Source of the DNA: a virus
IMG/VR virus record: IMGVR_UViG_3300042520_002054
Location: 32,001 to 96,000 of that record
Length of the DNA stretch: 64,000 nt
Reading direction: 5' to 3' (one strand)
The notes under the pieces were generated by a model that was not told the origin of the DNA, made no database searches, and was given only the letters and a program-made list of their open reading frames with translations. Shown here piece after piece: positions 1 to 64,000 of the stretch; position 1 is the stretch's first letter, and the number at the start of each line of letters is the position of its first letter. The translations under genes were made by a program, and so were the position numbers.

Positions 1-24
1 TCTCAACCCGATGAGCACGAGTAA

Positions 25-255
25 CTAGGTTAGCTGCAAAGACAGCGACCATTTAAACCATGTGAGATCGAGATAGTAGTGGTTAAAACCTACTACTGTT
101 TCGGTCTCTTTCTTTTTTACATATTTGTAGTCTTCTTCGTACCATACAGAAACAGCCGGAAGAATGTAGAACGTATTGTGATTTTCTAGAATAGTGAATC
201 TTTTAAATAGTTTCATTTTCTTTGGTATTAAGTTTTTAATCCATCCACTTACCAT
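25..255 (-). CDS. hypothetical protein
   Basis: 76-aa ORF in the minus-strand block; start uncertain (MKLFK possible). Confidence 0.5.
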   Translation of the reverse strand: MVSGWIKNLIPKKMKLFKRFTILENHNTFYILPAVSVWYEEDYKYVKKKETETVVGFNHYYLDLTWFKWSLSLQLT

Positions 256-434
256 GAGTTCTCAAATGCCAAAACCTGTGTTTGAGCACTTCAATAACTA
301 ATTGAAAAAAAGAATCTGCTTCATAGCTTCCAGCTGAGCATATTAGTTTGAATTTTGATTTCATTTCTCGTTGGTGTTAAAGGTTTTTTTTGTATTACTG
401 TAATCAGGGTTACCGTAACCAGGGTTACGATAAT

Positions 435-752
435 TCATTTTCCTATAAATTGTTGGATTACTTTGGCAAAAACACTGATGTTTACCTCAAAGCCTTTGTG
501 GTCCATAAAGAACTTGTAGTCATTGGGTACTGACGGGTCACTGTACCTGGTGCCTGTAGCAACACAGACAGCCTCCATCACCTCGTGACAGATAACACTG
601 AATACATAAGAAGGATCAGACTGTAGAGTAGCTGTTCCAATTACAATCTCACTATCGGGGAAACTGAACGACCCACCCGCGTTATTCTTGTCGGTCCTCA
701 CCTTAAACGTATGAGATAGAATACTTATCTCCTTAGGGAATACAATCTTCAT
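435..752 (-). CDS. small zincin-like phage metallopeptidase-family protein
   Basis: SVICHEVMEA is a HExxE variant of the HExxH motif, preceded by beta-strands. Start trimmed to MKIVF because the longer ORF overlaps the tRNA. Confidence 0.55.
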   Translation of the reverse strand: MKIVFPKEISILSHTFKVRTDKNNAGGSFSFPDSEIVIGTATLQSDPSYVFSVICHEVMEAVCVATGTRYSDPSVPNDYKFFMDHKGFEVNISVFAKVIQQFIGK

Positions 753-804
753 AGTACTACGTATTTGTCCAGTTTTTTGCATAATAAACTGGACAGGTTT
801 ATTG

Positions 805-878
<74 letters not shown>

Positions 879-885
879 ATGTCTA

Positions 886-916
886 CAAATATATAAAAAT
901 TCCTTGAAGTTCTACA
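886..916 (-). promoter_or_regulatory. Bacteroidota sigma-type promoter for the tRNA
   Basis: Minus-strand TATATTTG (TAnnTTTG, -7 box) lies a few nt upstream of the tRNA 5' end, with TGTAGAACT further upstream. Confidence 0.6.
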
Positions 917-932
917 TGTTTCACGTGGAACG
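917..932. promoter_or_regulatory. parS-like palindrome
   Basis: TGTTTCACGTGGAACG differs at one terminal position from the TGTTTCACGTGGAACA form of chromosomal parS. Confidence 0.65.
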
Positions 933-1110
933 TCTACAAAATAACCAACATCTACAAAACTACCCCCATAGTTCCAACAGAGAAATGATACCCCCCGGTA
1001 CCCAGTCGCATATGGGGGAGAGAGGATGAGGAGGGGTTAATAACAACCCCCCACCCAGCGCGCAAAGAGGTACCCACCCCCGCCTTGATTCAGCATGTAA
1101 AGCACGGATT

Positions 1111-1212
1111 ATGTATCACTGGTACATCATTTCGGGAGTCAGTATCCTTGCTAAGTCGCTGCGAGAAGCGTATCGCTACTACAGAGACAACTGCAAGGAG
1201 AAAGGTGAGTAG
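1111..1212 (+). CDS. small hypothetical protein (33 aa, MYHWYIISGVSILAKSLREAYRYYRDNCKEKGE)
   Basis: ATG-to-TAG ORF read by eye, first in the plus-strand early region and followed by hairpins. Confidence 0.4.
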   Translation: MYHWYIISGVSILAKSLREAYRYYRDNCKEKGE

Positions 1213-1336
1213 GGATTACTCACGCCCGGCAGCACGACACAGGAGATACTAGACTACACATCTGGTATCTCCTTTATTACCGCTTTATGTGTAATACTCA
1301 CCATCTCTAACAAGTAACATCAAAACCCTAAATATC

Positions 1337-1561
1337 ATGAGAAATCTCAGAAATGTTGTACTACCTGTACAAGTCGTAGCACTCTTCGTGTTACCCGCAA
1401 TCATGCTTACCATCATCATGTCCGCAATTGCTATCATGTTCATGGTATTAACGCCTCTTTCCTACTACGATATCACTACCAGTGTACCTGCAGGAATCTT
1501 CGGATTCATCGGTTACATCTGCATGGTCGTTGCTGTAGGAAACTTTATGTGGGACGAGTAA
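1337..1561 (+). CDS. small membrane protein
   Basis: Two long hydrophobic segments; A-rich leader. Confidence 0.7.
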   Translation: MRNLRNVVLPVQVVALFVLPAIMLTIIMSAIAIMFMVLTPLSYYDITTSVPAGIFGFIGYICMVVAVGNFMWDE

Positions 1562-1698
1562 TAACTCACCACCACATAGAATTACGATATACCCCGTTTC
1601 AGTGCTTAACAGAGCGTGCACTGTTACGGGGTTTAAACTTTCTACGCTCTAAAAAATCCCTAAAACCTGCAGGTGTATAGGCAACCTGTATTAAAGTC

Positions 1699-2214
1699 AT
1701 GAGTAAATTAATGCTCTCCCCAGAAGTCTCTGACTTCAAAGAAGGTCTGTTCATCTTAACAGACGAGTCTGGTAATGCTGTACGTCGCTACGAAGATGAC
1801 CCTGAGCAAGGGTTCATTGTCCTCAAGGATGTACAGTTTCGTGAAATCACCTTGCTTACTTCCACACGTCTCCAACTGAAGACACGTCAGGCGCTCTATG
1901 CAGGTCCTGTCGATGTGCTTGAGAAGAAGATTGCTATGTGGGAAAAAGCAGGTAAAATCCCAGGACGTATCCAATCACTGGATATCTTGGAAGGTGACCC
2001 AATCTTAGACAACCTGAAGAACCTCGACAGGTATGTTAAGCGTGCGGGTGAAGACGGACCAGTGCTTACCAAGGACGGTAAAAAGATTTACCACTTCCGT
2101 AAGTACACCGCAAACCCTGACGCTGTCGATATGCTCATCGAGCACGACAACAAAGCGGAAGTCACCACACACCGTGCTGCAGCGCGTCTTGCATCTGCAG
2201 ACCTTGACGCTTAA
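1699..2214 (+). CDS. conserved phage hypothetical protein, paralog of 3063-3542
   Basis: Shares DPxQG, IPGRI, KxAG, HDN and C-terminal ADLDA with the 3063-3542 product. Confidence 0.85.
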   Translation: MSKLMLSPEVSDFKEGLFILTDESGNAVRRYEDDPEQGFIVLKDVQFREITLLTSTRLQLKTRQALYAGPVDVLEKKIAMWEKAGKIPGRIQSLDILEGDPILDNLKNLDRYVKRAGEDGPVLTKDGKKIYHFRKYTANPDAVDMLIEHDNKAEVTTHRAAARLASADLDA

Positions 2215-2231
2215 GTCATCAATCCTCTGAT

Positions 2232-2264
2232 AAGCAGGGTCATCCTTCGGGGTGACCTTGCTTT
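2232..2264 (+). terminator. intrinsic terminator
   Basis: AAGCAGGGTCATC-CTTCGG-GGTGACCTTGCTTT hairpin with a cUUCGg loop. Confidence 0.75.
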
Positions 2265-2302
2265 ATTATTACTCACCATCTTAATATCCTAAAATAAATA
2301 TC

Positions 2303-2812
2303 ATGCGTATTAACCTCGCTTACTTCGAAACGTTACCTACCCTTGTCAATGGTAAGGTAATCGTACTGAACTGTCCTTACGGTAAACACATTGGTTCCGT
2401 TAACGGTAAATCAGTCTCTCTAATCACTGTTGGTAAATACACCACAGTACCTGACGGTGACATTAAAGCAGAGCACTACGACATCCTTCAAACCAGTCAA
2501 TACACTATACTGGTAAACAGCAAGGACGGGTTCTACTTTAAAGTCGTAAAAGACTATTTGGATAATCAAGAAGTCTCTCACATAAGAGAACTATTATTCA
2601 AGTACTCTAATCCCGTAACCTACAGAGTCGGTGACAATGTCCATCTCAAGCATATGAATGGCATCTATAAAATCGACAGCATTCACGGTAGTTTCGTTAG
2701 CATCACTTGTCAAAAGTGGCAACGGTATCCTGAACAGTATTCCCGCTATAAGTTCATAACGCTTGACGACATCAAGTGTCTAGCAGGTGGAATACACAAC
2801 TGGAACCGCTAA
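2303..2812 (+). CDS. hypothetical protein
   Basis: 169-aa ORF with A-rich leader. Confidence 0.75.
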   Translation: MRINLAYFETLPTLVNGKVIVLNCPYGKHIGSVNGKSVSLITVGKYTTVPDGDIKAEHYDILQTSQYTILVNSKDGFYFKVVKDYLDNQEVSHIRELLFKYSNPVTYRVGDNVHLKHMNGIYKIDSIHGSFVSITCQKWQRYPEQYSRYKFITLDDIKCLAGGIHNWNR

Positions 2813-3062
2813 ACGTTTAACACCTAAGCATGTGTCTAAACTGCTTTACTTTAAAAGAACAAAAACAATACTCACCACCGCAGTAAAGACACTACTGCAG
2901 TTTTTTGATCATCAGCATGACATGTCTGATATCCTGCAAATTCCGGTAGTTTTTGGTGGACTACTCGCAACCCTAACTTGCAACAAACAGCATAATCGCT
3001 GAAACAAAAACAGTACCCACCACCGCAATTAATCACTAACAAAACAATTTAAAAGTTCAATT

Positions 3063-3542
3063 ATGAGCAAGAACATCAATCCCAATTTGAAGGTAGTCAC
3101 TGAGTTGACTGCTTATGAGTCTGATCCTAACCAGGGTTGGGTCCGCATGGAAGAAACTTCTTACGTTGATAAGGAGATTTCCCCATTGCGCACTATCGCT
3201 GTAGCTGAGAAGCGCAGCTGTCTGTATTCCGGTTCCATGGAAGCATTGCAAGCAAAGCTTGCTGAATGGAAACGTCAGGGTGGTATTCCCGGTCGTATCC
3301 GTGTAGTAGAGATGGTAGAGTCTGATGCAAAGCAATTTGTCAAAGACATTACCACTCGTGAACCTAAAAAAGCTGGTGACACTGGTGTTATCTGCTGCTT
3401 GGGTGGCGAACCTATCTACCGATTCAGCGCTTATGATGCTACTGGTGAGAAGACAGATACACTGGTTATGCACGATAACGGTGACGCTATCCGAGCAATT
3501 AACGCTCAGCGTCGTCTAGAAACTGCTGACCTAGACGCATAA
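3063..3542 (+). CDS. conserved phage hypothetical protein, paralog of 1699-2214
   Basis: Same shared motifs as its paralog; ends RLETADLDA. Confidence 0.85.
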   Translation: MSKNINPNLKVVTELTAYESDPNQGWVRMEETSYVDKEISPLRTIAVAEKRSCLYSGSMEALQAKLAEWKRQGGIPGRIRVVEMVESDAKQFVKDITTREPKKAGDTGVICCLGGEPIYRFSAYDATGEKTDTLVMHDNGDAIRAINAQRRLETADLDA

Positions 3543-3556
3543 GACGTTATGCGCCT

Positions 3557-3619
3557 ACTATATGGAGCTACAGTAACAGGTTAATCCCTGTTGCTGTACG
3601 CTCTGTGTAGTTTTTGTTT
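3557..3619 (+). terminator. long hairpin terminator or processing stem
   Basis: CTATATGGAGC-TACAGTAACAGG pairs with CCTGTTGCTGTA-C-GCTCTGTGTAG, followed by TTTTTGTTT. Confidence 0.65.
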
Positions 3620-3971
3620 GAGTTAAGTTACAATATCCACGATAATAGAATAATTCCAGTGCGTGCGAGAGTGTGCACGATGGTGTGAGAACCACACCCC
3701 ACACTATTCTTATCGCTTCAAAACTCTGATAAACACTACATTAGTTTCTCAGAACACGGATTAGATAGCTAACTCATTCTTAACGTCCGTATAGGAAGTA
3801 GTATATACTCTCTATATGATTAACTATATATTCTTTAATACGTTCTTTCTATCTATAGGGTTTTTTGTTAGGGATTCTCCCTTAGGTAGAGTTGTAACAC
3901 CGGGGGTTGCATTAGTTGACGGGTGCTTACAGTGTCGCGTCTAGTAACCTTTGGGACCGCAAGGTCTCATA

Positions 3972-4137
3972 ACGCAGGCTAAAATCGGTGTACCATAGAA
4001 AATCAATCTGGTCCAGAAGTATGCAGTATAAGTATTCAGGCTTGTAAACCCTGTTTATAAGTGTTAATACTTATGAGTCATCGTGTTGGTAATGATTATC
4101 TCTTTCTATGCTGTGGGTTCGAATCCCATCTTGCGTT
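3972..4137 (+). ncRNA. tRNA-like RNA with a ~115-nt insert replacing the anticodon arm
   Basis: Acceptor ACGCAGG/CTTGCGT; T arm GTGGG-TTCGAAT-CCCAT; CATAGAAA/TTTCTATG closes the insert. Confidence 0.65.
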
Positions 4138-4236
4138 CTAATTGTATGTGACCACGTAGAGTCTTTATCCACCCGTGATGCAGTAATGTAGGGTGGACAT
4201 ACAATTTTAAAATAAAACCAATCTAATATCTATATC

Positions 4237-4350
4237 ATGAAAAAATCAACTACCCAGAATGTCCAAGACAATGACCGTCTCGCCATTCTATCCGTAACCC
4301 TATTTTTAATCGTAGTTATCAGCTGCATCTTAATTGAAAGGTTATGGTAA
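4237..4350 (+). CDS. small membrane protein (37 aa)
   Basis: MKKSTTQNVQDNDRLAILSVTLFLIVVISCILIERLW, read by eye; overlaps the start of the next gene. Confidence 0.5.
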   Translation: MKKSTTQNVQDNDRLAILSVTLFLIVVISCILIERLW

Positions 4351-4589
4351 TCAAGTTTAACTTCTACACAGTATTCTTCGGGCTGGTCCTTCTATATGGT
4401 GTCTTTCAATACGGAAGAGTCTATGACAAGGACCAACAACCCCAAATTACCGTTGACCAACCACAGTACAATCACATGGTTCAAGTGGATGACTGTACGA
4501 TAGTCATGGATACCCTGGGAAATATCAATTCCATTTGGTATCAAGACAGACCGTACACCCTCGACACCGCAATCTTAGCTGATCTCTGA
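4344..4589 (+). CDS. membrane-anchored hypothetical protein
   Basis: N-terminal hydrophobic helix. Confidence 0.65.
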   Translation: MVIKFNFYTVFFGLVLLYGVFQYGRVYDKDQQPQITVDQPQYNHMVQVDDCTIVMDTLGNINSIWYQDRPYTLDTAILADL

Positions 4590-4821
4590 TATGTTTATCA
4601 TCGGTATTGTCATCATTATCCTACTTTACGCTATCCTTAAACAGATGCCAAAACAGTAGGTATGTTCGCACTGACGAACATGGTATCACATATGCGTACA
4701 CATCTATGTAATGTATCTATATACATATATTCGTCCACGCGAACATAGTATGACCGCATACGCGAACATCAATCAACAGAAAAAGTGCTCCATATAAGTG
4801 CTTTACATAGCTATTCAATTT

Positions 4822-4849
4822 AAAAGGGGTTGTATGGAACCCCTTTTTC
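4822..4849 (+). terminator. intrinsic terminator
   Basis: AAAAGGGGTT..AACCCCTTTTT. Confidence 0.7.
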
Positions 4850-4867
4850 ATTTTTAATCAAAATCCA

Positions 4868-5134
4868 ATGGAAAAATCCCTTAAAAGAATGTGGGTGCTG
4901 AGAATTAATGCACTCAACAACGAAACAAAAGAGACTACTACAAACACTTTTGTATTCGAAGACGAACGTACTGCTAAAACATTTGCTATTACCGTCCAAT
5001 TAGTCATTCATCCTGCGCCAAAATATGATTGCAAGGTTGAATTGACTGAAACAGATGTTGTGACACCAGAGAAGGTTTCCGAACTGCTATCTGATGTAGC
5101 TCATCTTGTAGACAAACTTGCAGATAAATTTTAA
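4868..5134 (+). CDS. hypothetical protein
   Basis: ORF in the plus-strand gene run. Confidence 0.75.
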   Translation: MEKSLKRMWVLRINALNNETKETTTNTFVFEDERTAKTFAITVQLVIHPAPKYDCKVELTETDVVTPEKVSELLSDVAHLVDKLADKF

Positions 5135-5151
5135 ACCAATCCTTTATTCGT

Positions 5152-5490
5152 ATGAAAAATCAATCAGTTTACCGCTATTGGACCAAACAGGAAGAAAAGA
5201 CCATCATCAGTTGCATTAAAAACAACCCTGAGAATCTTTCTAAAGCTTTTGCTTGTGCTGCCGAAGTAATCAATCGTAGTACGCAGTCAGTATCTAACAG
5301 ATACTACACGCACATCCGCAGTAAAAAAGCTATTTTCCAAACATCTTCAAGTAAAAGTGTTTTTGTAAACAGTAAAAATGTTTCACGACGCAAAAATCAA
5401 AGCAATGCTAGTCGTGTAGATGTTTTTGCAAGCATGTTTAAAATGCTTACCACAGATGAGAAGGCTCGTGTATTGATGAGTTTACTATAG
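5152..5490 (+). CDS. Myb/SANT-like HTH DNA-binding protein
   Basis: WTKQEE...AAEVINRSTQSVSNRYY pattern. Confidence 0.55.
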   Translation: MKNQSVYRYWTKQEEKTIISCIKNNPENLSKAFACAAEVINRSTQSVSNRYYTHIRSKKAIFQTSSSKSVFVNSKNVSRRKNQSNASRVDVFASMFKMLTTDEKARVLMSLL

Positions 5491-5597
5491 TAGTTTATTA
5501 TACGGTGGGTATTACCCTTAAAGAACAGAACATGGTATTTAGGAGTCATTATGTTATTTGCTGTCGCCGTATTTTAAACTTTTAATAATTAAATCCT

Positions 5598-5948
5598 ATG
5601 AGTTTATCTTATTCTAACCGCAAAAAATACGTTAGTCTTCTACTTACATACAGAAAGTTTAAAAAGATGTGTAGCTCATGGTTGTTTCCTCCGCATGAAG
5701 ATCCAATTCATTTTGAAATATGGGTTATTGATCATCTAAATAGGAAGTCAAGCATCTATGCATTTGCTACAATGAAAGAAGCATTAAACTTTGTAAGCTT
5801 TGATGATCGTTTAAATACAGACATAGAGTATCTGTTTGTAAGACGTGTTAAACATAAGTGCGATACCCTTCGTCTTAACGTACATCCAGTAAAAAATTCC
5901 ATCCATAAACCCTACGATCAACTATGCTTAGATCAGAAGCCTACATGA
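5598..5948 (+). CDS. hypothetical protein
   Basis: ORF in operon. Confidence 0.65.
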   Translation: MSLSYSNRKKYVSLLLTYRKFKKMCSSWLFPPHEDPIHFEIWVIDHLNRKSSIYAFATMKEALNFVSFDDRLNTDIEYLFVRRVKHKCDTLRLNVHPVKNSIHKPYDQLCLDQKPT

Positions 5949-6265
5949 TTATGCGTTATGCTGACGCAAGAGAAACAGAAACACACTGGCATACTCCAGA
6001 GAATTATGTTCAGTACAAAAATGAAGATGTTGAATACACAACTGACCAAATTGCTGTAGTACAGAATCTTTTTGAAAACACTATCCACATACACCCAATT
6101 GAAGGCGGAGTAGCTATGAAAGATATCTTTCTTACTAGCTTTCCTTTAAAAGATGTTTTTTCAGAAGATGAAACTGTTGCAAAAGCAATTGAAAAGTACT
6201 ATAGACAACGTTTTCACTTCTTTGATTTATTAGATCCAGAAGACACTTATCATCATTTTATTTAA
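5924..6265 (+). CDS. hypothetical protein
   Basis: ORF in operon. Confidence 0.7.
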   Translation: MLRSEAYMIMRYADARETETHWHTPENYVQYKNEDVEYTTDQIAVVQNLFENTIHIHPIEGGVAMKDIFLTSFPLKDVFSEDETVAKAIEKYYRQRFHFFDLLDPEDTYHHFI

Positions 6266-6276
6266 AAAACCATTTT

Positions 6277-6606
6277 ATGGGTAGAATGAAAGAAATCTAC
6301 GGTGAAATGTTAGAAAAAGGAGAAATATTTCCTACTATAACAGAACCTGTAGTAATGAAAATCTATGCGTCTTTTACTTATAAAGACCAAAATTATCTTG
6401 TCATGGGTGACTCTTTTGATGACATCCGTGAGAAAATCGCTTACCGTTTTGGAACAGATACAGATAAAGTAGAAATAACCGAAGAATATTCTAGTAATGA
6501 CAATGCATTTGGTGCATATGTCATGAAAGTTACATTCATAAACGGTGAATATCTTTTTCCATTTGTATCAGTATCTATTTATACACCAGAAATAATTCTT
6601 TACTAA
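6277..6606 (+). CDS. hypothetical protein
   Basis: MGRMKE start; TAATG coupling to the next gene. Confidence 0.75.
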   Translation: MGRMKEIYGEMLEKGEIFPTITEPVVMKIYASFTYKDQNYLVMGDSFDDIREKIAYRFGTDTDKVEITEEYSSNDNAFGAYVMKVTFINGEYLFPFVSVSIYTPEIILY

Positions 6607-6812
6607 TGACAGACTTTTTATTTTATTACGTACTTATTACATACATGATACAGATTGCAATACTTGTTGTTGAGCACAAAGAGCGAGACATTATTAACAT
6701 GGATATGTTAATGCTAATTCTTGCTCCTTGGAGTATTATCCCTGTAATAGCGTCACACTTGGTCTCATTTCTTGTAGACCTTGAAGGTGTGTTTTTAGAA
6801 AAGAAAGATTAG
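6606..6812 (+). CDS. small membrane protein
   Basis: Two hydrophobic segments; translationally coupled. Confidence 0.7.
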   Translation: MTDFLFYYVLITYMIQIAILVVEHKERDIINMDMLMLILAPWSIIPVIASHLVSFLVDLEGVFLEKKD

Positions 6813-6846
6813 GTGTATAGTTGATAGATGGTTGGTAAGTAAAATT

Positions 6847-6879
6847 AGGGGTGCTCTCTTGTAGAGCATCCCTTTTTTT
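6847..6879 (+). terminator. intrinsic terminator
   Basis: AGGGGTGCTCT..AGAGCATCCCTTTTTTT. Confidence 0.8.
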
Positions 6880-6985
6880 ATGATTCTAACTGTCTGATTA
6901 TCAATTATTAAAAACTTTTTGTAGAATAATTCTACAATTTGTATAACTTACTCAAGTTTTTGTACAATTTAATTACCAACCAGCC

Positions 6986-7531
6986 ATGTCAAAAACCATT
7001 CATTGCACCGCAAAAGGTATTCTCATACACCACGAGAATCACCACAAATCACATTTTGTTCCCTATGCAGAGGAACTTGATCAAAAGTATTACCAGGACA
7101 AAGCAGCAAGAAAATCAATTGTTGCTGAAATGGAAATGCTTCATCTAAATCCTGTTCAAAGTACCATGTACGAACGTCTTGTTAGAGGTTTAGGCTATTT
7201 CTCTAAATCAGATATAGCAAATATGCCTCAAAAAACTAAATCTAAAATTGAAGCTGAACACAGTAAAGCTCAATTTTTGGTTAGAAAGCTTCGTGTAGAC
7301 GCTTACTTTAAAGCAGAAACTAAATTGCTTAACGCAATATTCCCTCATGCTAACATTGGTTCCAAAGTAAGCGATTACTACAATGGAGCTGATGTACCGC
7401 GTCATGTCACTAATCAACGACTTGGTATTACCAAAAAGGTAATGATTGAAACATTTATTCAGAATCGTTTACTACCAGTAAACTTTTTTGACATAACTGT
7501 TGAAAGTACTGCTTTATCACTTAATGCATAA
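6986..7531 (+). CDS. hypothetical protein
   Basis: 181-aa ORF downstream of a promoter-like palindrome. Confidence 0.8.
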   Translation: MSKTIHCTAKGILIHHENHHKSHFVPYAEELDQKYYQDKAARKSIVAEMEMLHLNPVQSTMYERLVRGLGYFSKSDIANMPQKTKSKIEAEHSKAQFLVRKLRVDAYFKAETKLLNAIFPHANIGSKVSDYYNGADVPRHVTNQRLGITKKVMIETFIQNRLLPVNFFDITVESTALSLNA

Positions 7532-7838
7532 TAATATGGATGCTCAAGAAAAGTTCGCAGGTCTAGACAATGTAGAAATTAGTATGATCTACTATCGATT
7601 TTCTCAAGTATTGAAGAAAATTGATAAGAACATTGAACAGGGGATTATTACGAAAACTGTCAATTTACCGGGAAGTGGTGCTCGTATTGAAGCACCGCTC
7701 CCGTTGAATGACAGAATGAAGAATGATCTTACTGACTCTATGTTTTACAAAACAGTCCAGTCTATTGTAAATAAGCTGGAACCTATTGTAGAAATTATTG
7801 AAGATTACGATTCTTCTATCAAAGAAAAACTTAGTTAA
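7524..7838 (+). CDS. hypothetical protein
   Basis: ORF; start trimmed to MHNNMD. Confidence 0.7.
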   Translation: MHNNMDAQEKFAGLDNVEISMIYYRFSQVLKKIDKNIEQGIITKTVNLPGSGARIEAPLPLNDRMKNDLTDSMFYKTVQSIVNKLEPIVEIIEDYDSSIKEKLS

Positions 7839-7842
7839 AGCA

Positions 7843-8112
7843 ATGCGTAAGATATCCTATGCTAAAATACCCAATACAGTCGCTTACAATAGCAATATTG
7901 ATTTAGAAGCTAGGATGCTATACGTAATTCTTTCTTGCTTGCAAGGACCTAATGAGTTCTGTTATCCTTCAATACGTTGGATGTCTGAAAAGTGCAATTG
8001 TAAACGCACCAAGATTAGTAGACTTCTTAAAATACTGATAGATAATAATTTAATTGAACGAATGAAAGATCCTGTCGCACGTAAAACAGTTACAAAGGTT
8101 TACAAAATCTAA
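7843..8112 (+). CDS. winged-helix (HTH_36-like) DNA-binding protein
   Basis: EARMLYVIL...CYPSIRWMSEKCNCKRTKISRLLKILIDNNLIER. Confidence 0.7.
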   Translation: MRKISYAKIPNTVAYNSNIDLEARMLYVILSCLQGPNEFCYPSIRWMSEKCNCKRTKISRLLKILIDNNLIERMKDPVARKTVTKVYKI

Positions 8113-8124
8113 CATCCAATATCT

Positions 8125-8577
8125 ATGTCTAAATCACGCGACATTATTAACAAAATTCGTGAACTAATTGATGAAATTCCTGATGGAAGTAATGCTTACA
8201 TCATCACCGTAGTTCATAATGACACTGATGAAGATTGTCCTTCATTCCTAAAAAGTGGCGGTAATACAGAAAGTCTTGCAAAGCTTTCTGAAGTATTGCA
8301 AAGACAAGTAGAGTCTTTAAAAACAAAATTGATTACACAAAGTCTATTTACAGATGCAATGAATCACTTTATGAATGTTTTAGAACCTGAACAAAGAGAT
8401 ATTTTGTTAGAAGGTATGCAAAAACATGCTGATGATGTCATGCGTAAAATCATGTCTGATCTAGGTAATAAACTTGGCGAAGACTCTGACAATGACGATG
8501 ATGATTCAGATAATAAAAATGATAATTCTTCTGGTAAAGACGACTTAGATAATTACTTAAGAGACATCTTTAATTAA
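8125..8577 (+). CDS. acidic hypothetical protein
   Basis: Asp-rich C-terminus. Confidence 0.75.
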   Translation: MSKSRDIINKIRELIDEIPDGSNAYIITVVHNDTDEDCPSFLKSGGNTESLAKLSEVLQRQVESLKTKLITQSLFTDAMNHFMNVLEPEQRDILLEGMQKHADDVMRKIMSDLGNKLGEDSDNDDDDSDNKNDNSSGKDDLDNYLRDIFN

Positions 8578-8583
8578 AAGATT

Positions 8584-9198
8584 ATGGGAGTAGATATTTA
8601 CGGTGTATCACCAAAATTAAATGGTGTTAGACCAGAATTTCCATCTGATGAAGTTTGGGAAACTTTATCTGAAAATGCTCGAAATGAAGTTTTTCAGCAA
8701 ATTCATGAATTTGAAGAAAATAATCCTGGTTATTATTTCCGTAATAACTGGTGGGCATGGAGACCTATTCAGTATTTAATAGTTGGTTTAAATGATAACT
8801 ACGGTTTAGGTTTAACTGACGAACAATGTAAACTACTTGGTGAAAACAGTGGTCTTGTTACTGATGATTCAGAAACATGTAATCGTATAGCAAATGCTTT
8901 AGAAACAGTTATTGCTGATCTTAAAACTGAAGAAATCGATAAAGTCTCAATGTTATCAGGATCATGGAGTGTTAGTACAATATTTAGTGATGGTCGTATT
9001 GGTAGCACATCTGCTAACAAATATGAAATTGATCAACTGAATAATAAATATGGTATTAACCGCTTATCCTTTGAAAAAGAATTCTTTATTGATAGTAAAC
9101 CTGATATTTTTTACGAACCATCTCATACATGCTCTCTGAAAAATATTGAACGGTTCATTGCGTTCTTACGCAATTGTAATGGATTTAAAATCTATTAA
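8584..9198 (+). CDS. conserved phage hypothetical protein
   Basis: MGVDIYG...GYYFRNNWWAWRP...FLRNCNGFKI motifs, recalled from uncharacterised phage proteins. Confidence 0.8.
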   Translation: MGVDIYGVSPKLNGVRPEFPSDEVWETLSENARNEVFQQIHEFEENNPGYYFRNNWWAWRPIQYLIVGLNDNYGLGLTDEQCKLLGENSGLVTDDSETCNRIANALETVIADLKTEEIDKVSMLSGSWSVSTIFSDGRIGSTSANKYEIDQLNNKYGINRLSFEKEFFIDSKPDIFYEPSHTCSLKNIERFIAFLRNCNGFKIY

Positions 9199-9212
9199 AA
9201 AATAACTAACAC

Positions 9213-10556
9213 ATGCAACATCATATTTTATTTAAAGCAGAAGCCAGTTCTGGTGGCGTTAATCTCAAAGTTCTAAACTTTCCAGATATTAAAAAACAAT
9301 TCCCTCATTTTGAAGAAGATACTTTAAAAGTATCTTGCAACTTGGGTAACATTTTACGTTTCCCTGTTCAAACATGGTTTATTTCTACTGTTTCTGAAAC
9401 CCCTGGTGAAGAGATTAATCAATACCAAGTAGCTGGTGAACATCACATTCACATTGCAGATCAAAAAGCATTGTTTCTGAATGATAATGTATTTGTACTT
9501 CCTTCAACTCCGGCAAGCAATCCTACAAGTGCAGAACTTGTATACTTGTTTAACCATATCTTGAAAAGCCAAGATGAATTTAGTGTTCCAGTAGATGAAA
9601 AAGTACGCACGCTTGCTGAATTGTATGCACCTTATGGTTATACAATTGATGTAGATGCTATTCTTAATCCTCCAGTACCTGAAACGATTGAAGAAGCAGT
9701 AGAAATCGGTGGTTCACTACATGACTTTATTAAGTCTAAGTACCCTGTTCCTGATATTAAAAAAGCAGGATTTTCTATTGACGAAGACATCTGGTATTTG
9801 CTAGTTCGTAACGTACTTCGTGGAGAAAATACTCTGATTATCGGACCAACTGGTACTGGTAAAACAGAACTTATCTCTCTATTAGCACAATCTATGGGTT
9901 TACCAATGCATACACAAGACATGGGTACAGTTCAAGATGCACAGTCTGCACTTCTTGGTGTACACCGTCTAAATAGTGATGGTAAAAGTGAATTTGATTA
10001 TGCACCTTTTGTAAATCATATTCAGCAAGAAGGTATTGTTCTCTTGGATGAACTTAACCGTTCACCACTTGCAGCAAACAATATTCTTTTTCCTTGTCTA
10101 GATCGTCGTCGTTATCTACCTGTAGATATTGCTGATTCAGATGCTGACCGTCGTATACCTGTTCACGAAAAGACTATCTTTTTTGCAACAGCTAACCTAG
10201 GTTCAGAGTATTCTGGTACACAGATGATTGACCGTGCATTGCTTGACCGCTTTTTCCCCATCGAGTTGGATTACCCGATCGAAAAAGAAGAAGTACGTGT
10301 TCTTGTAAATCGCACAGGCGTTGATGAGAAAAGTGCAAAAGCTATTGTAAAAGTTGGTAATCAGATTCGTAGGCAGTTTAAAGAACAAGAATTGTCTAAT
10401 GCTATTTCTGTACGTCACACTTTACAAGCTGCTAATCTTGTTAAAGATGGATTTGCTTTAGAAAAAGCTCTTTCAAGTACTATTATGCCACTCTTTGAAG
10501 ATGGTATTGGTGCTAGTGAGCGTAGTAAAGTTAAATCAATTATTGCAGCGTTCTAA
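9213..10556 (+). CDS. MoxR-family (CbbQ/NorQ/CobS-like) AAA+ ATPase
   Basis: Walker A GPTGTGKT, Walker B LLDELNR, FATAN, ALLDRF; followed by a vWA gene. Confidence 0.9.
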   Translation: MQHHILFKAEASSGGVNLKVLNFPDIKKQFPHFEEDTLKVSCNLGNILRFPVQTWFISTVSETPGEEINQYQVAGEHHIHIADQKALFLNDNVFVLPSTPASNPTSAELVYLFNHILKSQDEFSVPVDEKVRTLAELYAPYGYTIDVDAILNPPVPETIEEAVEIGGSLHDFIKSKYPVPDIKKAGFSIDEDIWYLLVRNVLRGENTLIIGPTGTGKTELISLLAQSMGLPMHTQDMGTVQDAQSALLGVHRLNSDGKSEFDYAPFVNHIQQEGIVLLDELNRSPLAANNILFPCLDRRRYLPVDIADSDADRRIPVHEKTIFFATANLGSEYSGTQMIDRALLDRFFPIELDYPIEKEEVRVLVNRTGVDEKSAKAIVKVGNQIRRQFKEQELSNAISVRHTLQAANLVKDGFALEKALSSTIMPLFEDGIGASERSKVKSIIAAF

Positions 10557-10567
10557 ATTGTTTAATT

Positions 10568-12478
10568 ATGGGTTTCAGAGATTGGTTTAACCGAAAAGAA
10601 GAGAATAATTACTCTTATTATGACAGTTCCCGCAGATTAATATCTTGGGATACAGGTTACAAAAACTATTCTGACTTCCTTGTTGACTCTAAGCGTGGTA
10701 AAAAAGGTATTCAAGATGTTGCAAGTATTTTGAATTCTATGTTGCGTGTTATGGGTGTCTCAAAAGACACCCATTTCACCGGCAAATTAGATGGTAGTAG
10801 TAGAAAACTACAGCTTCCTATTAACTTACTACGAAATAAAGAAACTGGGAATCTTGACATTACTGGTGAACGTGTAGATGCTTTTTATGGTAAAAGTGTC
10901 TTAAATGCGTCATTACAGGGTATGACAAGTACTGACAAACTGCAATACGTAAACGCTGTTGCAAAAGCAAAAAAGAATGGTGATTTACAATCAATGATCC
11001 GTGTTCTTTTAGATGACGAACGTATTCATAGAGAGCTGTCTGAAAATTATCCGGGGTACAGCAAGTTTGCTCAAAAGTATAAAGAACATATATATGAAGG
11101 TGCTGAAAGTTGGTTAGCTAAACCGGCGTCTACAGAACTTGAAGAAGTTGTTCAGCTTTTGACAATGCTTATTCGTTATCCTAAAGATGTTCCATCTGAA
11201 CTTTTAGAAAAATATTCAAAACTTGTAGATTATTTGCAAAGAATATTTAACAAGTTTGACGGTATTCCTAAAACAGCAGAAGAAACTGATAAACTTACTA
11301 AAGCTATCTACAATACTGTAATCAAATATGTAGATGAATCTACACCTCCTCCTTCGACATCTCCTGATGATAAAGGTGAGAGTGAAGACGATTCTTCAGA
11401 TGATGGTGATGGTAGTGATGAATCAGATTCAGAAGACGGTAAAGATCCTTCAGATAAACGCAAAGAAACAAGACGTCGTAGAACTTCTTTAAGTAAAGAT
11501 TTTGCATCTGCTGTTAAAGATGTTTATTCAGAACTTGTTGAAGAATCAACAACAACTGAAGAAGATCATAAAAACGAAGAAGTAGCTAAAACTATTACTG
11601 ATGAGATAAAAAAAGCGGAAGACGCAAGTAAATTTATGAGTCCAAAAGATGATAAAGAACTTGAAAAATCCGGTATACATTTTATTGTACCTGAAGGTGA
11701 TGCTAAACAGTATAACAGCATCAAATCTAGAGTTGATATGACAAAGGCTCAGGTACTTAAAAAGTTGCTTTCTCGTAAAAGTAAAGATTATGACTTTACT
11801 TTAAAATCTATGCGTTCAGGTCGTCTTGACACTAATAAAATTGCTGAAGCTGTTCAGCATGTTCCTACTATCTATGAAAGAATAGGACATGTTAAAACAG
11901 ACAAAATTTGTATTGGTGTACTCATTGATGAGTCTGGTTCTATGTGTGGTAGCGAAATTGAAAAAGCAAAAGAAGCTGCTGTGTTTATTAACGAAGCATT
12001 GGGTAAACTACCTGATGTAGAACTTTTTATTTACGGGCATTCTGCTGATCAAAAAAGTCATCGCAGTACAGAAATCTATACTTATCGTGAACCTGGTAAA
12101 TCATTATCTCCACATGCATTAGGTAGCTGTCGTGCTAGATGTGAAAATCGTGATGGTGTTGCTATTTTAGAAACTGCAAAGCGTATAAGAAAATTCACAA
12201 ATAACAACGGTGTATTATTTGTTTTATCAGATGGTGCACCTGCTGCTTCTGGATATGGTGGTGGATTTGGTATTCGAGATACTAAAGAGAAAGTTAACCA
12301 GGTTGAAAAGACTATGGGCTTTCAGGTAATTCAAATTGCTATAAACAATCATGTACCTTCTGAAGAAATGTTTAATCATTTTGTTAAAATGACTGACATC
12401 AAAAGATTACCTATTGATATGGTAAATTATCTGTCTAAACATATTAATCGTTTGGTTAAAGAAAAGTACACAATGTAA
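10568..12478 (+). CDS. vWA-domain partner protein (CobT/NorD/CbbO-like)
   Basis: SGRLD, MIDAS DESGS, ENRDG and LSDG motifs; acidic linker. Confidence 0.85.
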   Translation: MGFRDWFNRKEENNYSYYDSSRRLISWDTGYKNYSDFLVDSKRGKKGIQDVASILNSMLRVMGVSKDTHFTGKLDGSSRKLQLPINLLRNKETGNLDITGERVDAFYGKSVLNASLQGMTSTDKLQYVNAVAKAKKNGDLQSMIRVLLDDERIHRELSENYPGYSKFAQKYKEHIYEGAESWLAKPASTELEEVVQLLTMLIRYPKDVPSELLEKYSKLVDYLQRIFNKFDGIPKTAEETDKLTKAIYNTVIKYVDESTPPPSTSPDDKGESEDDSSDDGDGSDESDSEDGKDPSDKRKETRRRRTSLSKDFASAVKDVYSELVEESTTTEEDHKNEEVAKTITDEIKKAEDASKFMSPKDDKELEKSGIHFIVPEGDAKQYNSIKSRVDMTKAQVLKKLLSRKSKDYDFTLKSMRSGRLDTNKIAEAVQHVPTIYERIGHVKTDKICIGVLIDESGSMCGSEIEKAKEAAVFINEALGKLPDVELFIYGHSADQKSHRSTEIYTYREPGKSLSPHALGSCRARCENRDGVAILETAKRIRKFTNNNGVLFVLSDGAPAASGYGGGFGIRDTKEKVNQVEKTMGFQVIQIAINNHVPSEEMFNHFVKMTDIKRLPIDMVNYLSKHINRLVKEKYTM

Positions 12479-12481
12479 TTA

Positions 12482-12507
12482 AACCCCGGATGTAAAAGTC
12501 CGGGGTT
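12482..12507 (+). terminator. hairpin, probable terminator
   Basis: AACCCCGGA-TGTAAAAG-TCCGGGGTT. Confidence 0.6.
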
Positions 12508-12522
12508 ATAATTTTTAAAACT

Positions 12523-13005
12523 ATGCCATACAATCAATTTCTTGGTGTTGCTGGAGTAGACTCTGGACAACTCCTTATTTGCGATCCCTGCTACATTGAT
12601 AGCGAATGGGAAAAAGAAGACTTTTTAGACATCCGATTCTACAAACATAAAACATCGGGTGAAACTTTGCAGTACAGAGTAGATTTTAGAAACTACGAAG
12701 AACCTATTGCTAAGTATGATAACAAAACTATGAATCAACTTTTAGAAACATCTGAATGGGAACAGCAGGATGCTTTTGAAGTGGAAAATGAGTTTAGTTA
12801 TAATGCATGTGCAAAAAATACTTTGTCAGAAGATGGTTTCGGACAATTGAACTACAAACTAGGTCATCCTGGTGTAGGAGTTGTATTTAGCACAACTATA
12901 GGTGATGGAATGTATCCTGTATTTGGAAGTTTTAATGATGACGGAACTTTATTAAGTGTTACTATTAAAATTACTGAAGATTATGACGAATCCGAAGAAT
13001 TTTGA
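12523..13005 (+). CDS. DUF4241-like hypothetical protein
   Basis: VDSGQLLICDPCY and GDGMYPV motifs. Confidence 0.65.
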   Translation: MPYNQFLGVAGVDSGQLLICDPCYIDSEWEKEDFLDIRFYKHKTSGETLQYRVDFRNYEEPIAKYDNKTMNQLLETSEWEQQDAFEVENEFSYNACAKNTLSEDGFGQLNYKLGHPGVGVVFSTTIGDGMYPVFGSFNDDGTLLSVTIKITEDYDESEEF

Positions 13006-13408
13006 TATTAATCGTCAACTGGTTTATAATGCTGTTCGATGCTTAAACTGTAATGAAGTATTAGTTTCTTATCACCGTCATGATTATAAAACATGCAAAT
13101 GTGAAAATCATAGCATGGTTGACGGTGGTAATGATTATCAACGTTATGGTGGTGTTGATTTAGAAAAGGTAGAAACTATATTTTATTTTGCTGATGATGA
13201 TTTTGAAATTGTCAGAAAACACGCTCAGCGTGGTGGTCGAGGTAAAGATGGTACGCAACCTTTAAAATGGGTTCCTATTTGTGAAATGAATGACAATTGG
13301 TTAAACGCTGTATTAGACTATGGTGGTGCTGAATGGCATTTAGATCTTATTAAAAAAGAAATCCAATACCGAAAAGATCACAATATAACTATCAAAGAAG
13401 ATGAATAA
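12983..13408 (+). CDS. Zn-ribbon phage protein
   Basis: CLNC...HRHDYKTCKC...VDGG. Confidence 0.75.
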   Translation: MTNPKNFDINRQLVYNAVRCLNCNEVLVSYHRHDYKTCKCENHSMVDGGNDYQRYGGVDLEKVETIFYFADDDFEIVRKHAQRGGRGKDGTQPLKWVPICEMNDNWLNAVLDYGGAEWHLDLIKKEIQYRKDHNITIKEDE

Positions 13409-13673
13409 AACCAACATTAACATCGACAAAAGACCTTATGGTCAAACAACTTATCACTCTGGTACATATGTTATTGGAGGTATTTTATGGGAAGACGAAT
13501 ATCAACCAGATGAAGTATTTCCATTTACGGTAGAGATTCATCATGACTTAGATAATTCTCTATTTGAAGTAGGTAAAATAGAATGGCAGGACGGAATTAA
13601 ACCTGCTAACTATGAAACTATACAAGAAACTATTGTAAATAATCTTTACAACCAGCAAAAAACAGTTTTATGA
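13401..13673 (+). CDS. hypothetical protein
   Basis: Coupled ORF. Confidence 0.65.
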   Translation: MNKTNINIDKRPYGQTTYHSGTYVIGGILWEDEYQPDEVFPFTVEIHHDLDNSLFEVGKIEWQDGIKPANYETIQETIVNNLYNQQKTVL

Positions 13674-14527
13674 AAACATTGGAGAGGAAGTCTATGTTAA
13701 TTCGTGAGAGCGGAAGAAGCACAGACTTCATCTCTCCGAGTTTTGGACACGGTTGTTTATTCAACTGTACGTATTGCTATATGAAACGTCATAAACCAGA
13801 AGGTTTAGATGTAGCTAAAAATACAGGTGATATTCTTACAGCAATCAACAATCATGCTTGGTTTGCTAGTGTAGATAAACCTAATCAAACACATAAGGAG
13901 TATATCACATACGATATCTCTTGTAATGAAGACTTTGCTCTTCATTTAAAGTATCATAACTGGTTAAAAATATTTGATTTTTTTAAAGATCATCCGAGAG
14001 CTATGGGTTCTTTTGCTACAAAGTATGTAAACAAAGAACTTCTTGACTATAACTCTGAAGAAAAAATAAGAATCAGATTTAGTCTTATACCTCAAAAATA
14101 TGCTGACCAGTTAGAACCAAACACTTCTAAAATAATTGATAGAATAAGAGCTATTAATGAATTTATAGAAGCTGGATACGATGTACATATAAACTTTAGT
14201 CCTGTTATTGTAACTGATGATTGGCTTTATCAATACAGACTTTTATTTGAAGGAGTAGATGCTTTAGTAGATATAAAGTATAAAGATAAAGTCAAAGCAG
14301 AAGTAATTTTTCTTACTCATAATACGAATAAGCATCATTACAATGTACAACATCAACTTACAGGTGAAGACCTTATATGGAATCCTAGTATTCAAGAAGA
14401 TAAAGTTTCCCAATATGGTGGAACTAATCTCAGGTATAAATACAATTTAAAATCCAGGTATATTGATGAGTTTATAAAACTACACGATGAAATAATACCT
14501 TGGAATACAATAAGATATATTTTCTAA
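13670..14527 (+). CDS. spore photoproduct lyase-like radical SAM protein
   Basis: CxxxCxxC (GCLFNCTYCY), DISCNED, SFATK, RIRFSL, VHINFSP. Confidence 0.8.
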   Translation: MKTLERKSMLIRESGRSTDFISPSFGHGCLFNCTYCYMKRHKPEGLDVAKNTGDILTAINNHAWFASVDKPNQTHKEYITYDISCNEDFALHLKYHNWLKIFDFFKDHPRAMGSFATKYVNKELLDYNSEEKIRIRFSLIPQKYADQLEPNTSKIIDRIRAINEFIEAGYDVHINFSPVIVTDDWLYQYRLLFEGVDALVDIKYKDKVKAEVIFLTHNTNKHHYNVQHQLTGEDLIWNPSIQEDKVSQYGGTNLRYKYNLKSRYIDEFIKLHDEIIPWNTIRYIF

Positions 14528-14529
14528 TC

Positions 14530-14910
14530 ATGAGTCATCCATTACATCACAGTATTAGCTCAGTTAAAAAATATGGTGGAAGTATAGAAGACTATCTACC
14601 AATACATAACTGGTTTGATGAGACTAAAGCTCATTATCCAGATATGAGACACCGTGCTTTACGTCATCACTCAGAAGGTATATTCTGGTGCGAAGAAAAG
14701 TTTGGTGTTTATATTACTAATTCAGATGGTAAAATGGTACCTGTACGTGCTATCGGTGAACAGCATTGTATGGAAGACATTGGTTTTATACCTACAATTA
14801 AAGACTATTTAGATAATATGTCTCAAATAGGTTGGATGTATAAACCCGGTGAAGGTCGTAAAATGTTAAAAACAATTACAGAAGAAAAATTAGATTATGT
14901 CAGCAACTGA
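14530..14910 (+). CDS. His-rich DUF6915-like protein
   Basis: HPLHHSISSVKKYGG, IHNWFDETK, RHRALRHH, EQHCMED. Confidence 0.75.
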   Translation: MSHPLHHSISSVKKYGGSIEDYLPIHNWFDETKAHYPDMRHRALRHHSEGIFWCEEKFGVYITNSDGKMVPVRAIGEQHCMEDIGFIPTIKDYLDNMSQIGWMYKPGEGRKMLKTITEEKLDYVSN

Positions 14911-15604
14911 AAAAAATTTTAAAATCTCAGATGTAATGACTTGGTTAGATGAAAAATCATCTCAAGGTCATGAAATTGAACTCTGCTGGGAAGGCGGTGG
15001 AGACAGTGGTTGGGTTTATTTCCAAATAGATGGAGAACAAGCTAATTCAGAACCAATCATTGACTGGTTAGTAGATAAAATGTATAGCATTTTAGATTAT
15101 GGTTCATGGGCTGGTGAATTTTCAGCAAATGGTACTGCGATATATGATCCTGCAACTAAGTGCTTTGAAGGAACTGATTACTATTCTGAAGATGAAACTA
15201 TGAGTTTTGATTGTAATTTTTCAATTAACATCCCTAAAAAGTTAGCATTTGAAGAATTAATTATTGAAGTTCAAGGTTCATTCGATGAAGGTCTTCCAGA
15301 AGTTGTTCCATCATATGTGATCAGGAATGGTTTTACTACTAAAGAGTATGACAATTTTGAAAACAAATTGACGCAAGAGTTACCTAATATACTAGAAAAC
15401 AATCTTAATTCAGGTGATTATGATCCTGATGATATGCGGTATTGGAACACTACACTAAACATTGATCCAAAAGAATGTACTGTTAGTGAAGACAATCAGT
15501 TTATTGTTTACAATAATAAATATGTTGAGATTTCAGTAACTAGCACTGATGAAAAAGGTATTGTATTAGATTTAAACGATTATACAGATGACGACTGTGA
15601 ATAA
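14897..15604 (+). CDS. acidic DUF6878-like protein
   Basis: WEGGGDSG motif; lies directly after the DUF6915-like gene. Confidence 0.6.
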   Translation: MSATEKNFKISDVMTWLDEKSSQGHEIELCWEGGGDSGWVYFQIDGEQANSEPIIDWLVDKMYSILDYGSWAGEFSANGTAIYDPATKCFEGTDYYSEDETMSFDCNFSINIPKKLAFEELIIEVQGSFDEGLPEVVPSYVIRNGFTTKEYDNFENKLTQELPNILENNLNSGDYDPDDMRYWNTTLNIDPKECTVSEDNQFIVYNNKYVEISVTSTDEKGIVLDLNDYTDDDCE

Positions 15605-16337
15605 TTTAGAACAACACAACTTTATTGTAGAAAATGTACCGGGCTTTTCATTTATGACTGCAGCTCGTGCATGGAAAACTAAATATGAAGATTATGCCGA
15701 GTTTCAAAATACTGTAATTACTAATGAATCTTACAATGAACTTGCAGAAGTTATGCATGAAATGTGGGATTCATTACCTGTATTAACAGTAGCTGAAGCT
15801 TTACAAGAATCTAACACTGAAAAACGTAGGGTTTATTTCAACGCTATAGGTGTTATTAAACTATTTAAAGAACTTGAACCTGAACTTCTTGATCGTCAAG
15901 AAATTGAAAAAGAAAGACAGCGTTGGGATTTAGATAATGCTCCTTATACTCATAAGTTTAAAGACATATACGAGCTTTACAGAATTCCTGCTGAAAAACT
16001 TTATGCAGGTGCTCAGTCTCGATTTGGTAGAACTAGTTTAGAAAATTCTAATGATGCTTTTGCAGTTCGCTGCTGGTGCACTACAACTAATCGTGAATAT
16101 TGGTTGTATGTTCCAAGAGAAGCTGCATTGGGATCAGAGTGGTGGAGAAAAGAAGATACTAAACCAGATGCTATTAGAGCTATTGCATGGACTATTCGAG
16201 TAGATCACAATAATCTTGAAAGAATTTACCGACAAGGTGATATAATTGTTGTGAAGCTATCAGATAAGTCAGAAAAGGTCCGACCTTATCATCTTTCAAA
16301 AGAAGATTATCTCTCATTAATGTATTCAGAAACTTGA
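15588..16337 (+). CDS. DUF6745-like protein with C-terminal RQGD motif
   Basis: NTEKRRV, VRCWCTTTNREYWLYVP, AIAWT, YRQGD. Confidence 0.65.
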   Translation: MTTVNNLEQHNFIVENVPGFSFMTAARAWKTKYEDYAEFQNTVITNESYNELAEVMHEMWDSLPVLTVAEALQESNTEKRRVYFNAIGVIKLFKELEPELLDRQEIEKERQRWDLDNAPYTHKFKDIYELYRIPAEKLYAGAQSRFGRTSLENSNDAFAVRCWCTTTNREYWLYVPREAALGSEWWRKEDTKPDAIRAIAWTIRVDHNNLERIYRQGDIIVVKLSDKSEKVRPYHLSKEDYLSLMYSET

Positions 16338-16342
16338 TAATT

Positions 16343-16483
16343 ATGGAAGAACTTATTCCCGAACATATAATTGTTCCTGTCTATTATTTTATCGATGAAG
16401 ATGGTAAAGCTCATTTCGATATAGATGAAATGAGTGATTACTTTGCTAACGAAATTGATAAACTTGAAAAAATCAATAATTAA
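16343..16483 (+). CDS. small acidic protein (46 aa)
   Basis: MEELIPEHIIVPVYYFIDEDGKAHFDIDEMSDYFANEIDKLEKINN, read by eye; fills the intergenic gap. Confidence 0.55.
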   Translation: MEELIPEHIIVPVYYFIDEDGKAHFDIDEMSDYFANEIDKLEKINN

Positions 16484-16503
16484 TGGTACAAAAATTTCAA
16501 TTT

Positions 16504-16794
16504 ATGAAACAATCTAAAAATTATCAGTCTTCAGCAAAACGTATTGTTTTGGGTGAAGGTGAAGTTGTAGGTCACAAGCACGTACTGGAATCACTAAAAG
16601 CGATTTCATTTACAGAAAACGGTGAAACTGAGTCATGGAATAGTATTCCATCAATTGATTTCTTGCTTGAAGGTACTGGTGTTCTTACTCATGATGAGCA
16701 TGATCGAATGGTATTTGAAAGTGGTAACTATGTTAGTTACAATCAAGTAGAATTTAACCCTTTTGACCAAACTATTTCTAGAGTATTTGATTGA
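16504..16794 (+). CDS. small His-motif beta-strand protein
   Basis: LGEGEVVGHKH, THDEH, QVEFNP. Confidence 0.7.
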   Translation: MKQSKNYQSSAKRIVLGEGEVVGHKHVLESLKAISFTENGETESWNSIPSIDFLLEGTGVLTHDEHDRMVFESGNYVSYNQVEFNPFDQTISRVFD

Positions 16795-16801
16795 TTAAAA
16801 A

Positions 16802-16830
16802 GGGGTGGTGTAAAAGCCACCCCAATTTTA
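16802..16830 (+). terminator. hairpin, probable terminator
   Basis: GGGGTGG-TGTAAAAG-CCACCCC; same loop as the 12482 hairpin. Confidence 0.6.
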
Positions 16831-16834
16831 AACT

Positions 16835-17044
16835 ATGTTTGAAATTGTTAAACTATCTAAAAAGCTTACACCGCAAGAAATGGCAGATGATTACATAATC
16901 CGACACGGTGAAGCAGCATATGCTCAATTTGCAACTGTTGTTAACTTCCTAGAAGTTAGTCAAGCAACAAGCATGGAATATTTCTATGAGGTAAAAAACA
17001 TCATAAAAGAGCGACAAAGTTCTCCAAATAGAGTATATTTGTAG
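16835..17044 (+). CDS. hypothetical protein
   Basis: ORF. Confidence 0.65.
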   Translation: MFEIVKLSKKLTPQEMADDYIIRHGEAAYAQFATVVNFLEVSQATSMEYFYEVKNIIKERQSSPNRVYL

Positions 17045-17082
17045 ACCTTAATAATCTTTTTTGTGAAAAAATCACAATAATC

Positions 17083-17346
17083 ATGATATATAGTAATCAT
17101 ACTCCAAAACCTACTGAAATAACTATTAGTCATCACGGTACAAAAGTTACTGTAGAACTACCCTGGGATTCTAGTTTAGATGAAGTCTATAACGCGCTTC
17201 GTGGTCTTTTAATCACAGTCGGATGGTCTGATTCACAAGTTGATAGTGAAATCTTGTCTCAAGCTGAATATGTAAATGAGAAAATTTCATATAAAGAAGG
17301 TGAAGATTTACTAAACAATGAAGAAGCTTCTGACGATAATGATTAA
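17083..17346 (+). CDS. hypothetical protein
   Basis: ORF. Confidence 0.7.
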   Translation: MIYSNHTPKPTEITISHHGTKVTVELPWDSSLDEVYNALRGLLITVGWSDSQVDSEILSQAEYVNEKISYKEGEDLLNNEEASDDND

Positions 17347-17409
17347 AGTTTAATTTTTTTTCAATAATTGTACTAATAGTACATAATTCAGCAAAAATTT
17401 AAACCAATA

Positions 17410-17649
17410 ATGTTAAGTAATACTAACTGTCATCACTGTATTCATTCTAAAAAGAATACAGAATACAATTCCGCACATATACATTGTAAACTTTACTGGT
17501 CGTATTATAAAAAACAGAAATACTCACATCCTAAAGCAGGGGAACATGCTATAAAAAATGGATGGTGGGATTTTCCATACGACTATGATCCTATTTGGAT
17601 GGAAAACGATTGTAATCATTTTGAAGAAAAACCTAAAACAAATATTTAA
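17410..17649 (+). CDS. Cys/His-rich small protein
   Basis: CHHC...HIHC...GWWDFPYDYDP...C. Confidence 0.65.
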   Translation: MLSNTNCHHCIHSKKNTEYNSAHIHCKLYWSYYKKQKYSHPKAGEHAIKNGWWDFPYDYDPIWMENDCNHFEEKPKTNI

Positions 17650-17652
17650 GTC

Positions 17653-18081
17653 ATGAGTATCCGTGTTGCATGTAAAAAACTTCACCCTGATGCTGTTATT
17701 CCTCAATACGCAAAAGCGGGTGATGCTGGACTAGATTTAGTAGCAACTAAAATTATAAATCAAGACAACCAGCAAGTTACATATGGTACAGATTTAGCTG
17801 TAGAAATACCTGAAGGTTATGTTGGTTTAATCTTTCCTCGAAGCTCTATACGTAAGTATGAGTTATCTCTTAGTAACTCTGTAGGAGTTATTGATAGTGG
17901 ATACCGTGGGGAGATTCAAGCAACCTTTAACACCAGATTTTATGGTGAAATTGTATACAAAAAAGGTGACAAAATTGCTCAGCTTGTAATTATTCCTTAT
18001 CCCCAAATTCTAATGTATGAATCAGATGAACTCTCAGAATCAGAACGGGGAACAGGTGGTTTCGGATCAACTGGTAACTAA
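17653..18081 (+). CDS. dut: dUTPase (trimeric)
   Basis: AGLDL, PRSS, GVIDSGYRGEI, RGTGGFGSTG. Confidence 0.97.
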   Translation: MSIRVACKKLHPDAVIPQYAKAGDAGLDLVATKIINQDNQQVTYGTDLAVEIPEGYVGLIFPRSSIRKYELSLSNSVGVIDSGYRGEIQATFNTRFYGEIVYKKGDKIAQLVIIPYPQILMYESDELSESERGTGGFGSTGN

Positions 18082-18448
18082 AGAATATACTGGACAGATA
18101 GAGATAAGAGACCTTAATATGGCTCTCTATCTCTATACTTTCCGGTACGGTAAACAGTTAATACAGGATCTTTATGTAGTTCTATCAAAGAAATTACATT
18201 GGGATAAACCAGACATTCTTGCAAGAATGATATTCTGCAGAATGGTACCACCTGAAGAACTATATTCTGATACAGGCTTTGGAATAAGCTTGGTAAGCTA
18301 TTTAAATGTAGATGTTAAAATAGTAATTAATTGTGAGCTTCAGATAGTAAGTGTATTCTCTAAAGGGAATAAAGCACCTGTATGGTCAGGAACTTTTCAA
18401 AAGTTTATTGATGAGTATACATTCCCTGAAGCTAAATTAGATTTGTAA
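18017..18448 (+). CDS. hypothetical protein (true start probably downstream)
   Basis: ORF overlapping the dut 3' end. Confidence 0.6.
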   Translation: MNQMNSQNQNGEQVVSDQLVTKEYTGQIEIRDLNMALYLYTFRYGKQLIQDLYVVLSKKLHWDKPDILARMIFCRMVPPEELYSDTGFGISLVSYLNVDVKIVINCELQIVSVFSKGNKAPVWSGTFQKFIDEYTFPEAKLDL

Positions 18449-18537
18449 AATATCAGTGATTACATATCTTCGGTGAAATAATAAGTGACCACACTTGTGA
18501 TTTTGTGAGATAGTAAACTGATTTTTAACATATTACC

Positions 18538-18566
18538 GTCGCGGGTTCGAGTCCCGTCCGGTCCGC
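18538..18566 (+). mobile_element. attP core matching the 3' end of a bacterial tRNA-Asp
   Basis: GTCGCGGGTTCGAGTCCCGTCCGGTCCGC is a T arm plus acceptor 3' strand with no 5' half, ~140 nt upstream of the integrase. Confidence 0.85.
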
Positions 18567-18600
18567 AAAGTATTGTAAATCAATACATTGCAGTTAAAAA

Positions 18601-18630
18601 ATGTCACAAATATTTAAAAAATTGTGACAT
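18601..18630. repeat. inverted repeat, candidate integrase arm or accessory-protein site
   Basis: ATGTCACAA-N12-TTGTGACAT; GTGACCAC (18485) and GTGGTCAC (18670) also flank the core. Confidence 0.55.
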
Positions 18631-18706
18631 CAGGTGTAAATATCAGTGTAAAAAACTGGTGTGATAAAAGTGGTCACGTATAAGTAAGTCACTAATACTT
18701 ACACAT

Positions 18707-19843
18707 ATGCAGATCACTTTTATCACAAGGCACCAAAGCAAAAAGTCGGGTCTTTCAACCTTGTATGCAAGAATCAGTTTTAGCTCAGAAATTGTAGAAA
18801 TTAAACTACTATTAAAAGCAGGTCCTAACTGGAAAACAGATATAGGAATTAACACTTATTTGAATAAAGTCAGAGAAGAGTTAAATGCTATTTATTATCA
18901 AATGAGCTTAAAGTCTTTACAGATTTCTCCAAAACTTATTAAAAGCGAGTTTGCTAAAAAGACTAAAGTTTATAGTCTATTTGAAGTCTATGACACTTTT
19001 GTTACTAAAATTATTGATTCCAGAATTAAACAGAATGAAATAACTCAGGTGGTAAAAAACAAATACACCTATACTAGAAATCATTTGCAAGATTTTATAG
19101 AATGTAATTTTAGAACAAGTGATATTCCTATCAAGAATATATCACCCCTATTTGTGTCAGATTTTGAAATATTTTTAAGACAGTTTTGTAACCATAACTC
19201 AGCTCTCAAACACTTACACAGGTTAAAATCTGTTGTAATGTATTCTATCAACATTATTAAGTGTTTAGATACAAATCCGTTTGAGCAAAAAATATTAAAA
19301 TTTCAGAAGAATAACCCTGTACATCTTACAATAGATGAGATTAATAAAATAAAAAATAAAAACTTATCTGATAGACTTGACAAAGTAAGAGATGTTTTTT
19401 TATTTCAATGTTATACAGGACTATCTTATAGTGATATTAAATCATTAACTATAGATAACATTGATCTTGATAAAAAGATTATTAGAAAATATAGGGTTAA
19501 AACAAATGTAGAAAGCGTAATCTTTTTGCTAGAACCTGCCTGGAAAATACTTAATAAGTATGATTACAAGCTGCCAATACCTACTAACCAGAAAATGAAT
19601 GCTTATCTAAAAGAGATAAGTACTATTTGTTATATATCAAAATCCTTAACTACTCATACTGCACGACATAGTTTTGCAACATTGTCGTTATCCAATGAAA
19701 TACCAATTAATGTTGTGTCAAAAATGATGGGACATACATCTATCAAATACACAGAACATTATGCAAAGACTTTAGATAATGATATTATAAAACATAACGA
19801 AAAAATGTCTAATCTATTTTCTGACAAATTTGGTTTAAACTAA
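18707..19843 (+). CDS. int: tyrosine integrase, Bacteroidota type
   Basis: N-terminal LYARI arm-binding region, FQCYTGLSYSD, HTARHSFAT, MMGH, TEHY catalytic Tyr. Confidence 0.92.
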   Translation: MQITFITRHQSKKSGLSTLYARISFSSEIVEIKLLLKAGPNWKTDIGINTYLNKVREELNAIYYQMSLKSLQISPKLIKSEFAKKTKVYSLFEVYDTFVTKIIDSRIKQNEITQVVKNKYTYTRNHLQDFIECNFRTSDIPIKNISPLFVSDFEIFLRQFCNHNSALKHLHRLKSVVMYSINIIKCLDTNPFEQKILKFQKNNPVHLTIDEINKIKNKNLSDRLDKVRDVFLFQCYTGLSYSDIKSLTIDNIDLDKKIIRKYRVKTNVESVIFLLEPAWKILNKYDYKLPIPTNQKMNAYLKEISTICYISKSLTTHTARHSFATLSLSNEIPINVVSKMMGHTSIKYTEHYAKTLDNDIIKHNEKMSNLFSDKFGLN

Positions 19844-19892
19844 ACAATTGTCTAAATTGTGTACAATTTGGATAACTAAAATGTATTTACTT

Positions 19893-20243
19893 ATGGCGAA
19901 AAAAAAGTTAAGTGAACAGCAATTGCACAAGATGGAATCTTTGCTAAGAGAAGGTAAAACACCAGAAGATTTATCCAACTATTTTGGAATAGCAATCAGT
20001 TCTATTCACAATTATAAGCGTATGCTTAAAGAAAAAGGTATTGAGTTACCTAATATTCGTGGTCAAAGACCTAAAGGTATTGAAATACCTAGCGAATCTA
20101 TTCAAAGCTTATCAGATCATGATAAAAACTCTATTCTATTACAGAGTTATATTCATCTTATAGTCAACCGCACCGATTTTTATGTGAAAGCAAGTGCAAA
20201 AACTATCAAAGTTGATGAAAATCAAATAAGTGTTGACTTTTAA
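19893..20243 (+). CDS. HTH DNA-binding protein (candidate regulator)
   Basis: LLREGKTPEDLSNYFGIAISSIHNY helix-turn-helix. Confidence 0.7.
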   Translation: MAKKKLSEQQLHKMESLLREGKTPEDLSNYFGIAISSIHNYKRMLKEKGIELPNIRGQRPKGIEIPSESIQSLSDHDKNSILLQSYIHLIVNRTDFYVKASAKTIKVDENQISVDF

Positions 20244-20262
20244 ACAATATAAAAATCTAAAG

Positions 20263-20294
20263 GAAACCGGTCAAATTACTGACCGGTTTTTTTA
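20263..20294 (+). terminator. intrinsic terminator closing the int cassette
   Basis: AAACCGGTCA..TGACCGGTTTTTTT. Confidence 0.8.
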
Positions 20295-20379
20295 TTAGCG
20301 ATATATTCCGTTTTTTGTAGAACTTAATGTATATTTGTTCTACAATATGGTTAACTTAGCTGTCATAATTCTGAGAATC

Positions 20380-20667
20380 ATGATAGTGAGTTTACCTAAT
20401 GGTAAAGTCGTTGAAATGAGTTTAGAGCAGTATCTCAGAATGACCGATGAAGATTTTCAATTCATGGTAGCTCAAAACTGGGGAGAGGAAGTTAACAATC
20501 CTTTTCATGGTTCTGTACTAGAAGATGGCGAATTCGCTGAAATTCCAATTCCTGAAACATTTGCTGAAGAAATTAGAATTGAAGATGAGTTCGAAGATCT
20601 TACCGACATCGATCCTTCTGAAAAACTCTCTGATGACGATTTCATTGACGATAACCTGGAAATATAA
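20380..20667 (+). CDS. acidic hypothetical protein
   Basis: LPNGKVVEMSLEQYL followed by a very acidic tail. Confidence 0.75.
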   Translation: MIVSLPNGKVVEMSLEQYLRMTDEDFQFMVAQNWGEEVNNPFHGSVLEDGEFAEIPIPETFAEEIRIEDEFEDLTDIDPSEKLSDDDFIDDNLEI

Positions 20668-20724
20668 TAAGCTAAAAATAAAAGCTTAACAATCAATGAA
20701 AACATTGATCAGGAACTCTTGTCT

Positions 20725-21138
20725 ATGATTCAACCTAAATTAAAAACTTGTGCTGGCTGCGGTGAACAAAAAGTTATATGGAAAAACTTTGAAGGAGATA
20801 AGTACTGCAAAGATTGTTGGTACCGTAAAGAAACTCCTAAGTTCCCTGCAAAGAGCAATATTAAATCTGTTTCAGATAAACGTAAACCCCTCGATGATTT
20901 ATATAGTGTTTTACGAAGAAAATTCTTATCCGAACCCGGAAGACAATGCTGTGCTGCTAAATTATCAGGTTGTCAGGGATGCGGACCAGAAATTCTTACA
21001 ATACACCATAAACGGGGACGAGGAAAATATTACCTCGACACATCTACCTGGGTTCAGTTATGTCTCAACTGTCACAAATGGGTAGAAGAGCATCCAAAAG
21101 AAGCAAAAGAATTAAACCTTTCCGAATCTAGAGTATAA
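20725..21138 (+). CDS. Zn-binding HNH-like nuclease
   Basis: CAGC, CKDC, IHHKRGRG, LCLNCHKWVE. Confidence 0.7.
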   Translation: MIQPKLKTCAGCGEQKVIWKNFEGDKYCKDCWYRKETPKFPAKSNIKSVSDKRKPLDDLYSVLRRKFLSEPGRQCCAAKLSGCQGCGPEILTIHHKRGRGKYYLDTSTWVQLCLNCHKWVEEHPKEAKELNLSESRV

Positions 21139-21161
21139 CAATTAATTTTTAAATCAAAACT

Positions 21162-21497
21162 ATGAGAACATTTGTAGGTTATTATTGCCTTGGTGCAACA
21201 TCTAAAGAAGATGCACTTGCAGAAAAAGGATTCTGTTTGTGGTATGAAGTAAAACCAAACAGTCTTCGTCGCTTTTTAATGTTGAAATTACTTGGATTTT
21301 TCTGGGTTGACAAAACTAGAACTGTTGGTGGTAATCAAGAGTCTAATGAAAAGTCTCAGAAAAATCTGCAAACTAATCCTGGACCTAAAAAACAACGTGG
21401 TCCACGTAAACAACCTGTAGCTCTTGCACAAACTCCAGTAGAAGAAGTTCAAGATGCTCCTGTAATTAAAAGAACTCCCCGACAACCAATCAGATAA
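21162..21497 (+). CDS. hypothetical protein
   Basis: ORF coupled (TAATG) to the helicase. Confidence 0.7.
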   Translation: MRTFVGYYCLGATSKEDALAEKGFCLWYEVKPNSLRRFLMLKLLGFFWVDKTRTVGGNQESNEKSQKNLQTNPGPKKQRGPRKQPVALAQTPVEEVQDAPVIKRTPRQPIR

Positions 21498-22600
21498 TGA
21501 ATAATCGCGAGACCATCCAGCAACAGGCTTTAGAATCTGTTGCTGGTAAAACTCGCAGCGGTCTTGGAATTTCTATGGGTGTAGGTAAAACTCTCATAGG
21601 ATTAAAACATATGAATGACTTGTATGTCAATCATGGATTGCGCAAATTCTTAGTTGTAGCACCCAAAAAGTCTATTTTTACGACTTGGGTTGATGACGCT
21701 AAGAAGTTTGCGCTTTTTCATTTAGAAGACTGTATGGAGTTTACTACATACTTAAGTCTTACTAAAAAAGATCACGCTGCGTATGATGCTATTTATCTAG
21801 ACGAATGTCACAGTCTACTTTATTCTCATGAGTTGTGGTTAGCAACTTTTGGTGGAATAATTTTAGGACTGACGGGTACACCTCCTCGTTTTAAAAACAG
21901 CGAGAAAGGGTACATGGTAGACCGCTTCTGCCCTATTGTATATACTTATATTACTGACGATGCTGTTGAAGACGGTATTTTAAATGACTATCGGATTATA
22001 ATTCATCCTATTGAGCTTTCTGATAGAAAAGATTATCTCGTTAAGACAACAAAAAAAGAATTTTACTCAAGCGAGAAAGCTAATTATGCTTACTGGTGCG
22101 AGAGAGTTCACAATGCTGTTGGTCCAAAAGATGAGCAGATTACAAGAATAATGAGAATGACTTCACTAATGGGGTATCCTGGTAAGATGCGTTATGCTAA
22201 AAGACTTCTTCAAACTATTGAAGGTAAGTGTTTAGTTTTCTGTAACACACAAGCTCAAGCGGATAGTATTTTACCAAACAGTTATCATAGTAATAACCAA
22301 TACAGTGAAGAAAATCTTATTGCATTTAAAACCGGTGAGATTGACAGATTAAGTTGTGTTCTTTCTCTTAACGAAGGTGTTAATATACCTGAACTACGAT
22401 CATGTATTATTATGCATGCTTATAGTAATGAGAGAAAAAGTACACAAAGAATAGGTCGACTATTACGTCTTAGTCCAGATGAAACAGCAACAATACATAT
22501 TCTTATGTATAAGAATACAATTGATGAAACCTGGGTTAACAAAGCATTAGAAGACTTAGATCCTACAAAAATCCAAATCTTAGAAAATACTTATGCATAA
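21497..22600 (+). CDS. SF2 DExH helicase
   Basis: MGVGKT, DECH, GLTGTP, EGVNIP, QRIGRLLR. Confidence 0.92.
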   Translation: MNNRETIQQQALESVAGKTRSGLGISMGVGKTLIGLKHMNDLYVNHGLRKFLVVAPKKSIFTTWVDDAKKFALFHLEDCMEFTTYLSLTKKDHAAYDAIYLDECHSLLYSHELWLATFGGIILGLTGTPPRFKNSEKGYMVDRFCPIVYTYITDDAVEDGILNDYRIIIHPIELSDRKDYLVKTTKKEFYSSEKANYAYWCERVHNAVGPKDEQITRIMRMTSLMGYPGKMRYAKRLLQTIEGKCLVFCNTQAQADSILPNSYHSNNQYSEENLIAFKTGEIDRLSCVLSLNEGVNIPELRSCIIMHAYSNERKSTQRIGRLLRLSPDETATIHILMYKNTIDETWVNKALEDLDPTKIQILENTYA

Positions 22601-22976
22601 CGAAATAATTCGATTTGCTATAAAAGAAGGACAGCTTGTACCAGCTAACTCTGTTGAGGAAGCAAAGTACAAGCTGTTCCTTAAAACGCTTCATGAAGGT
22701 GATACTATTGAAGCATTTATGAACTTGCATAAAGCAGATAAAACTTTAAGTCAAGTTGCATATGCACATGTCCTTATCCGTGAACTTGCCAACTACACAG
22801 GTCATTCATTTGAGGAAATGAAAGCACATGTAAAAGAAAAAACAGGATTGTATATAAAAACTCATGAAGGAAGAACTACTTATAAAAGTCTAGCAGACTG
22901 CTCTAAAGGAGAACTTTCTAATGTAATTGAAACCTGTTTACAAATTGGTAATGATATTGGATGCTACTTACGCTAA
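22593..22976 (+). CDS. NinB/YbcN-like recombination protein
   Basis: KTLSQVAYAH...ELANYTGHSFEEMK...KSLAD pattern. Confidence 0.55.
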   Translation: MHNEIIRFAIKEGQLVPANSVEEAKYKLFLKTLHEGDTIEAFMNLHKADKTLSQVAYAHVLIRELANYTGHSFEEMKAHVKEKTGLYIKTHEGRTTYKSLADCSKGELSNVIETCLQIGNDIGCYLR

Positions 22977-23291
22977 ATCTTCGTCGGTAGCATCTCGTAC
23001 AAAACCTTTTTCTTTTGCTAGTTTTTCAAACTCGTAGACAAAAATCAAACATGTTTCATAATGCTGTACCCAAGGAGTACTAATCTTTTGATTTTGGATT
23101 TCTTGATGCGCATTATTAATAATTTCCGCATCCAATTGACCTTCTTTCATAGCATTTTGATTGACAATAAACTCTGTCAAAGCAACCATGCGCGACTGAA
23201 AGCCGGCAGATATCTCCATAGATACAATAGCTGAGCTATCAATTACTTGAATTTTTTCCTCTTTTGGGTTTTGAGGTGTGGTTGTTTTCAT
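22968..23291 (-). CDS. hypothetical protein (isolated antisense gene)
   Basis: Fills the gap between plus-strand genes; has its own TACATTTG box upstream. Confidence 0.7.
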   Translation of the reverse strand: MKTTTPQNPKEEKIQVIDSSAIVSMEISAGFQSRMVALTEFIVNQNAMKEGQLDAEIINNAHQEIQNQKISTPWVQHYETCLIFVYEFEKLAKEKGFVRDATDEDLA

Positions 23292-23365
23292 ACATGTTTT
23301 TTATAAGTTCTACAAATGTAGCAATAAACGTATATAATATCAACTTATTATACAGAATTATAAAA

Positions 23366-24082
23366 ATGGCAACAACAAAACCAAACTGTGAAGAGATAGC
23401 TGAAAAGCTTTCTCAGAAACTTAAACAATCTGGCTGGTCAGACATACTAAAAAGCTTTCTGGTCAGCAATGAATTCAAAAATATTTTCTGCACTCTTGAA
23501 CAAACTGTTCAGGATGGTAACAGATTTACGCCACCATTAAAGGATGTTTTTCGTGCTTTTGAAGAGTGTCCTTATGACAAACTAAGGGTTGTCATTGTAG
23601 GTCAAGATCCGTACCCACAAATCGGTGTAGCTGATGGAATAGCTTTTTCTTGTTCTAAAACAGGGAAACCTGAAGCATCTTTGAGGTATATACAAGAAGC
23701 TATACAACGCACTGTATATCAAGATACTAAGATTGAACAATCACCAGATTTAGCTAGATGGTCTAACCAAGGTGTTTTAATGTTGAACACAGCTCTTACA
23801 ACAGAAGTTGGTAAGATAGGTCGACACTACGACATTTGGTATCCCTTCATTGTATTTCTCATAGATATACTTAACCACAAACGTAATGATATTACGTGGA
23901 TATTTATGGGGAAAAAAGCGGCAGAATTCGGGGATTTTCTCTTGTTTAATCCGAATAAACTATTTTGTTCCCATCCAGCTAGTGCTGCTTACGCTAAACA
24001 GCAGCAATGGGATTGCTCAGACGTATTCAACAAATGTAATCAATTACAAGAATCATCAGGACTACCACCAATAACCTGGTAA
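23366..24082 (+). CDS. ung: uracil-DNA glycosylase, family 1
   Basis: GQDPY, NQGVLMLN, SHPAS. Confidence 0.93.
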   Translation: MATTKPNCEEIAEKLSQKLKQSGWSDILKSFLVSNEFKNIFCTLEQTVQDGNRFTPPLKDVFRAFEECPYDKLRVVIVGQDPYPQIGVADGIAFSCSKTGKPEASLRYIQEAIQRTVYQDTKIEQSPDLARWSNQGVLMLNTALTTEVGKIGRHYDIWYPFIVFLIDILNHKRNDITWIFMGKKAAEFGDFLLFNPNKLFCSHPASAAYAKQQQWDCSDVFNKCNQLQESSGLPPITW

Positions 24083-24146
24083 TATTTTAGAGAATTTCTT
24101 GTTGTAGTTCTACATTTTGTATATCTTAGCAGTCCATTTACTATCC

Positions 24147-25136
24147 ATGAATAAACCAACATCGCTTCCTAGTGCATATAAACACATTAGTGTAGGATAT
24201 GCGGAAGCACTCGATCACATTTATAAAAGAAAGATCGGTGAAGTACGATCTCTAGTAACCCCATGGAAAAGATTTAACAATGCCATCATGGGAGGACTTG
24301 ATTGGAACACAATCAACGTCATTGCAGGAAGACCAGGTTCAGGTAAAACCCTGATGTCTTCAATTATTTCACGTCAAGCATTTAATCTTAATCCTAAAGA
24401 CAAGATTGCTGTATTAGACTTTCAATTTGAGATGCTTACAAGAACTAGTGCTCAACGAGAACTCGCTGGTGCATTAAGTAAAAGTATGCATGAATTGAAT
24501 AGTGTGGGTTACGCTTTGTCTGATGCAGATTTTGAAGCAGCTCGTAGATATGTCGCATCTATTCCAAAAGATTTACCAATTTATTCTGTTGAAAAACCAC
24601 AGACAGTAGCTGGTATCAAGGAAGCAGTGCGTATATATGCTGAACATATGCCAGATAGAAAAATAATTATAACCTTAGACCATACTCTTCTTGTAAAAGG
24701 AAGTTCTGAAGAACGTTCTGTTACAGATAAACTGTATGGATTAGGTGAAGCTCTTACCGAACTAAAACGAACTTATAACTGCATGTTTATTGTCCTTACT
24801 CAGATGAATAGGGATATTGAAGGTGTAGAACGAAGAAAACCTCGAAGTGCTGGAAACTTTCCAACACCTAGTGATGTGTTTGGTTCAGATGCTTTACTGC
24901 AACATGCAGACACCTTAATTGCAATTAACAGACCTGCAGATTTCAACATATTTGAATATGGCGCACCTGGTTTTGTTATTCATGACAAAAACGTAATGGC
25001 TGTGCATATATTAAAATCACGTAACTCTGAAACAGGTATGCTTTGGTTTTTAGGTGAGTTTAAAAAAATGAACTTACTAGAACTAGAAGAAACACACCCT
25101 TATTACCCCGTATCCACAGTACCAATTAAAAAGTAA
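24147..25136 (+). CDS. dnaB: DnaB-like replicative helicase
   Basis: GRPGSGKT, FQFEM, LDH, LTQMNR, SDALLQHAD, KSR. Confidence 0.9.
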   Translation: MNKPTSLPSAYKHISVGYAEALDHIYKRKIGEVRSLVTPWKRFNNAIMGGLDWNTINVIAGRPGSGKTLMSSIISRQAFNLNPKDKIAVLDFQFEMLTRTSAQRELAGALSKSMHELNSVGYALSDADFEAARRYVASIPKDLPIYSVEKPQTVAGIKEAVRIYAEHMPDRKIIITLDHTLLVKGSSEERSVTDKLYGLGEALTELKRTYNCMFIVLTQMNRDIEGVERRKPRSAGNFPTPSDVFGSDALLQHADTLIAINRPADFNIFEYGAPGFVIHDKNVMAVHILKSRNSETGMLWFLGEFKKMNLLELEETHPYYPVSTVPIKK

Positions 25137-25139
25137 AGT

Positions 25140-25700
25140 ATGTATTCAACACCATTATCTGAAGAAAAACCTACTTACACAAAACCAGATTCTGAAGTAA
25201 GAATCGAAAAAACGAAAGCAATTAAAGATTTTTGGAAGGAAGCTTTAGTTGCTACTACATTCAAAGGAATGTATGTTGTCCCAAAAGTATTATACAAACC
25301 TTCCGGTAAAAGCTATGATGTAATTAGCTGTTATGCAACCGAGCTATCTAAAGGTGATATGCTTGTAGAGTACGTCAATTTTCAATATGACGTAATTGAT
25401 GAAGATAGGACACTATACTTGCTAAGGTATAATCCAAACTTCGAGAGTGAATATGAAGATCGTGGTAATGGTAGTTTTACCATTAAAGCGGAAAAATTAC
25501 AGAAAGTTGTAAGCTACAATGATTTACGTAGTGCTTCTACTGAAAGAACAGAAGAAGAAGTTGCAACTTTTTTAGAACAAGGTGAGCAAGAGGATGCTAA
25601 TTTTAACAAGCTTACTGTACGTGACTTGTATGCAATTATCCAAAACAAACCTGTTTCTAACAAACCTTGGTTAAATAAGGTCATTTTGAAAAACAAATAG
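25140..25700 (+). CDS. conserved replication-module hypothetical protein
   Basis: ORF between DnaB and Sak4-like genes; C-terminal KPVSNKPWLN. Confidence 0.8.
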   Translation: MYSTPLSEEKPTYTKPDSEVRIEKTKAIKDFWKEALVATTFKGMYVVPKVLYKPSGKSYDVISCYATELSKGDMLVEYVNFQYDVIDEDRTLYLLRYNPNFESEYEDRGNGSFTIKAEKLQKVVSYNDLRSASTERTEEEVATFLEQGEQEDANFNKLTVRDLYAIIQNKPVSNKPWLNKVILKNK

Positions 25701-25701
25701 T

Positions 25702-26487
25702 ATGACAGCAACGACAGAAGCAAAAAGACCAGCAGCTGTTTCTGCGCCGGGAATTGTACTCCCGACAAAGAAATCACCAGCACTAACTAAAAGTCCTAAG
25801 ACACTTGTGATTTTTAGTAAACCAAAAGTTGGTAAGACAAGCTTGCTTGCAGGACTTGAGAACTGTTTAATTCTCGACTTAGAGAATGGAACAGATTACT
25901 TAGAAGCTATGAAGCTAAAAGTAAGTTCTGCGCAAGACATCAAACCAATTGTATCAGCAATTATTGAAGCGGGTAAACCGTACAAATACATTGCTATTGA
26001 CACAATCACAGCACTAGAAGACATGTGTATTCCGGTAGCTGAGCGATTGTACAGTGATTCACCAATGGGTAAAAATTGGTTTACAGAAGGAAAACCAAAA
26101 TATGGTTCTATTCTAAACCTACCCAATGGTGCAGGATATCCCTGGTTGCGTGAAGCATTTACCAGAGCTATTGAACTCATCCGTCACGCTGCGGATAATA
26201 TCATTCTAATAGGTCATATTAAAGACACTCTATTAGAAAAAAATGGAGCTGAATTTTCAGCACTAGACTTAGACTTAACAGGAAAATTGAAACGCATCAC
26301 AACATCAAATGCTGATGCAATAGGTTACCTGTATCGTAAAGGAGACAAAAACTTTTTAAGTTTCAAAACAACAGATGAAATCAGTTGTGGTGCTCGACCT
26401 GAGCATTTGCGTAACAAAGAGTTTGTAATCTCTGAAGTAACAGATAGTGGGCTTGTCACTCACTGGAACGAAATATACATCGACTAA
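25702..26487 (+). CDS. Sak4-like AAA_24 ATPase (recombination)
   Basis: SKPKVGKT, LDLENG, IDTIT, LIGH, ADAIGY. Confidence 0.85.
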   Translation: MTATTEAKRPAAVSAPGIVLPTKKSPALTKSPKTLVIFSKPKVGKTSLLAGLENCLILDLENGTDYLEAMKLKVSSAQDIKPIVSAIIEAGKPYKYIAIDTITALEDMCIPVAERLYSDSPMGKNWFTEGKPKYGSILNLPNGAGYPWLREAFTRAIELIRHAADNIILIGHIKDTLLEKNGAEFSALDLDLTGKLKRITTSNADAIGYLYRKGDKNFLSFKTTDEISCGARPEHLRNKEFVISEVTDSGLVTHWNEIYID

Positions 26488-26518
26488 ACTAAACATTTAA
26501 CTTTAAATAATAAAAACC

Positions 26519-27250
26519 ATGAATTTCAGAATTGACGATTTTGACGTAAACAAAGATCTCAACCAGTCAGGTGGAAACAGTAATTCACCACTTCTTGAAC
26601 CAGGTACTCACCAAGTTCGTTTGGTAGACATGTACTTGAAAACACCAGGTTATGATGCAAAAAAGGAAAAGTATGAACTTATCCTAGTTCTAGAAGGACC
26701 TAATATGGGACCTGATTTTAAAGGATGGTTGAAAGATCCTATGAATCCTAGTCGTGGAAGCTTTGAAGGTAAAAGTGCAAATGTCAAGCATGACTTCTGG
26801 GCATTTAGTACATACACCAATAAGCGTGGTGAAAATGTAGATCGTGACCAACAGATTTTCCGTTGGGTAAATTCGTTTGCATTTTACATTGGTAAAATGG
26901 AAGCATTGCGTGCAGCAAATATTGATGAAGCTACTATTGAAGACTATGTAGCAGCAGCAAAAAATGTTTTAGCTGATGTAAATCACTGGTTCTACGCAAC
27001 AGTTGCTGGACAGCAGTACAAGAACAAAAATGGTTATGACGCATTTACATTGTTCTTTCCTAAACCTACTAAGCTTCAGCAACCTTATGCATACTCACCT
27101 GATGGTGACATGCCTGGAAATATTCTTGCGTTTAATCCTGAAGAACACATTACTGTTAAAAAAGAGCGTGAAGCTGAACCATTGTCTGATGGTTTTAGCG
27201 TAAATGGTAGTTATGCACCAGCAAATGGTTTTAACGACTTGTCACTCTAA
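26519..27250 (+). CDS. putative ssDNA-binding protein
   Basis: Follows the Sak4-like gene; LEPGTH beta start and flexible tail ending DLSL (inference). Confidence 0.55.
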   Translation: MNFRIDDFDVNKDLNQSGGNSNSPLLEPGTHQVRLVDMYLKTPGYDAKKEKYELILVLEGPNMGPDFKGWLKDPMNPSRGSFEGKSANVKHDFWAFSTYTNKRGENVDRDQQIFRWVNSFAFYIGKMEALRAANIDEATIEDYVAAAKNVLADVNHWFYATVAGQQYKNKNGYDAFTLFFPKPTKLQQPYAYSPDGDMPGNILAFNPEEHITVKKEREAEPLSDGFSVNGSYAPANGFNDLSL

Positions 27251-27267
27251 TTTTTAACTGATAGTAA

Positions 27268-27302
27268 AATGGGGTGTAGTTAACGCTGCACCCCATTATT
27301 TT
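27268..27302 (+). terminator. intrinsic terminator
   Basis: AATGGGGTGTAG..CTGCACCCCATTATTTT. Confidence 0.7.
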
Positions 27303-27310
27303 ATAATTGT

Positions 27311-28321
27311 ATGTTCAGGGTTCGAGATTATGTCCACGATTTTACAGAAGTACCTTCCACATGGATCTTTGAGTACTATCTCAATTTATCTCAACAACTG
27401 CACGGACAAACAGTCTTAATACGCAGTGTGTTTAACAGTAAGGACAAAAATCCTTCGCTGTCTATTTATTACAATCGTCACCTCCAACAGTACAGGTTCA
27501 AATGTTTTTCGACAGGTATAGGAGGTTCGGCGATCGACCTTATGCAACACTTATGGAAGGTTGATTTTCATACTGCAACTAAAAAGATAATTGACGACTA
27601 TGTTCAATTTATTAACAGCGGTAAGAGTTTCAATCGAACTATTTATGAAGGTGCTACATGGAGAGTCAAGGATTACACACCTCGAATCTGGAATACAAAC
27701 GACGCTAAATACTGGACACCTTTCAATATTGACAGTAAACTTTTAGAAAAATACAATGTGGTTCCTTTGGACAACTATGTAATGTTTCGTAAAAAAGGTT
27801 CTGAATGTCAAGATGATGAGTCCTTTATCACTAAAAGTGAATACATATATGGTTTCTTTAACCGAGATGGTAAATTGTATAAAATTTATCGACCGTTAGA
27901 TAAAGAACGCAAATTCTTAAAGATTGGAAACTACTTACAGGGATTGGACCAGTTAGAAATGCTGGATTACCTTGTAATAGTTTCCTCTCTTAAGGATATA
28001 ATGTGTATGAAATCTTTAGGTTTTAAGGTAGATTTAGTTGCGCCAGATAGTGAAAACTCGACATTGTCAGAACAGCAAATAGATGAATTCAAAGCAAACT
28101 ATAAAGCTGTTATAACTCTATTTGACAATGATGATGCAGGTATTAAAAACATGAAGAAATACGAGGAGTTGTATAAACTCCCCTTTGTGTATTTACCTAT
28201 GAGTAAAGATGTAAGTGACTCTGTAAAGCAGTTCGGTAAAGAGAAAGTTCTATATGAACTTGCACCAAGGTTGCAACGAGCGATTGAAAAATATGAAGAA
28301 TATCATCCTGAAAATACGTGA
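27311..28321 (+). CDS. DNA primase (TOPRIM)
   Basis: Degenerate Zn-finger FKCFSTG, SSLKD, FDNDDAG, KDVSD. Confidence 0.85.
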   Translation: MFRVRDYVHDFTEVPSTWIFEYYLNLSQQLHGQTVLIRSVFNSKDKNPSLSIYYNRHLQQYRFKCFSTGIGGSAIDLMQHLWKVDFHTATKKIIDDYVQFINSGKSFNRTIYEGATWRVKDYTPRIWNTNDAKYWTPFNIDSKLLEKYNVVPLDNYVMFRKKGSECQDDESFITKSEYIYGFFNRDGKLYKIYRPLDKERKFLKIGNYLQGLDQLEMLDYLVIVSSLKDIMCMKSLGFKVDLVAPDSENSTLSEQQIDEFKANYKAVITLFDNDDAGIKNMKKYEELYKLPFVYLPMSKDVSDSVKQFGKEKVLYELAPRLQRAIEKYEEYHPENT

Positions 28322-28361
28322 GTTCTACAAAATAAGTTAAATTTGTAGAAATCCGTATCCT

Positions 28362-28793
28362 ATGTTGATATTCATACCAGGTGCTGTACCCTCGTCCAAA
28401 AACAGCAGAATCCGTACAAAGTCAGGTTTATTCATTGCATCTAAAGCAACACAAACCTGGAGAAAAAATACAATGCAATACTGGAGTCTGTATCGAAAAG
28501 CTTTTGTAGAACAGTGTATTGGCAAGTCTCAACCTTTCTTTATTGGTTTTCATTTTGTACGGGGTACTAAACACCGTTGGGATTTTATCAATCCTTGTCA
28601 AACTATTCAAGATGAAATGACCCATCATGGGTGGTTAACAGATGACTCTGTTGACGAAATGTTACCCCTACCCTTAAAAGTAGACGGTAATTACTGGTCT
28701 TACGATAAGAACCATGCGGGTGTATATATAAAAGTATTATCTACACCTGAAGAAGCAAATTTTAATTTTTCAAAGACCGCAGTACATGTATAA
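28362..28793 (+). CDS. RusA-like Holliday junction resolvase
   Basis: VPSSKNS...WDFIN..QTIQD...WLTDDS. Confidence 0.7.
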   Translation: MLIFIPGAVPSSKNSRIRTKSGLFIASKATQTWRKNTMQYWSLYRKAFVEQCIGKSQPFFIGFHFVRGTKHRWDFINPCQTIQDEMTHHGWLTDDSVDEMLPLPLKVDGNYWSYDKNHAGVYIKVLSTPEEANFNFSKTAVHV

Positions 28794-29826
28794 ATTTAAT
28801 TCAGACGCAATCGACGCAGGCACTAGACTTAGACTTGAAGAAGAATTTTTTTCAAATAGGTTTACATTGTCATATAGCGGATTAAACAGATTGCTTTATT
28901 CCCCGCAGTTATTCTACAACGACTATGTGCTTAAAGGTAAGCAGGAGTCTGTTGACAAATATTTGGTTGAAGGTAAGTTGATTCATTGTCTATTACTTAC
29001 ACCACATGAATTTGACAAACAATTTGCTATTACACCGAAGGATCTTCCATCAGATAGCGCAAAAGCATTATTGCACACTTTGTTTAATCATCACTCTGAG
29101 CTTTCAAAAACAGAGGATTATGATGGTCGTACACAATTGGAAGAATACGGTAACGCAGTATTAGATATTCTTACAGATATGAATCTTCATCAGTCGCTTA
29201 AAACTGATGCTCAAAGGTTAGAGAAAATCATTATTGATAAGAATATTGAGTATTGGAATTACCTGCTTAATGCTGATGGTAGAAGCATTGTTGATGACAA
29301 TCAAATGGAATTTGCTAAACAAGTTGTAGAAACTATTAAAGCAAAATCTAGGATTAATCAATTGATGGGACTTACCGTAGATCCTTTTGATAAAGTTCAG
29401 GTCCTGAACGAGTTTTATGTACATCTACCAGCTGAACATTTACCTTTTGATCTTAAAGGGTTTATTGACAACTTGGTTATTGATCATAATGCTAAAATTA
29501 TCAGGATTAATGATTTGAAAAAGTCTTCAAAAGATATTCAAAACTTCAAAGATTCGATTGATTACTATCGTTATGACTTGCAAGCAGCAATGTATTATAC
29601 ATTGATTGTCAATACATTAGCTAAAGAGTATGGTTACGATGTAGAGTTTCGATTTATTGTAGTAGACTCTTTGATGCAAGTAGCTCCTTATAAGGTTTCA
29701 GCAAAGACTATGGAGGAATGGGTCAATAATCTCAACACTAAATTGGAAGAAGCATCTTACCATTTTGAGAAAAGAGATTTCGATCTCCCTTATCTATTTG
29801 CAGTAAACCAAGAAGTAGAGCTATGA
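28786..29826 (+). CDS. PD-(D/E)xK exonuclease (RecE/DUF3799-like)
   Basis: LSYSGL, GKLIH, KGFID, DLKK, YDLQAAMY. Confidence 0.85.
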   Translation: MYKFNSDAIDAGTRLRLEEEFFSNRFTLSYSGLNRLLYSPQLFYNDYVLKGKQESVDKYLVEGKLIHCLLLTPHEFDKQFAITPKDLPSDSAKALLHTLFNHHSELSKTEDYDGRTQLEEYGNAVLDILTDMNLHQSLKTDAQRLEKIIIDKNIEYWNYLLNADGRSIVDDNQMEFAKQVVETIKAKSRINQLMGLTVDPFDKVQVLNEFYVHLPAEHLPFDLKGFIDNLVIDHNAKIIRINDLKKSSKDIQNFKDSIDYYRYDLQAAMYYTLIVNTLAKEYGYDVEFRFIVVDSLMQVAPYKVSAKTMEEWVNNLNTKLEEASYHFEKRDFDLPYLFAVNQEVEL

Positions 29827-30392
29827 TTCAAGATCTGTATAAGACTTATTTTCAAAAATCCAAGGTATTTCTATATCCTCTCATAGGGATAAGTAGAAAG
29901 GCAGCTTACCGTCCCAGCAATACTTATATTGCTTGGGATGGTAGGTTCACACCTGAAGACTGCAAACTAATTGCAGTTTACAAGGTTGACGATTCTGATG
30001 AGTGGAAGCAGTTCCATTTAAATATTCTGCTGAAGAATAGGATGTTTAATTCATTCTATACTTCCAAGGATTTGACTGAGAATATCTATGTATTTGATCT
30101 GTTTTATCATAAAGCTGATTATAAGCATATTATAAGAGGTCAATACTCTAAAATACAATCACATCCTAGAGGTTTAATTCTTAACCATTTCGGACATAAT
30201 ACACCTGAGTGGGCATATGTAGAAAGTTTCTTAATTCCTAAGAAGCACTTCAAACAATATGCTGAAATGCTAGGTGTCGATCAAGAAGATCTAGAATCTG
30301 TAGGTGAATTGTGTTCACCACCAGATTTAGAAAAAGAAACTTTATCTCTAGAAACAGTTGATTATTTTGGAGAACTTGTCAAAGAAATTTAA
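29823..30392 (+). CDS. conserved hypothetical protein
   Basis: KSKVFLYPL...GQYSK; coupled ORF. Confidence 0.8.
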   Translation: MIQDLYKTYFQKSKVFLYPLIGISRKAAYRPSNTYIAWDGRFTPEDCKLIAVYKVDDSDEWKQFHLNILLKNRMFNSFYTSKDLTENIYVFDLFYHKADYKHIIRGQYSKIQSHPRGLILNHFGHNTPEWAYVESFLIPKKHFKQYAEMLGVDQEDLESVGELCSPPDLEKETLSLETVDYFGELVKEI

Positions 30393-30422
30393 TTTTGTAG
30401 AACTCATAAAAAAACCAATGTC

Positions 30423-30785
30423 ATGGCAGAAAAATCAATGCTTGTAACAACTATGGAATGGAACGGTACACCGACATTCCGAATGATTCCTATTAACATC
30501 GACTGTCCTTATGTAGATGTAATTTTTGATCCTCGTGAAAAAACTCTTGCTGTTATCAGTTCAAGTGTTAAAGAAAAACCTCAAATGTTACCTAAGCTAA
30601 ACGACAAGGGACAATTGATGCAATTACGTGGTAATGATTACGCTCAAGAACGTCGTATCATGGAAGCTTATTATGAATACTATATCCAAGATTTGACGGA
30701 TATTGAAACTTTTGTAAAGCACTTTGCTGTAAACTCAGATCACCCAGTGATTAAAACAGCAATCGAAACAGATTATAATAAGTGA
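30423..30785 (+). CDS. hypothetical protein
   Basis: ORF upstream of the polymerase. Confidence 0.8.
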   Translation: MAEKSMLVTTMEWNGTPTFRMIPINIDCPYVDVIFDPREKTLAVISSSVKEKPQMLPKLNDKGQLMQLRGNDYAQERRIMEAYYEYYIQDLTDIETFVKHFAVNSDHPVIKTAIETDYNK

Positions 30786-30809
30786 TTACAATAGTTTCAT
30801 CCCGTGTCT

Positions 30810-32777
30810 ATGAATCGTACATTTTGGATAATGGACTATGAAACAATAGTAAATTGTTTTATAGCTGTTTTTGAAGCGTATGACCGGGATGAACGTAAAG
30901 TATTTGTAATTAATCGTGACAGAAATGACGCTGTTGCATTTATCAAATTTCTTGATGAATGTATTGTAAGTGACAGCTGGCACTTTGGTTACAATAATAT
31001 TGCTTTTGACGCCCAGATTACGCAGTATATACTGGTAAACCGTGAAGCTATACTAAAAGGTAGTAGTGATGAAGTCACTATGATGATCGCTCAGTATGCC
31101 GGAACGGTAATTAATAAATCTAGGAACAATGAGTTCCATGATTTTAGAGAAGAAGACTTTTCTATCAAAGTGATTGACATTTTTAAACTCAATCACTGGG
31201 ATAATCCTGCTAAAAGATCAAGCTTAAAGTGGATACAATACTCTTTAGATTGGAATAATGTACAAGAAATGCCGCATAAACACACTAATCCTGTGTTAAC
31301 GAATGAAGTACTAAACGATCTGATAGGATATTGTATTAACGACGTTGCTTCTACTAAAAACATTTTTCATTACAAAGATGAGAAAGGTGTAGAAGTAATG
31401 AAAGAGCAAATACGACTGCGTTCTGAACTCAGTAAGCAGTATGGTATAAATCTTTACAGTGCTTCTGAGCCACGCATAAGTAAAGAAATGTTCTTACACT
31501 TTTTGAGCGAGCGTCTAAATCAGGATAAACGCACCATTAGAGGATATCGAACTAGCAGAAATAAGATTCAGATAAGTGATGTTCTATTACCATACATTGA
31601 TTTCCATACGCCGGAATTCAAAGCTATGTTCAACTGGTTTAAAAACCTTTCAATAGAAATCAGAGAAGAAAACACTTCTGACACAGAGAATAAAGGTCCT
31701 AAATATACAATGCACTATAAAGGTGTAGAAACTGTATATGGTTTAGGTGGATTACATGGTTGTGCTAAACCAGGTATTTACGAAGCCAAAGACGATATGA
31801 TTCTTGTGACAGCAGATGTTACATCTTTTTATCCGAATCTAGCTATACGCAACAAGTGGAGTCCTGCTCACATTAAAAATGATGTATTCTGTGAGCTTTA
31901 TGAATGGTTCTTTGAAGAGCGTAAAAAGTATCCTAAAGGTTCTACTCTCAATTATCTTTTTAAGATTATTCTAAACTCAACGTATGGTCTAAGTAAGAAT
32001 GTTTATTCATTCTTGTATGATCCTATGTTTACATTTAGAATTACAATCAACGGACAGTTATTGTTAAGCATGCTTTACGAAATGGTAATCACAAGAATAC
32101 CTAACGCTGAAGCTATCATGCAAAACACAGATGGTTGTGAATTTATTATTCCCAAAGAATACAGAGGTATGTTTGAAAACATCTGTAAAGAATGGGAACA
32201 AATGACCAATCTAGAACTTGAACTTGACGAGTACAAAAAGATGATTATATCAGATGTAAACAATTACATCGCGATGTACAAAAAAGAGGGTAAAGAACCA
32301 AAGTGTAAAGGACGTTTTGAGTTTTCAAATCTAGCACTGCATAAAAACAAATCATACCAGGTTGTCCCTAAAGCTTTGTATGCATACTTTGTTAACGGTA
32401 TTGATCCTAAAGAATACATAGAATCTAATCGTAACATTTATGATTATTGTGCAGGTGCAAAAATTAAAGGTGACTGGCATTTCGTAGAGCGAAAAGTCAT
32501 TGACGGATGCTACATAGAAAATCAATTGCAAAATCTTGTGAGATATTATATCAGCAAGCATGGAGTAAAGATTATTAAATGCAGCTCTGACGGTAGAGAA
32601 ATACAATTAGAAAGTGGTAAATGGTTACAATCTATTTTCAACGTATTTGACTCTAAAGCTTGGAATGACTATGATATTGATGAGTCATTCTATTTAGATA
32701 AAATCTATCGTGAAATAGCAAAGATTGAAGAATCTAATCCATTAGTAAATTCTAACAAACAACTTACTTTATTCTAG
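30810..32777 (+). CDS. polB: DNA polymerase family B
   Basis: Exo DYE/YNNIAFD/YCINDV; DVTSFYP; KIILNSTYG; NTDG; KCKG. Confidence 0.93.
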   Translation: MNRTFWIMDYETIVNCFIAVFEAYDRDERKVFVINRDRNDAVAFIKFLDECIVSDSWHFGYNNIAFDAQITQYILVNREAILKGSSDEVTMMIAQYAGTVINKSRNNEFHDFREEDFSIKVIDIFKLNHWDNPAKRSSLKWIQYSLDWNNVQEMPHKHTNPVLTNEVLNDLIGYCINDVASTKNIFHYKDEKGVEVMKEQIRLRSELSKQYGINLYSASEPRISKEMFLHFLSERLNQDKRTIRGYRTSRNKIQISDVLLPYIDFHTPEFKAMFNWFKNLSIEIREENTSDTENKGPKYTMHYKGVETVYGLGGLHGCAKPGIYEAKDDMILVTADVTSFYPNLAIRNKWSPAHIKNDVFCELYEWFFEERKKYPKGSTLNYLFKIILNSTYGLSKNVYSFLYDPMFTFRITINGQLLLSMLYEMVITRIPNAEAIMQNTDGCEFIIPKEYRGMFENICKEWEQMTNLELELDEYKKMIISDVNNYIAMYKKEGKEPKCKGRFEFSNLALHKNKSYQVVPKALYAYFVNGIDPKEYIESNRNIYDYCAGAKIKGDWHFVERKVIDGCYIENQLQNLVRYYISKHGVKIIKCSSDGREIQLESGKWLQSIFNVFDSKAWNDYDIDESFYLDKIYREIAKIEESNPLVNSNKQLTLF

Positions 32778-32778
32778 T

Positions 32779-33630
32779 ATGAAAAGAACAGTAAACGGAT
32801 TCGACGCATATAATCGAATCATTACAGCAAGTACCCCAGAGCGTACAGATAGCTATACGCCTATCATGCATTCCAATGTCATTAGTCAAGTACGAAAAGA
32901 AATTGGAAAAGCAGGTTTTATGATTACTGCGGAAGATTACCGCAGTACCAATAACGGTCAAGTCGCTATTGGTAATTACAGGATTAACTATAAGTCAGAT
33001 CCTGATATTGAACTAACAGCTTCCTTTATGAATTCTTACAACAAACAGTTTGCATTTAGATTTACAATCGGTGCAATGGTTCGTGTATGCTTGAATGGAA
33101 TGTTTGTAAGTGACGGTAAATTTGGTTTCTTCAAGCGTGTTCATAAAGGTGACGCCGACATCTTGTCAACATCAATTATTAGTGACTATCTCAAATCAGC
33201 TGATGATTATTGGGGAACATTAGTAGGTGCTAAAGATGAGTTGAAAACTAAATCATTAAGTAAGTCTGACCAGTATAACATTCTTGGTCAACTATTCTTT
33301 GATGATAAGCTTTTGACTACTCTTCAGATGAACATTATCAAAAAAGAATTAGAAAATCCTTCTTTTGAGTATGGTGTTGACAATAGTTCTGCATGGGCTT
33401 TATATAATCACGTAACTCTAGCATTAAAAGAATCACATCCAGCTAACTGGATGGATGATCATTATGCTATACATGATCGCTTTGCAGAGTATTTAGACTT
33501 AGGAACTCATCGTACAAAATACATGGCAGAACTTACTGAAAAAGGTAAGACTGAACTTGTATTTGCTGATGAAACTGATGTTGTTAGTGAAGAAGAAATA
33601 CCAGTTGAAACAGCTGGTTTCTTTTTATAA
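32779..33630 (+). CDS. DUF932-like protein
   Basis: YTPIMH, NSYNK, VRVCLNGM, H, SAWALYN. Confidence 0.7.
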   Translation: MKRTVNGFDAYNRIITASTPERTDSYTPIMHSNVISQVRKEIGKAGFMITAEDYRSTNNGQVAIGNYRINYKSDPDIELTASFMNSYNKQFAFRFTIGAMVRVCLNGMFVSDGKFGFFKRVHKGDADILSTSIISDYLKSADDYWGTLVGAKDELKTKSLSKSDQYNILGQLFFDDKLLTTLQMNIIKKELENPSFEYGVDNSSAWALYNHVTLALKESHPANWMDDHYAIHDRFAEYLDLGTHRTKYMAELTEKGKTELVFADETDVVSEEEIPVETAGFFL

Positions 33631-33676
33631 ATAATTAGAGGGGTCCTAGTGACCCCTCATTATTTTTTTTTTCATC

Positions 33677-33835
33677 ATGAAAGACGTAATTATTGAAACT
33701 ATTGAATCATTCTTCTCAAAGAAGAGAAACTATTCCTCATTTTATGTCATACGTAGGTATCTAAAAATGAAGTACAGAATTTATGTTTCTAAATCTGTTT
33801 TACTATCAAGATTTAAATCTTATAAAAAATCATGA
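33677..33835 (+). CDS. small basic protein (52 aa)
   Basis: MKDVIIETIESFF...IRRYLKMKYRI, read by eye; ATGA overlap with the next gene. Confidence 0.5.
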   Translation: MKDVIIETIESFFSKKRNYSSFYVIRRYLKMKYRIYVSKSVLLSRFKSYKKS

Positions 33836-34548
33836 AAACACCTCACATTATAGGCATTTCAGGTAAAATTGGAACAGGTAAAGACACTGTTGCAAAGCTT
33901 ATAAATATTATTTGTAAGTATCCTGATTTTTCAGATGCCACAGTAGAACATTTTTATCATAATGGTAAATTTATTTCAAATACCTGGGACGTAAAAAAGT
34001 TTGCAGGTAAATTAAAACATATAGCATCTATACTGACAGGAATACCTGAGTATAAATTTGAAGATCAAGAATTCAAAAAAGCTCTTCTTGGTCCTGAGTG
34101 GGGTAATACATCTACAAATACACCACTTAATAGCATTGAACCATTTAAAGATATTGAGTTTAATAATTTAATGAGTGTGCGAGAGTTTTTACAAAAGCTT
34201 GGTACAGAAGCTATGCGTAAGGGTCTACACGACAATACTTGGGTTAATGCATTATTTGCTTCTTATTATTCTGGATCTAGATGGGTTATTACAGATGTCA
34301 GGTTTGAAAATGAGGCTGATGCTATACGTTCTAGAAAAGGATTACTTATCAGAATGGTAAGAGAAAACGCTGAAATAAAATCTGATCACCCTTCTGAAAC
34401 TGGTTTAGATAAATATGAATTTGATGTATACCTCATCAATAATGGCACACTTCAAGATCTTATACCTAAAGTTCGTGAGCTTGTCAATCTATATGAATTA
34501 AACAGTAATTACGAAGAGTTTCAGTCACATAACGAAGGTTTCTTTTAA
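33832..34548 (+). CDS. deoxynucleoside monophosphate kinase
   Basis: GISGKIGTGKDT, REFLQKLGTE, ITDVRFENEA, HPSE. Confidence 0.9.
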   Translation: MKTPHIIGISGKIGTGKDTVAKLINIICKYPDFSDATVEHFYHNGKFISNTWDVKKFAGKLKHIASILTGIPEYKFEDQEFKKALLGPEWGNTSTNTPLNSIEPFKDIEFNNLMSVREFLQKLGTEAMRKGLHDNTWVNALFASYYSGSRWVITDVRFENEADAIRSRKGLLIRMVRENAEIKSDHPSETGLDKYEFDVYLINNGTLQDLIPKVRELVNLYELNSNYEEFQSHNEGFF

Positions 34549-34559
34549 TAACATATCCT

Positions 34560-34889
34560 ATGGAAAACAAGACTTATTATGTAATGGGTGGAGAAAATGA
34601 ACATGATATAGAGTATATCATAGAAGTACCACACGATGAGGATGTTATAATCATGAAATATTCAGATTCTGTAACATGGTCTCAGCATGTCAGAAATCAA
34701 AAAATCATGGAAGTTTTGAATTCAGGAGACGGATACAGAATTAATTGGACAACCAAACCCGGTAAGGTTTTAGACTATGCACAAATCGCTGAGTTAACTA
34801 TTATGCTAGATTTTCTAAACCGTTTTGATTATTCACCGATGAAGTACAAAATATTAGAAGCTGTAAAAGAAAAAACCCCTCGTAATTGA
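34560..34889 (+). CDS. hypothetical protein
   Basis: ORF. Confidence 0.75.
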   Translation: MENKTYYVMGGENEHDIEYIIEVPHDEDVIIMKYSDSVTWSQHVRNQKIMEVLNSGDGYRINWTTKPGKVLDYAQIAELTIMLDFLNRFDYSPMKYKILEAVKEKTPRN

Positions 34890-34900
34890 GGGGTTTTCTT
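34870..34900. terminator. bidirectional terminator between convergent genes
   Basis: AAAAAACCCCTC..GAGGGGTTTTCTT. Confidence 0.8.
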
Positions 34901-34919
34901 CTTATATAGTGAACATAAA

Positions 34920-35570
34920 CTATAGAGACTTAAGCATCTCTATAAGTTTAGGATGAGGGTAAATATCCACCTTATCTTTTCTTACAGAATTATGAGTATA
35001 TACTCCAGGTTCACCTTTTAAAGCTCGTGGTGTAATGTCCCAAATATCTTCGTTATATTCTAAAGGAATTCCATATTTCTCTTTCCAAAGCAGCAAGAGT
35101 TCTTTTGTCGATTCTATTTGAGCATCAGTGTAATTATGAAAATATTTGTATCCTTTAAAAGGTTTTTCCAGTTCACATACTTGATCTGCAGGTACTTCTC
35201 TGTTGACATAGTTATAAAACTTACCGTCTTTTAAAGTTAATTGTCCCCAGCAGCAGATTTCAATACCAATAGAAATCTTATCAAGACTCTGATAAGGTAC
35301 TTTATGTTTGGTAAAGATATCCTGTTTCAAACCTAGGTGATACGCCCAGTACTTAGATGAAAATCCTTGGACAATTTGACCATCAATAGTAGCTGTACCC
35401 TTACCAGAAATAGAAACACAAGTAGCAATACGTTCAGTATTTGCAGCCCATCCTTTAAATACCTGTTCAGCATTTGCATTACCTGCTGTATGGTGTAAAT
35501 AGATTTGTTTTTTAGGGAATACATCCTGCATGTACTGACTTGCAGGAAAAGCTATTTGTTTAATGTTCAT
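34920..35570 (-). CDS. endolysin, N-acetylmuramoyl-L-alanine amidase (Amidase_2)
   Basis: YLHHTAG, WAYH, SIGIEI, YTDAQI, YTH..RKDKVD. Confidence 0.88.
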   Translation of the reverse strand: MNIKQIAFPASQYMQDVFPKKQIYLHHTAGNANAEQVFKGWAANTERIATCVSISGKGTATIDGQIVQGFSSKYWAYHLGLKQDIFTKHKVPYQSLDKISIGIEICCWGQLTLKDGKFYNYVNREVPADQVCELEKPFKGYKYFHNYTDAQIESTKELLLLWKEKYGIPLEYNEDIWDITPRALKGEPGVYTHNSVRKDKVDIYPHPKLIEMLKSL

Positions 35571-36178
35571 TTCTTAGATAATTTGAGTTTCCACTGCGTA
35601 CCAATTCCGAAAAAAGGACCTTGATTCGGAATGATCATTCCATTTACATAATAAACTTTGTCAGATTTTGTCTTCAAATACAAATTCAATTCAGCACCCA
35701 CTGTATTTAGTTCGGTATTTGTAAAGATTCCACCCCCTACATACACCTGGTTACGGTTTTTGACCACAGTTGTTGTCTCTTTTACAATAGGTAACCTGTA
35801 CTTATAGTTGTATATTCTATTCTTTAGCTCATTAAACTGTACAGAATCAACAACAAAGACGTAACCTAAAGAGTCAAGCTTTAGTGTATCAGCGTAAATA
35901 TTGATTGCAGTATATTCCTTAACCAAATTCTGAAACTGTTTTTTTAATACAGCATAATTTGTATCAGGTATGTATTTAATTTCTCCAGGTAAATAAGTTG
36001 TATCTCTAATTATCCTGGGAACTTTACGAACAATCAACGAGTCTTTAGTAATGTATACAGTATCTCTTTTTACTGTAACCTGACCGGGTTCTGTAATCGT
36101 ACTTGGACCAGAACATGATCTTTGTAGTAGTATAATCAATACTAAGACTCCTATAATAATTAAATAAAATCTATTCAT
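35567..36178 (-). CDS. spanin-like membrane or lipoprotein
   Basis: N-terminal TM ending LQRSC, C-terminal amphipathic beta-strands; adjacent to the endolysin. Confidence 0.55.
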   Translation of the reverse strand: MNRFYLIIIGVLVLIILLQRSCSGPSTITEPGQVTVKRDTVYITKDSLIVRKVPRIIRDTTYLPGEIKYIPDTNYAVLKKQFQNLVKEYTAINIYADTLKLDSLGYVFVVDSVQFNELKNRIYNYKYRLPIVKETTTVVKNRNQVYVGGGIFTNTELNTVGAELNLYLKTKSDKVYYVNGMIIPNQGPFFGIGTQWKLKLSKK

Positions 36179-36196
36179 TTGGTTTTCAATAAGTTA

Positions 36197-36463
36197 TCAA
36201 ACATCTGGGTCCTGCTTTTCTTCTTCTTTCTTTGCAGGTCTTTTAATCACTTGACCCAGAGTACCGATACCAAGTGAGGCAGCACATAGTATCAAGAATC
36301 CATCAAATACATATTGATGAATGTTTAATGTTTTACCTATAAGACCTGTAATCAAGTCAGCTATCAATATGATTAAGCAAGCAACAAGAGAAACAAGACC
36401 CACGAATGTTTTTTCGCTGATCTCATTATCATCTCTAATTAGCTTTTTAAAAAACTCTATCAT
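36197..36463 (-). CDS. putative holin
   Basis: Two TM helices and a charged C-tail, in the lysis cassette. Confidence 0.6.
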   Translation of the reverse strand: MIEFFKKLIRDDNEISEKTFVGLVSLVACLIILIADLITGLIGKTLNIHQYVFDGFLILCAASLGIGTLGQVIKRPAKKEEEKQDPDV

Positions 36464-36468
36464 AAAAA

Positions 36469-36774
36469 TTATTTTCTCTTGTAATCAATGTCGTTTTCAG
36501 GCTTAATATAATAAGTCTGTTCTCTTTCTTGAGATTGCGAAGGCAACTCTGAAGAAGCGGGCTTACTTGTAGTAAACACATAGTTCTTTAGCATCGATAC
36601 ATCTGATTCCAGTTGCTCGATTTTAACTCTGTCCGCACTCTGATTTGTCAGAAGCAATTTTACGTCAGCTCGCATTTCGGTAATATCCCTCCACAACAGG
36701 ATACCGACAAGTCCGATAAGCATAGGACTTGCCCACTCTTTGACAGTGCTGATAACTTTTTCTTTGTCTTGCAT
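36469..36774 (-). CDS. membrane protein with coiled coil (holin or antiholin candidate)
   Basis: One TM helix followed by a heptad segment. Confidence 0.6.
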   Translation of the reverse strand: MQDKEKVISTVKEWASPMLIGLVGILLWRDITEMRADVKLLLTNQSADRVKIEQLESDVSMLKNYVFTTSKPASSELPSQSQEREQTYYIKPENDIDYKRK

Positions 36775-36836
36775 GGTAGTATGATCAAAATAGATTGTAA
36801 AAAGTTTTTGATAATTCTACCACCTCCCTCATATAA

Positions 36837-36866
36837 AATATACCCAATAGTTTCGAGTTCTCCAAG
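36837..36866 (-). promoter_or_regulatory. candidate late promoter CTTGGAGA-N15-GTATATT
   Basis: Identical boxes and spacing recur at 42312-42341. Confidence 0.55.
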
Positions 36867-37118
36867 AAATTCACTTACTTTGTAGAACTCATTAATGAAT
36901 ATTTAATCAATATGATTTCAAAGTACTGTAAACTAGAAGTTTGTGTGAATTGCATGAATTTTTCCAAAAATTTCATGCACTCTAAGACCAGACTTCCTGT
37001 AGAACTTTGTAAATTATATATGTAACTCCTCATTATTTACTGACCATTCATGTCCTTCATTTTTCGGGATATGGGAGGTCTTTTTGTCTCTATATGCAAC
37101 ACTAACAAAACATAGAAT

Positions 37119-38093
37119 ATGGGAATTTTTGACAAACGTATCGCATTTAAACCTTACGAACACCCTGAGATTATGAAATACAGGGATGCCATCAAGCATA
37201 GTCGCTGGGACGTTGAAGAATTCAACTTTGACAGTGATGCTTATGATTTTAAACACAAGCTTTCTAACGCAGAAAAGGAAGCTATTAAAAGAACTCTTCT
37301 CGCTATTTCGCAAATTGAGATCAGTGTCAAAACATTCTGGGCTAAATTAGGAGAACACATTCCTAAACCAGAATTCAATGCTGTAGGTATTACGTTTGCT
37401 GAAAACGAAGTAGTACACTCTGAAGCATACTCTAAGCTTTTAGAAGTACTTGGATTTAACAGTGAGTTTGATTTACTACTTCAGAACCCTGTTATAGGTG
37501 GACGTGTAGAGTATCTTACCAAGTATCTTAAAAACAGTGGAGACAATGCAAAGCAGGTATATACCCTGAATCTTGCTTTGTTCTCAATGTTTATTGAGAA
37601 CGTATCTCTTTTCAGCCAATTTGCTATTGTAAAATCATTTATTGAAAAGAAAAATCTTTTAAAAGAGGTTGACACAGTAATTGAAGCTACGATGAAAGAA
37701 GAAATTATCCATGCTCAGTTAGGTATGCATGTCATTAACCTTATAAAAAAAGAGTACCCAGAATGGTTTGACCAGGATTTTTATGAAAAAATCTATAGAG
37801 CATGCAAAAAAGCTTTTGATGCTGAGGTTAAAATCATTGACTGGATATTCGAAGAAGGTGAAATTGACACTGTATCTAAAGAAGCTGTAATTGAATTTAT
37901 TAAGAATAGATTTAATAGCTCACTTACTGCTATAGGAGGTGAGGAACTATTCGAAATAAACGAAACAGTTTTATCTGAACTATACTGGATGGTTGAAGCT
38001 ATCTATGGATATGTTCGCAACGATTTCTTCAATACACAAGGAACAAACTACACTAAATTTCAAAAATCAATAACAAGTAAAGATCTTTTTTAA
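37119..38093 (+). CDS. nrdB: ribonucleotide reductase beta subunit (class Id-like)
   Basis: QIEISVK, ENEVVHSEAY, IENVSLFSQF, EEIIH, C-terminal NYTK...DLF. Confidence 0.93.
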   Translation: MGIFDKRIAFKPYEHPEIMKYRDAIKHSRWDVEEFNFDSDAYDFKHKLSNAEKEAIKRTLLAISQIEISVKTFWAKLGEHIPKPEFNAVGITFAENEVVHSEAYSKLLEVLGFNSEFDLLLQNPVIGGRVEYLTKYLKNSGDNAKQVYTLNLALFSMFIENVSLFSQFAIVKSFIEKKNLLKEVDTVIEATMKEEIIHAQLGMHVINLIKKEYPEWFDQDFYEKIYRACKKAFDAEVKIIDWIFEEGEIDTVSKEAVIEFIKNRFNSSLTAIGGEELFEINETVLSELYWMVEAIYGYVRNDFFNTQGTNYTKFQKSITSKDLF

Positions 38094-38094
38094 T

Positions 38095-39747
38095 ATGGCG
38101 AAAATGGACTGGTATACTCCCCTTAGTGAGGAGTTCATGGGAAGAGGTTATTTTCATAACGATAGTACTATTAACGATAGAATAGACTCAATTGCTAAAC
38201 TTGTAGGTGATACTTTTAAAGATGAAGAAATCGCTTTTAAAGTAAAAGAGTATATAGAGAATGGTTATTATGTATTACCATCCCCTGTATGGAGTAATGT
38301 CGGAACCGGTCGTGGTTCCGGTATCTCTTGCTTTAATACACACGTAAGTGACAGCATTGAATCTATCATTCGAGGTAATGCTGAAGTAGGAATGCTTTGT
38401 AAAATTGGAGGTGGTACATCCGGTTATTTTGGTGAAATCAGACCTGCGGGGAGTAAGATTTCTACAGGTGGTGAAACCTACGGTGCTGTGCATTTTATGC
38501 AGATGTTTGACACTACCAAAAACGTAATCTCTCAGAACAATGTTCGTCGAGGTGAATTTGCTGCTTACCTGGATATTACTCATGGTGATATCAAAGATTT
38601 CTTGAGAATCAATGCTGAAGGTCATAAGCTCCAGCGCTTCCCTTTCGGTGTTTGTGTTTCTGACAAATGGTTGGAAGACATGAAAGCTGGTGATATGGAT
38701 AAGCGTGAACTATGGGCTATGGTTATTGACTCAAGAAACCGTACAGGATTTCCATATATCTTTTATACAGACAACGTAAACAACAATACTGTTGATGTAT
38801 ATAAAGACACAGAAGCAAGGATTAATTCTTCAAATATGTGTACAGAAATTCTTCTACCTTCTACTGAAGAAGAATCATTTGTATGTGATTTGGTTGGTAT
38901 GAACCTGGTTAAGTTTGATGAATGGAAAGATACCGACGCTGTAAGAATTGCAGTATATATTGCTGATGCTGTGCTGCAGGAGTTTATTAATCGTTATCGT
39001 GAGACACCATTTATTTCCAGAGCTATTAAGTTTGCTGAAAGACACCGTGCTATTGGTATTGGTGCATCAGGATATCACTCTTACTTGCAAAGTAAGATGA
39101 TTCCTTTTGAGTCTTTGACTGCAAAGTTCACTAATACTTTGATTTTCAAAACAATTCAAGAACAAGCTTGGGAAGCATCTCGTGAGATGGCTAAGAAATA
39201 TGGTAAACCTGAAGCACTTGCTTCTGATAAATACGATAGACGTCATACAACGCTTACAGCTGTTGCACCAAACACGTCTTCGTCATTTATTATGGGTCAA
39301 CAATCTCAGTCAATTGAACCATATACTTCTAATTACTACATCAAAAAGACTGCTAAAGTCAAGCATGCTGTAAAAAATCCTTACTTAAAAGAGCTTCTTG
39401 CTAGTATGGGTAAGGATACCATGGAGGTATGGGAGTCAATTCTACAAAGATCTGGTAGTGTTCAACACTTACCGTTCTTGTCAGAAGATGAGAAACTTGT
39501 ATTTAGAACCTTTATGGAAATATCTCAGATGGAGATTGTTATCCAGGCAGGTCAAAGACAAAAGTTTATTGATCAAGGTCAGTCACTGAATCTAATGATT
39601 CATCCTGCAACACCGACTAGAGATGTTAATACACTTCTTCTTAAAGCTCACGAGCTTGGAGTAAAAACATTGTATTATCAGTTAGGTCAAAATGCTGCTC
39701 AAGAATTTGCAAGAGATATTCTTTCTTGTGAGTCATGCGCAGGATAA
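38095..39747 (+). CDS. nrdA: ribonucleotide reductase alpha subunit, no ATP cone
   Basis: SPV, ISCF, GGGT, SNMCTEI, APNTSSS, KTLYY, C-terminal CESC. Confidence 0.93.
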   Translation: MAKMDWYTPLSEEFMGRGYFHNDSTINDRIDSIAKLVGDTFKDEEIAFKVKEYIENGYYVLPSPVWSNVGTGRGSGISCFNTHVSDSIESIIRGNAEVGMLCKIGGGTSGYFGEIRPAGSKISTGGETYGAVHFMQMFDTTKNVISQNNVRRGEFAAYLDITHGDIKDFLRINAEGHKLQRFPFGVCVSDKWLEDMKAGDMDKRELWAMVIDSRNRTGFPYIFYTDNVNNNTVDVYKDTEARINSSNMCTEILLPSTEEESFVCDLVGMNLVKFDEWKDTDAVRIAVYIADAVLQEFINRYRETPFISRAIKFAERHRAIGIGASGYHSYLQSKMIPFESLTAKFTNTLIFKTIQEQAWEASREMAKKYGKPEALASDKYDRRHTTLTAVAPNTSSSFIMGQQSQSIEPYTSNYYIKKTAKVKHAVKNPYLKELLASMGKDTMEVWESILQRSGSVQHLPFLSEDEKLVFRTFMEISQMEIVIQAGQRQKFIDQGQSLNLMIHPATPTRDVNTLLLKAHELGVKTLYYQLGQNAAQEFARDILSCESCAG

Positions 39748-39812
39748 AATAATGAAGCTTGGGGTCGTAATTTGCGACCTCAAGTTTTTTATTATAAAAA
39801 CCAACCATCCTT

Positions 39813-40439
39813 ATGAATAGCAAAAACCAAGTCGAACTTATCGGTTATTATGGTTCCGATCTCACACATGCACAATCAGCATGGACCTCAACAGTAAGAG
39901 ATCTTACCGAAGAAAAATTAAATCGCATTGAAAAGCTACTTACAATGCTTGCATCAGAAGGTCATTTTACACCTTTTGAAAAATCTAGTTTACACTTTTT
40001 AGTTACCGTTGATCAAGCTACTCACATTCATTTACTAAAACATCGCATAGGTGTAAGTATAAATGGTGAAAGCGCACGATACAAAGAACTAAAAGAAGAC
40101 AAAGCGTATATTCCTGATGACTGGAATGAACGCTGGTCCATCGCACTACGTAACTTTACAGATAGTGCTAACAATCTCTATCATCAATGCTTAGAGGAAC
40201 TTACACCTTATCTTGGAAGAAAACGAGCTAAAGAGTCTGCACGATTCTTTAAGACATTTAATTCCCAAATTACAATGGATGTAATGTTCAACTGGAGAAG
40301 CTTTTATCATTTTCTAAAACTTCGTGATTCAGAACATGCTCAGAAAGAGGTTCGTGAATTAGCGCAGCAGATGCTGCACAAAATTAAAGAAATAGAAGGT
40401 AATCCATTTGAATTAACTATTAAAGCTTTTAAACTATAA
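39813..40439 (+). CDS. thyX: flavin-dependent thymidylate synthase
   Basis: GHFTPFE, KHRIGVSINGESARY, NWRSFYHFLKLR, HAQKEVR. Confidence 0.93.
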   Translation: MNSKNQVELIGYYGSDLTHAQSAWTSTVRDLTEEKLNRIEKLLTMLASEGHFTPFEKSSLHFLVTVDQATHIHLLKHRIGVSINGESARYKELKEDKAYIPDDWNERWSIALRNFTDSANNLYHQCLEELTPYLGRKRAKESARFFKTFNSQITMDVMFNWRSFYHFLKLRDSEHAQKEVRELAQQMLHKIKEIEGNPFELTIKAFKL

Positions 40440-40443
40440 CGAA

Positions 40444-41064
40444 ATGGTACTACAAGAAAAGTTATTCAATCACCTGTTTAAATCAGGTATTACACCAAAT
40501 GCGTGGTGTGTATTATATTCTATTTATAAAAGTATTTCGTATCGAGCATATCTTCCTGATATGGCTGAGTATAGTAAACTAGTAGATGCAGGATTCATTC
40601 GTCAGATAGAAATCCGTGACGAAGACAATTTTGTACAAGCAAGAAAGTTTGAATTAACTTCTAAAGGTTTAGCGTTTATTGAAGAAATGGAAACAATTCT
40701 GAGCGCAAAACTTAAAAAACAAGCGCTTAATACTTCTCAAAAAGAAGAATGGGCGCAAAAGATATCAGAATTTCAACAGAAGTTTCCTAAAGGTGGGGGT
40801 TATAGAGGTAATGCGCGTGATGTAATGCAGCGATTTGTTTGGTTTTTTAGTGAGTATCCAGAGTTTAACTGGGATACTGTAATGAAAGCAACAGATCTGT
40901 ATATCAGTGAGACAAACCCTGCTTATTTAAAGTATTGTCAGTATTTCATTAGTAAATCTGATGCACACAAAATTGTTACTTCAGTTCTTGCAAATTATTG
41001 TCAACGAATACTTGATGGTGATGAAAGCACTGAAGCAAAACAATTTGCTGTAACTGTATTTTGA
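40444..41064 (+). CDS. winged-helix-containing hypothetical protein
   Basis: KLVDAGFI...ELTSKG wHTH-like segment followed by a helical domain. Confidence 0.7.
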   Translation: MVLQEKLFNHLFKSGITPNAWCVLYSIYKSISYRAYLPDMAEYSKLVDAGFIRQIEIRDEDNFVQARKFELTSKGLAFIEEMETILSAKLKKQALNTSQKEEWAQKISEFQQKFPKGGGYRGNARDVMQRFVWFFSEYPEFNWDTVMKATDLYISETNPAYLKYCQYFISKSDAHKIVTSVLANYCQRILDGDESTEAKQFAVTVF

Positions 41065-41094
41065 TGCTCATGTTTTGTTAGAAAGTAGTGGAAT

Positions 41095-41124
41095 AAAAAA
41101 ACCCCGGCAGCATCACCGGGGTTT
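41095..41124. terminator. bidirectional terminator
   Basis: AAAAAAACCCCGG..CCGGGGTTTT between convergent genes. Confidence 0.75.
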
Positions 41125-41151
41125 TCCACTTACTAACACATCTACTATGAA

Positions 41152-41571
41152 TCAACCGAACAACTTGAACAGAACTTGAAAGTTCGCTTCAGTTTCAATA
41201 TTCTTGAAATCGTCGATACTAAGTTTTACGTGTTCAATTTCTCTTTCGGTACGCATAAGCTCATCCATTTGCTTACGGAACTCAACGATGTTTGGGTTCA
41301 CTTGTCCATCAATTTCATTTTTGATCTCAAATGATCCTTCTTCAGTTTCTGTTCCTAAAGACTTGATAAGTTCATTACGCTGCTCACCAATATACTTTTT
41401 ATCCTCTTGTAGAGTTGTCAAAAGTTTTGTGAGATAATACTTTGTAGAAATTGAAAGCTTGTGTTGCAGCAATCCTTTTGAAACAATTCCTGTTTCGTTT
41501 GCTACACCACCAATTTCTGCTTCCAGGAAGAGAATCTCTTCCAGAGTTAGACTGGTTTTTACTGTTTCCAT
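41152..41571 (-). CDS. acidic helical protein (DUF1617-like)
   Basis: KLSISTKYYL...RNELIKSLG pattern; has its own TATATTTG box upstream. Confidence 0.7.
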   Translation of the reverse strand: METVKTSLTLEEILFLEAEIGGVANETGIVSKGLLQHKLSISTKYYLTKLLTTLQEDKKYIGEQRNELIKSLGTETEEGSFEIKNEIDGQVNPNIVEFRKQMDELMRTEREIEHVKLSIDDFKNIETEANFQVLFKLFG

Positions 41572-41621
41572 ATACGTATTTTGGATTTGTTAACGGTACA
41601 AATATAAGAAAGTTCTACAAT

Positions 41622-41759
41622 TTAACGACCTTGACCGCGATAATTTTTTTCTTTACGGTTGTGTTTATTGTAACTCTTAGCATGACTCCCAAGCTTTCTT
41701 TTACCGAAAGTCTGCTTTACACCTTTAGAACCCCCTGCTGAAGATTTCTTTGCTGCCAT
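41622..41759 (-). CDS. small basic protein (45 aa)
   Basis: MAAKKSSAGGSKGVKQTFGKRKLGSHAKSYNKHNRKEKNYRGQGR, read by eye; starts 2 nt after the upstream stop. Confidence 0.7.
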   Translation of the reverse strand: MAAKKSSAGGSKGVKQTFGKRKLGSHAKSYNKHNRKEKNYRGQGR

Positions 41760-41760
41760 C

Positions 41761-42276
41761 TTAGCAATCAACTACATTCTCTGCTCCGAAAAGCTCAGCG
41801 AGTTTCTCCTTAAGCTTGCCGTAAGCAAATTCAAAAATATCCACATCTTCTGCTGCAGAAAGATCAGGAACAACCTTATCAGTAGTAACCTCAACATCTT
41901 TCTCTACCAACTCAGTAACCGTTCTAGTTACAGTGTTTGTGGTAGGTTCACCACCCTCTTCTGCTGGAGGAACAGTGATTTCCTCAGTAATCTGCTTTTC
42001 TTCAGGAACCATACGCTTTTCAGTAGTAGTCACACTAATCGTCTTTTTCATAGGAACGATAAGGGTGTCACCAATTTGAGCATTTCTTGCAGATCCTGAA
42101 ACCACAACAGACGGTCCATCTGCAGAAGCTGCAGGAACATCTGACTGTGACTGGAACAACTGTAAACCGAAGTAAGCACTGCCGGTTTTGTTAATTTGAT
42201 ACGTACTAATACGTACATAAGCTTCGCTTGTAATACCCTGATCGGTACCAATTTGAGCTGTAATTTTTAGTGCCAT
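41761..42276 (-). CDS. tail-fibre-associated hypothetical protein
   Basis: Lies downstream of the fibre genes; EAYVRI...FAYGKLK. Confidence 0.7.
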   Translation of the reverse strand: MALKITAQIGTDQGITSEAYVRISTYQINKTGSAYFGLQLFQSQSDVPAASADGPSVVVSGSARNAQIGDTLIVPMKKTISVTTTEKRMVPEEKQITEEITVPPAEEGGEPTTNTVTRTVTELVEKDVEVTTDKVVPDLSAAEDVDIFEFAYGKLKEKLAELFGAENVVDC

Positions 42277-42311
42277 TTTTTATAAAGTTTTTAGGTAAGT
42301 TCTACATATTT

Positions 42312-42341
42312 AATATACAAAAATTCAATAAACTCTCCAAG
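42312..42341 (-). promoter_or_regulatory. candidate late promoter CTTGGAGA-N15-GTATATT
   Basis: Matches 36837-36866. Confidence 0.55.
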
Positions 42342-42359
42342 TTTAAATCTGCTAATTCC

Positions 42360-43163
42360 TTAAAATTCACTTGAACTAGCACCACATCCTCCTAAACAAG
42401 GACTGTACTGATGATCAAGATTAGAATAACCTGCTGCAAAATTTACACAACAGTCAATAGGTTGACCAGCATATCTAGCATATCCTGAAACTGACACGCC
42501 GTCACAAGTATATCCTTCGTAATAACCAGCTGCTTGGGCAAATGCTGTAAAGCATGTTTCAGTAGGTGCACCACATCCACAGTTAGGTGAATTTGATTGT
42601 ACAAGTACCGCATAAACATTACAACTAGCATCATAATATCTTTCATAATAATCACAACCGCTACAATATGTAGACGCTAAAGTACCGCTTGCAGGACAAG
42701 TTGTTACAGTAACTACATTACTATAACTAGAATACTGACCAGTTCCTCCACAAACAATTCTAGCTCTAAAGAGATAGGTTGTTGAAGGAGATAAACTATA
42801 AACATATTTAGTTGTCACACAACCCTGATTAGCTTCTTGAGTCCATGTTTGTCCTCCATTGGAACTGTATTGCACCTCCATTGCGTTACAGTTGGAATGA
42901 CTTATGTAAAGAATAGCACTAGTGCTTGTTCTGTCAGTTCCGGTAATAGTAGGAGCATTACACCCTGCTGCTGAGTGGTTATAGCAGTGCCATTCACTCA
43001 TTGCTGCTGGATTAGAAGGGTTGGGTCTTGATGCAGAATTAGAATTAATTGCACCATAATCACCATTCTCAGCTGCATCAAGAGAGATTGTTGCAGAAGC
43101 AGATCTGTTTAACTCAGAATTAATCTGAGACATTTTAATTTCTCCTGAACAAGGTAACGCCAT
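42360..43163 (-). CDS. fibre-tip adhesin candidate with FN3 and Cys-rich domains
   Basis: MALPxSGxIxMSQI N-terminus, LSPSTTYLFR FN3 strand, 18 Cys. Confidence 0.65.
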   Translation of the reverse strand: MALPCSGEIKMSQINSELNRSASATISLDAAENGDYGAINSNSASRPNPSNPAAMSEWHCYNHSAAGCNAPTITGTDRTSTSAILYISHSNCNAMEVQYSSNGGQTWTQEANQGCVTTKYVYSLSPSTTYLFRARIVCGGTGQYSSYSNVVTVTTCPASGTLASTYCSGCDYYERYYDASCNVYAVLVQSNSPNCGCGAPTETCFTAFAQAAGYYEGYTCDGVSVSGYARYAGQPIDCCVNFAAGYSNLDHQYSPCLGGCGASSSEF

Positions 43164-43166
43164 AGC

Positions 43167-46100
43167 TTATACTAACTTAGATTTAAGTTGATCAATTTCT
43201 TTTTGTTGCTCTTTGATTGCTTCAATCAGAAGACCTACTATGTTACCGTATTTTACACCATACTCATCAACATCAGCAGCATAAGTTACAGCTTCAGGTA
43301 GTATTTCATTTACTTCTTGAGCAATTACACCAACCTGTCTTCCTTTTTCTGACTCATCAATTTTTGTATAGAATACGCCACGCATTGATTTAACTTTTTC
43401 AAGAGCATCTTCAATTGTTACAATATCTGTTTTCTTTCTTCTATCAGAGTAAGCAACAATGTCTCCTGTTGCATAAAGACTTCCTGTAACATATACTTTG
43501 TAAGAACTAGAAGTAGTAGAATCACCTAATGCCAAAGAGTTATTTCCTCTATGCCAGTACCACGCCCATCTATCGTGTGTTAAAAGACCACCATTACCAC
43601 TTTCATGCATGTAGTAGTGATTGAAACCAGATGGATCTTGTAAGTTTATACCTCCCCAACCATTTCTACTACCTGTAATTTTCCAAGCACCGTATGAATT
43701 ATCATTAGCGTAAAAATGAGCACTATTTGTAGGATTATAATGTCCTTGATGACCTGTAGTTCTTAACCAACCATTTGCGTATACTTCTTGGAAAGTTGGT
43801 GAAGCATTGACTGTGACTGCTTGGTTCATGTGGTATCCGTCAACTGTATCAGCATTACCAGCACTGTCTGCGTATGGTCTATATGAATCTGAGTATATTC
43901 TAGACCATCCTGACCAAGAAGAACCATCATTTGCATATCTATGATAAAGACCTGCAGAACCACCAAAACCAAGTTGTTGTTGTCTGTGAGAACCTGCAAA
44001 TCCATACCAAGGTACAACTGTTAATATAGATACCCAGTAGTCAGAACCTGACATACCCACGGTATCTTTGTCATTAAAATGCCAGCTATTTGCTAATCCA
44101 TGCCATGAGTCGGGACTTCTATTACTATGTCTGTAATCATTTGTGCTTCTTACAATATATGACTCACTAGCATAAGCTGCGGAACTTGCGTAGTTTACTG
44201 ACTGAGAACCAATGTTTCCTGAGTCAATAACATCATGCCAAGTACCAGATCCTCTGTATTGCTTAAATCTACCTTCAGCCCAGAAGTTACCACCACCATT
44301 TGCATAGTAATCACCATTTGTAATAATTCGGTAGCTAGTATTAATAGCCTGACCAACACTTAAATAATTAAAATGAGCAGCATCTAATCTAGAAGTACTA
44401 TTCATATCTAAATAGTATCCCGTATCATTTCTGTCATAAATTATATAAGTTCTAAAATCATTTGCAAAAGTTGTTCCATATAACTCCTGTCCTCTATTCC
44501 ATGTTCTTAATACCCAGTTTCCATCTTCACTTAAAATTCCAATTTCATTACTGTTGTTAGCATAAAAATACCCTCTTACGCTACCACCAGATGTTTCCAT
44601 TCTTAATGCTGCAGTACCTGAAGAATCTGCTCTCATTCGCAAATCTCCAGTACCTGCAGGATATATATGCCATCCTGTATTTGACCAATAAATACCGTTA
44701 TTATTTGTGTGATTTCTGAACCAACCACCTGTTGTATAAATATCATTTGCTGAAACATTTGCAAATGTTACACCATCAGATGTTCTTACATTTTGATTCA
44801 TGTTGTAAGCATATGATGCATTACTTGTATGTAGTACCTGAATAGGAGTGATAGATATTTTCTTATCTCCATTAGGTTCACTTGAATTTGATATACCCGT
44901 TACTCTATTCCATGAACTACCTCCAGCATCTCTAACATGAACCTGAAATGAGTTCCAGTAAGAACCGCGAGGCCACCAGAATGCAATATTACCATTGTAT
45001 CTCATCACCTTAACAGGACCTGGGAAATAAGATCCATAAGACATTGCTGATACGTTGATAATAGTATCTGCATAGAGATAACCCTGCATGATAAGCTTAA
45101 ATGGAGAGTTTGATGAATCATAACTCTTACCTGAAACTTCCATTACAAAAGAGTCTCCAGACCAACCATCTGCATAAATATCTGTAGTTACAAGAGTACC
45201 GTTAGGAAAATCACTTCCTGAATGAACACCTCGTGCTTCTTCAACTAAGTTGTATGCGCTATAACCTTGTAGTGTAGTAACATAGTTTGTCCAGTTAGAA
45301 CTGTCTAAAACAGCAGCACTAGTACCACCACCATAAGAGTTTTTATTGACATATGCTGTACCATTCTCCCATCTCCATTGCCAACCATAACCTTGACGAT
45401 AAAAACCTGTTTCATTAGAATTCATCATCAACGTTGAACCTGAGTCAAAGTAGATACCGTACCAACCATTACGAGTAGATGTAAGTCTCATTGACCCATA
45501 ACTACCAGAGTTGTTAGCATAGATATAGTTACCCTGTCCTCCAGTTTCCATGTAAATCTGATTGACATAATTAATGTCATAAGAGTTCATGTGGAAGTGT
45601 CTGGTCCAGTGTACATATGAGTTATCATTTGTAACATAACGCATAATCTGTGTATCACTTCCAGCATTTCTACCATACAGGTATACAGTATATCCAGAAT
45701 CCCAGTACCAGTGTAGACCGTACCAGTTAGAAGAATCTTCACCAAAATACATGTGAGCATCACCTGAATCATTTGCACCTACATATAAAGTGTCATTTAC
45801 CCAAGTAGATCTACCGTTACCTCTACCAAGCTGAATATTTCCACCATTATCTATTCTAAAGAACGTAGAACCATTGTAATCAGCAATACCATTATGAGGA
45901 TTTCGGTTTGCAGTATAAGTTGAATATCCTATATCCAGTTGTGTACCTGAACCATTAGAACCAATTACCCACTGTTTATCAGCTGTGTGATGTGTAAATT
46001 GAATTGTTGGTCCATGTGATCCATTGCTAGTTACAGTATGGTTTAATGTGAGTACAGGGTATTGACCATGTAAATAAACAACAGGTCTAATGTTACCATC

Positions 46101-48644
46101 AATAAGCGTATAGTCAGGACTAGTTGTACCTAGCATTAGTGTAGGTCCATAGTTTCCTGTACTTCCTACTAATCGAGCTGTAGTATTATTACCATGTACA
46201 AAATCAATGTTTCCAGAAGATGTTGATAATGATAAAGTATTTGATGCATAAACACCACCCCTGTTCCAAGCAGCACCTAGTCTAACTTCTCCAGAGTAAC
46301 TTTCCGGATCATTTATAACAAGGTTTCTAGTACCTCCTAAATATGGAATATTGTTAGTGGATGTCCCAACATTAAAACCATCAACAGTATCTGCATCAAG
46401 TCCTGAACCAGAACCATCATTTCCAGCATGCCAAACAACATTACCATTATAAGACATGTTGCCAGTGTTAGGAATAATAAAATCTGTACCACCGGTTGTA
46501 GTAATACGCATTCTATTTCCAGACTGCATTCTAAACCAAGTGTCTGTACCATCATAGTTAATAAGAACACGACCTATATATGATGCTGCAAGGTTTGATG
46601 TACTATTAGGATCAACATAGTAAGAAGTATCATTAGAGTCGTAGAAAATAGGTGCTCTAAATGATGAGTTTGCCCAAGCATTACCAGACGCATCCCATCT
46701 AAGGTTCCAATCTACCATGGTGCCATAGTTACCGATACCTATTCTCCAATCATTAGAACCATAGTTACCTATAATACCCCAATAAGTACTTGCGTTATTA
46801 AAAGCAATATATGCATTAGAGTTATTCAATCCATCTAATTGAATACCACCAGCAACTTCCATAGATTTTCCAGCACTTCCGTCCCAGAAATATGTGTTAT
46901 TATTATAATCATAAAACACAGCAGCATACATACCTGCTGAAGTAATAACATTAGAACTTGTAGTATTACCTCTTCCTGTTACAGTGGCTAAAGTGTCTGA
47001 CTCTGATGTTATACCACCGCTAGGAATTGTAACTGAGTTACCTCCACTAATAGAAAGAGTTGAACCTGATATACTTAATGTTTGGTTATCAGAATCTGTT
47101 GTTCTATAACCTTGAGCTTGAACCCATGCACGAGTTGCTACAGGATTATTATTAATATAAATATCATTATCACCACTATTTCTGATAGGGAATCTTGCCC
47201 AAACTTCAGAATCCATAGTGGTTCCACTATGATCACGTATTGTATAATTTACACCTGCACAAGATGTCCATGCAGACATATTAATTGTATAAGTCTGAGA
47301 TCTACCCCCAGGACCATGCAAACGATAATGCGCACCACCAGATCCACCACCACGTAACCATACAACAACACCTTCACAGTGAGCAAGTTGCATACCTGCA
47401 ACCATTGTTGTGTATGTTTCACTAAATTCAATTACACGGATTGATTTATCATTACCACCCCATGCAATATCACCAGCCCATTCAAATGTAAATGTCAAAC
47501 CTCCCTGGTGAGAACCAGTTCCAATTGGGTCCCAAGGTGCAGTCCATGAATAACCACGGCTGACGGAATAACGTTGCATTCCGTGACCACCATTCCAGTT
47601 ATGAATAGTAACAGGGTAGTATTTGTTTTGATCACCATAAATATAGAAATCTACATAACTGTCTGTTACATAAGCTCTAGGTGCTGCATATGATGCCCAG
47701 TTACCTGTATTTAATGCAGAAGATATAGGTTGTGCCCATGATGAATAGTTACCACTATCAAGAATTGTATATTGAGTACCACCACCATAAGTACTTCTAT
47801 GTATATAACCAGTACCTTGACTCCAGAAAAGCTGCCAACCGTAATCATTATTATGGAATCCAGATTCATTTGAATTCATCATAAGATTGACATTACTTCC
47901 TGTAAATCTTATACCAGACCATCCATTTTTACTACTAGTAATTTGAAGTGTACCATAACTACCAGAGTTTGGTTGAAGATGAGTACCTACACCAGAACCT
48001 TCTAAATATAATGAACCAACATAATCTACCGACGCTCCATTCATATGTAAACTCTTATTATTATAAGAACGTACATATGAACTATCAGTCATATGCCAGC
48101 CACCAGCATATGATTCAAAATAAATACCTGTTGTACCATTAACACGAACCCAATCACCTCTAACATGTAATCCATTGTCAGCATATATTCTACCATCAGC
48201 TTCAATACTACCATCTGTAAATATGCTTGAAAATCTAGATGTAACGCTATTAGTAGTAAAGTTTAAATAAGTACCATCAAAGTACATACCTCTTCTTGAA
48301 CCCCAACTATTATCGCTACTTAATGACCAGAATCCATTATTTTCTCCCGCAATATAACATCCATCAACAAGAATACCCATTTGACTAGTATTTGGTAAAT
48401 CTCTACCAAATACAATCTCACCACCATTAACAGCATAACCACCCCAACGCGATCCAGGAAGTCCTGAACCATACCATCCGCCACCAATAGGAAGATATCT
48501 ATCATCGTGTGTATGAGAAGGTAAATCCGCTGATGTCATTGGTGAAGAAGATATGGTACCGTTAGCACTTGTACGTACCATACCCGCTCCGTGACTACTT
48601 AGTCTCAGAGAACCTGCAATTACCGTATTCTGTAAATTTGCCAT
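43167..48644 (-). CDS. long tail fibre with C-terminal S74-type intramolecular chaperone
   Basis: Gly/Asn/Ser/Tyr-rich repeats; AYSDRRKK...GVIAQEV...LLIEAIKE. Confidence 0.88.
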   Translation of the reverse strand: MANLQNTVIAGSLRLSSHGAGMVRTSANGTISSSPMTSADLPSHTHDDRYLPIGGGWYGSGLPGSRWGGYAVNGGEIVFGRDLPNTSQMGILVDGCYIAGENNGFWSLSSDNSWGSRRGMYFDGTYLNFTTNSVTSRFSSIFTDGSIEADGRIYADNGLHVRGDWVRVNGTTGIYFESYAGGWHMTDSSYVRSYNNKSLHMNGASVDYVGSLYLEGSGVGTHLQPNSGSYGTLQITSSKNGWSGIRFTGSNVNLMMNSNESGFHNNDYGWQLFWSQGTGYIHRSTYGGGTQYTILDSGNYSSWAQPISSALNTGNWASYAAPRAYVTDSYVDFYIYGDQNKYYPVTIHNWNGGHGMQRYSVSRGYSWTAPWDPIGTGSHQGGLTFTFEWAGDIAWGGNDKSIRVIEFSETYTTMVAGMQLAHCEGVVVWLRGGGSGGAHYRLHGPGGRSQTYTINMSAWTSCAGVNYTIRDHSGTTMDSEVWARFPIRNSGDNDIYINNNPVATRAWVQAQGYRTTDSDNQTLSISGSTLSISGGNSVTIPSGGITSESDTLATVTGRGNTTSSNVITSAGMYAAVFYDYNNNTYFWDGSAGKSMEVAGGIQLDGLNNSNAYIAFNNASTYWGIIGNYGSNDWRIGIGNYGTMVDWNLRWDASGNAWANSSFRAPIFYDSNDTSYYVDPNSTSNLAASYIGRVLINYDGTDTWFRMQSGNRMRITTTGGTDFIIPNTGNMSYNGNVVWHAGNDGSGSGLDADTVDGFNVGTSTNNIPYLGGTRNLVINDPESYSGEVRLGAAWNRGGVYASNTLSLSTSSGNIDFVHGNNTTARLVGSTGNYGPTLMLGTTSPDYTLIDGNIRPVVYLHGQYPVLTLNHTVTSNGSHGPTIQFTHHTADKQWVIGSNGSGTQLDIGYSTYTANRNPHNGIADYNGSTFFRIDNGGNIQLGRGNGRSTWVNDTLYVGANDSGDAHMYFGEDSSNWYGLHWYWDSGYTVYLYGRNAGSDTQIMRYVTNDNSYVHWTRHFHMNSYDINYVNQIYMETGGQGNYIYANNSGSYGSMRLTSTRNGWYGIYFDSGSTLMMNSNETGFYRQGYGWQWRWENGTAYVNKNSYGGGTSAAVLDSSNWTNYVTTLQGYSAYNLVEEARGVHSGSDFPNGTLVTTDIYADGWSGDSFVMEVSGKSYDSSNSPFKLIMQGYLYADTIINVSAMSYGSYFPGPVKVMRYNGNIAFWWPRGSYWNSFQVHVRDAGGSSWNRVTGISNSSEPNGDKKISITPIQVLHTSNASYAYNMNQNVRTSDGVTFANVSANDIYTTGGWFRNHTNNNGIYWSNTGWHIYPAGTGDLRMRADSSGTAALRMETSGGSVRGYFYANNSNEIGILSEDGNWVLRTWNRGQELYGTTFANDFRTYIIYDRNDTGYYLDMNSTSRLDAAHFNYLSVGQAINTSYRIITNGDYYANGGGNFWAEGRFKQYRGSGTWHDVIDSGNIGSQSVNYASSAAYASESYIVRSTNDYRHSNRSPDSWHGLANSWHFNDKDTVGMSGSDYWVSILTVVPWYGFAGSHRQQQLGFGGSAGLYHRYANDGSSWSGWSRIYSDSYRPYADSAGNADTVDGYHMNQAVTVNASPTFQEVYANGWLRTTGHQGHYNPTNSAHFYANDNSYGAWKITGSRNGWGGINLQDPSGFNHYYMHESGNGGLLTHDRWAWYWHRGNNSLALGDSTTSSSYKVYVTGSLYATGDIVAYSDRRKKTDIVTIEDALEKVKSMRGVFYTKIDESEKGRQVGVIAQEVNEILPEAVTYAADVDEYGVKYGNIVGLLIEAIKEQQKEIDQLKSKLV

Positions 48645-48647
48645 ATC

Positions 48648-51600
48648 TTATGCGTTCTTTTCTAGTTGGTTAACTTTATCTGTTAATTCTTGTACAGCTT
48701 TAATAAGGATAGCTGATAACCTTGTGTAGTTGACACCATCAGGATTACCGTCTTTGTCATACTTAACAACTTCCGGATAAAGTGCTGCCACATCTTCTGC
48801 TATAAGTCCAATCTCTTCGATACCGCTTCCTTTTTTATTATATCTTACAGGATTAAGTTTTGCAAAAGCTTCTGAAGAATATTCCAATGACTTAACGTTT
48901 TCCTTGTATCGAATAGATGAGTTTTCTGTGATAGTACCACCAGCAGTAAAGTTTCCATTGTTATCAAAGACAAATTCATTTGATGTATTAAATCCGAAAT
49001 CAATAACAACTCGATCAGAAGATCCTTCAGGTTTTCCAAAAAATGCCCAATCAAGATTTCCTTCTGTTTGCATCCTCAAACCAACCCAACTATTAGATGT
49101 TGTTTCTATAGAAACAAGAGCTGGATCAGAAGATTTAATTTTTAAAATACCATATCCACCTTGATGAGCACCATCAAGTGTTAAATAATTTGAAATTGTA
49201 TCACCTGATGTATTTACAAATCTAGAATCAGACTCTGACTCCGTATAGTATCTGTCATCGTGAGTATGACCAGTATTAGATTTTCCTGCAAGAGCTGTAC
49301 TTAACCAACCATTTGTTGTTGAGTAAAAGTCACCACCATTACTAAAGTAAAACTTATCACCATCACCATTTCTATGTAGACCTAATTGTCCGGCATCAGT
49401 AGTTACCCACCAGTATGCGCCAGTAGTAGAGTTATACCATGACTGAGCGTATCTGTCAGTGTTATATCTAAATGTTACACGAGCATAGTTATGTTGTTCG
49501 ATATATACATTGTAGTTAGAACCATCTAAGTATAACCAGTTACTAGTTCCATCAGCTCTTCTTAAGTAAAAATGACCTGCATCTAAATACATTCCTCCAC
49601 CGCTGTTAATCTGCATGTGGAGATTATTCCATGGATCTCTGAGGTTTAAGAAGTTACTACCTTTAGTAAATCTGTTATTATCAGTACCATCAGTAATAAG
49701 AATATTAGCATTAACTCTCAGAGCATGTGATGAGTACATTTGACCACCACTTTCATAAAAGTGCGGTCCTGAATCATAAAATAAACCAGTTCCATTAGCA
49801 GGATGAATCCAGTTATTTACATATAAGTAACCATTAGATGCATATTGTGCAATACGATCTCCTCCACCTGTAGCTGATCTTTCAAATCCATCAAGTAAAT
49901 CTGCATCAAGACCAGAACCTGCTCCGTCATTTCCTGAATGCCAAATAGTATTTCCTCTCCAGTATGCTGCTGATGCATTAACCTGGAAGTATAATTCGTT
50001 TATTGAACCATTGGTTCTGTAAAATCTAAAGTCACCGCTGTGCTGAATTAAAGAAGTTACATCTGTAACAGTAACATTACCTGCAGCATCATTAGGGATA
50101 CCACGAAGAATCATTCCATGGTAATTGTCAGCATATGCTATACGACCGTAACCTCCTTCATTAAATCTAAGTGGACCAGTCATTGTGTCTCCAGATGTAT
50201 TTACCCATACATCAGAAACTGAAGTAATGTAACCTTGACTCTGTACCCAACTTTGAGTTGCAACAAGGTTTCCGGTCATATAAATGTTACCAGAGCGTTC
50301 AACGCGGAATACTTCACTACTACCGGTTACACCTTGGAAAAGATAATATCCACTTGAAGAATCTTGCTGAATAGCTTTTATAATAGGTGTTCCCTGCGTA
50401 CTTGCAGAAAATGAAACCCATCCTGTAGCATTAACATTTGCAGACAAAGGAATATATAATCCAGCATGATTACCCCATCCGTAAGCTGTATTCCAATTGG
50501 AGATAGTAGTTGAAGTAAAGTTTTCAGATGTCCATATTTGTCTTGAATTCCAACTAGAACTATCAACATTTACATGGACATACATTGCACCATAGTAAGT
50601 TGCTTCAATTGCAATATTACCAACACTACCACCAGTGTCGTGAGAGACTATCACCTGACCACTGTGACCTGTATAATTTCTAGTATAAGTACCTGCTGCT
50701 AAATTATTTGCCCAACCAGTTGTATTTCCGACGTCTGAAGAAGTTCCTAGCCCACCTCTTGATAAAGAATACCTTGCATCTGATTCAGATTCAGTGTAAT
50801 ACCTGTCATCATGATTGTGAGAAGGAAGACTAGTAAGATATCCTTGAGCAGTTACCCAAGATTGTGTAGCAACATTAGCACCACCAATACGCAGATATCC
50901 ATTATGATCAAAACCTCCGTGTCCAACTGTCACAAGTGTATTGACATCTGTACCAGCACGATGTTGAATTGTATTACTAGTAGTATCATCAAATACAAGT
51001 GAACCTGTAAGACGAATTGCGCCTGCTACGTTGAATTTATAACTTGCATGTATATCACCAATACCTACTACTCCACGATCATCAGCAAGATATATATTAC
51101 CGTATTCAGAACGAATATGTAATCCTGTTTCATCACCTAAGCCTCTAATATAACCATTTGCTCCATCAGAATAAATAGTAACTCCATCCCAGTTATTTCC
51201 TGTATGTACTCTGAATGATCCGGCTACTTCAACTCTATCTCCAGTAGAAGGTACTACACCAAAACCTACGTTACCATCAAATACAACATTTTTATTAGCA
51301 TACCATCTAAATGTTGGTGTGTTATATGCTGATCCTAAATAACCATAAGTCATGGTATTATTACTACCATAACCACCAATTTGGAAAAGAGATGTTGTAT
51401 CGTATTCTTGAAAGTTTAATAATGTTCTTGCCCATCCACCACTAGAGTAATTGGGTTTTCTAAGTACTACATTATCACCATCAAGAATAGTGCTTGCCCA
51501 TCCTCCTTGAATTGTTAAAGCACCTGTCATTGTATCACCGCTGGTATTTACCCAGACGTCTGATACAGATGTTAAATATCCCTGAGACTGAACCCAGGTT

Positions 51601-53810
51601 TGGGTAGCTACTTGTGATCCATTTGTATATAGTCTACCGGCTGTATCAAGTGTTAATCTCTTAGTATAGTCACCTTTATATACAATTTGAAAATTACCTG
51701 ATGAATTACTATTGTCATCAGGTGCATCACAGAGTATCCAGTTTTCCCATTCAACACCTTCTCCAAATCCAGAATCAGACATTATAATGTGACCAACACC
51801 TGTAATGTTATCATTCTGCATTTGCAGTTGTCCAACTAACGCAATGCTACCTGATATAGTTGCGCCACCAGACAAATTCAAAGCTCCTGCAAATAGATTA
51901 TTCCATCTATATCCAGAAGTACCTAAAGATGCATTATTTGCTGTAGTTGTACTATTAGGAATAATTGCAGTTCCCTGAAAATGAAAATGGTTCTGATCAC
52001 CAGAAGGATTCAAATAAGCGTTACCTAATCTTAAACCACCTACCTGAATAATATTAGTAGTTGTAGCATTTCTATCTGTTACTGAATCTAATGTATCAGT
52101 TTCTGAATAAGATGTTAAGTAACCCGCACTTGCGTGGTTACCCCATGAATACGCTGTATTCCAGTTAGATACATTAGTAGATGTAAAGTCACCACTATGC
52201 CAGATTCTTCTAGAAGTATTCCATGTAGTATTATTACCAGAACGCAAATAAAAATCTTCAACTGCTGAAGATGCAGGACCTATAATTTGCCATGCAGCAT
52301 ATCCGTCATGCCATCCTTGAATAGTCATTGCTGACCACCAAGTACTACCTCCAGAGTTTAATCCTGGTATTTGGTTAGTAAATTCCCAACTTACACGGTA
52401 ATCATCATAGTCTGTAGGAGTTCTTTGACCACCACGAGTATCTTCAACAATACCTCTAAGTGTAGTTGTAGAAGAACCAGCACTGTTAGCATAGTTAACA
52501 CTCTGAGAACCAATATTACTTGTAGTAATAGCAGTAGACGCTGGCTGATATCCAGCTGTAGCGTGATTACCCCAAGAGTATGCAGTGTTCCAATTTGACT
52601 TTTCTGTAGTTGTAATTGACTTTACATGGGCTGGAACAGTGGGATCAGTTTCTGTAAAACTTGTTAAGTACCCTAACTGATTAAGATCAATATTACCATT
52701 AAATGCTGAACCTATACCTGTAAATTCAAGTATAGAACCAGTAAGTCTAACATTAGAAATATAACCATCCGCTGTAGAAATAGTCCAAGATCTGTTAGCT
52801 GACAAATCATAACTTACACCATTAATTGTGAGAGTGCGAGTTTGCGGAACTTTTGAAGCAATTGAGTTTGTTACAGTAGTAGCAAAATTAGGATCGTCTC
52901 CAAGTGCTGCTGCTAATTCATTAAGTGTATCAAGAGTTCCTGGGGCAGAGTCTACAAGATTTGCTACTTGTGTATTTACGTAAGTCTGTGTAGCATAACC
53001 ATTAAGAGCTGCTGCAGTAATGTATCCAGAATCATTAGTGAACATAGATATGTTACCACTAACATTCTGAAGATTTCTACCGTTAGTAATTACTTGTGTT
53101 CCACGGATAAAAAGACTTGAGTCTACAAGATCAAACTCAGTACCACCTCTAATGATAAGAGGGTATTTGTCATACGCTGCACCACGCCATTCTTGAACCC
53201 AGAATACGAATCTGTCATTTGTAGTTGCATTATCACGCAACTGAAAAACAAAATCAATTGTGTCAGAAGATGGTTGAATTGCATAGATTCTTGCACCATC
53301 ATTATTCAAGGTCCAATCAAATCCTTTTCCTGTTGTAGGAAATACTCCAGCTAAATCCTGGAAAATAAGATCAGCGTTGTTACCAAGTGTAACATTTCCA
53401 TTAAATGTAACAGGTGTACTTGTAGAAGCACCTCTAGAAGTTACTGTAGCAAGCGTGTCGCTTTCAGTAGGGATAATTGTAGACAAATCTACACTACCGC
53501 CAAAACCGTTACCTACACCTGTGAACTTTAAACTATTCCCAAGTAATTGAACATTGGAAACATAACTGTCAGAAGTAAGGTAACCCTGTGCTTGCACCCA
53601 TGCACGGGTAGCAATTGTATTTGTATCAATAGCAAGCGTAACATCACCAGTACCAGAATCAGCACCAGTGTAAGAAGAAATAGTAATTCCCGTAGAAGGG
53701 GTGACAATTAATTTACGGATGAGTGCTTTACCCGCTGCGGAAATATTAATATCCGAGCGTTCAATGCTACCATCAGCAATTTGTCTTCCTGTTATTTGTG
53801 TACTTGCCAT
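48648..53810 (-). CDS. long tail fibre with C-terminal S74-type chaperone
   Basis: APGTLDTLNELAAALGDDPNF, SSIRYKENV...GLIAEDV...LIKAVQEL. Confidence 0.88.
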   Translation of the reverse strand: MASTQITGRQIADGSIERSDINISAAGKALIRKLIVTPSTGITISSYTGADSGTGDVTLAIDTNTIATRAWVQAQGYLTSDSYVSNVQLLGNSLKFTGVGNGFGGSVDLSTIIPTESDTLATVTSRGASTSTPVTFNGNVTLGNNADLIFQDLAGVFPTTGKGFDWTLNNDGARIYAIQPSSDTIDFVFQLRDNATTNDRFVFWVQEWRGAAYDKYPLIIRGGTEFDLVDSSLFIRGTQVITNGRNLQNVSGNISMFTNDSGYITAAALNGYATQTYVNTQVANLVDSAPGTLDTLNELAAALGDDPNFATTVTNSIASKVPQTRTLTINGVSYDLSANRSWTISTADGYISNVRLTGSILEFTGIGSAFNGNIDLNQLGYLTSFTETDPTVPAHVKSITTTEKSNWNTAYSWGNHATAGYQPASTAITTSNIGSQSVNYANSAGSSTTTLRGIVEDTRGGQRTPTDYDDYRVSWEFTNQIPGLNSGGSTWWSAMTIQGWHDGYAAWQIIGPASSAVEDFYLRSGNNTTWNTSRRIWHSGDFTSTNVSNWNTAYSWGNHASAGYLTSYSETDTLDSVTDRNATTTNIIQVGGLRLGNAYLNPSGDQNHFHFQGTAIIPNSTTTANNASLGTSGYRWNNLFAGALNLSGGATISGSIALVGQLQMQNDNITGVGHIIMSDSGFGEGVEWENWILCDAPDDNSNSSGNFQIVYKGDYTKRLTLDTAGRLYTNGSQVATQTWVQSQGYLTSVSDVWVNTSGDTMTGALTIQGGWASTILDGDNVVLRKPNYSSGGWARTLLNFQEYDTTSLFQIGGYGSNNTMTYGYLGSAYNTPTFRWYANKNVVFDGNVGFGVVPSTGDRVEVAGSFRVHTGNNWDGVTIYSDGANGYIRGLGDETGLHIRSEYGNIYLADDRGVVGIGDIHASYKFNVAGAIRLTGSLVFDDTTSNTIQHRAGTDVNTLVTVGHGGFDHNGYLRIGGANVATQSWVTAQGYLTSLPSHNHDDRYYTESESDARYSLSRGGLGTSSDVGNTTGWANNLAAGTYTRNYTGHSGQVIVSHDTGGSVGNIAIEATYYGAMYVHVNVDSSSWNSRQIWTSENFTSTTISNWNTAYGWGNHAGLYIPLSANVNATGWVSFSASTQGTPIIKAIQQDSSSGYYLFQGVTGSSEVFRVERSGNIYMTGNLVATQSWVQSQGYITSVSDVWVNTSGDTMTGPLRFNEGGYGRIAYADNYHGMILRGIPNDAAGNVTVTDVTSLIQHSGDFRFYRTNGSINELYFQVNASAAYWRGNTIWHSGNDGAGSGLDADLLDGFERSATGGGDRIAQYASNGYLYVNNWIHPANGTGLFYDSGPHFYESGGQMYSSHALRVNANILITDGTDNNRFTKGSNFLNLRDPWNNLHMQINSGGGMYLDAGHFYLRRADGTSNWLYLDGSNYNVYIEQHNYARVTFRYNTDRYAQSWYNSTTGAYWWVTTDAGQLGLHRNGDGDKFYFSNGGDFYSTTNGWLSTALAGKSNTGHTHDDRYYTESESDSRFVNTSGDTISNYLTLDGAHQGGYGILKIKSSDPALVSIETTSNSWVGLRMQTEGNLDWAFFGKPEGSSDRVVIDFGFNTSNEFVFDNNGNFTAGGTITENSSIRYKENVKSLEYSSEAFAKLNPVRYNKKGSGIEEIGLIAEDVAALYPEVVKYDKDGNPDGVNYTRLSAILIKAVQELTDKVNQLEKNA

Positions 53811-53854
53811 CTTTGACCTTAAAATTAACTTTTGACTAAATCAGTCAGAAGCAA

Positions 53855-54421
53855 TTAGAGCTGTATCTTGTAATCTACAGTAATAAGATCTGACGCAAGT
53901 GGGGGGTCGTAGATTGTCAAGATATTAGCTCCAGATTCTGAATAATCATATCCAATGCCCTCAGTCATTCTGATACCATTTATATACAGTTTGGTGGAAC
54001 CGGATATGTAGGGCACTTGTGTTCTAAACACTTGGTTAATACCATTTCTGGTACCAATTATATTATAATCATAGTCTGTTTCGTCAACTACACTGGTTGC
54101 ATCAGAATATACAACACCTGTATGATCAACTTTTAAAGTACCTACTCCTAAAGAGCTTAGTACAAATTGACCTGTTACAGTATGACTACCTACTTGTAAG
54201 TGTCTTGTTGTTGTATTTCCGTTTGCTAAGACCTGATCAATATTAATTGTGACAGGTGCTGCGTCAATGTCGTCTAAAATTTGTGTAGAAGTACGATACT
54301 TGATTTCTCCAGAACCCGGCTCCACTACGGCAAACCTAGTTGCAGAAGCACTCAGATTACTAATCTGGTTGATCTGCAACTTACCACCTATGAAAACATC
54401 AGATTCAGTTCTTCTTGCCAT
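53855..54421 (-). CDS. virion or tail structural protein
   Basis: C-terminal LYINGIR..GYDY Ig-like module; sits in the fibre operon. Confidence 0.65.
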   Translation of the reverse strand: MARRTESDVFIGGKLQINQISNLSASATRFAVVEPGSGEIKYRTSTQILDDIDAAPVTINIDQVLANGNTTTRHLQVGSHTVTGQFVLSSLGVGTLKVDHTGVVYSDATSVVDETDYDYNIIGTRNGINQVFRTQVPYISGSTKLYINGIRMTEGIGYDYSESGANILTIYDPPLASDLITVDYKIQL

Positions 54422-54434
54422 TACAAGAATATTT

Positions 54435-55760
54435 TTAGATTACTACTACAGTAAATTCTCCCGGTGCTGGCGCATCTACAAAGCGCAAAAGAACCTGGTT
54501 TGCATTAATTAATACTACTTCACACTCAACTTGTTCTGAAGGTAGAGCTGTTGTATACAATTGAACAATTACATGCTCTTCCCCTTTATTGTGGTCAACA
54601 GTAAATGCTACGTTAGAACCATCACCAATAAGTCCAGTATGTTTAAGAGCTACACTGCTAACAGTTTGTACGTGACCAAAAGTGTCAAAAGTTAAATTTT
54701 GAATTACTCTTGTACTAGAGTTAGCTGTATTTGCTACACTAGAAGTATCTGCATGTTTAACTTCAAGAGTATTACTTGCGTCGTTATAAGTAACGACAAT
54801 ACCAACACCCGCTGTAATAGCACCTAACGCAGAGTCTTGAATAAACTCTACAGAAGCAGGATTAGTGCTAAGAATATCGTGATACTCAGAACCATCTTCA
54901 GTTAAAGTCCATTTGTCTGAAGCTTCATTCCAAAGGATTTGAACATTTGCTGCAGTACCTCTTTCAATTTCAATACCAGCATTTTCTGTTGGTGCTCCTG
55001 TAACATTGCTGTTCAACAACATAATGTTATCAGCAATTGTAACAGTTTCTGAGTTTACAGTAGTAACTGTACCATCTACTTGAAGGTTTCCAATTACACG
55101 GAGATTACCACCAACTTGGGTATTACCTGTAATGTTTGCAGTACTATTAACTTGTAAAGCACCATTAACTGTTGCTCCACCATCGGTAGATAAAGCACCT
55201 CTTACAGAAGCAGTAGTTCCATCATCATCAATAATTGAATCAACTACTTGCTGAGCAGCTCCGTCCCATTTAATTAATTTGTCAGGAGTTAGAGTATCTG
55301 CACCACGAAGTTTAACACTTGGTGTAGATCCTTCACCACCACTACCCAATACATCGATACCAGTATCAGAAGAAATTCCTGCTACATAATCACCTGTAGT
55401 ATCAGTTCCAAGAGCTACACTATTTGGTTGTACAGTAGCTTGAATTTCAAGTCTACCAGTAGTACTGTTATAAGCAGCTGTTCCTGCAACATCACCTACT
55501 AACGCAATGGAATTCAGAGACTTCTGAAGTTTAGCTAAAGAAGTAAGAACTGTATCAGTACTTACAATAGCAGTAGCTGTTGCTGGGATAGTTAAGTTTG
55601 TGAGAACTCTGTCAAGTACAAGGTCTCTCTGCACACCTGCAGAGTCCATAATTTTTGCAAATCCATCTTTGAGATAGATTTTCTTAAAGCCTGCTCCAGG
55701 TGACGAGGGTGTACCCTGAATTTCGGGTAACTGTACTGGAACTAGAAATTTTGATGCCAT
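54435..55760 (-). CDS. tail fibre or structural protein
   Basis: NSVALGTDTTGDYV, VDGTVTTVNS, AGIEIERG, WNEASDKW. Confidence 0.75.
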   Translation of the reverse strand: MASKFLVPVQLPEIQGTPSSPGAGFKKIYLKDGFAKIMDSAGVQRDLVLDRVLTNLTIPATATAIVSTDTVLTSLAKLQKSLNSIALVGDVAGTAAYNSTTGRLEIQATVQPNSVALGTDTTGDYVAGISSDTGIDVLGSGGEGSTPSVKLRGADTLTPDKLIKWDGAAQQVVDSIIDDDGTTASVRGALSTDGGATVNGALQVNSTANITGNTQVGGNLRVIGNLQVDGTVTTVNSETVTIADNIMLLNSNVTGAPTENAGIEIERGTAANVQILWNEASDKWTLTEDGSEYHDILSTNPASVEFIQDSALGAITAGVGIVVTYNDASNTLEVKHADTSSVANTANSSTRVIQNLTFDTFGHVQTVSSVALKHTGLIGDGSNVAFTVDHNKGEEHVIVQLYTTALPSEQVECEVVLINANQVLLRFVDAPAPGEFTVVVI

Positions 55761-55911
55761 AATATAAAAGATTTAGATTGTCGACAATAGATATCTTTCA
55801 GGAGGTATCTCCTAATAATAATATACCGAATTCCTGCGAAACTTCTATGAGAAGCTTTAACTTTTTAAGGCATAAGGGGATGATTGCTCATCCCACTTAT
55901 ACCCATCCGTA

Positions 55912-58900
55912 TTATTGACTCTTCTGCATTATGCTAATCCGGTAATTAGGATCAAAAAAGTCACGGACATTTTTATAACCTGTAAGGTCTGCAATATCTT
56001 TATAAAGTTTAGGAGTATCCTTTTCATAGAACCCGACACGTCTTTGATATGTACCCCTTCTAAATATACCTGCCATAATTGAATCATCATCTGGATCAGG
56101 TCTATCTGCACCTACCAGATCATAAGAACCCATTAACATATAAGCAGCCAGATGTTCTGATGTTTTGTATAATTTTAGTCCGTCATTAACCAAGTTTGTA
56201 ACCTGACTAAAGTTTCTCAGATACTCGTCAAAACTTCCGATTCCGGGTAGAGGAGTAAGTGATGCAGTTTCTTGCTTAAGACCCCAAATAAGTCTAATAG
56301 CATTACCTTCCCACATTCCCAATTCTTCATCATCATCTTTTTTACGACGTACATAACTTAACAAAAGCAATGACAACGCTGTTAACATGATACCGGCGTA
56401 AAATTCTTTACTAGCTTGAGCTGCTTTTCTACTGTAAAATGCATTAACAGGAGAATTTTTAGTAAGTCTTGGACTAAAACCACCAAGAAGAAGGTGCTTA
56501 CCCATCTCTTTATAAGAGTACAGATTACCAATTGCAAGTAATGCACGCCAGTAACCCATTGCAGCTTCTTCACCTTCCCAGTTTGCACGCAAGTTTCCAA
56601 GTCTGTTAATAGCTTGCGGAACCAAGTATTTCTTAAAGAAGTACATCATTTTACCCACAAGTGTCTGTTCAACAGAAGTCATGTCGCTTTTTGCATAAGC
56701 ACCCTGTGCTCTACGAGATTCTGAGTAAACAATTCTTCTCAAACGTTTTTCATCATCCTTAGTGAAGTTTACATCAGAACGTATAATTAATTTACCATCA
56801 GGGGTTTGCGTATAAGCTTCATAGGCGCTTACCATTATAGTATCACCATTCTCATCTTTCTGTTCTTCACCTGTAATAGGATCAATAACAGCAAACTTAT
56901 AGCTATTCATTACGGCTAACCATACAGTCATACTCACTTCAGTATCACCCTTATCTTGAAGAGCATAAGCGAGTTCTTGAATAGAACTAAATTTTTCAGC
57001 TACTCTTCTTGATTTAGAACCTGTTGTTAAGTTTAAGTACTTGATATAATCTTTTTGTGCTGGATTATACATTCTATACATCATGGTTTCAACAGAAAGA
57101 TTACCGAGTTTTCCCCAGTCACTTAAATACTTTCTGAAAAATCCGTTATATCCGTATATCTGAGACTTTGCCCATCTGTAATCCTGCACACCATAGTGTC
57201 CAGAATTATGTGTTGCAAGAAATGCTTGGATGTTACCAGACATAAAGTTTTTAAACTGAGCAGCTACGTCAAAACCTAAACGACCAAAAGATGCAATCTT
57301 AAATAATCCATTTAGTGCTTTCTTTGCTCTACGGTTAGTGTCTTCTTCATACTGACCAGAAATAAATTTGCGTTTCTCAAATTGCAAAAGCTCTTCCAAC
57401 TTAGATAAATCCTGAATACGTTTTTTATCTGCAGCGGTATTAGAGTTCCTAATCTCTAGTTCTCGACGAAAATCACCAACAAGATTGAGAATGTGCTCTG
57501 CTGTAGGCTGCACATCTGTCATTGCTTGGTTAATGTAAGATTCAAATAACCATTTTGCACCAGCATTAATAGCATCAACTGTCTGAAGATTTGTGTTATA
57601 CTGATCATTAAATCTAAATCTAATTGCATCAGGACCCATATCTCCATACAAGTTTGTTACAGCATCTTCTTCACTAACTCTTACAGCAAAGAAATTATCA
57701 CGCATCTTAGATAACTCACCAGAGATACCTTTTCCAAAACCTTTAGCTACAATATTTTCAATAAGTGTTGCTTTTGATGCAGGCACTTTATAACCCAATA
57801 CTTTACCAGTGGTCTTTTTCTGCATATCAAAGAACATTTTCATGAACGCATTATAGTAATCAAATGCTGCCTTGTCTTTGCTCAGATTTACATATTTACT
57901 GTTAATGTTATCAGAGTTCTCATACCCAGGGATAATCTCAACAACCCCATTTACTAACTTTAATCCTTTAGGTAATGGTGTACCATCTGCAAGTTCTTGA
58001 TAATCTTTGTTATATGCTTCTTCACTAAGTTTTCTAATAGTGTATTTGCTACTAGGTCGTTTCTCCATATACTGAGGATCTCCAGGAACTCTGTCGTATA
58101 AGAACAGTTTAGTTGCAGCAAATTGTAAGTCTTGTTCTACAATAGATACATAAGGAGTGTAATGGTGTTGATTATACCATTTAGCAAATAACTTTTCTTC
58201 AGCTTGGAATTGAACTTCTGCAAAAGCTAGATCAGTACTTGATGTCTCAATTCTTATGTTATCATTTGCAGCTATAGCGTCTTCCAGTCTAGTTCTGGCT
58301 TCATCCATTGCGGACTTAGCACGTAGAAGATTATTCTTACGCTCTTCTCTTTCCTGCTCATAGAATTTATTAAGTCTTTGTGTAGAAATATTACGAAGCT
58401 CCGCACTTAAGTCTCTAAGTCTTTGACTTTCTTCATCAGTCAAAAATCTAAATATGTTAAATGATTTATTAGCTTCTTTAAGATTTTCTATTTCCTGAGT
58501 TATAGCATCTAAATCATTTCTGTCTTTCTCGGATAAATATCTTGGATCAAACTGACCGTCCCTTTTGTAAGGAGACATGATTTGTCTACGACGCTCAAAT
58601 AAATTTTTTAGTTCTGGGTTTGACAATCCTTCAGTAATACTTTCAATCTCACTATAAATAGATTCAAGTGCTTCAAAATATGCTGTATTGGGTACAGTAA
58701 CCATATTTTCTTCTTCCCACTTGCGAAGCATTTCAGGATTATTTGCATACTCAAGTTTCTTTCTGTTATAGACACGATCAAACAAATTCTGATTTATGTC
58801 ATAAACAAACAAGGTATTTAACGCATCAATGTATTCCTGATATTGTGCATCTTGTTTAGCAGCATCATTTCTCAACTTTTTGATTTCAATGTCGATTTCT

Positions 58901-61900
58901 CGCATTCTATCAAAGTCTTCCTCATCAATTAATTCTTCATTACCAAAACCTACACTATCAAGAATAACTTCTCGTTCCATATATAGAAGCTCAAGCTTTT
59001 CTTTAATTTCAGGAGAAAGTTTAGACAGATACTCATAGTAAACATCAATATAGGGTAGCGACGAGTTTTCTCTCATCCAGTTTGTATGATCACGAGTAAT
59101 ATTCTCTTTCTCACGAATTAGAGATGCTACTTCTAGTTTTAACTTTTCGTATGCTTCTTTATTCTTTTCTTGAGCTGCTTTATCCCGTTCTTTTTTTACC
59201 TCATCAATCTTAGTACGAATTGCTTTAAGCTGCTGTCTGTAAACATTAAACTTATTATCATAAGACTCACTGCTTGGTTTAACATAGGTAGCAACCTGGT
59301 ACGAAGCAGGTTCTCCGTTTTCATTGTAAGACTGAATTGTTCTGATTTCACTTACAAGTGCATTCATTGATTCAACAGATCTTCCTCTTCTGAAATTTTC
59401 CAGTAAGGTTTGTAGTTCAGATTGCTGAATATCATTAATAAATGACGCCTGAGCTTCAGCTTGAGAATCTTTTAAGAAATTTGTAAATGCAGCAATAGCA
59501 AGATCACTGTTACCTGCAGATGAAATAAATTGATCTGGTGAGATTCCCAAAAAGCTAATCAATTTCGGATTACTTGCACCGATATAAAGAATACTGTCAG
59601 GATCAGTTGTTCCCTCAATTACTTTTTTGATACTTTCTGTATCATAGTTAAACCCGGTTTCATAGATAAGTTTTAATCTTTTCAGCTCAAGTTGTTTTAC
59701 TTCAATAGCATTTACAATCCCTTTTTTACTAGGATCTAACTTATCCATTACTTCATTGTAAGCTTCCTTATTTAAATATTTTAGAGCTTTAAGTTTTAGT
59801 TTATCTAAACCTTTAAGTGGTACACCGTTGATAAGATTTTGAATTTCTTCTTCTAGCTTTTTAATTTTTGGTTCTAGAGCTAGTCGCATATCTTCACCAA
59901 CAGCTTCAAATGTCTTTTCTGAAAATGTACTTTGAATCATCTTAACAAAAAGAGGTACAGCATATTCTCTGTAATCTGCTTGCATGATATCAATCTTTGC
60001 AGAAAGATCTTTAACCACCTGGTACATATAACCAGTTTTTTCAATCTTACCGTCAAACTCAGCTCTATTAATTTGGTTTTCAACCAAACGCATGATCTCT
60101 CTGGTATTATCAAGCATCTTCTTGTAAACAAGAATCTTTCTTGATTTTGCAACTTCATCTGATATTGTCAGAGCATCTTTAAAATTCTTGAGCATATTGT
60201 TGATATCGATATCCATCTGTTCAACAACACGAGCAAATTTTAATGATGCAGTTACGTCACCACCTTTTTCAATAATATCCCTGAATGTTTTTAAGGTTTC
60301 AATTCTTTTATTGATTGTATCAATCTCTTCTTCGTAACCTTCTTTAGACTTAAGACTAGAACGCTCTGCATACAACGCATCAATATTATCAGATACTGCT
60401 TTTTTCAAAGAATTGGTAAAAGCATTGTATTGATCAGGTGTCATATCAAAAGCCATTCGCTCTTCATTAACTTGCTGACCACTTTCTTCTGACTCACCAA
60501 TCTCAACATACTTTGATACAACTTTCTTAATCTTATCGTATTCTCTTGCACCAATTTCAGAAAATGCTGCACTACGGTTATCCCCTTCAATGTTAACCAT
60601 ACCTGCATATTCGTAGAAGTTTCCTTCAAACTTCTGAACTGCAAATCCCTGGTAAATTTTATTAATGTCAGCTTGATATATAAGTGCAATGATTTCTTTC
60701 TTACCTACATTGATACCATTCTGTCTAAGCATATATTCATATGCAAGTAACTGCGCATTCCAAGTATCATATGTAGATCTCTTTTGACCTTGGAATTCAA
60801 CAGCAGTTCCATTTGTAGAATTGATTTTTATCTTGTTATTTGCAAGCTCTTTATAGACTCTGTTAATATTAAAGTCTGTTGTCCCGTCTTTTTGAGGTAC
60901 TACAAGTTGTTTAACCTTTTTTGTTTTAAAGTCAACAATATGAAGTTGTCCAGTAATATCAATGACAACCATATCCAATCTTCCCAGCATCATAGTTCTG
61001 CCGGTTTCTGATGTAGTCACACTAGCACCAACAGTAAGCTCTGGAAGAATAATATTACTTGCAGAAACATTAGATCCCAAAACATCAATAACCTGAAGAG
61101 CCATTTCAAACATCTCTTCATCTTTAAGGTTTTGTATTTGGAATGGATTCTTCTTACGGTATTTTTCTAAAACTTCTTCAAACTTTTCCTTAGACAAAAT
61201 CTCTCTCAAACGCTTGTTTTCTTTTGTTGCAGCTTCTTGTACCTCTTCTAGAATACTGTGCATAAATGTTCCAAACTCTTTAAAGTCTGTATAGTCTTGC
61301 ACTGTTGTAAATTCAGATGAACCAATAAATCCACTAACGCTTACAGACTCTAAGGGTTTTCTACCTTGTGCTTCAGCTTCTAAGCTATCTCTAAAAAACT
61401 TTGCATTCTTTTCAGCATTGTCTAAAAGTTTTTGAATAGTCTCTACTTGTTTAGCATTTTGCTTAACTCTAGAATTTGACAATACATTCTTTAGTGTATC
61501 AATCTGAGAGTTTATTCTATCCAGTTTAAACTGCGTATTACTTCTGCGAAGGTTTTCGTCAGGCTGACTATTAAATAAATCATTAACCTGTTTTGCTTCA
61601 TCTAAGTTATATGCAGTTCCAGATTGATTATAGTTTATATAAAACTCAACTTCAGCTGTATTAATAAGTACAGCTAAGTTTTCAAAAGTCATCTTTTCAG
61701 GAAGCTTTGAAATATCAATTACTCTGTTTCCTCTGCTGTTAACTAAATAAACAATTTCAGAAATAAGATTTTTTAACCAACCAAAGAATTGCTCCATCAA
61801 TTGTGTAAATTGATTAGCGGGTCTGGTTTCATTTTCTTTAAACTCTTGCTTTACAGCACGTTGTAACATCTGAGTTACAAATTCTTTATTGATATCGAGT

Positions 61901-62610
61901 GCTGTATATCCTGTACCATTCTTATAACGGTTTGCAATGGTATTGTAAAAATCAATGTCAAGTTGCTTACCTGTACGAAGTAATTGATCAAACAGTGAAC
62001 GATTTTCACTGTAGAGAGCATTTACAAATGGGTGAAGTACTTCTTCAATTGCAATAGATGTATTAGCTCTACCATTTACTAAATAAACAGTACCATTCTT
62101 AAAGAATCCATTAATGCGATCTACATTAACACCATGCTCTGACTGAACCAAATCCTGAGGATTAACAAAAGAAACCTTTAATCCAGGAAATACCTCAGAC
62201 ATTCTATCAAGAGTTTTCTGAATAGTCTCTTGTTGTTCTGATTCTCTTAATTGTTTTGCACGAATTTGCGGTGTAACAATCCCGGTTATATTTGCTTGAG
62301 GAGAACTAAAGCTAACTTCATATAGAGATTCACCATAAGTATAATATGGTTTATAGTACAAGCCAACTCCTTTAACTTCAGGAGAAGTTGTCCATTTTCT
62401 CAAACCATCTAATTGTTTTGGTGTAGCAAGATAACGTCCAGGAGATAACTGATTCAGTCTAAATGCTTTAGCAATATTAACATCTCTATTACTGATTTTG
62501 TAGTCTGTCAAATTATATTGTGCAGACTCAATCACCTCATTTTCAAGAAGATCTTTAATATCGTTCTCGTTGTATTCTTGTCCGTTATATATGAATTTAC
62601 AAGTGCTCAT
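55912..62610 (-). CDS. giant virion (ejection-type) protein with zincin-like and PD-(D/E)xK nuclease domains
   Basis: 2232 aa; AIEEVLHPF; GRLDMVVI..HIVDFKT..QLLAY; long helical C-terminal part. Confidence 0.7.
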   Translation of the reverse strand: MSTCKFIYNGQEYNENDIKDLLENEVIESAQYNLTDYKISNRDVNIAKAFRLNQLSPGRYLATPKQLDGLRKWTTSPEVKGVGLYYKPYYTYGESLYEVSFSSPQANITGIVTPQIRAKQLRESEQQETIQKTLDRMSEVFPGLKVSFVNPQDLVQSEHGVNVDRINGFFKNGTVYLVNGRANTSIAIEEVLHPFVNALYSENRSLFDQLLRTGKQLDIDFYNTIANRYKNGTGYTALDINKEFVTQMLQRAVKQEFKENETRPANQFTQLMEQFFGWLKNLISEIVYLVNSRGNRVIDISKLPEKMTFENLAVLINTAEVEFYINYNQSGTAYNLDEAKQVNDLFNSQPDENLRRSNTQFKLDRINSQIDTLKNVLSNSRVKQNAKQVETIQKLLDNAEKNAKFFRDSLEAEAQGRKPLESVSVSGFIGSSEFTTVQDYTDFKEFGTFMHSILEEVQEAATKENKRLREILSKEKFEEVLEKYRKKNPFQIQNLKDEEMFEMALQVIDVLGSNVSASNIILPELTVGASVTTSETGRTMMLGRLDMVVIDITGQLHIVDFKTKKVKQLVVPQKDGTTDFNINRVYKELANNKIKINSTNGTAVEFQGQKRSTYDTWNAQLLAYEYMLRQNGINVGKKEIIALIYQADINKIYQGFAVQKFEGNFYEYAGMVNIEGDNRSAAFSEIGAREYDKIKKVVSKYVEIGESEESGQQVNEERMAFDMTPDQYNAFTNSLKKAVSDNIDALYAERSSLKSKEGYEEEIDTINKRIETLKTFRDIIEKGGDVTASLKFARVVEQMDIDINNMLKNFKDALTISDEVAKSRKILVYKKMLDNTREIMRLVENQINRAEFDGKIEKTGYMYQVVKDLSAKIDIMQADYREYAVPLFVKMIQSTFSEKTFEAVGEDMRLALEPKIKKLEEEIQNLINGVPLKGLDKLKLKALKYLNKEAYNEVMDKLDPSKKGIVNAIEVKQLELKRLKLIYETGFNYDTESIKKVIEGTTDPDSILYIGASNPKLISFLGISPDQFISSAGNSDLAIAAFTNFLKDSQAEAQASFINDIQQSELQTLLENFRRGRSVESMNALVSEIRTIQSYNENGEPASYQVATYVKPSSESYDNKFNVYRQQLKAIRTKIDEVKKERDKAAQEKNKEAYEKLKLEVASLIREKENITRDHTNWMRENSSLPYIDVYYEYLSKLSPEIKEKLELLYMEREVILDSVGFGNEELIDEEDFDRMREIDIEIKKLRNDAAKQDAQYQEYIDALNTLFVYDINQNLFDRVYNRKKLEYANNPEMLRKWEEENMVTVPNTAYFEALESIYSEIESITEGLSNPELKNLFERRRQIMSPYKRDGQFDPRYLSEKDRNDLDAITQEIENLKEANKSFNIFRFLTDEESQRLRDLSAELRNISTQRLNKFYEQEREERKNNLLRAKSAMDEARTRLEDAIAANDNIRIETSSTDLAFAEVQFQAEEKLFAKWYNQHHYTPYVSIVEQDLQFAATKLFLYDRVPGDPQYMEKRPSSKYTIRKLSEEAYNKDYQELADGTPLPKGLKLVNGVVEIIPGYENSDNINSKYVNLSKDKAAFDYYNAFMKMFFDMQKKTTGKVLGYKVPASKATLIENIVAKGFGKGISGELSKMRDNFFAVRVSEEDAVTNLYGDMGPDAIRFRFNDQYNTNLQTVDAINAGAKWLFESYINQAMTDVQPTAEHILNLVGDFRRELEIRNSNTAADKKRIQDLSKLEELLQFEKRKFISGQYEEDTNRRAKKALNGLFKIASFGRLGFDVAAQFKNFMSGNIQAFLATHNSGHYGVQDYRWAKSQIYGYNGFFRKYLSDWGKLGNLSVETMMYRMYNPAQKDYIKYLNLTTGSKSRRVAEKFSSIQELAYALQDKGDTEVSMTVWLAVMNSYKFAVIDPITGEEQKDENGDTIMVSAYEAYTQTPDGKLIIRSDVNFTKDDEKRLRRIVYSESRRAQGAYAKSDMTSVEQTLVGKMMYFFKKYLVPQAINRLGNLRANWEGEEAAMGYWRALLAIGNLYSYKEMGKHLLLGGFSPRLTKNSPVNAFYSRKAAQASKEFYAGIMLTALSLLLLSYVRRKKDDDEELGMWEGNAIRLIWGLKQETASLTPLPGIGSFDEYLRNFSQVTNLVNDGLKLYKTSEHLAAYMLMGSYDLVGADRPDPDDDSIMAGIFRRGTYQRRVGFYEKDTPKLYKDIADLTGYKNVRDFFDPNYRISIMQKSQ

Positions 62611-62619
62611 AGGATAACA

Positions 62620-64000
62620 TTAGCATTTAGTTTCAATTTCACCATTATTGGTTTTGTCAGTCAACTCTTTAGAAGCAATATCTGGTGTCTTTGCTTCTGG
62701 TGTTACGCTTGCAGGTAAATCTTTTGTACCCTGCGCATATCCAATAAAGGAATTAATCTCTTGTCTGGTAAATCCAGATAGACTCATTCCATCAATAGAT
62801 ACAGGTTGGTATAACTGATACTCAGCTTGCACACCTAATACAGCTCCAGCAGTATCAATAGTTTGACTTAATAGCTCAGAAATAGGTGTAATATCAGATT
62901 TATCAGTTGTTCTAAGCTTAGTTAAAACAAATATTTCTCCATTATTATTTCTCATCATTGCAGGGAACTCATAGCGATTAGATGTATAATCTTCCATACG
63001 AACTCCTAAAGGTGCAACCTGAGCGTTCATTAAATTTCGGTTTTCACCTTCATAAGAACGCATATCTAAAGAAATAACATATTTACCTTCGCCAAGATCT
63101 TTGATAATATTGTCTGAAAAAGCAAAACCTTTTTTGTTAGTTCTGATATTATCTACACCAAATATCTTCTTTGCCATTACAGCATCCTGAATATATAGTG
63201 CATTAAGTGCAGGTATTTTTGTTGACTTACTTACTGAAGCAGCATCAATCATTTTTACATACAACTGATACATTACATCTTTAACAGTGCGTTTACCGTC
63301 AAAGAACTTTTCAAAACCAGCTCTACTTGAAATAGATTCAATTAATTGTTCTGTATAAGTATTAAGATTTTTGTACAGGTCAGTATTAATATACTGTCCA
63401 AAGTTACTAGCTTTTCTACCCATACCATTACGAATAATTTCATGGAAGAAAAGTTTTACTGCAATTTTTCTTGCTCTTGGGTCAACACTCTTAAGTAATG
63501 CGTTATATCCATCAATGATATCTTCTTTTATTTCTGGTACAAGTTTTGCTTTTGTATTCATCTGTAAGATGTAGTAAGATCTACTCGTACCCGCATCTTC
63601 TTTAGAACGAATGCTAATTGTTCTGACAAATGGGTTTGTAGAATATTGATCATTCAAGTATTCCAAATCTTCTTCAAGAGTTGTAAACTTAGATGTATCT
63701 GATACACTGCCAAACCAAAACTCAGGTCTGAACATTTCCTTCATAGTGTCTTTCAAGAATTGCTCATCAGCTGTAGCTCCTGGATTTTCTGCTTCAACAC
63801 GCATTTTATCCAAAATAAGAGTACCTATAATGACATCTGCCATTTCCTCTTGTTCTTGGAATATGTTACCGAATAAGTTTCTTAAAGATGTCAGCGGATT
63901 GCTTCTTGACAACATGATTCTTGACAATTGTGCATTCATGTCGCTTACAGCTTGTGCTAAAGGGTTCCAAACAGTTTCACCTTTAAACAACTCAGAACTA
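62620..64000 (-). CDS. C-terminal part of a large virion protein, possibly the virion RNA polymerase (runs off the window)
   Basis: Open frame to the window edge, directly upstream of the giant virion gene as in crAss-like phages. No catalytic motif is visible in the window. Confidence 0.5.
   Translation of the reverse strand, partial: SSELFKGETVWNPLAQAVSDMNAQLSRIMLSRSNPLTSLRNLFGNIFQEQEEMADVIIGTLILDKMRVEAENPGATADEQFLKDTMKEMFRPEFWFGSVSDTSKFTTLEEDLEYLNDQYSTNPFVRTISIRSKEDAGTSRSYYILQMNTKAKLVPEIKEDIIDGYNALLKSVDPRARKIAVKLFFHEIIRNGMGRKASNFGQYINTDLYKNLNTYTEQLIESISSRAGFEKFFDGKRTVKDVMYQLYVKMIDAASVSKSTKIPALNALYIQDAVMAKKIFGVDNIRTNKKGFAFSDNIIKDLGEGKYVISLDMRSYEGENRNLMNAQVAPLGVRMEDYTSNRYEFPAMMRNNNGEIFVLTKLRTTDKSDITPISELLSQTIDTAGAVLGVQAEYQLYQPVSIDGMSLSGFTRQEINSFIGYAQGTKDLPASVTPEAKTPDIASKELTDKTNNGEIETKC

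What the first reader, a model, noticed from the sequence alone, without database searches (positions are those of the whole stretch)
3972..4137. tRNA-shaped RNA with tmRNA-like topology but non-alanine identity
Seen: a 7-bp acceptor ACGCAGG/CTTGCGT, a perfect T arm GTGGG-TTCGAAT-CCCAT (4113-4129) and a stemless D-loop-like segment (3979-3993). In place of the anticodon arm is a long helix, CATAGAAA (3994-4001)/TTTCTATG (4103-4110), continued by AATCA/TGATT. It encloses ATAAGTATT (4028)/AATACTTAT (4066) and a tiny ORF MQYKYSGL* (4021-4047). Established: acceptor, D loop without stem, long P2 and T arm is the layout of tmRNA's tRNA-like domain. However, tmRNAs are usually far longer and need G3-U70 and an A discriminator, which are absent here (U discriminator, no CCA). 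Inference: an undescribed phage tRNA mimic expressed very early. It could be a decoy for anticodon nucleases or uncharged-tRNA sensors, a minimal ribosome-rescue RNA, an RNase P/Z processing tag, or an intron-containing tRNA.
Basis: partly seen in the sequence, partly recalled or inferred. Interest (0 to 1): 0.8.

Follow-up and report, generated by a model that had tools for sequence, protein, structure and literature searches.

The report
Anticodon-less tRNA look-alike in freshwater phage
A small group of freshwater phages keeps an RNA shaped like the top half of a tRNA, with a long fast-changing hairpin where the anticodon arm should be; it cannot read codons, is not a tmRNA, and most likely serves as a handle for the host's tRNA-trimming enzymes.

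Summary
Window 3972-4137 (+) folds as described: a 7-bp acceptor stem, an unpaired D region with GG, a 117-nt irregular hairpin, a 2-nt linker and a canonical T arm. ARAGORN and Rfam do not call it.

It is conserved in 8 related contigs, giving 6 distinct sequences. Stem changes are compensatory or G-U-compatible on the + strand only.

It is not a tmRNA: pair 3:70 is G-C in 6 of 6 sequences, no tag ORF is conserved and no tmRNA model matches. It is not an intron-bearing tRNA either, because it has no D stem or anticodon loop.

It follows a 110-nt structured, conserved leader and lies 20-30 nt upstream of a small membrane-protein gene in the relatives, 99 nt in the window. It was not found in 24 more distant relatives, including a syntenic one.

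The arm is about 35% identical between lineages, against 61-64% at fourfold sites, yet it stays paired.

The closest annotated kind is phage T5 RNA1, a "tRNA-like stable RNA with unknown functions".

Best reading: a tRNA-derived processing or mimic module, a new variant of a known kind. Its function and expression are unproven.

The parts
3855..3887 (+). Most conserved block of the region (about 97% identical over 33 nt in all relatives), holding hairpin H1 (AGGGA 3870-3874 / TCCCT 3878-3882). It may be the transcript start or a protein-binding site. Its CTATAGGG resembles the end of a T7-type promoter, but the motif is not repeated in the genome.
3862..3971 (+). Structured leader. H2 is a long-range helix (3903-3910 with 3944-3951) that encloses hairpin H3 (3918-3941). 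Hairpin H4 (3952-3957 with 3964-3969) ends 2 nt before the acceptor stem.
   Evidence: 28 predicted pairs, 1 with a change on both sides, and 6 with one-sided changes that keep pairing; one sequence has a C-A mismatch in H4; 76-80% identical to relatives, against 61-64% at fourfold sites.
3972..3978 (+). 5' strand of the acceptor stem (ACGCAGG), invariant in 6 of 6 sequences. A3972 is the predicted RNase P cleavage site.
3979..3993 (+). Unpaired D-like region with an invariant CUAAA and GGUGU. The GG is placed to contact the T loop as G18/G19 do in tRNA.
   Evidence: the contact itself is inferred
3994..4110 (+). 117-nt irregular hairpin in place of the anticodon arm. Its base, CAUAG/CUAUG, is invariant. 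The rest is about 35% identical to the relatives' arm but fits the same series of helices.
4021..4047 (+). Tiny ORF MQYKYSGL*. It is not conserved in the five other sequences and is judged fortuitous.
4111..4112 (+). Invariant 2-nt linker CU between the arm and the T stem
4113..4129 (+). T arm: a 5-bp stem plus the UUCGAAU loop. Two of its 5 pairs carry changes on both sides among the six sequences.
4130..4137 (+). 3' strand of the acceptor stem (CTTGCGT) plus discriminator U. No CCA is encoded. The relatives have TCTGCGT, so the G-U and G-C pairs swap places.
4140..4206 (+). Window-only inserted hairpin (-22.1 kcal/mol, z -3.4) followed by UU-AAAA. It is absent from all relatives and is only weakly terminator-like; the terminator scan did not call it.
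4237..4350 (+). Downstream gene for a 37-aa hydrophobic protein. In the relatives its homologue starts 20-30 nt after the element.

Best explanation
The element is a tRNA-derived RNA module that can no longer decode. It keeps what host tRNA-end enzymes recognise: the coaxial acceptor/T-arm minihelix and a D-loop/T-loop elbow. The D stem and anticodon arm have been replaced by one long hairpin.

It is transcribed on the + strand, between a 159-aa gene and a small membrane-protein gene, directly after a 110-nt structured leader.

The proposed mechanism has three steps:
- Host RNase P cuts before A3972.
- A 3' tRNA-end activity (RNase Z or exonucleases, then the CCA-adding enzyme) trims after U4137.
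- These cuts separate the leader from the downstream mRNA and release a stable tRNA-like RNA of about 166-185 nt.

Shown here: the fold, its conservation, selection on its pairing, its strand, and the absence of tmRNA and tRNA hallmarks. Inferred only: transcription, the two cuts, CCA addition and any role of the released RNA.
For: - Fold and statistics.
- Six distinct sequences from 9 contigs, counting the window.
- On the five relatives, 98.2% of 220 pair cells are standard pairs. The covariation score exceeds 500 of 500 shuffles, and 4 pairs changed on both sides (10 of 500 shuffles reach that count).
- With the window added, 97.7% of 258 cells pair and 17 pairs changed on both sides (0 of 500 shuffles). 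Every slid control is below 56% paired. This alignment was fitted to the model, so it leans towards the structure.
- In the T arm, 2 of 5 pairs changed on both sides and 1 on one side. In the acceptor stem, 2 of 7 pairs swap G-U and G-C and 5 are invariant.
- G-U pairs occur only on the + strand, and the minus strand folds 12 kcal/mol worse.
- The elbow residues and the 2-nt linker are invariant.
- In 5 of 6 sequences the downstream ORF starts 20-30 nt after the element with no hairpin between, as expected for a processing signal inside an operon.
- The phage's own tRNA-Arg also lacks an encoded CCA, so the missing CCA does not argue against tRNA-type maturation.
- The leader and top half are more conserved (71-87%) than fourfold sites (61-64%).
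- Contigs from 4 RNA libraries of 4 studies cover 3008-4002 or parts of it.
- An annotated precedent exists: T5 RNA1 is tRNA-derived with an extended anticodon arm.
Against: - No read-level evidence exists for a transcript, for ends at 3971/3972 or 4137/4138, or for added CCA. The RNA runs are contigs and may hold DNA.
- The base at -1 is A, not the U that bacterial RNase P prefers (a recalled rule).
- A plain processing signal needs neither a 117-nt arm nor selection on its pairing. Other phage look-alikes noted by this scan are 48-107 nt (unchecked notes).
- The element is confined to a narrow clade. At E <= 0.1, 5 of 24 more distant relatives had any match. The best was a shared hairpin without a T loop, and the other three alignments inspected were tRNA-like; the remaining weaker matches were seen only as table rows of 29-126 nt. 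A syntenic relative has only a terminator hairpin at the site.
- The 3' top half is only 71-77% identical, modestly above the neutral 61-64%.
- Relatives of this phage carry several degenerate tRNA-like genes, so decay of tRNA copies is common in this group.
Confidence: 0.45

Rival explanations
1. It is a trans-acting tRNA mimic or decoy. The processed RNA occupies a host factor that recognises the tRNA top half, such as a defence nuclease or transferase acting on acceptor ends, a sensor of uncharged tRNA, EF-Tu or a synthetase. The long arm is a fast-evolving specificity or evasion module.
For: - The arm is about 35% identical between the two lineages while fourfold sites are 61-64% identical, yet its pairing is kept. 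This suggests diversifying selection or repeated replacement.
- The top half and elbow residues are invariant.
- The acceptor set A1-U72, C2-G71, G3-C70, U73 is invariant in 6 of 6 sequences. It shares C2-G71, G3-C70 and U73 with the bacterial glycine identity set (recalled).
- In RNA run X15, contig depth falls from 104 to 14 at 4002/4004. That would fit further arm variants on a window-like backbone.
Against: - No partner was identified.
- The element has no anticodon loop, so it cannot decoy anticodon nucleases.
- The phage record (81% complete) has no SmpB, CCA-adding enzyme, Ro, RtcB or reverse transcriptase that might use it.
- Arm divergence could equally reflect recombination with an unsampled lineage.
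- The identity estimate for a gapped hairpin is rough.
- The depth drop has other explanations, for example a 1-nt indel variant at 4003 that breaks contigs.
Confidence: 0.2
2. It is a cis-acting 5'-UTR element of the small membrane-protein gene. Leader plus tRNA-like fold would control translation or stability of the mRNA that starts 20-30 nt downstream, without being cut out.
For: - The 37-aa hydrophobic ORF is immediately adjacent in all variants.
- The whole 3543-3971 stretch is conserved above the neutral level.
- In the 276-nt fold the leader hairpin GGGAUUC can pair with GAAUCCC of the T arm, which gives an alternative conformation.
Against: - That alternative pairing is not conserved. 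The relatives have a UUCGAUU T loop, which gives a U-U mismatch (read).
- A syntenic relative has the homologous small gene without the element.
- The window copy carries a 67-nt extra hairpin between the element and the ORF.
Confidence: 0.12
3. It is a decaying tRNA gene copy (pseudogene) with no function.
For: - It is clearly tRNA-derived.
- Its distribution is narrow.
- Relatives carry ARAGORN-negative tRNA-like remnants, among them a 63-nt form without an anticodon arm and a 126-nt form with an insert.
- A Flavobacterium tRNA cluster holds similar oddities.
Against: - Every stem substitution among the six sequences keeps pairing in the acceptor and T arms.
- 97.7-98.2% of pair cells are standard pairs, although sequence divergence exceeds that of fourfold sites.
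- The elbow residues are invariant.
Confidence: 0.1
4. It is an intron-containing tRNA whose arm is spliced out to give a decoding tRNA.
For: The insert sits where anticodon-loop introns sit, and its sequence differs between lineages as introns do.
Against: - No D stem exists in any of the 6 sequences.
- No anticodon stem-loop remains after removing the arm.
- The arm is far shorter than group I introns (recalled to be over 200 nt).
- Rfam finds no intron model at E <= 10.
- ARAGORN with introns allowed and lowered thresholds gives only a weak solution that uses a different acceptor.
- The phage record has no RtcB.
Confidence: 0.03
5. It is a minimal tmRNA-like ribosome-rescue RNA.
For: The topology matches the tmRNA tRNA-like domain: acceptor stem, stemless D loop, a long P2-like helix running straight into the T arm.
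Against: - Pair 3:70 is G-C in 6 of 6 sequences, and the discriminator is U.
- The only short ORF is window-specific.
- Default ARAGORN calls no tmRNA and Rfam has no tmRNA match at E <= 10.
- The phage record has no SmpB.
Confidence: 0.02
6. It is an attP or integration-site remnant that copies the 3' end of a host tRNA gene.
For: - The phage has a tyrosine integrase at 18707-19843.
- 22 bacterial contigs match the degenerate 3'-half pattern, and those that ARAGORN calls include Bacteroidota tRNAs.
Against: - The integrase lies 14.6 kb away.
- The 5' acceptor strand, the D region and the arm are conserved and paired as well, which an att core does not require.
- No bacterial genome among the 22 pattern hits carries the element or phage proteins next to the hit.
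Confidence: 0.03

Closest known systems
Phage T5 RNA1 (misc_RNA rna1, AY543070 30501-30644, annotated 'tRNA-like stable RNA with unknown functions'). The stable 'species 1/2' RNAs of T4 are a similar case, recalled and not checked here.
   Same: It is phage-encoded and tRNA-derived, keeps the acceptor stem and T arm, has its anticodon arm extended into a long hairpin so it cannot decode, and has no known function.
   Different: - T5 RNA1 keeps a class-II-type D arm and a variable arm. It is 144 nt long and lies inside the tRNA gene cluster.
- The element here has no D stem and no variable arm, and its arm is 117 nt.
- It lies between protein genes behind a structured leader, 3.1 kb from the nearest tRNA, which is on the other strand.
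- No homology is detectable: model R1 gives no hit on RNA1 at E <= 10.
tRNA-like domain of tmRNA (Rfam RF00023)
   Same: The order of parts is the same: acceptor 5' strand, stemless D loop with GG, a long helix that runs almost directly into the T arm, then the acceptor 3' strand.
   Different: - It has no G3-U70 pair, and its discriminator is U rather than A.
- It has no conserved tag ORF and no pseudoknots were found.
- It is about half the usual tmRNA length.
- Neither Rfam nor default ARAGORN calls it a tmRNA.
tRNA-like processing modules inside longer transcripts: plant mitochondrial t-elements and the vertebrate mascRNA/menRNA modules (Rfam RF01684). Both are recalled and were also named in earlier scan notes.
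   Same: A tRNA top-half mimic embedded between functional units of a transcript, where RNase P and RNase Z cuts define the ends.
   Different: Those are eukaryotic or organellar, short (about 60 nt) and experimentally shown to be cut. Here the arm is long and cleavage is untested. RF01684 gave no match at E <= 10.
Bacterial Y RNA-like YrlA (Rfam RF02553; Chen et al. 2014, PMC4201824, seen only as a search listing with the start of the abstract)
   Same: A non-coding RNA with a tRNA-like domain, also found in some phages.
   Different: In YrlA the RNA ends close the long stem and the acceptor-like stem is capped (recalled), which is the opposite topology. RF02553 gave no match here, and the phage record has no Ro/TROVE protein.

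Membership tests
tmRNA (RF00023) | tRNA-like domain: acceptor stem, T arm, stemless D loop and a P2 helix | tested here: met
   Sequence reading and MFE fold
tmRNA (RF00023) | G3-U70 alanine identity pair and an A discriminator | tested here: not met
   Pair 3:70 is G-C and the discriminator is U in 6 of 6 sequences
tmRNA (RF00023) | Conserved tag-peptide reading frame with a stop codon | tested here: not met
   MQYKYSGL* occurs only in the window copy; the five relatives have another arm sequence
tmRNA (RF00023) | Match to the covariance model or a tmRNA finder | tested here: not met
   No tmRNA hit at E <= 10. Default ARAGORN finds none. Only a 'permuted tmRNA' artefact appears at lowered thresholds.
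Canonical tRNA (RF00005) | Cloverleaf with a D stem and an anticodon stem-loop, scoring at or above the gathering threshold | tested here: not met
   Partial match of 15.2 bits against a gathering score of 29. Default ARAGORN makes no call. No D stem is present in any of the 6 sequences.
Canonical tRNA (RF00005) | 7-bp acceptor stem, 5-bp T stem with G53-C61, a UUCRA T loop and GG in the D region | tested here: met
Intron-containing tRNA | The exons alone form a complete cloverleaf with an anticodon | tested here: not met
   Removing 3999-4105 or any sub-part leaves no D stem and no 7-nt anticodon loop. ARAGORN with introns allowed gives only a weak alternative.
Phage tRNA-like stable RNAs (T5 RNA1 type) | tRNA-derived gene with an extended, non-decoding anticodon arm | tested here: met
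   Folds of both RNAs
Phage tRNA-like stable RNAs (T5 RNA1 type) | Sequence or structure homology to T5 RNA1, and a location in the tRNA cluster | tested here: not met
   R1 gives no hit on RNA1. The nearest tRNA is at 804-878 on the minus strand.
Phage tRNA-like stable RNAs (T5 RNA1 type) | Accumulates as a discrete stable RNA | not testable with these tools
   Only contigs of RNA libraries could be laid
tRNA-like processing signal (t-element / mascRNA kind) | Embedded between functional units of one transcript, without a terminator of its own | tested here: inconclusive
   It lies on the same strand as both flanking genes. 5 of 6 variants have no hairpin before the next ORF. Co-transcription is not shown.
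tRNA-like processing signal (t-element / mascRNA kind) | Cut by RNase P at the 5' end and RNase Z at the 3' end | not testable with these tools
   Needs read ends or enzyme assays
YrlA / Y RNA-like (RF02553) | Model match, a Ro-binding stem formed by the RNA ends, and a Ro protein nearby | tested here: not met
   No RF02553 hit in 3600-4500. TROVE is absent from the phage record.

The most novel reading that the evidence does not exclude
The roughly 280-nt RNA (structured leader plus an anticodon-less tRNA body) yields a CCA-tailed, possibly aminoacylatable tRNA mimic. Its acceptor set is invariant (A1-U72, C2-G71, G3-C70, U73). Its 117-nt arm is a rapidly diversifying specificity module in an arms race with a host system that senses or attacks tRNA top halves. 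If so, phages would evolve tRNA-framed decoy RNAs the way they evolve anti-defence proteins.
Probability: 0.12. Interest if true: 0.75.

Novelty: new variant of a known kind. Interest (0 to 1): 0.45.

Why it matters
Non-decoding tRNA look-alikes have been annotated in phages T5 and T4 for decades without a known function, and this scan keeps finding more of them (unchecked notes).

This case adds three things:
- A clean example outside a tRNA cluster.
- Placement inside an operon, behind a conserved structured leader.
- An arm that has diverged further than synonymous sites while keeping its pairing.

If RNase P/Z cutting is shown, it would document tRNA-type punctuation of phage mRNAs in a probable Bacteroidota host. 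If the arm proves to be under diversifying selection, it would point to an RNA-level interaction with the host that is worth chasing.

As it stands it is a solid new RNA family of narrow distribution, with no demonstrated function.

Tried and rejected
**Pattern scans**
- exact 22-mer of the 3' half in viral contigs, 0 hits.
- gap set too short (my slip), 0 hits. Corrected, which gave 8 loci: 3 true relatives and 5 chance matches next to ordinary tRNAs.
- the leader's 19-mer returned the same 3 viral contigs.
- the metagenome scan with the 3' pattern gave 5 contigs. Three duplicate the viral sequences (same length and model score).

**BLAST**
- the phage collection gave no match for 3600-4500.
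- the window's arm, extra hairpin and leader have no second copy in the genome or in 106 loci, apart from the orthologous leaders.

**Upstream protein**
- the 159-aa upstream protein has only 3 homologue clusters, so it could not widen the family.

**Model R1 searches**
- in 24 whole records of DNA-polymerase relatives, 5 had matches at E <= 0.1. The best match (G009, 25.6 bits) shares only the arm's apical hairpin motif and has no T loop.
- I inspected the alignments for L098, L105, L099 and L100. L101, L102 and L104 I saw only as table rows.
- 151 genomes of the family of G027 gave nothing at E <= 1e-4. With no positive control, this is uninformative.

**Apical hairpin as an operator**
- it is single-copy in G025 and G009 (a second G009 pattern match is a different sequence) and absent from G000, so the idea of a repeated operator was dropped.

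**T7-like promoter**
- The CTATAGGG motif is not repeated in the genome. The PF00940 search rang in no control genome, so it says nothing.

**RNA runs**
- Contigs of 4 RNA libraries stop at 3980, 4002, 4002 and 4023.
- Three of the 4 have no cover over 4024-4211.
- No DNA run was laid beside them, and a 1-nt indel variant at 4003 can break contigs. I draw no conclusion about RNA ends or about the uncovered part.

**Other ideas**
- Sarcin-ricin motif in the arm (AGUA/GAA): the GAA is not conserved in the window copy, so it was rejected.
- Origin from a Flavobacterium tRNA-Trp-like gene (L114): the likeness was largely imposed by the search pattern, and no phage proteins lie nearby. I kept it only as a hint.

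**Literature**
- Four searches listed no paper describing this element. I saw only listings and the starts of abstracts and read no paper. Supplements were not consulted.
Full report
**1. Observation**

- Acceptor ACGCAGG 3972-3978 pairs with CTTGCGT 4130-4136 (six Watson-Crick pairs and one G-U).
- The discriminator is U4137 and no CCA follows.
- The T arm is GTGGG-TTCGAAT-CCCAT at 4113-4129.
- A 15-nt D-like region contains GG and is unpaired.
- A hairpin spans 3994-4110 and is closed by CATAGAAA/TTTCTATG.
- The 8-codon ORF lies at 4021-4047.

An unconstrained fold gives exactly this layout: -45.1 kcal/mol, z = -3.21, with 0 of 200 shuffles folding as well. The reverse complement reaches only -33.2 kcal/mol.

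Standard detectors do not call it:
- Default ARAGORN finds one gene in the window, tRNA-Arg at 804-878 on the minus strand.
- Rfam at gathering thresholds finds only that tRNA.
- Rfam at E <= 10 over 3600-4500 gives three weak hits. The only relevant one is a 15.2-bit partial tRNA match (gathering score 29) to 4069-4137. Nothing matches tmRNA, YrlA, mascRNA or intron models.
- ARAGORN with lowered thresholds and introns allowed returns only poor alternatives, such as a 'tRNA-Thr' using another acceptor and a 'permuted tmRNA'.

**2. Genome and host**

The window is part of a 97,308-nt IMG/VR virus record that is 81% complete. Its genes include:
- DNA polymerase, primase, helicase and an exonuclease;
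- ribonucleotide reductase and a CobS/CobT-like pair;
- a tyrosine integrase at 18707-19843;
- very long tail-fibre genes.

The runs that hold the stretch are freshwater and lake metagenomes, apart from one marine run. Only 1 of 35 genes has a Shine-Dalgarno-like 4-mer upstream, the upstream regions are A/T-rich, and GC is 35.5%. A Bacteroidota host is therefore plausible but not shown.

The element lies in a 694-nt gap between protein genes on the + strand, with the 159-aa ORF 3063-3542 upstream and a 37-aa hydrophobic ORF 4237-4350 downstream.

**3. Relatives and selection on structure**

A flanking ATPase gene retrieved three viral contigs, and a 3'-half pattern retrieved five metagenome contigs. 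All carry the element at the same place. Three of the metagenome copies duplicate viral ones (same length and model score). That leaves five distinct 'L002-type' sequences plus the window copy.

On the five relatives alone, the consensus structure has 44 pairs:
- 98.2% of 220 cells are standard pairs, and the slid controls reach 28-51%.
- 4 pairs changed on both sides (10 of 500 shuffles reach this count).
- The covariation score exceeds all 500 shuffles.

A covariance model built from these five (R1) finds the window copy at 55.5 bits, E 3e-11. Ordinary tRNAs scored 7.6-31.1 bits across all R1 searches, and reverse-strand self-hits on the training copies reached 30.3 bits.

In the model-fitted alignment of all six sequences:
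- 97.7% of 258 cells pair.
- 17 pairs changed on both sides (0 of 500 shuffles).
- The slid controls stay at 29-55%.

This alignment leans towards the structure by construction. The two helices that need no fitting are clear, though:
- **T stem:** G-U/U-A/G-C/G-C/G-C in the window; G-U/C-G/A-U/G-C/G-C, G-C/C-G/G-C/G-C/G-C and G-C/C-G/A-U/G-C/G-C in the relatives.
- **Acceptor stem:** its G-U and G-C pairs swap places while five pairs stay invariant.

G-U pairs occur on the + strand only. These parts are invariant: the GG of the D region, U54-U55-C56-G57-A58, G53-C61, the 2-nt linker CU, the base of the arm (CAUAG/CUAUG) and the 5' flank CAUA.

**4. The arm**

Between the window and the L002-type, the arm (4002-4102) is about 35% identical in a global alignment. 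For comparison:
- 61-64% at fourfold-degenerate sites of six neighbouring genes (362 of 591 and 385 of 605 sites);
- 73-87% in the noncoding 3543-3971;
- 71-77% in the 3' top half.

So the arm has diverged further than presumably neutral sites, yet it still fits the same series of helices. Within the L002-type the arm also shows compensatory changes, for example ACGAUA/UAUCGU against AUAAU/AUUAU, and A-U against G-C in the apical stem.

I cannot tell accelerated evolution from replacement by recombination with an unsampled lineage. The identity figure for a gapped hairpin is also rough.

The apical hairpin motif of two relatives (TTTGTCACA, 13 nt, TTTGTGACAA) recurs once in a more distant phage, G009. 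There it lies in the divergent promoter region of the same gene block and has no tRNA-like frame. This remains unexplained.

**5. Context**

The 110 nt before the element (3862-3971) fold into a conserved set of four helices: H1, a long-range H2 that encloses H3, and H4 ending 2 nt before the acceptor. One pair changed on both sides. Six pairs changed on one side while keeping pairing. The exception is a C-A mismatch in H4 of one sequence.

A 33-nt block at 3855-3887 is about 97% identical in all relatives.

In five of six sequences the small membrane-protein ORF starts 20-30 nt after the discriminator with no intervening hairpin. The window alone has an inserted 67-nt hairpin at 4140-4206 (-22.1 kcal/mol, z -3.4). 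It is followed by only two further U's, and the terminator scan did not call it.

The phage's own tRNA-Arg gene also lacks an encoded CCA, so the missing CCA here is uninformative.

**6. Distribution**

The leader 19-mer and the element patterns return only the same three viral contigs.

DNA-polymerase relatives at 56-63% identity are numerous: 429 confirmed loci, of which 80 were kept. R1 searched over 24 of their whole records, 6 of them at least 90% complete, and found no copy of the element.

Five of the 24 had some match at E <= 0.1. The best is the G009 hairpin. The other three alignments I inspected were tRNA-like, including two in G009 that ARAGORN misses.

G009 is syntenic. After its homologue of the 159-aa gene it has only a terminator-like hairpin before its small membrane-protein gene.

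A degenerate 3'-half pattern over 185,579 species genomes gave 22 hits, none of which carries the element. The nearest look-alike is an odd 79-nt tRNA-Trp(CCA) in a Flavobacterium tRNA cluster, with the same ACGCAGG acceptor strand. Most of that likeness was imposed by the pattern, and no phage proteins lie nearby.

**7. Expression**

Six RNA libraries hold part of the stretch. Contigs of four of them, from four studies, cover 3008-4002 or parts of it at 90-100% identity. Contigs cannot show strand, ends or level, and DNA carry-over is not excluded. Transcription is therefore plausible but not shown, and 'very early' is untested.

**8. What it is not**

- **tmRNA:** the topology of the tRNA-like domain is met. 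G3-U70, the A discriminator, a conserved tag ORF and a model match are all not met. The phage record has no SmpB.
- **Intron-bearing tRNA:** no D stem or anticodon stem-loop survives any excision, and the record has no RtcB.
- **Y RNA-like:** there is no model match and no Ro protein, and the topology is the opposite one.
- **attP remnant:** the integrase is 14.6 kb away, and the 5' strand, D region and arm are conserved too.
- **Retro-element:** no reverse transcriptase is present.

**9. What it most likely is**

It is a tRNA-derived, non-decoding module. It retains the acceptor/T minihelix and elbow that RNase P, RNase Z and the CCA-adding enzyme recognise (established biochemistry, recalled).

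Its place inside an operon, right after a structured leader and just before the next ORF, fits a processing ('punctuation') signal that also releases a stable tRNA-like RNA.

The long, selected and fast-diverging arm suggests that the released RNA does something more. That keeps the mimic or decoy reading alive.

The closest annotated kind is phage T5 RNA1, 'tRNA-like stable RNA with unknown functions'. Its fold shows a class-II tRNA body with an extended anticodon arm. R1 detects no homology to it.

Earlier notes of this scan list several similar phage look-alikes. I used them as leads only and checked the T5 lead myself.

**10. Verdict**

The element is real, conserved and not in Rfam. It is a new variant of a known but functionally unexplained kind, and its function is unproven. 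Four literature searches listed no description of it; I saw only listings and the starts of abstracts.

Noticed in passing
window 2262-2856 (ORF 2303-2812, 169 aa): This block is present in the window but absent from all three viral relatives, where 11 nt replace it. It is an indel of one whole gene of unknown function, with no PHROG hit.
   Followed up: no
window 1699-2214 and 3063-3542: The 171-aa and 159-aa ORFs are paralogues. Both hit the same two 163-aa genes of the relative G009. Neither has a Pfam or PHROG family, and the 159-aa protein has only 3 homologue clusters in 5.8 billion proteins.
   Followed up: partly
window 940-1340: In the divergent region between tRNA-Arg (minus strand) and the first + strand ORF there are odd C-rich and G-rich runs. 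There is also a stretch (about 1105-1165) that resembles G009 near 11,930-12,000 + 300, of the form TTATGTATCAYTGGTA...TTGCTAAGTC. It could be another structured RNA, a promoter or an origin region.
   Followed up: no
L013 12167-12410: One metagenome relative carries a 122-nt tandem duplication covering the promoter-like region and the first half of the leader, including the 33-nt ultra-conserved block.
   Followed up: no
L105 1194-1256 and 1501-1626 (G009:C1:27019-27081 and 27326-27451): A related phage has two tRNA-like genes that ARAGORN does not call. One is a 63-nt form with acceptor, D and T arms but no anticodon arm. The other is a 126-nt class-II-like form with an insert. Their acceptor stems are near-identical (AGUCAGG with CCUGACU or CCUGAUU).
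   Followed up: partly
L114 3064-4100 (Flavobacterium sp. ST-119 contig): This is a cluster of unusual tRNAs. It includes a 79-nt tRNA-Trp(CCA) that scores best as tRNA-Sec-like (33.5 bits, below the gathering score). A 171-nt stretch (3627-3797) has a 7-bp acceptor stem, a D arm, a T arm and an insert of about 105 nt, and no tool calls it.
   Followed up: partly
genome G000:C1:80716-80790 and 81096-81171 (outside the window): In the rest of the record ARAGORN finds a tRNA-Thr(TGT) and a 'tRNA-???' with a 2-nt anticodon call.
   Followed up: no
window 18707-19843: A tyrosine integrase gene lies inside the replication gene block of a roughly 100-kb phage. No attP was looked for. No lysogen was found among the 22 bacterial contigs that match the element's 3'-half pattern.
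   Followed up: partly
window 4002-4004 in RNA run X15: Contig depth drops from 104 (3008-4002) to 14 (4004-4299), and another run has a 1-nt deletion at 4003. This may mean further arm variants on a window-like backbone. It is unresolved.
   Followed up: no
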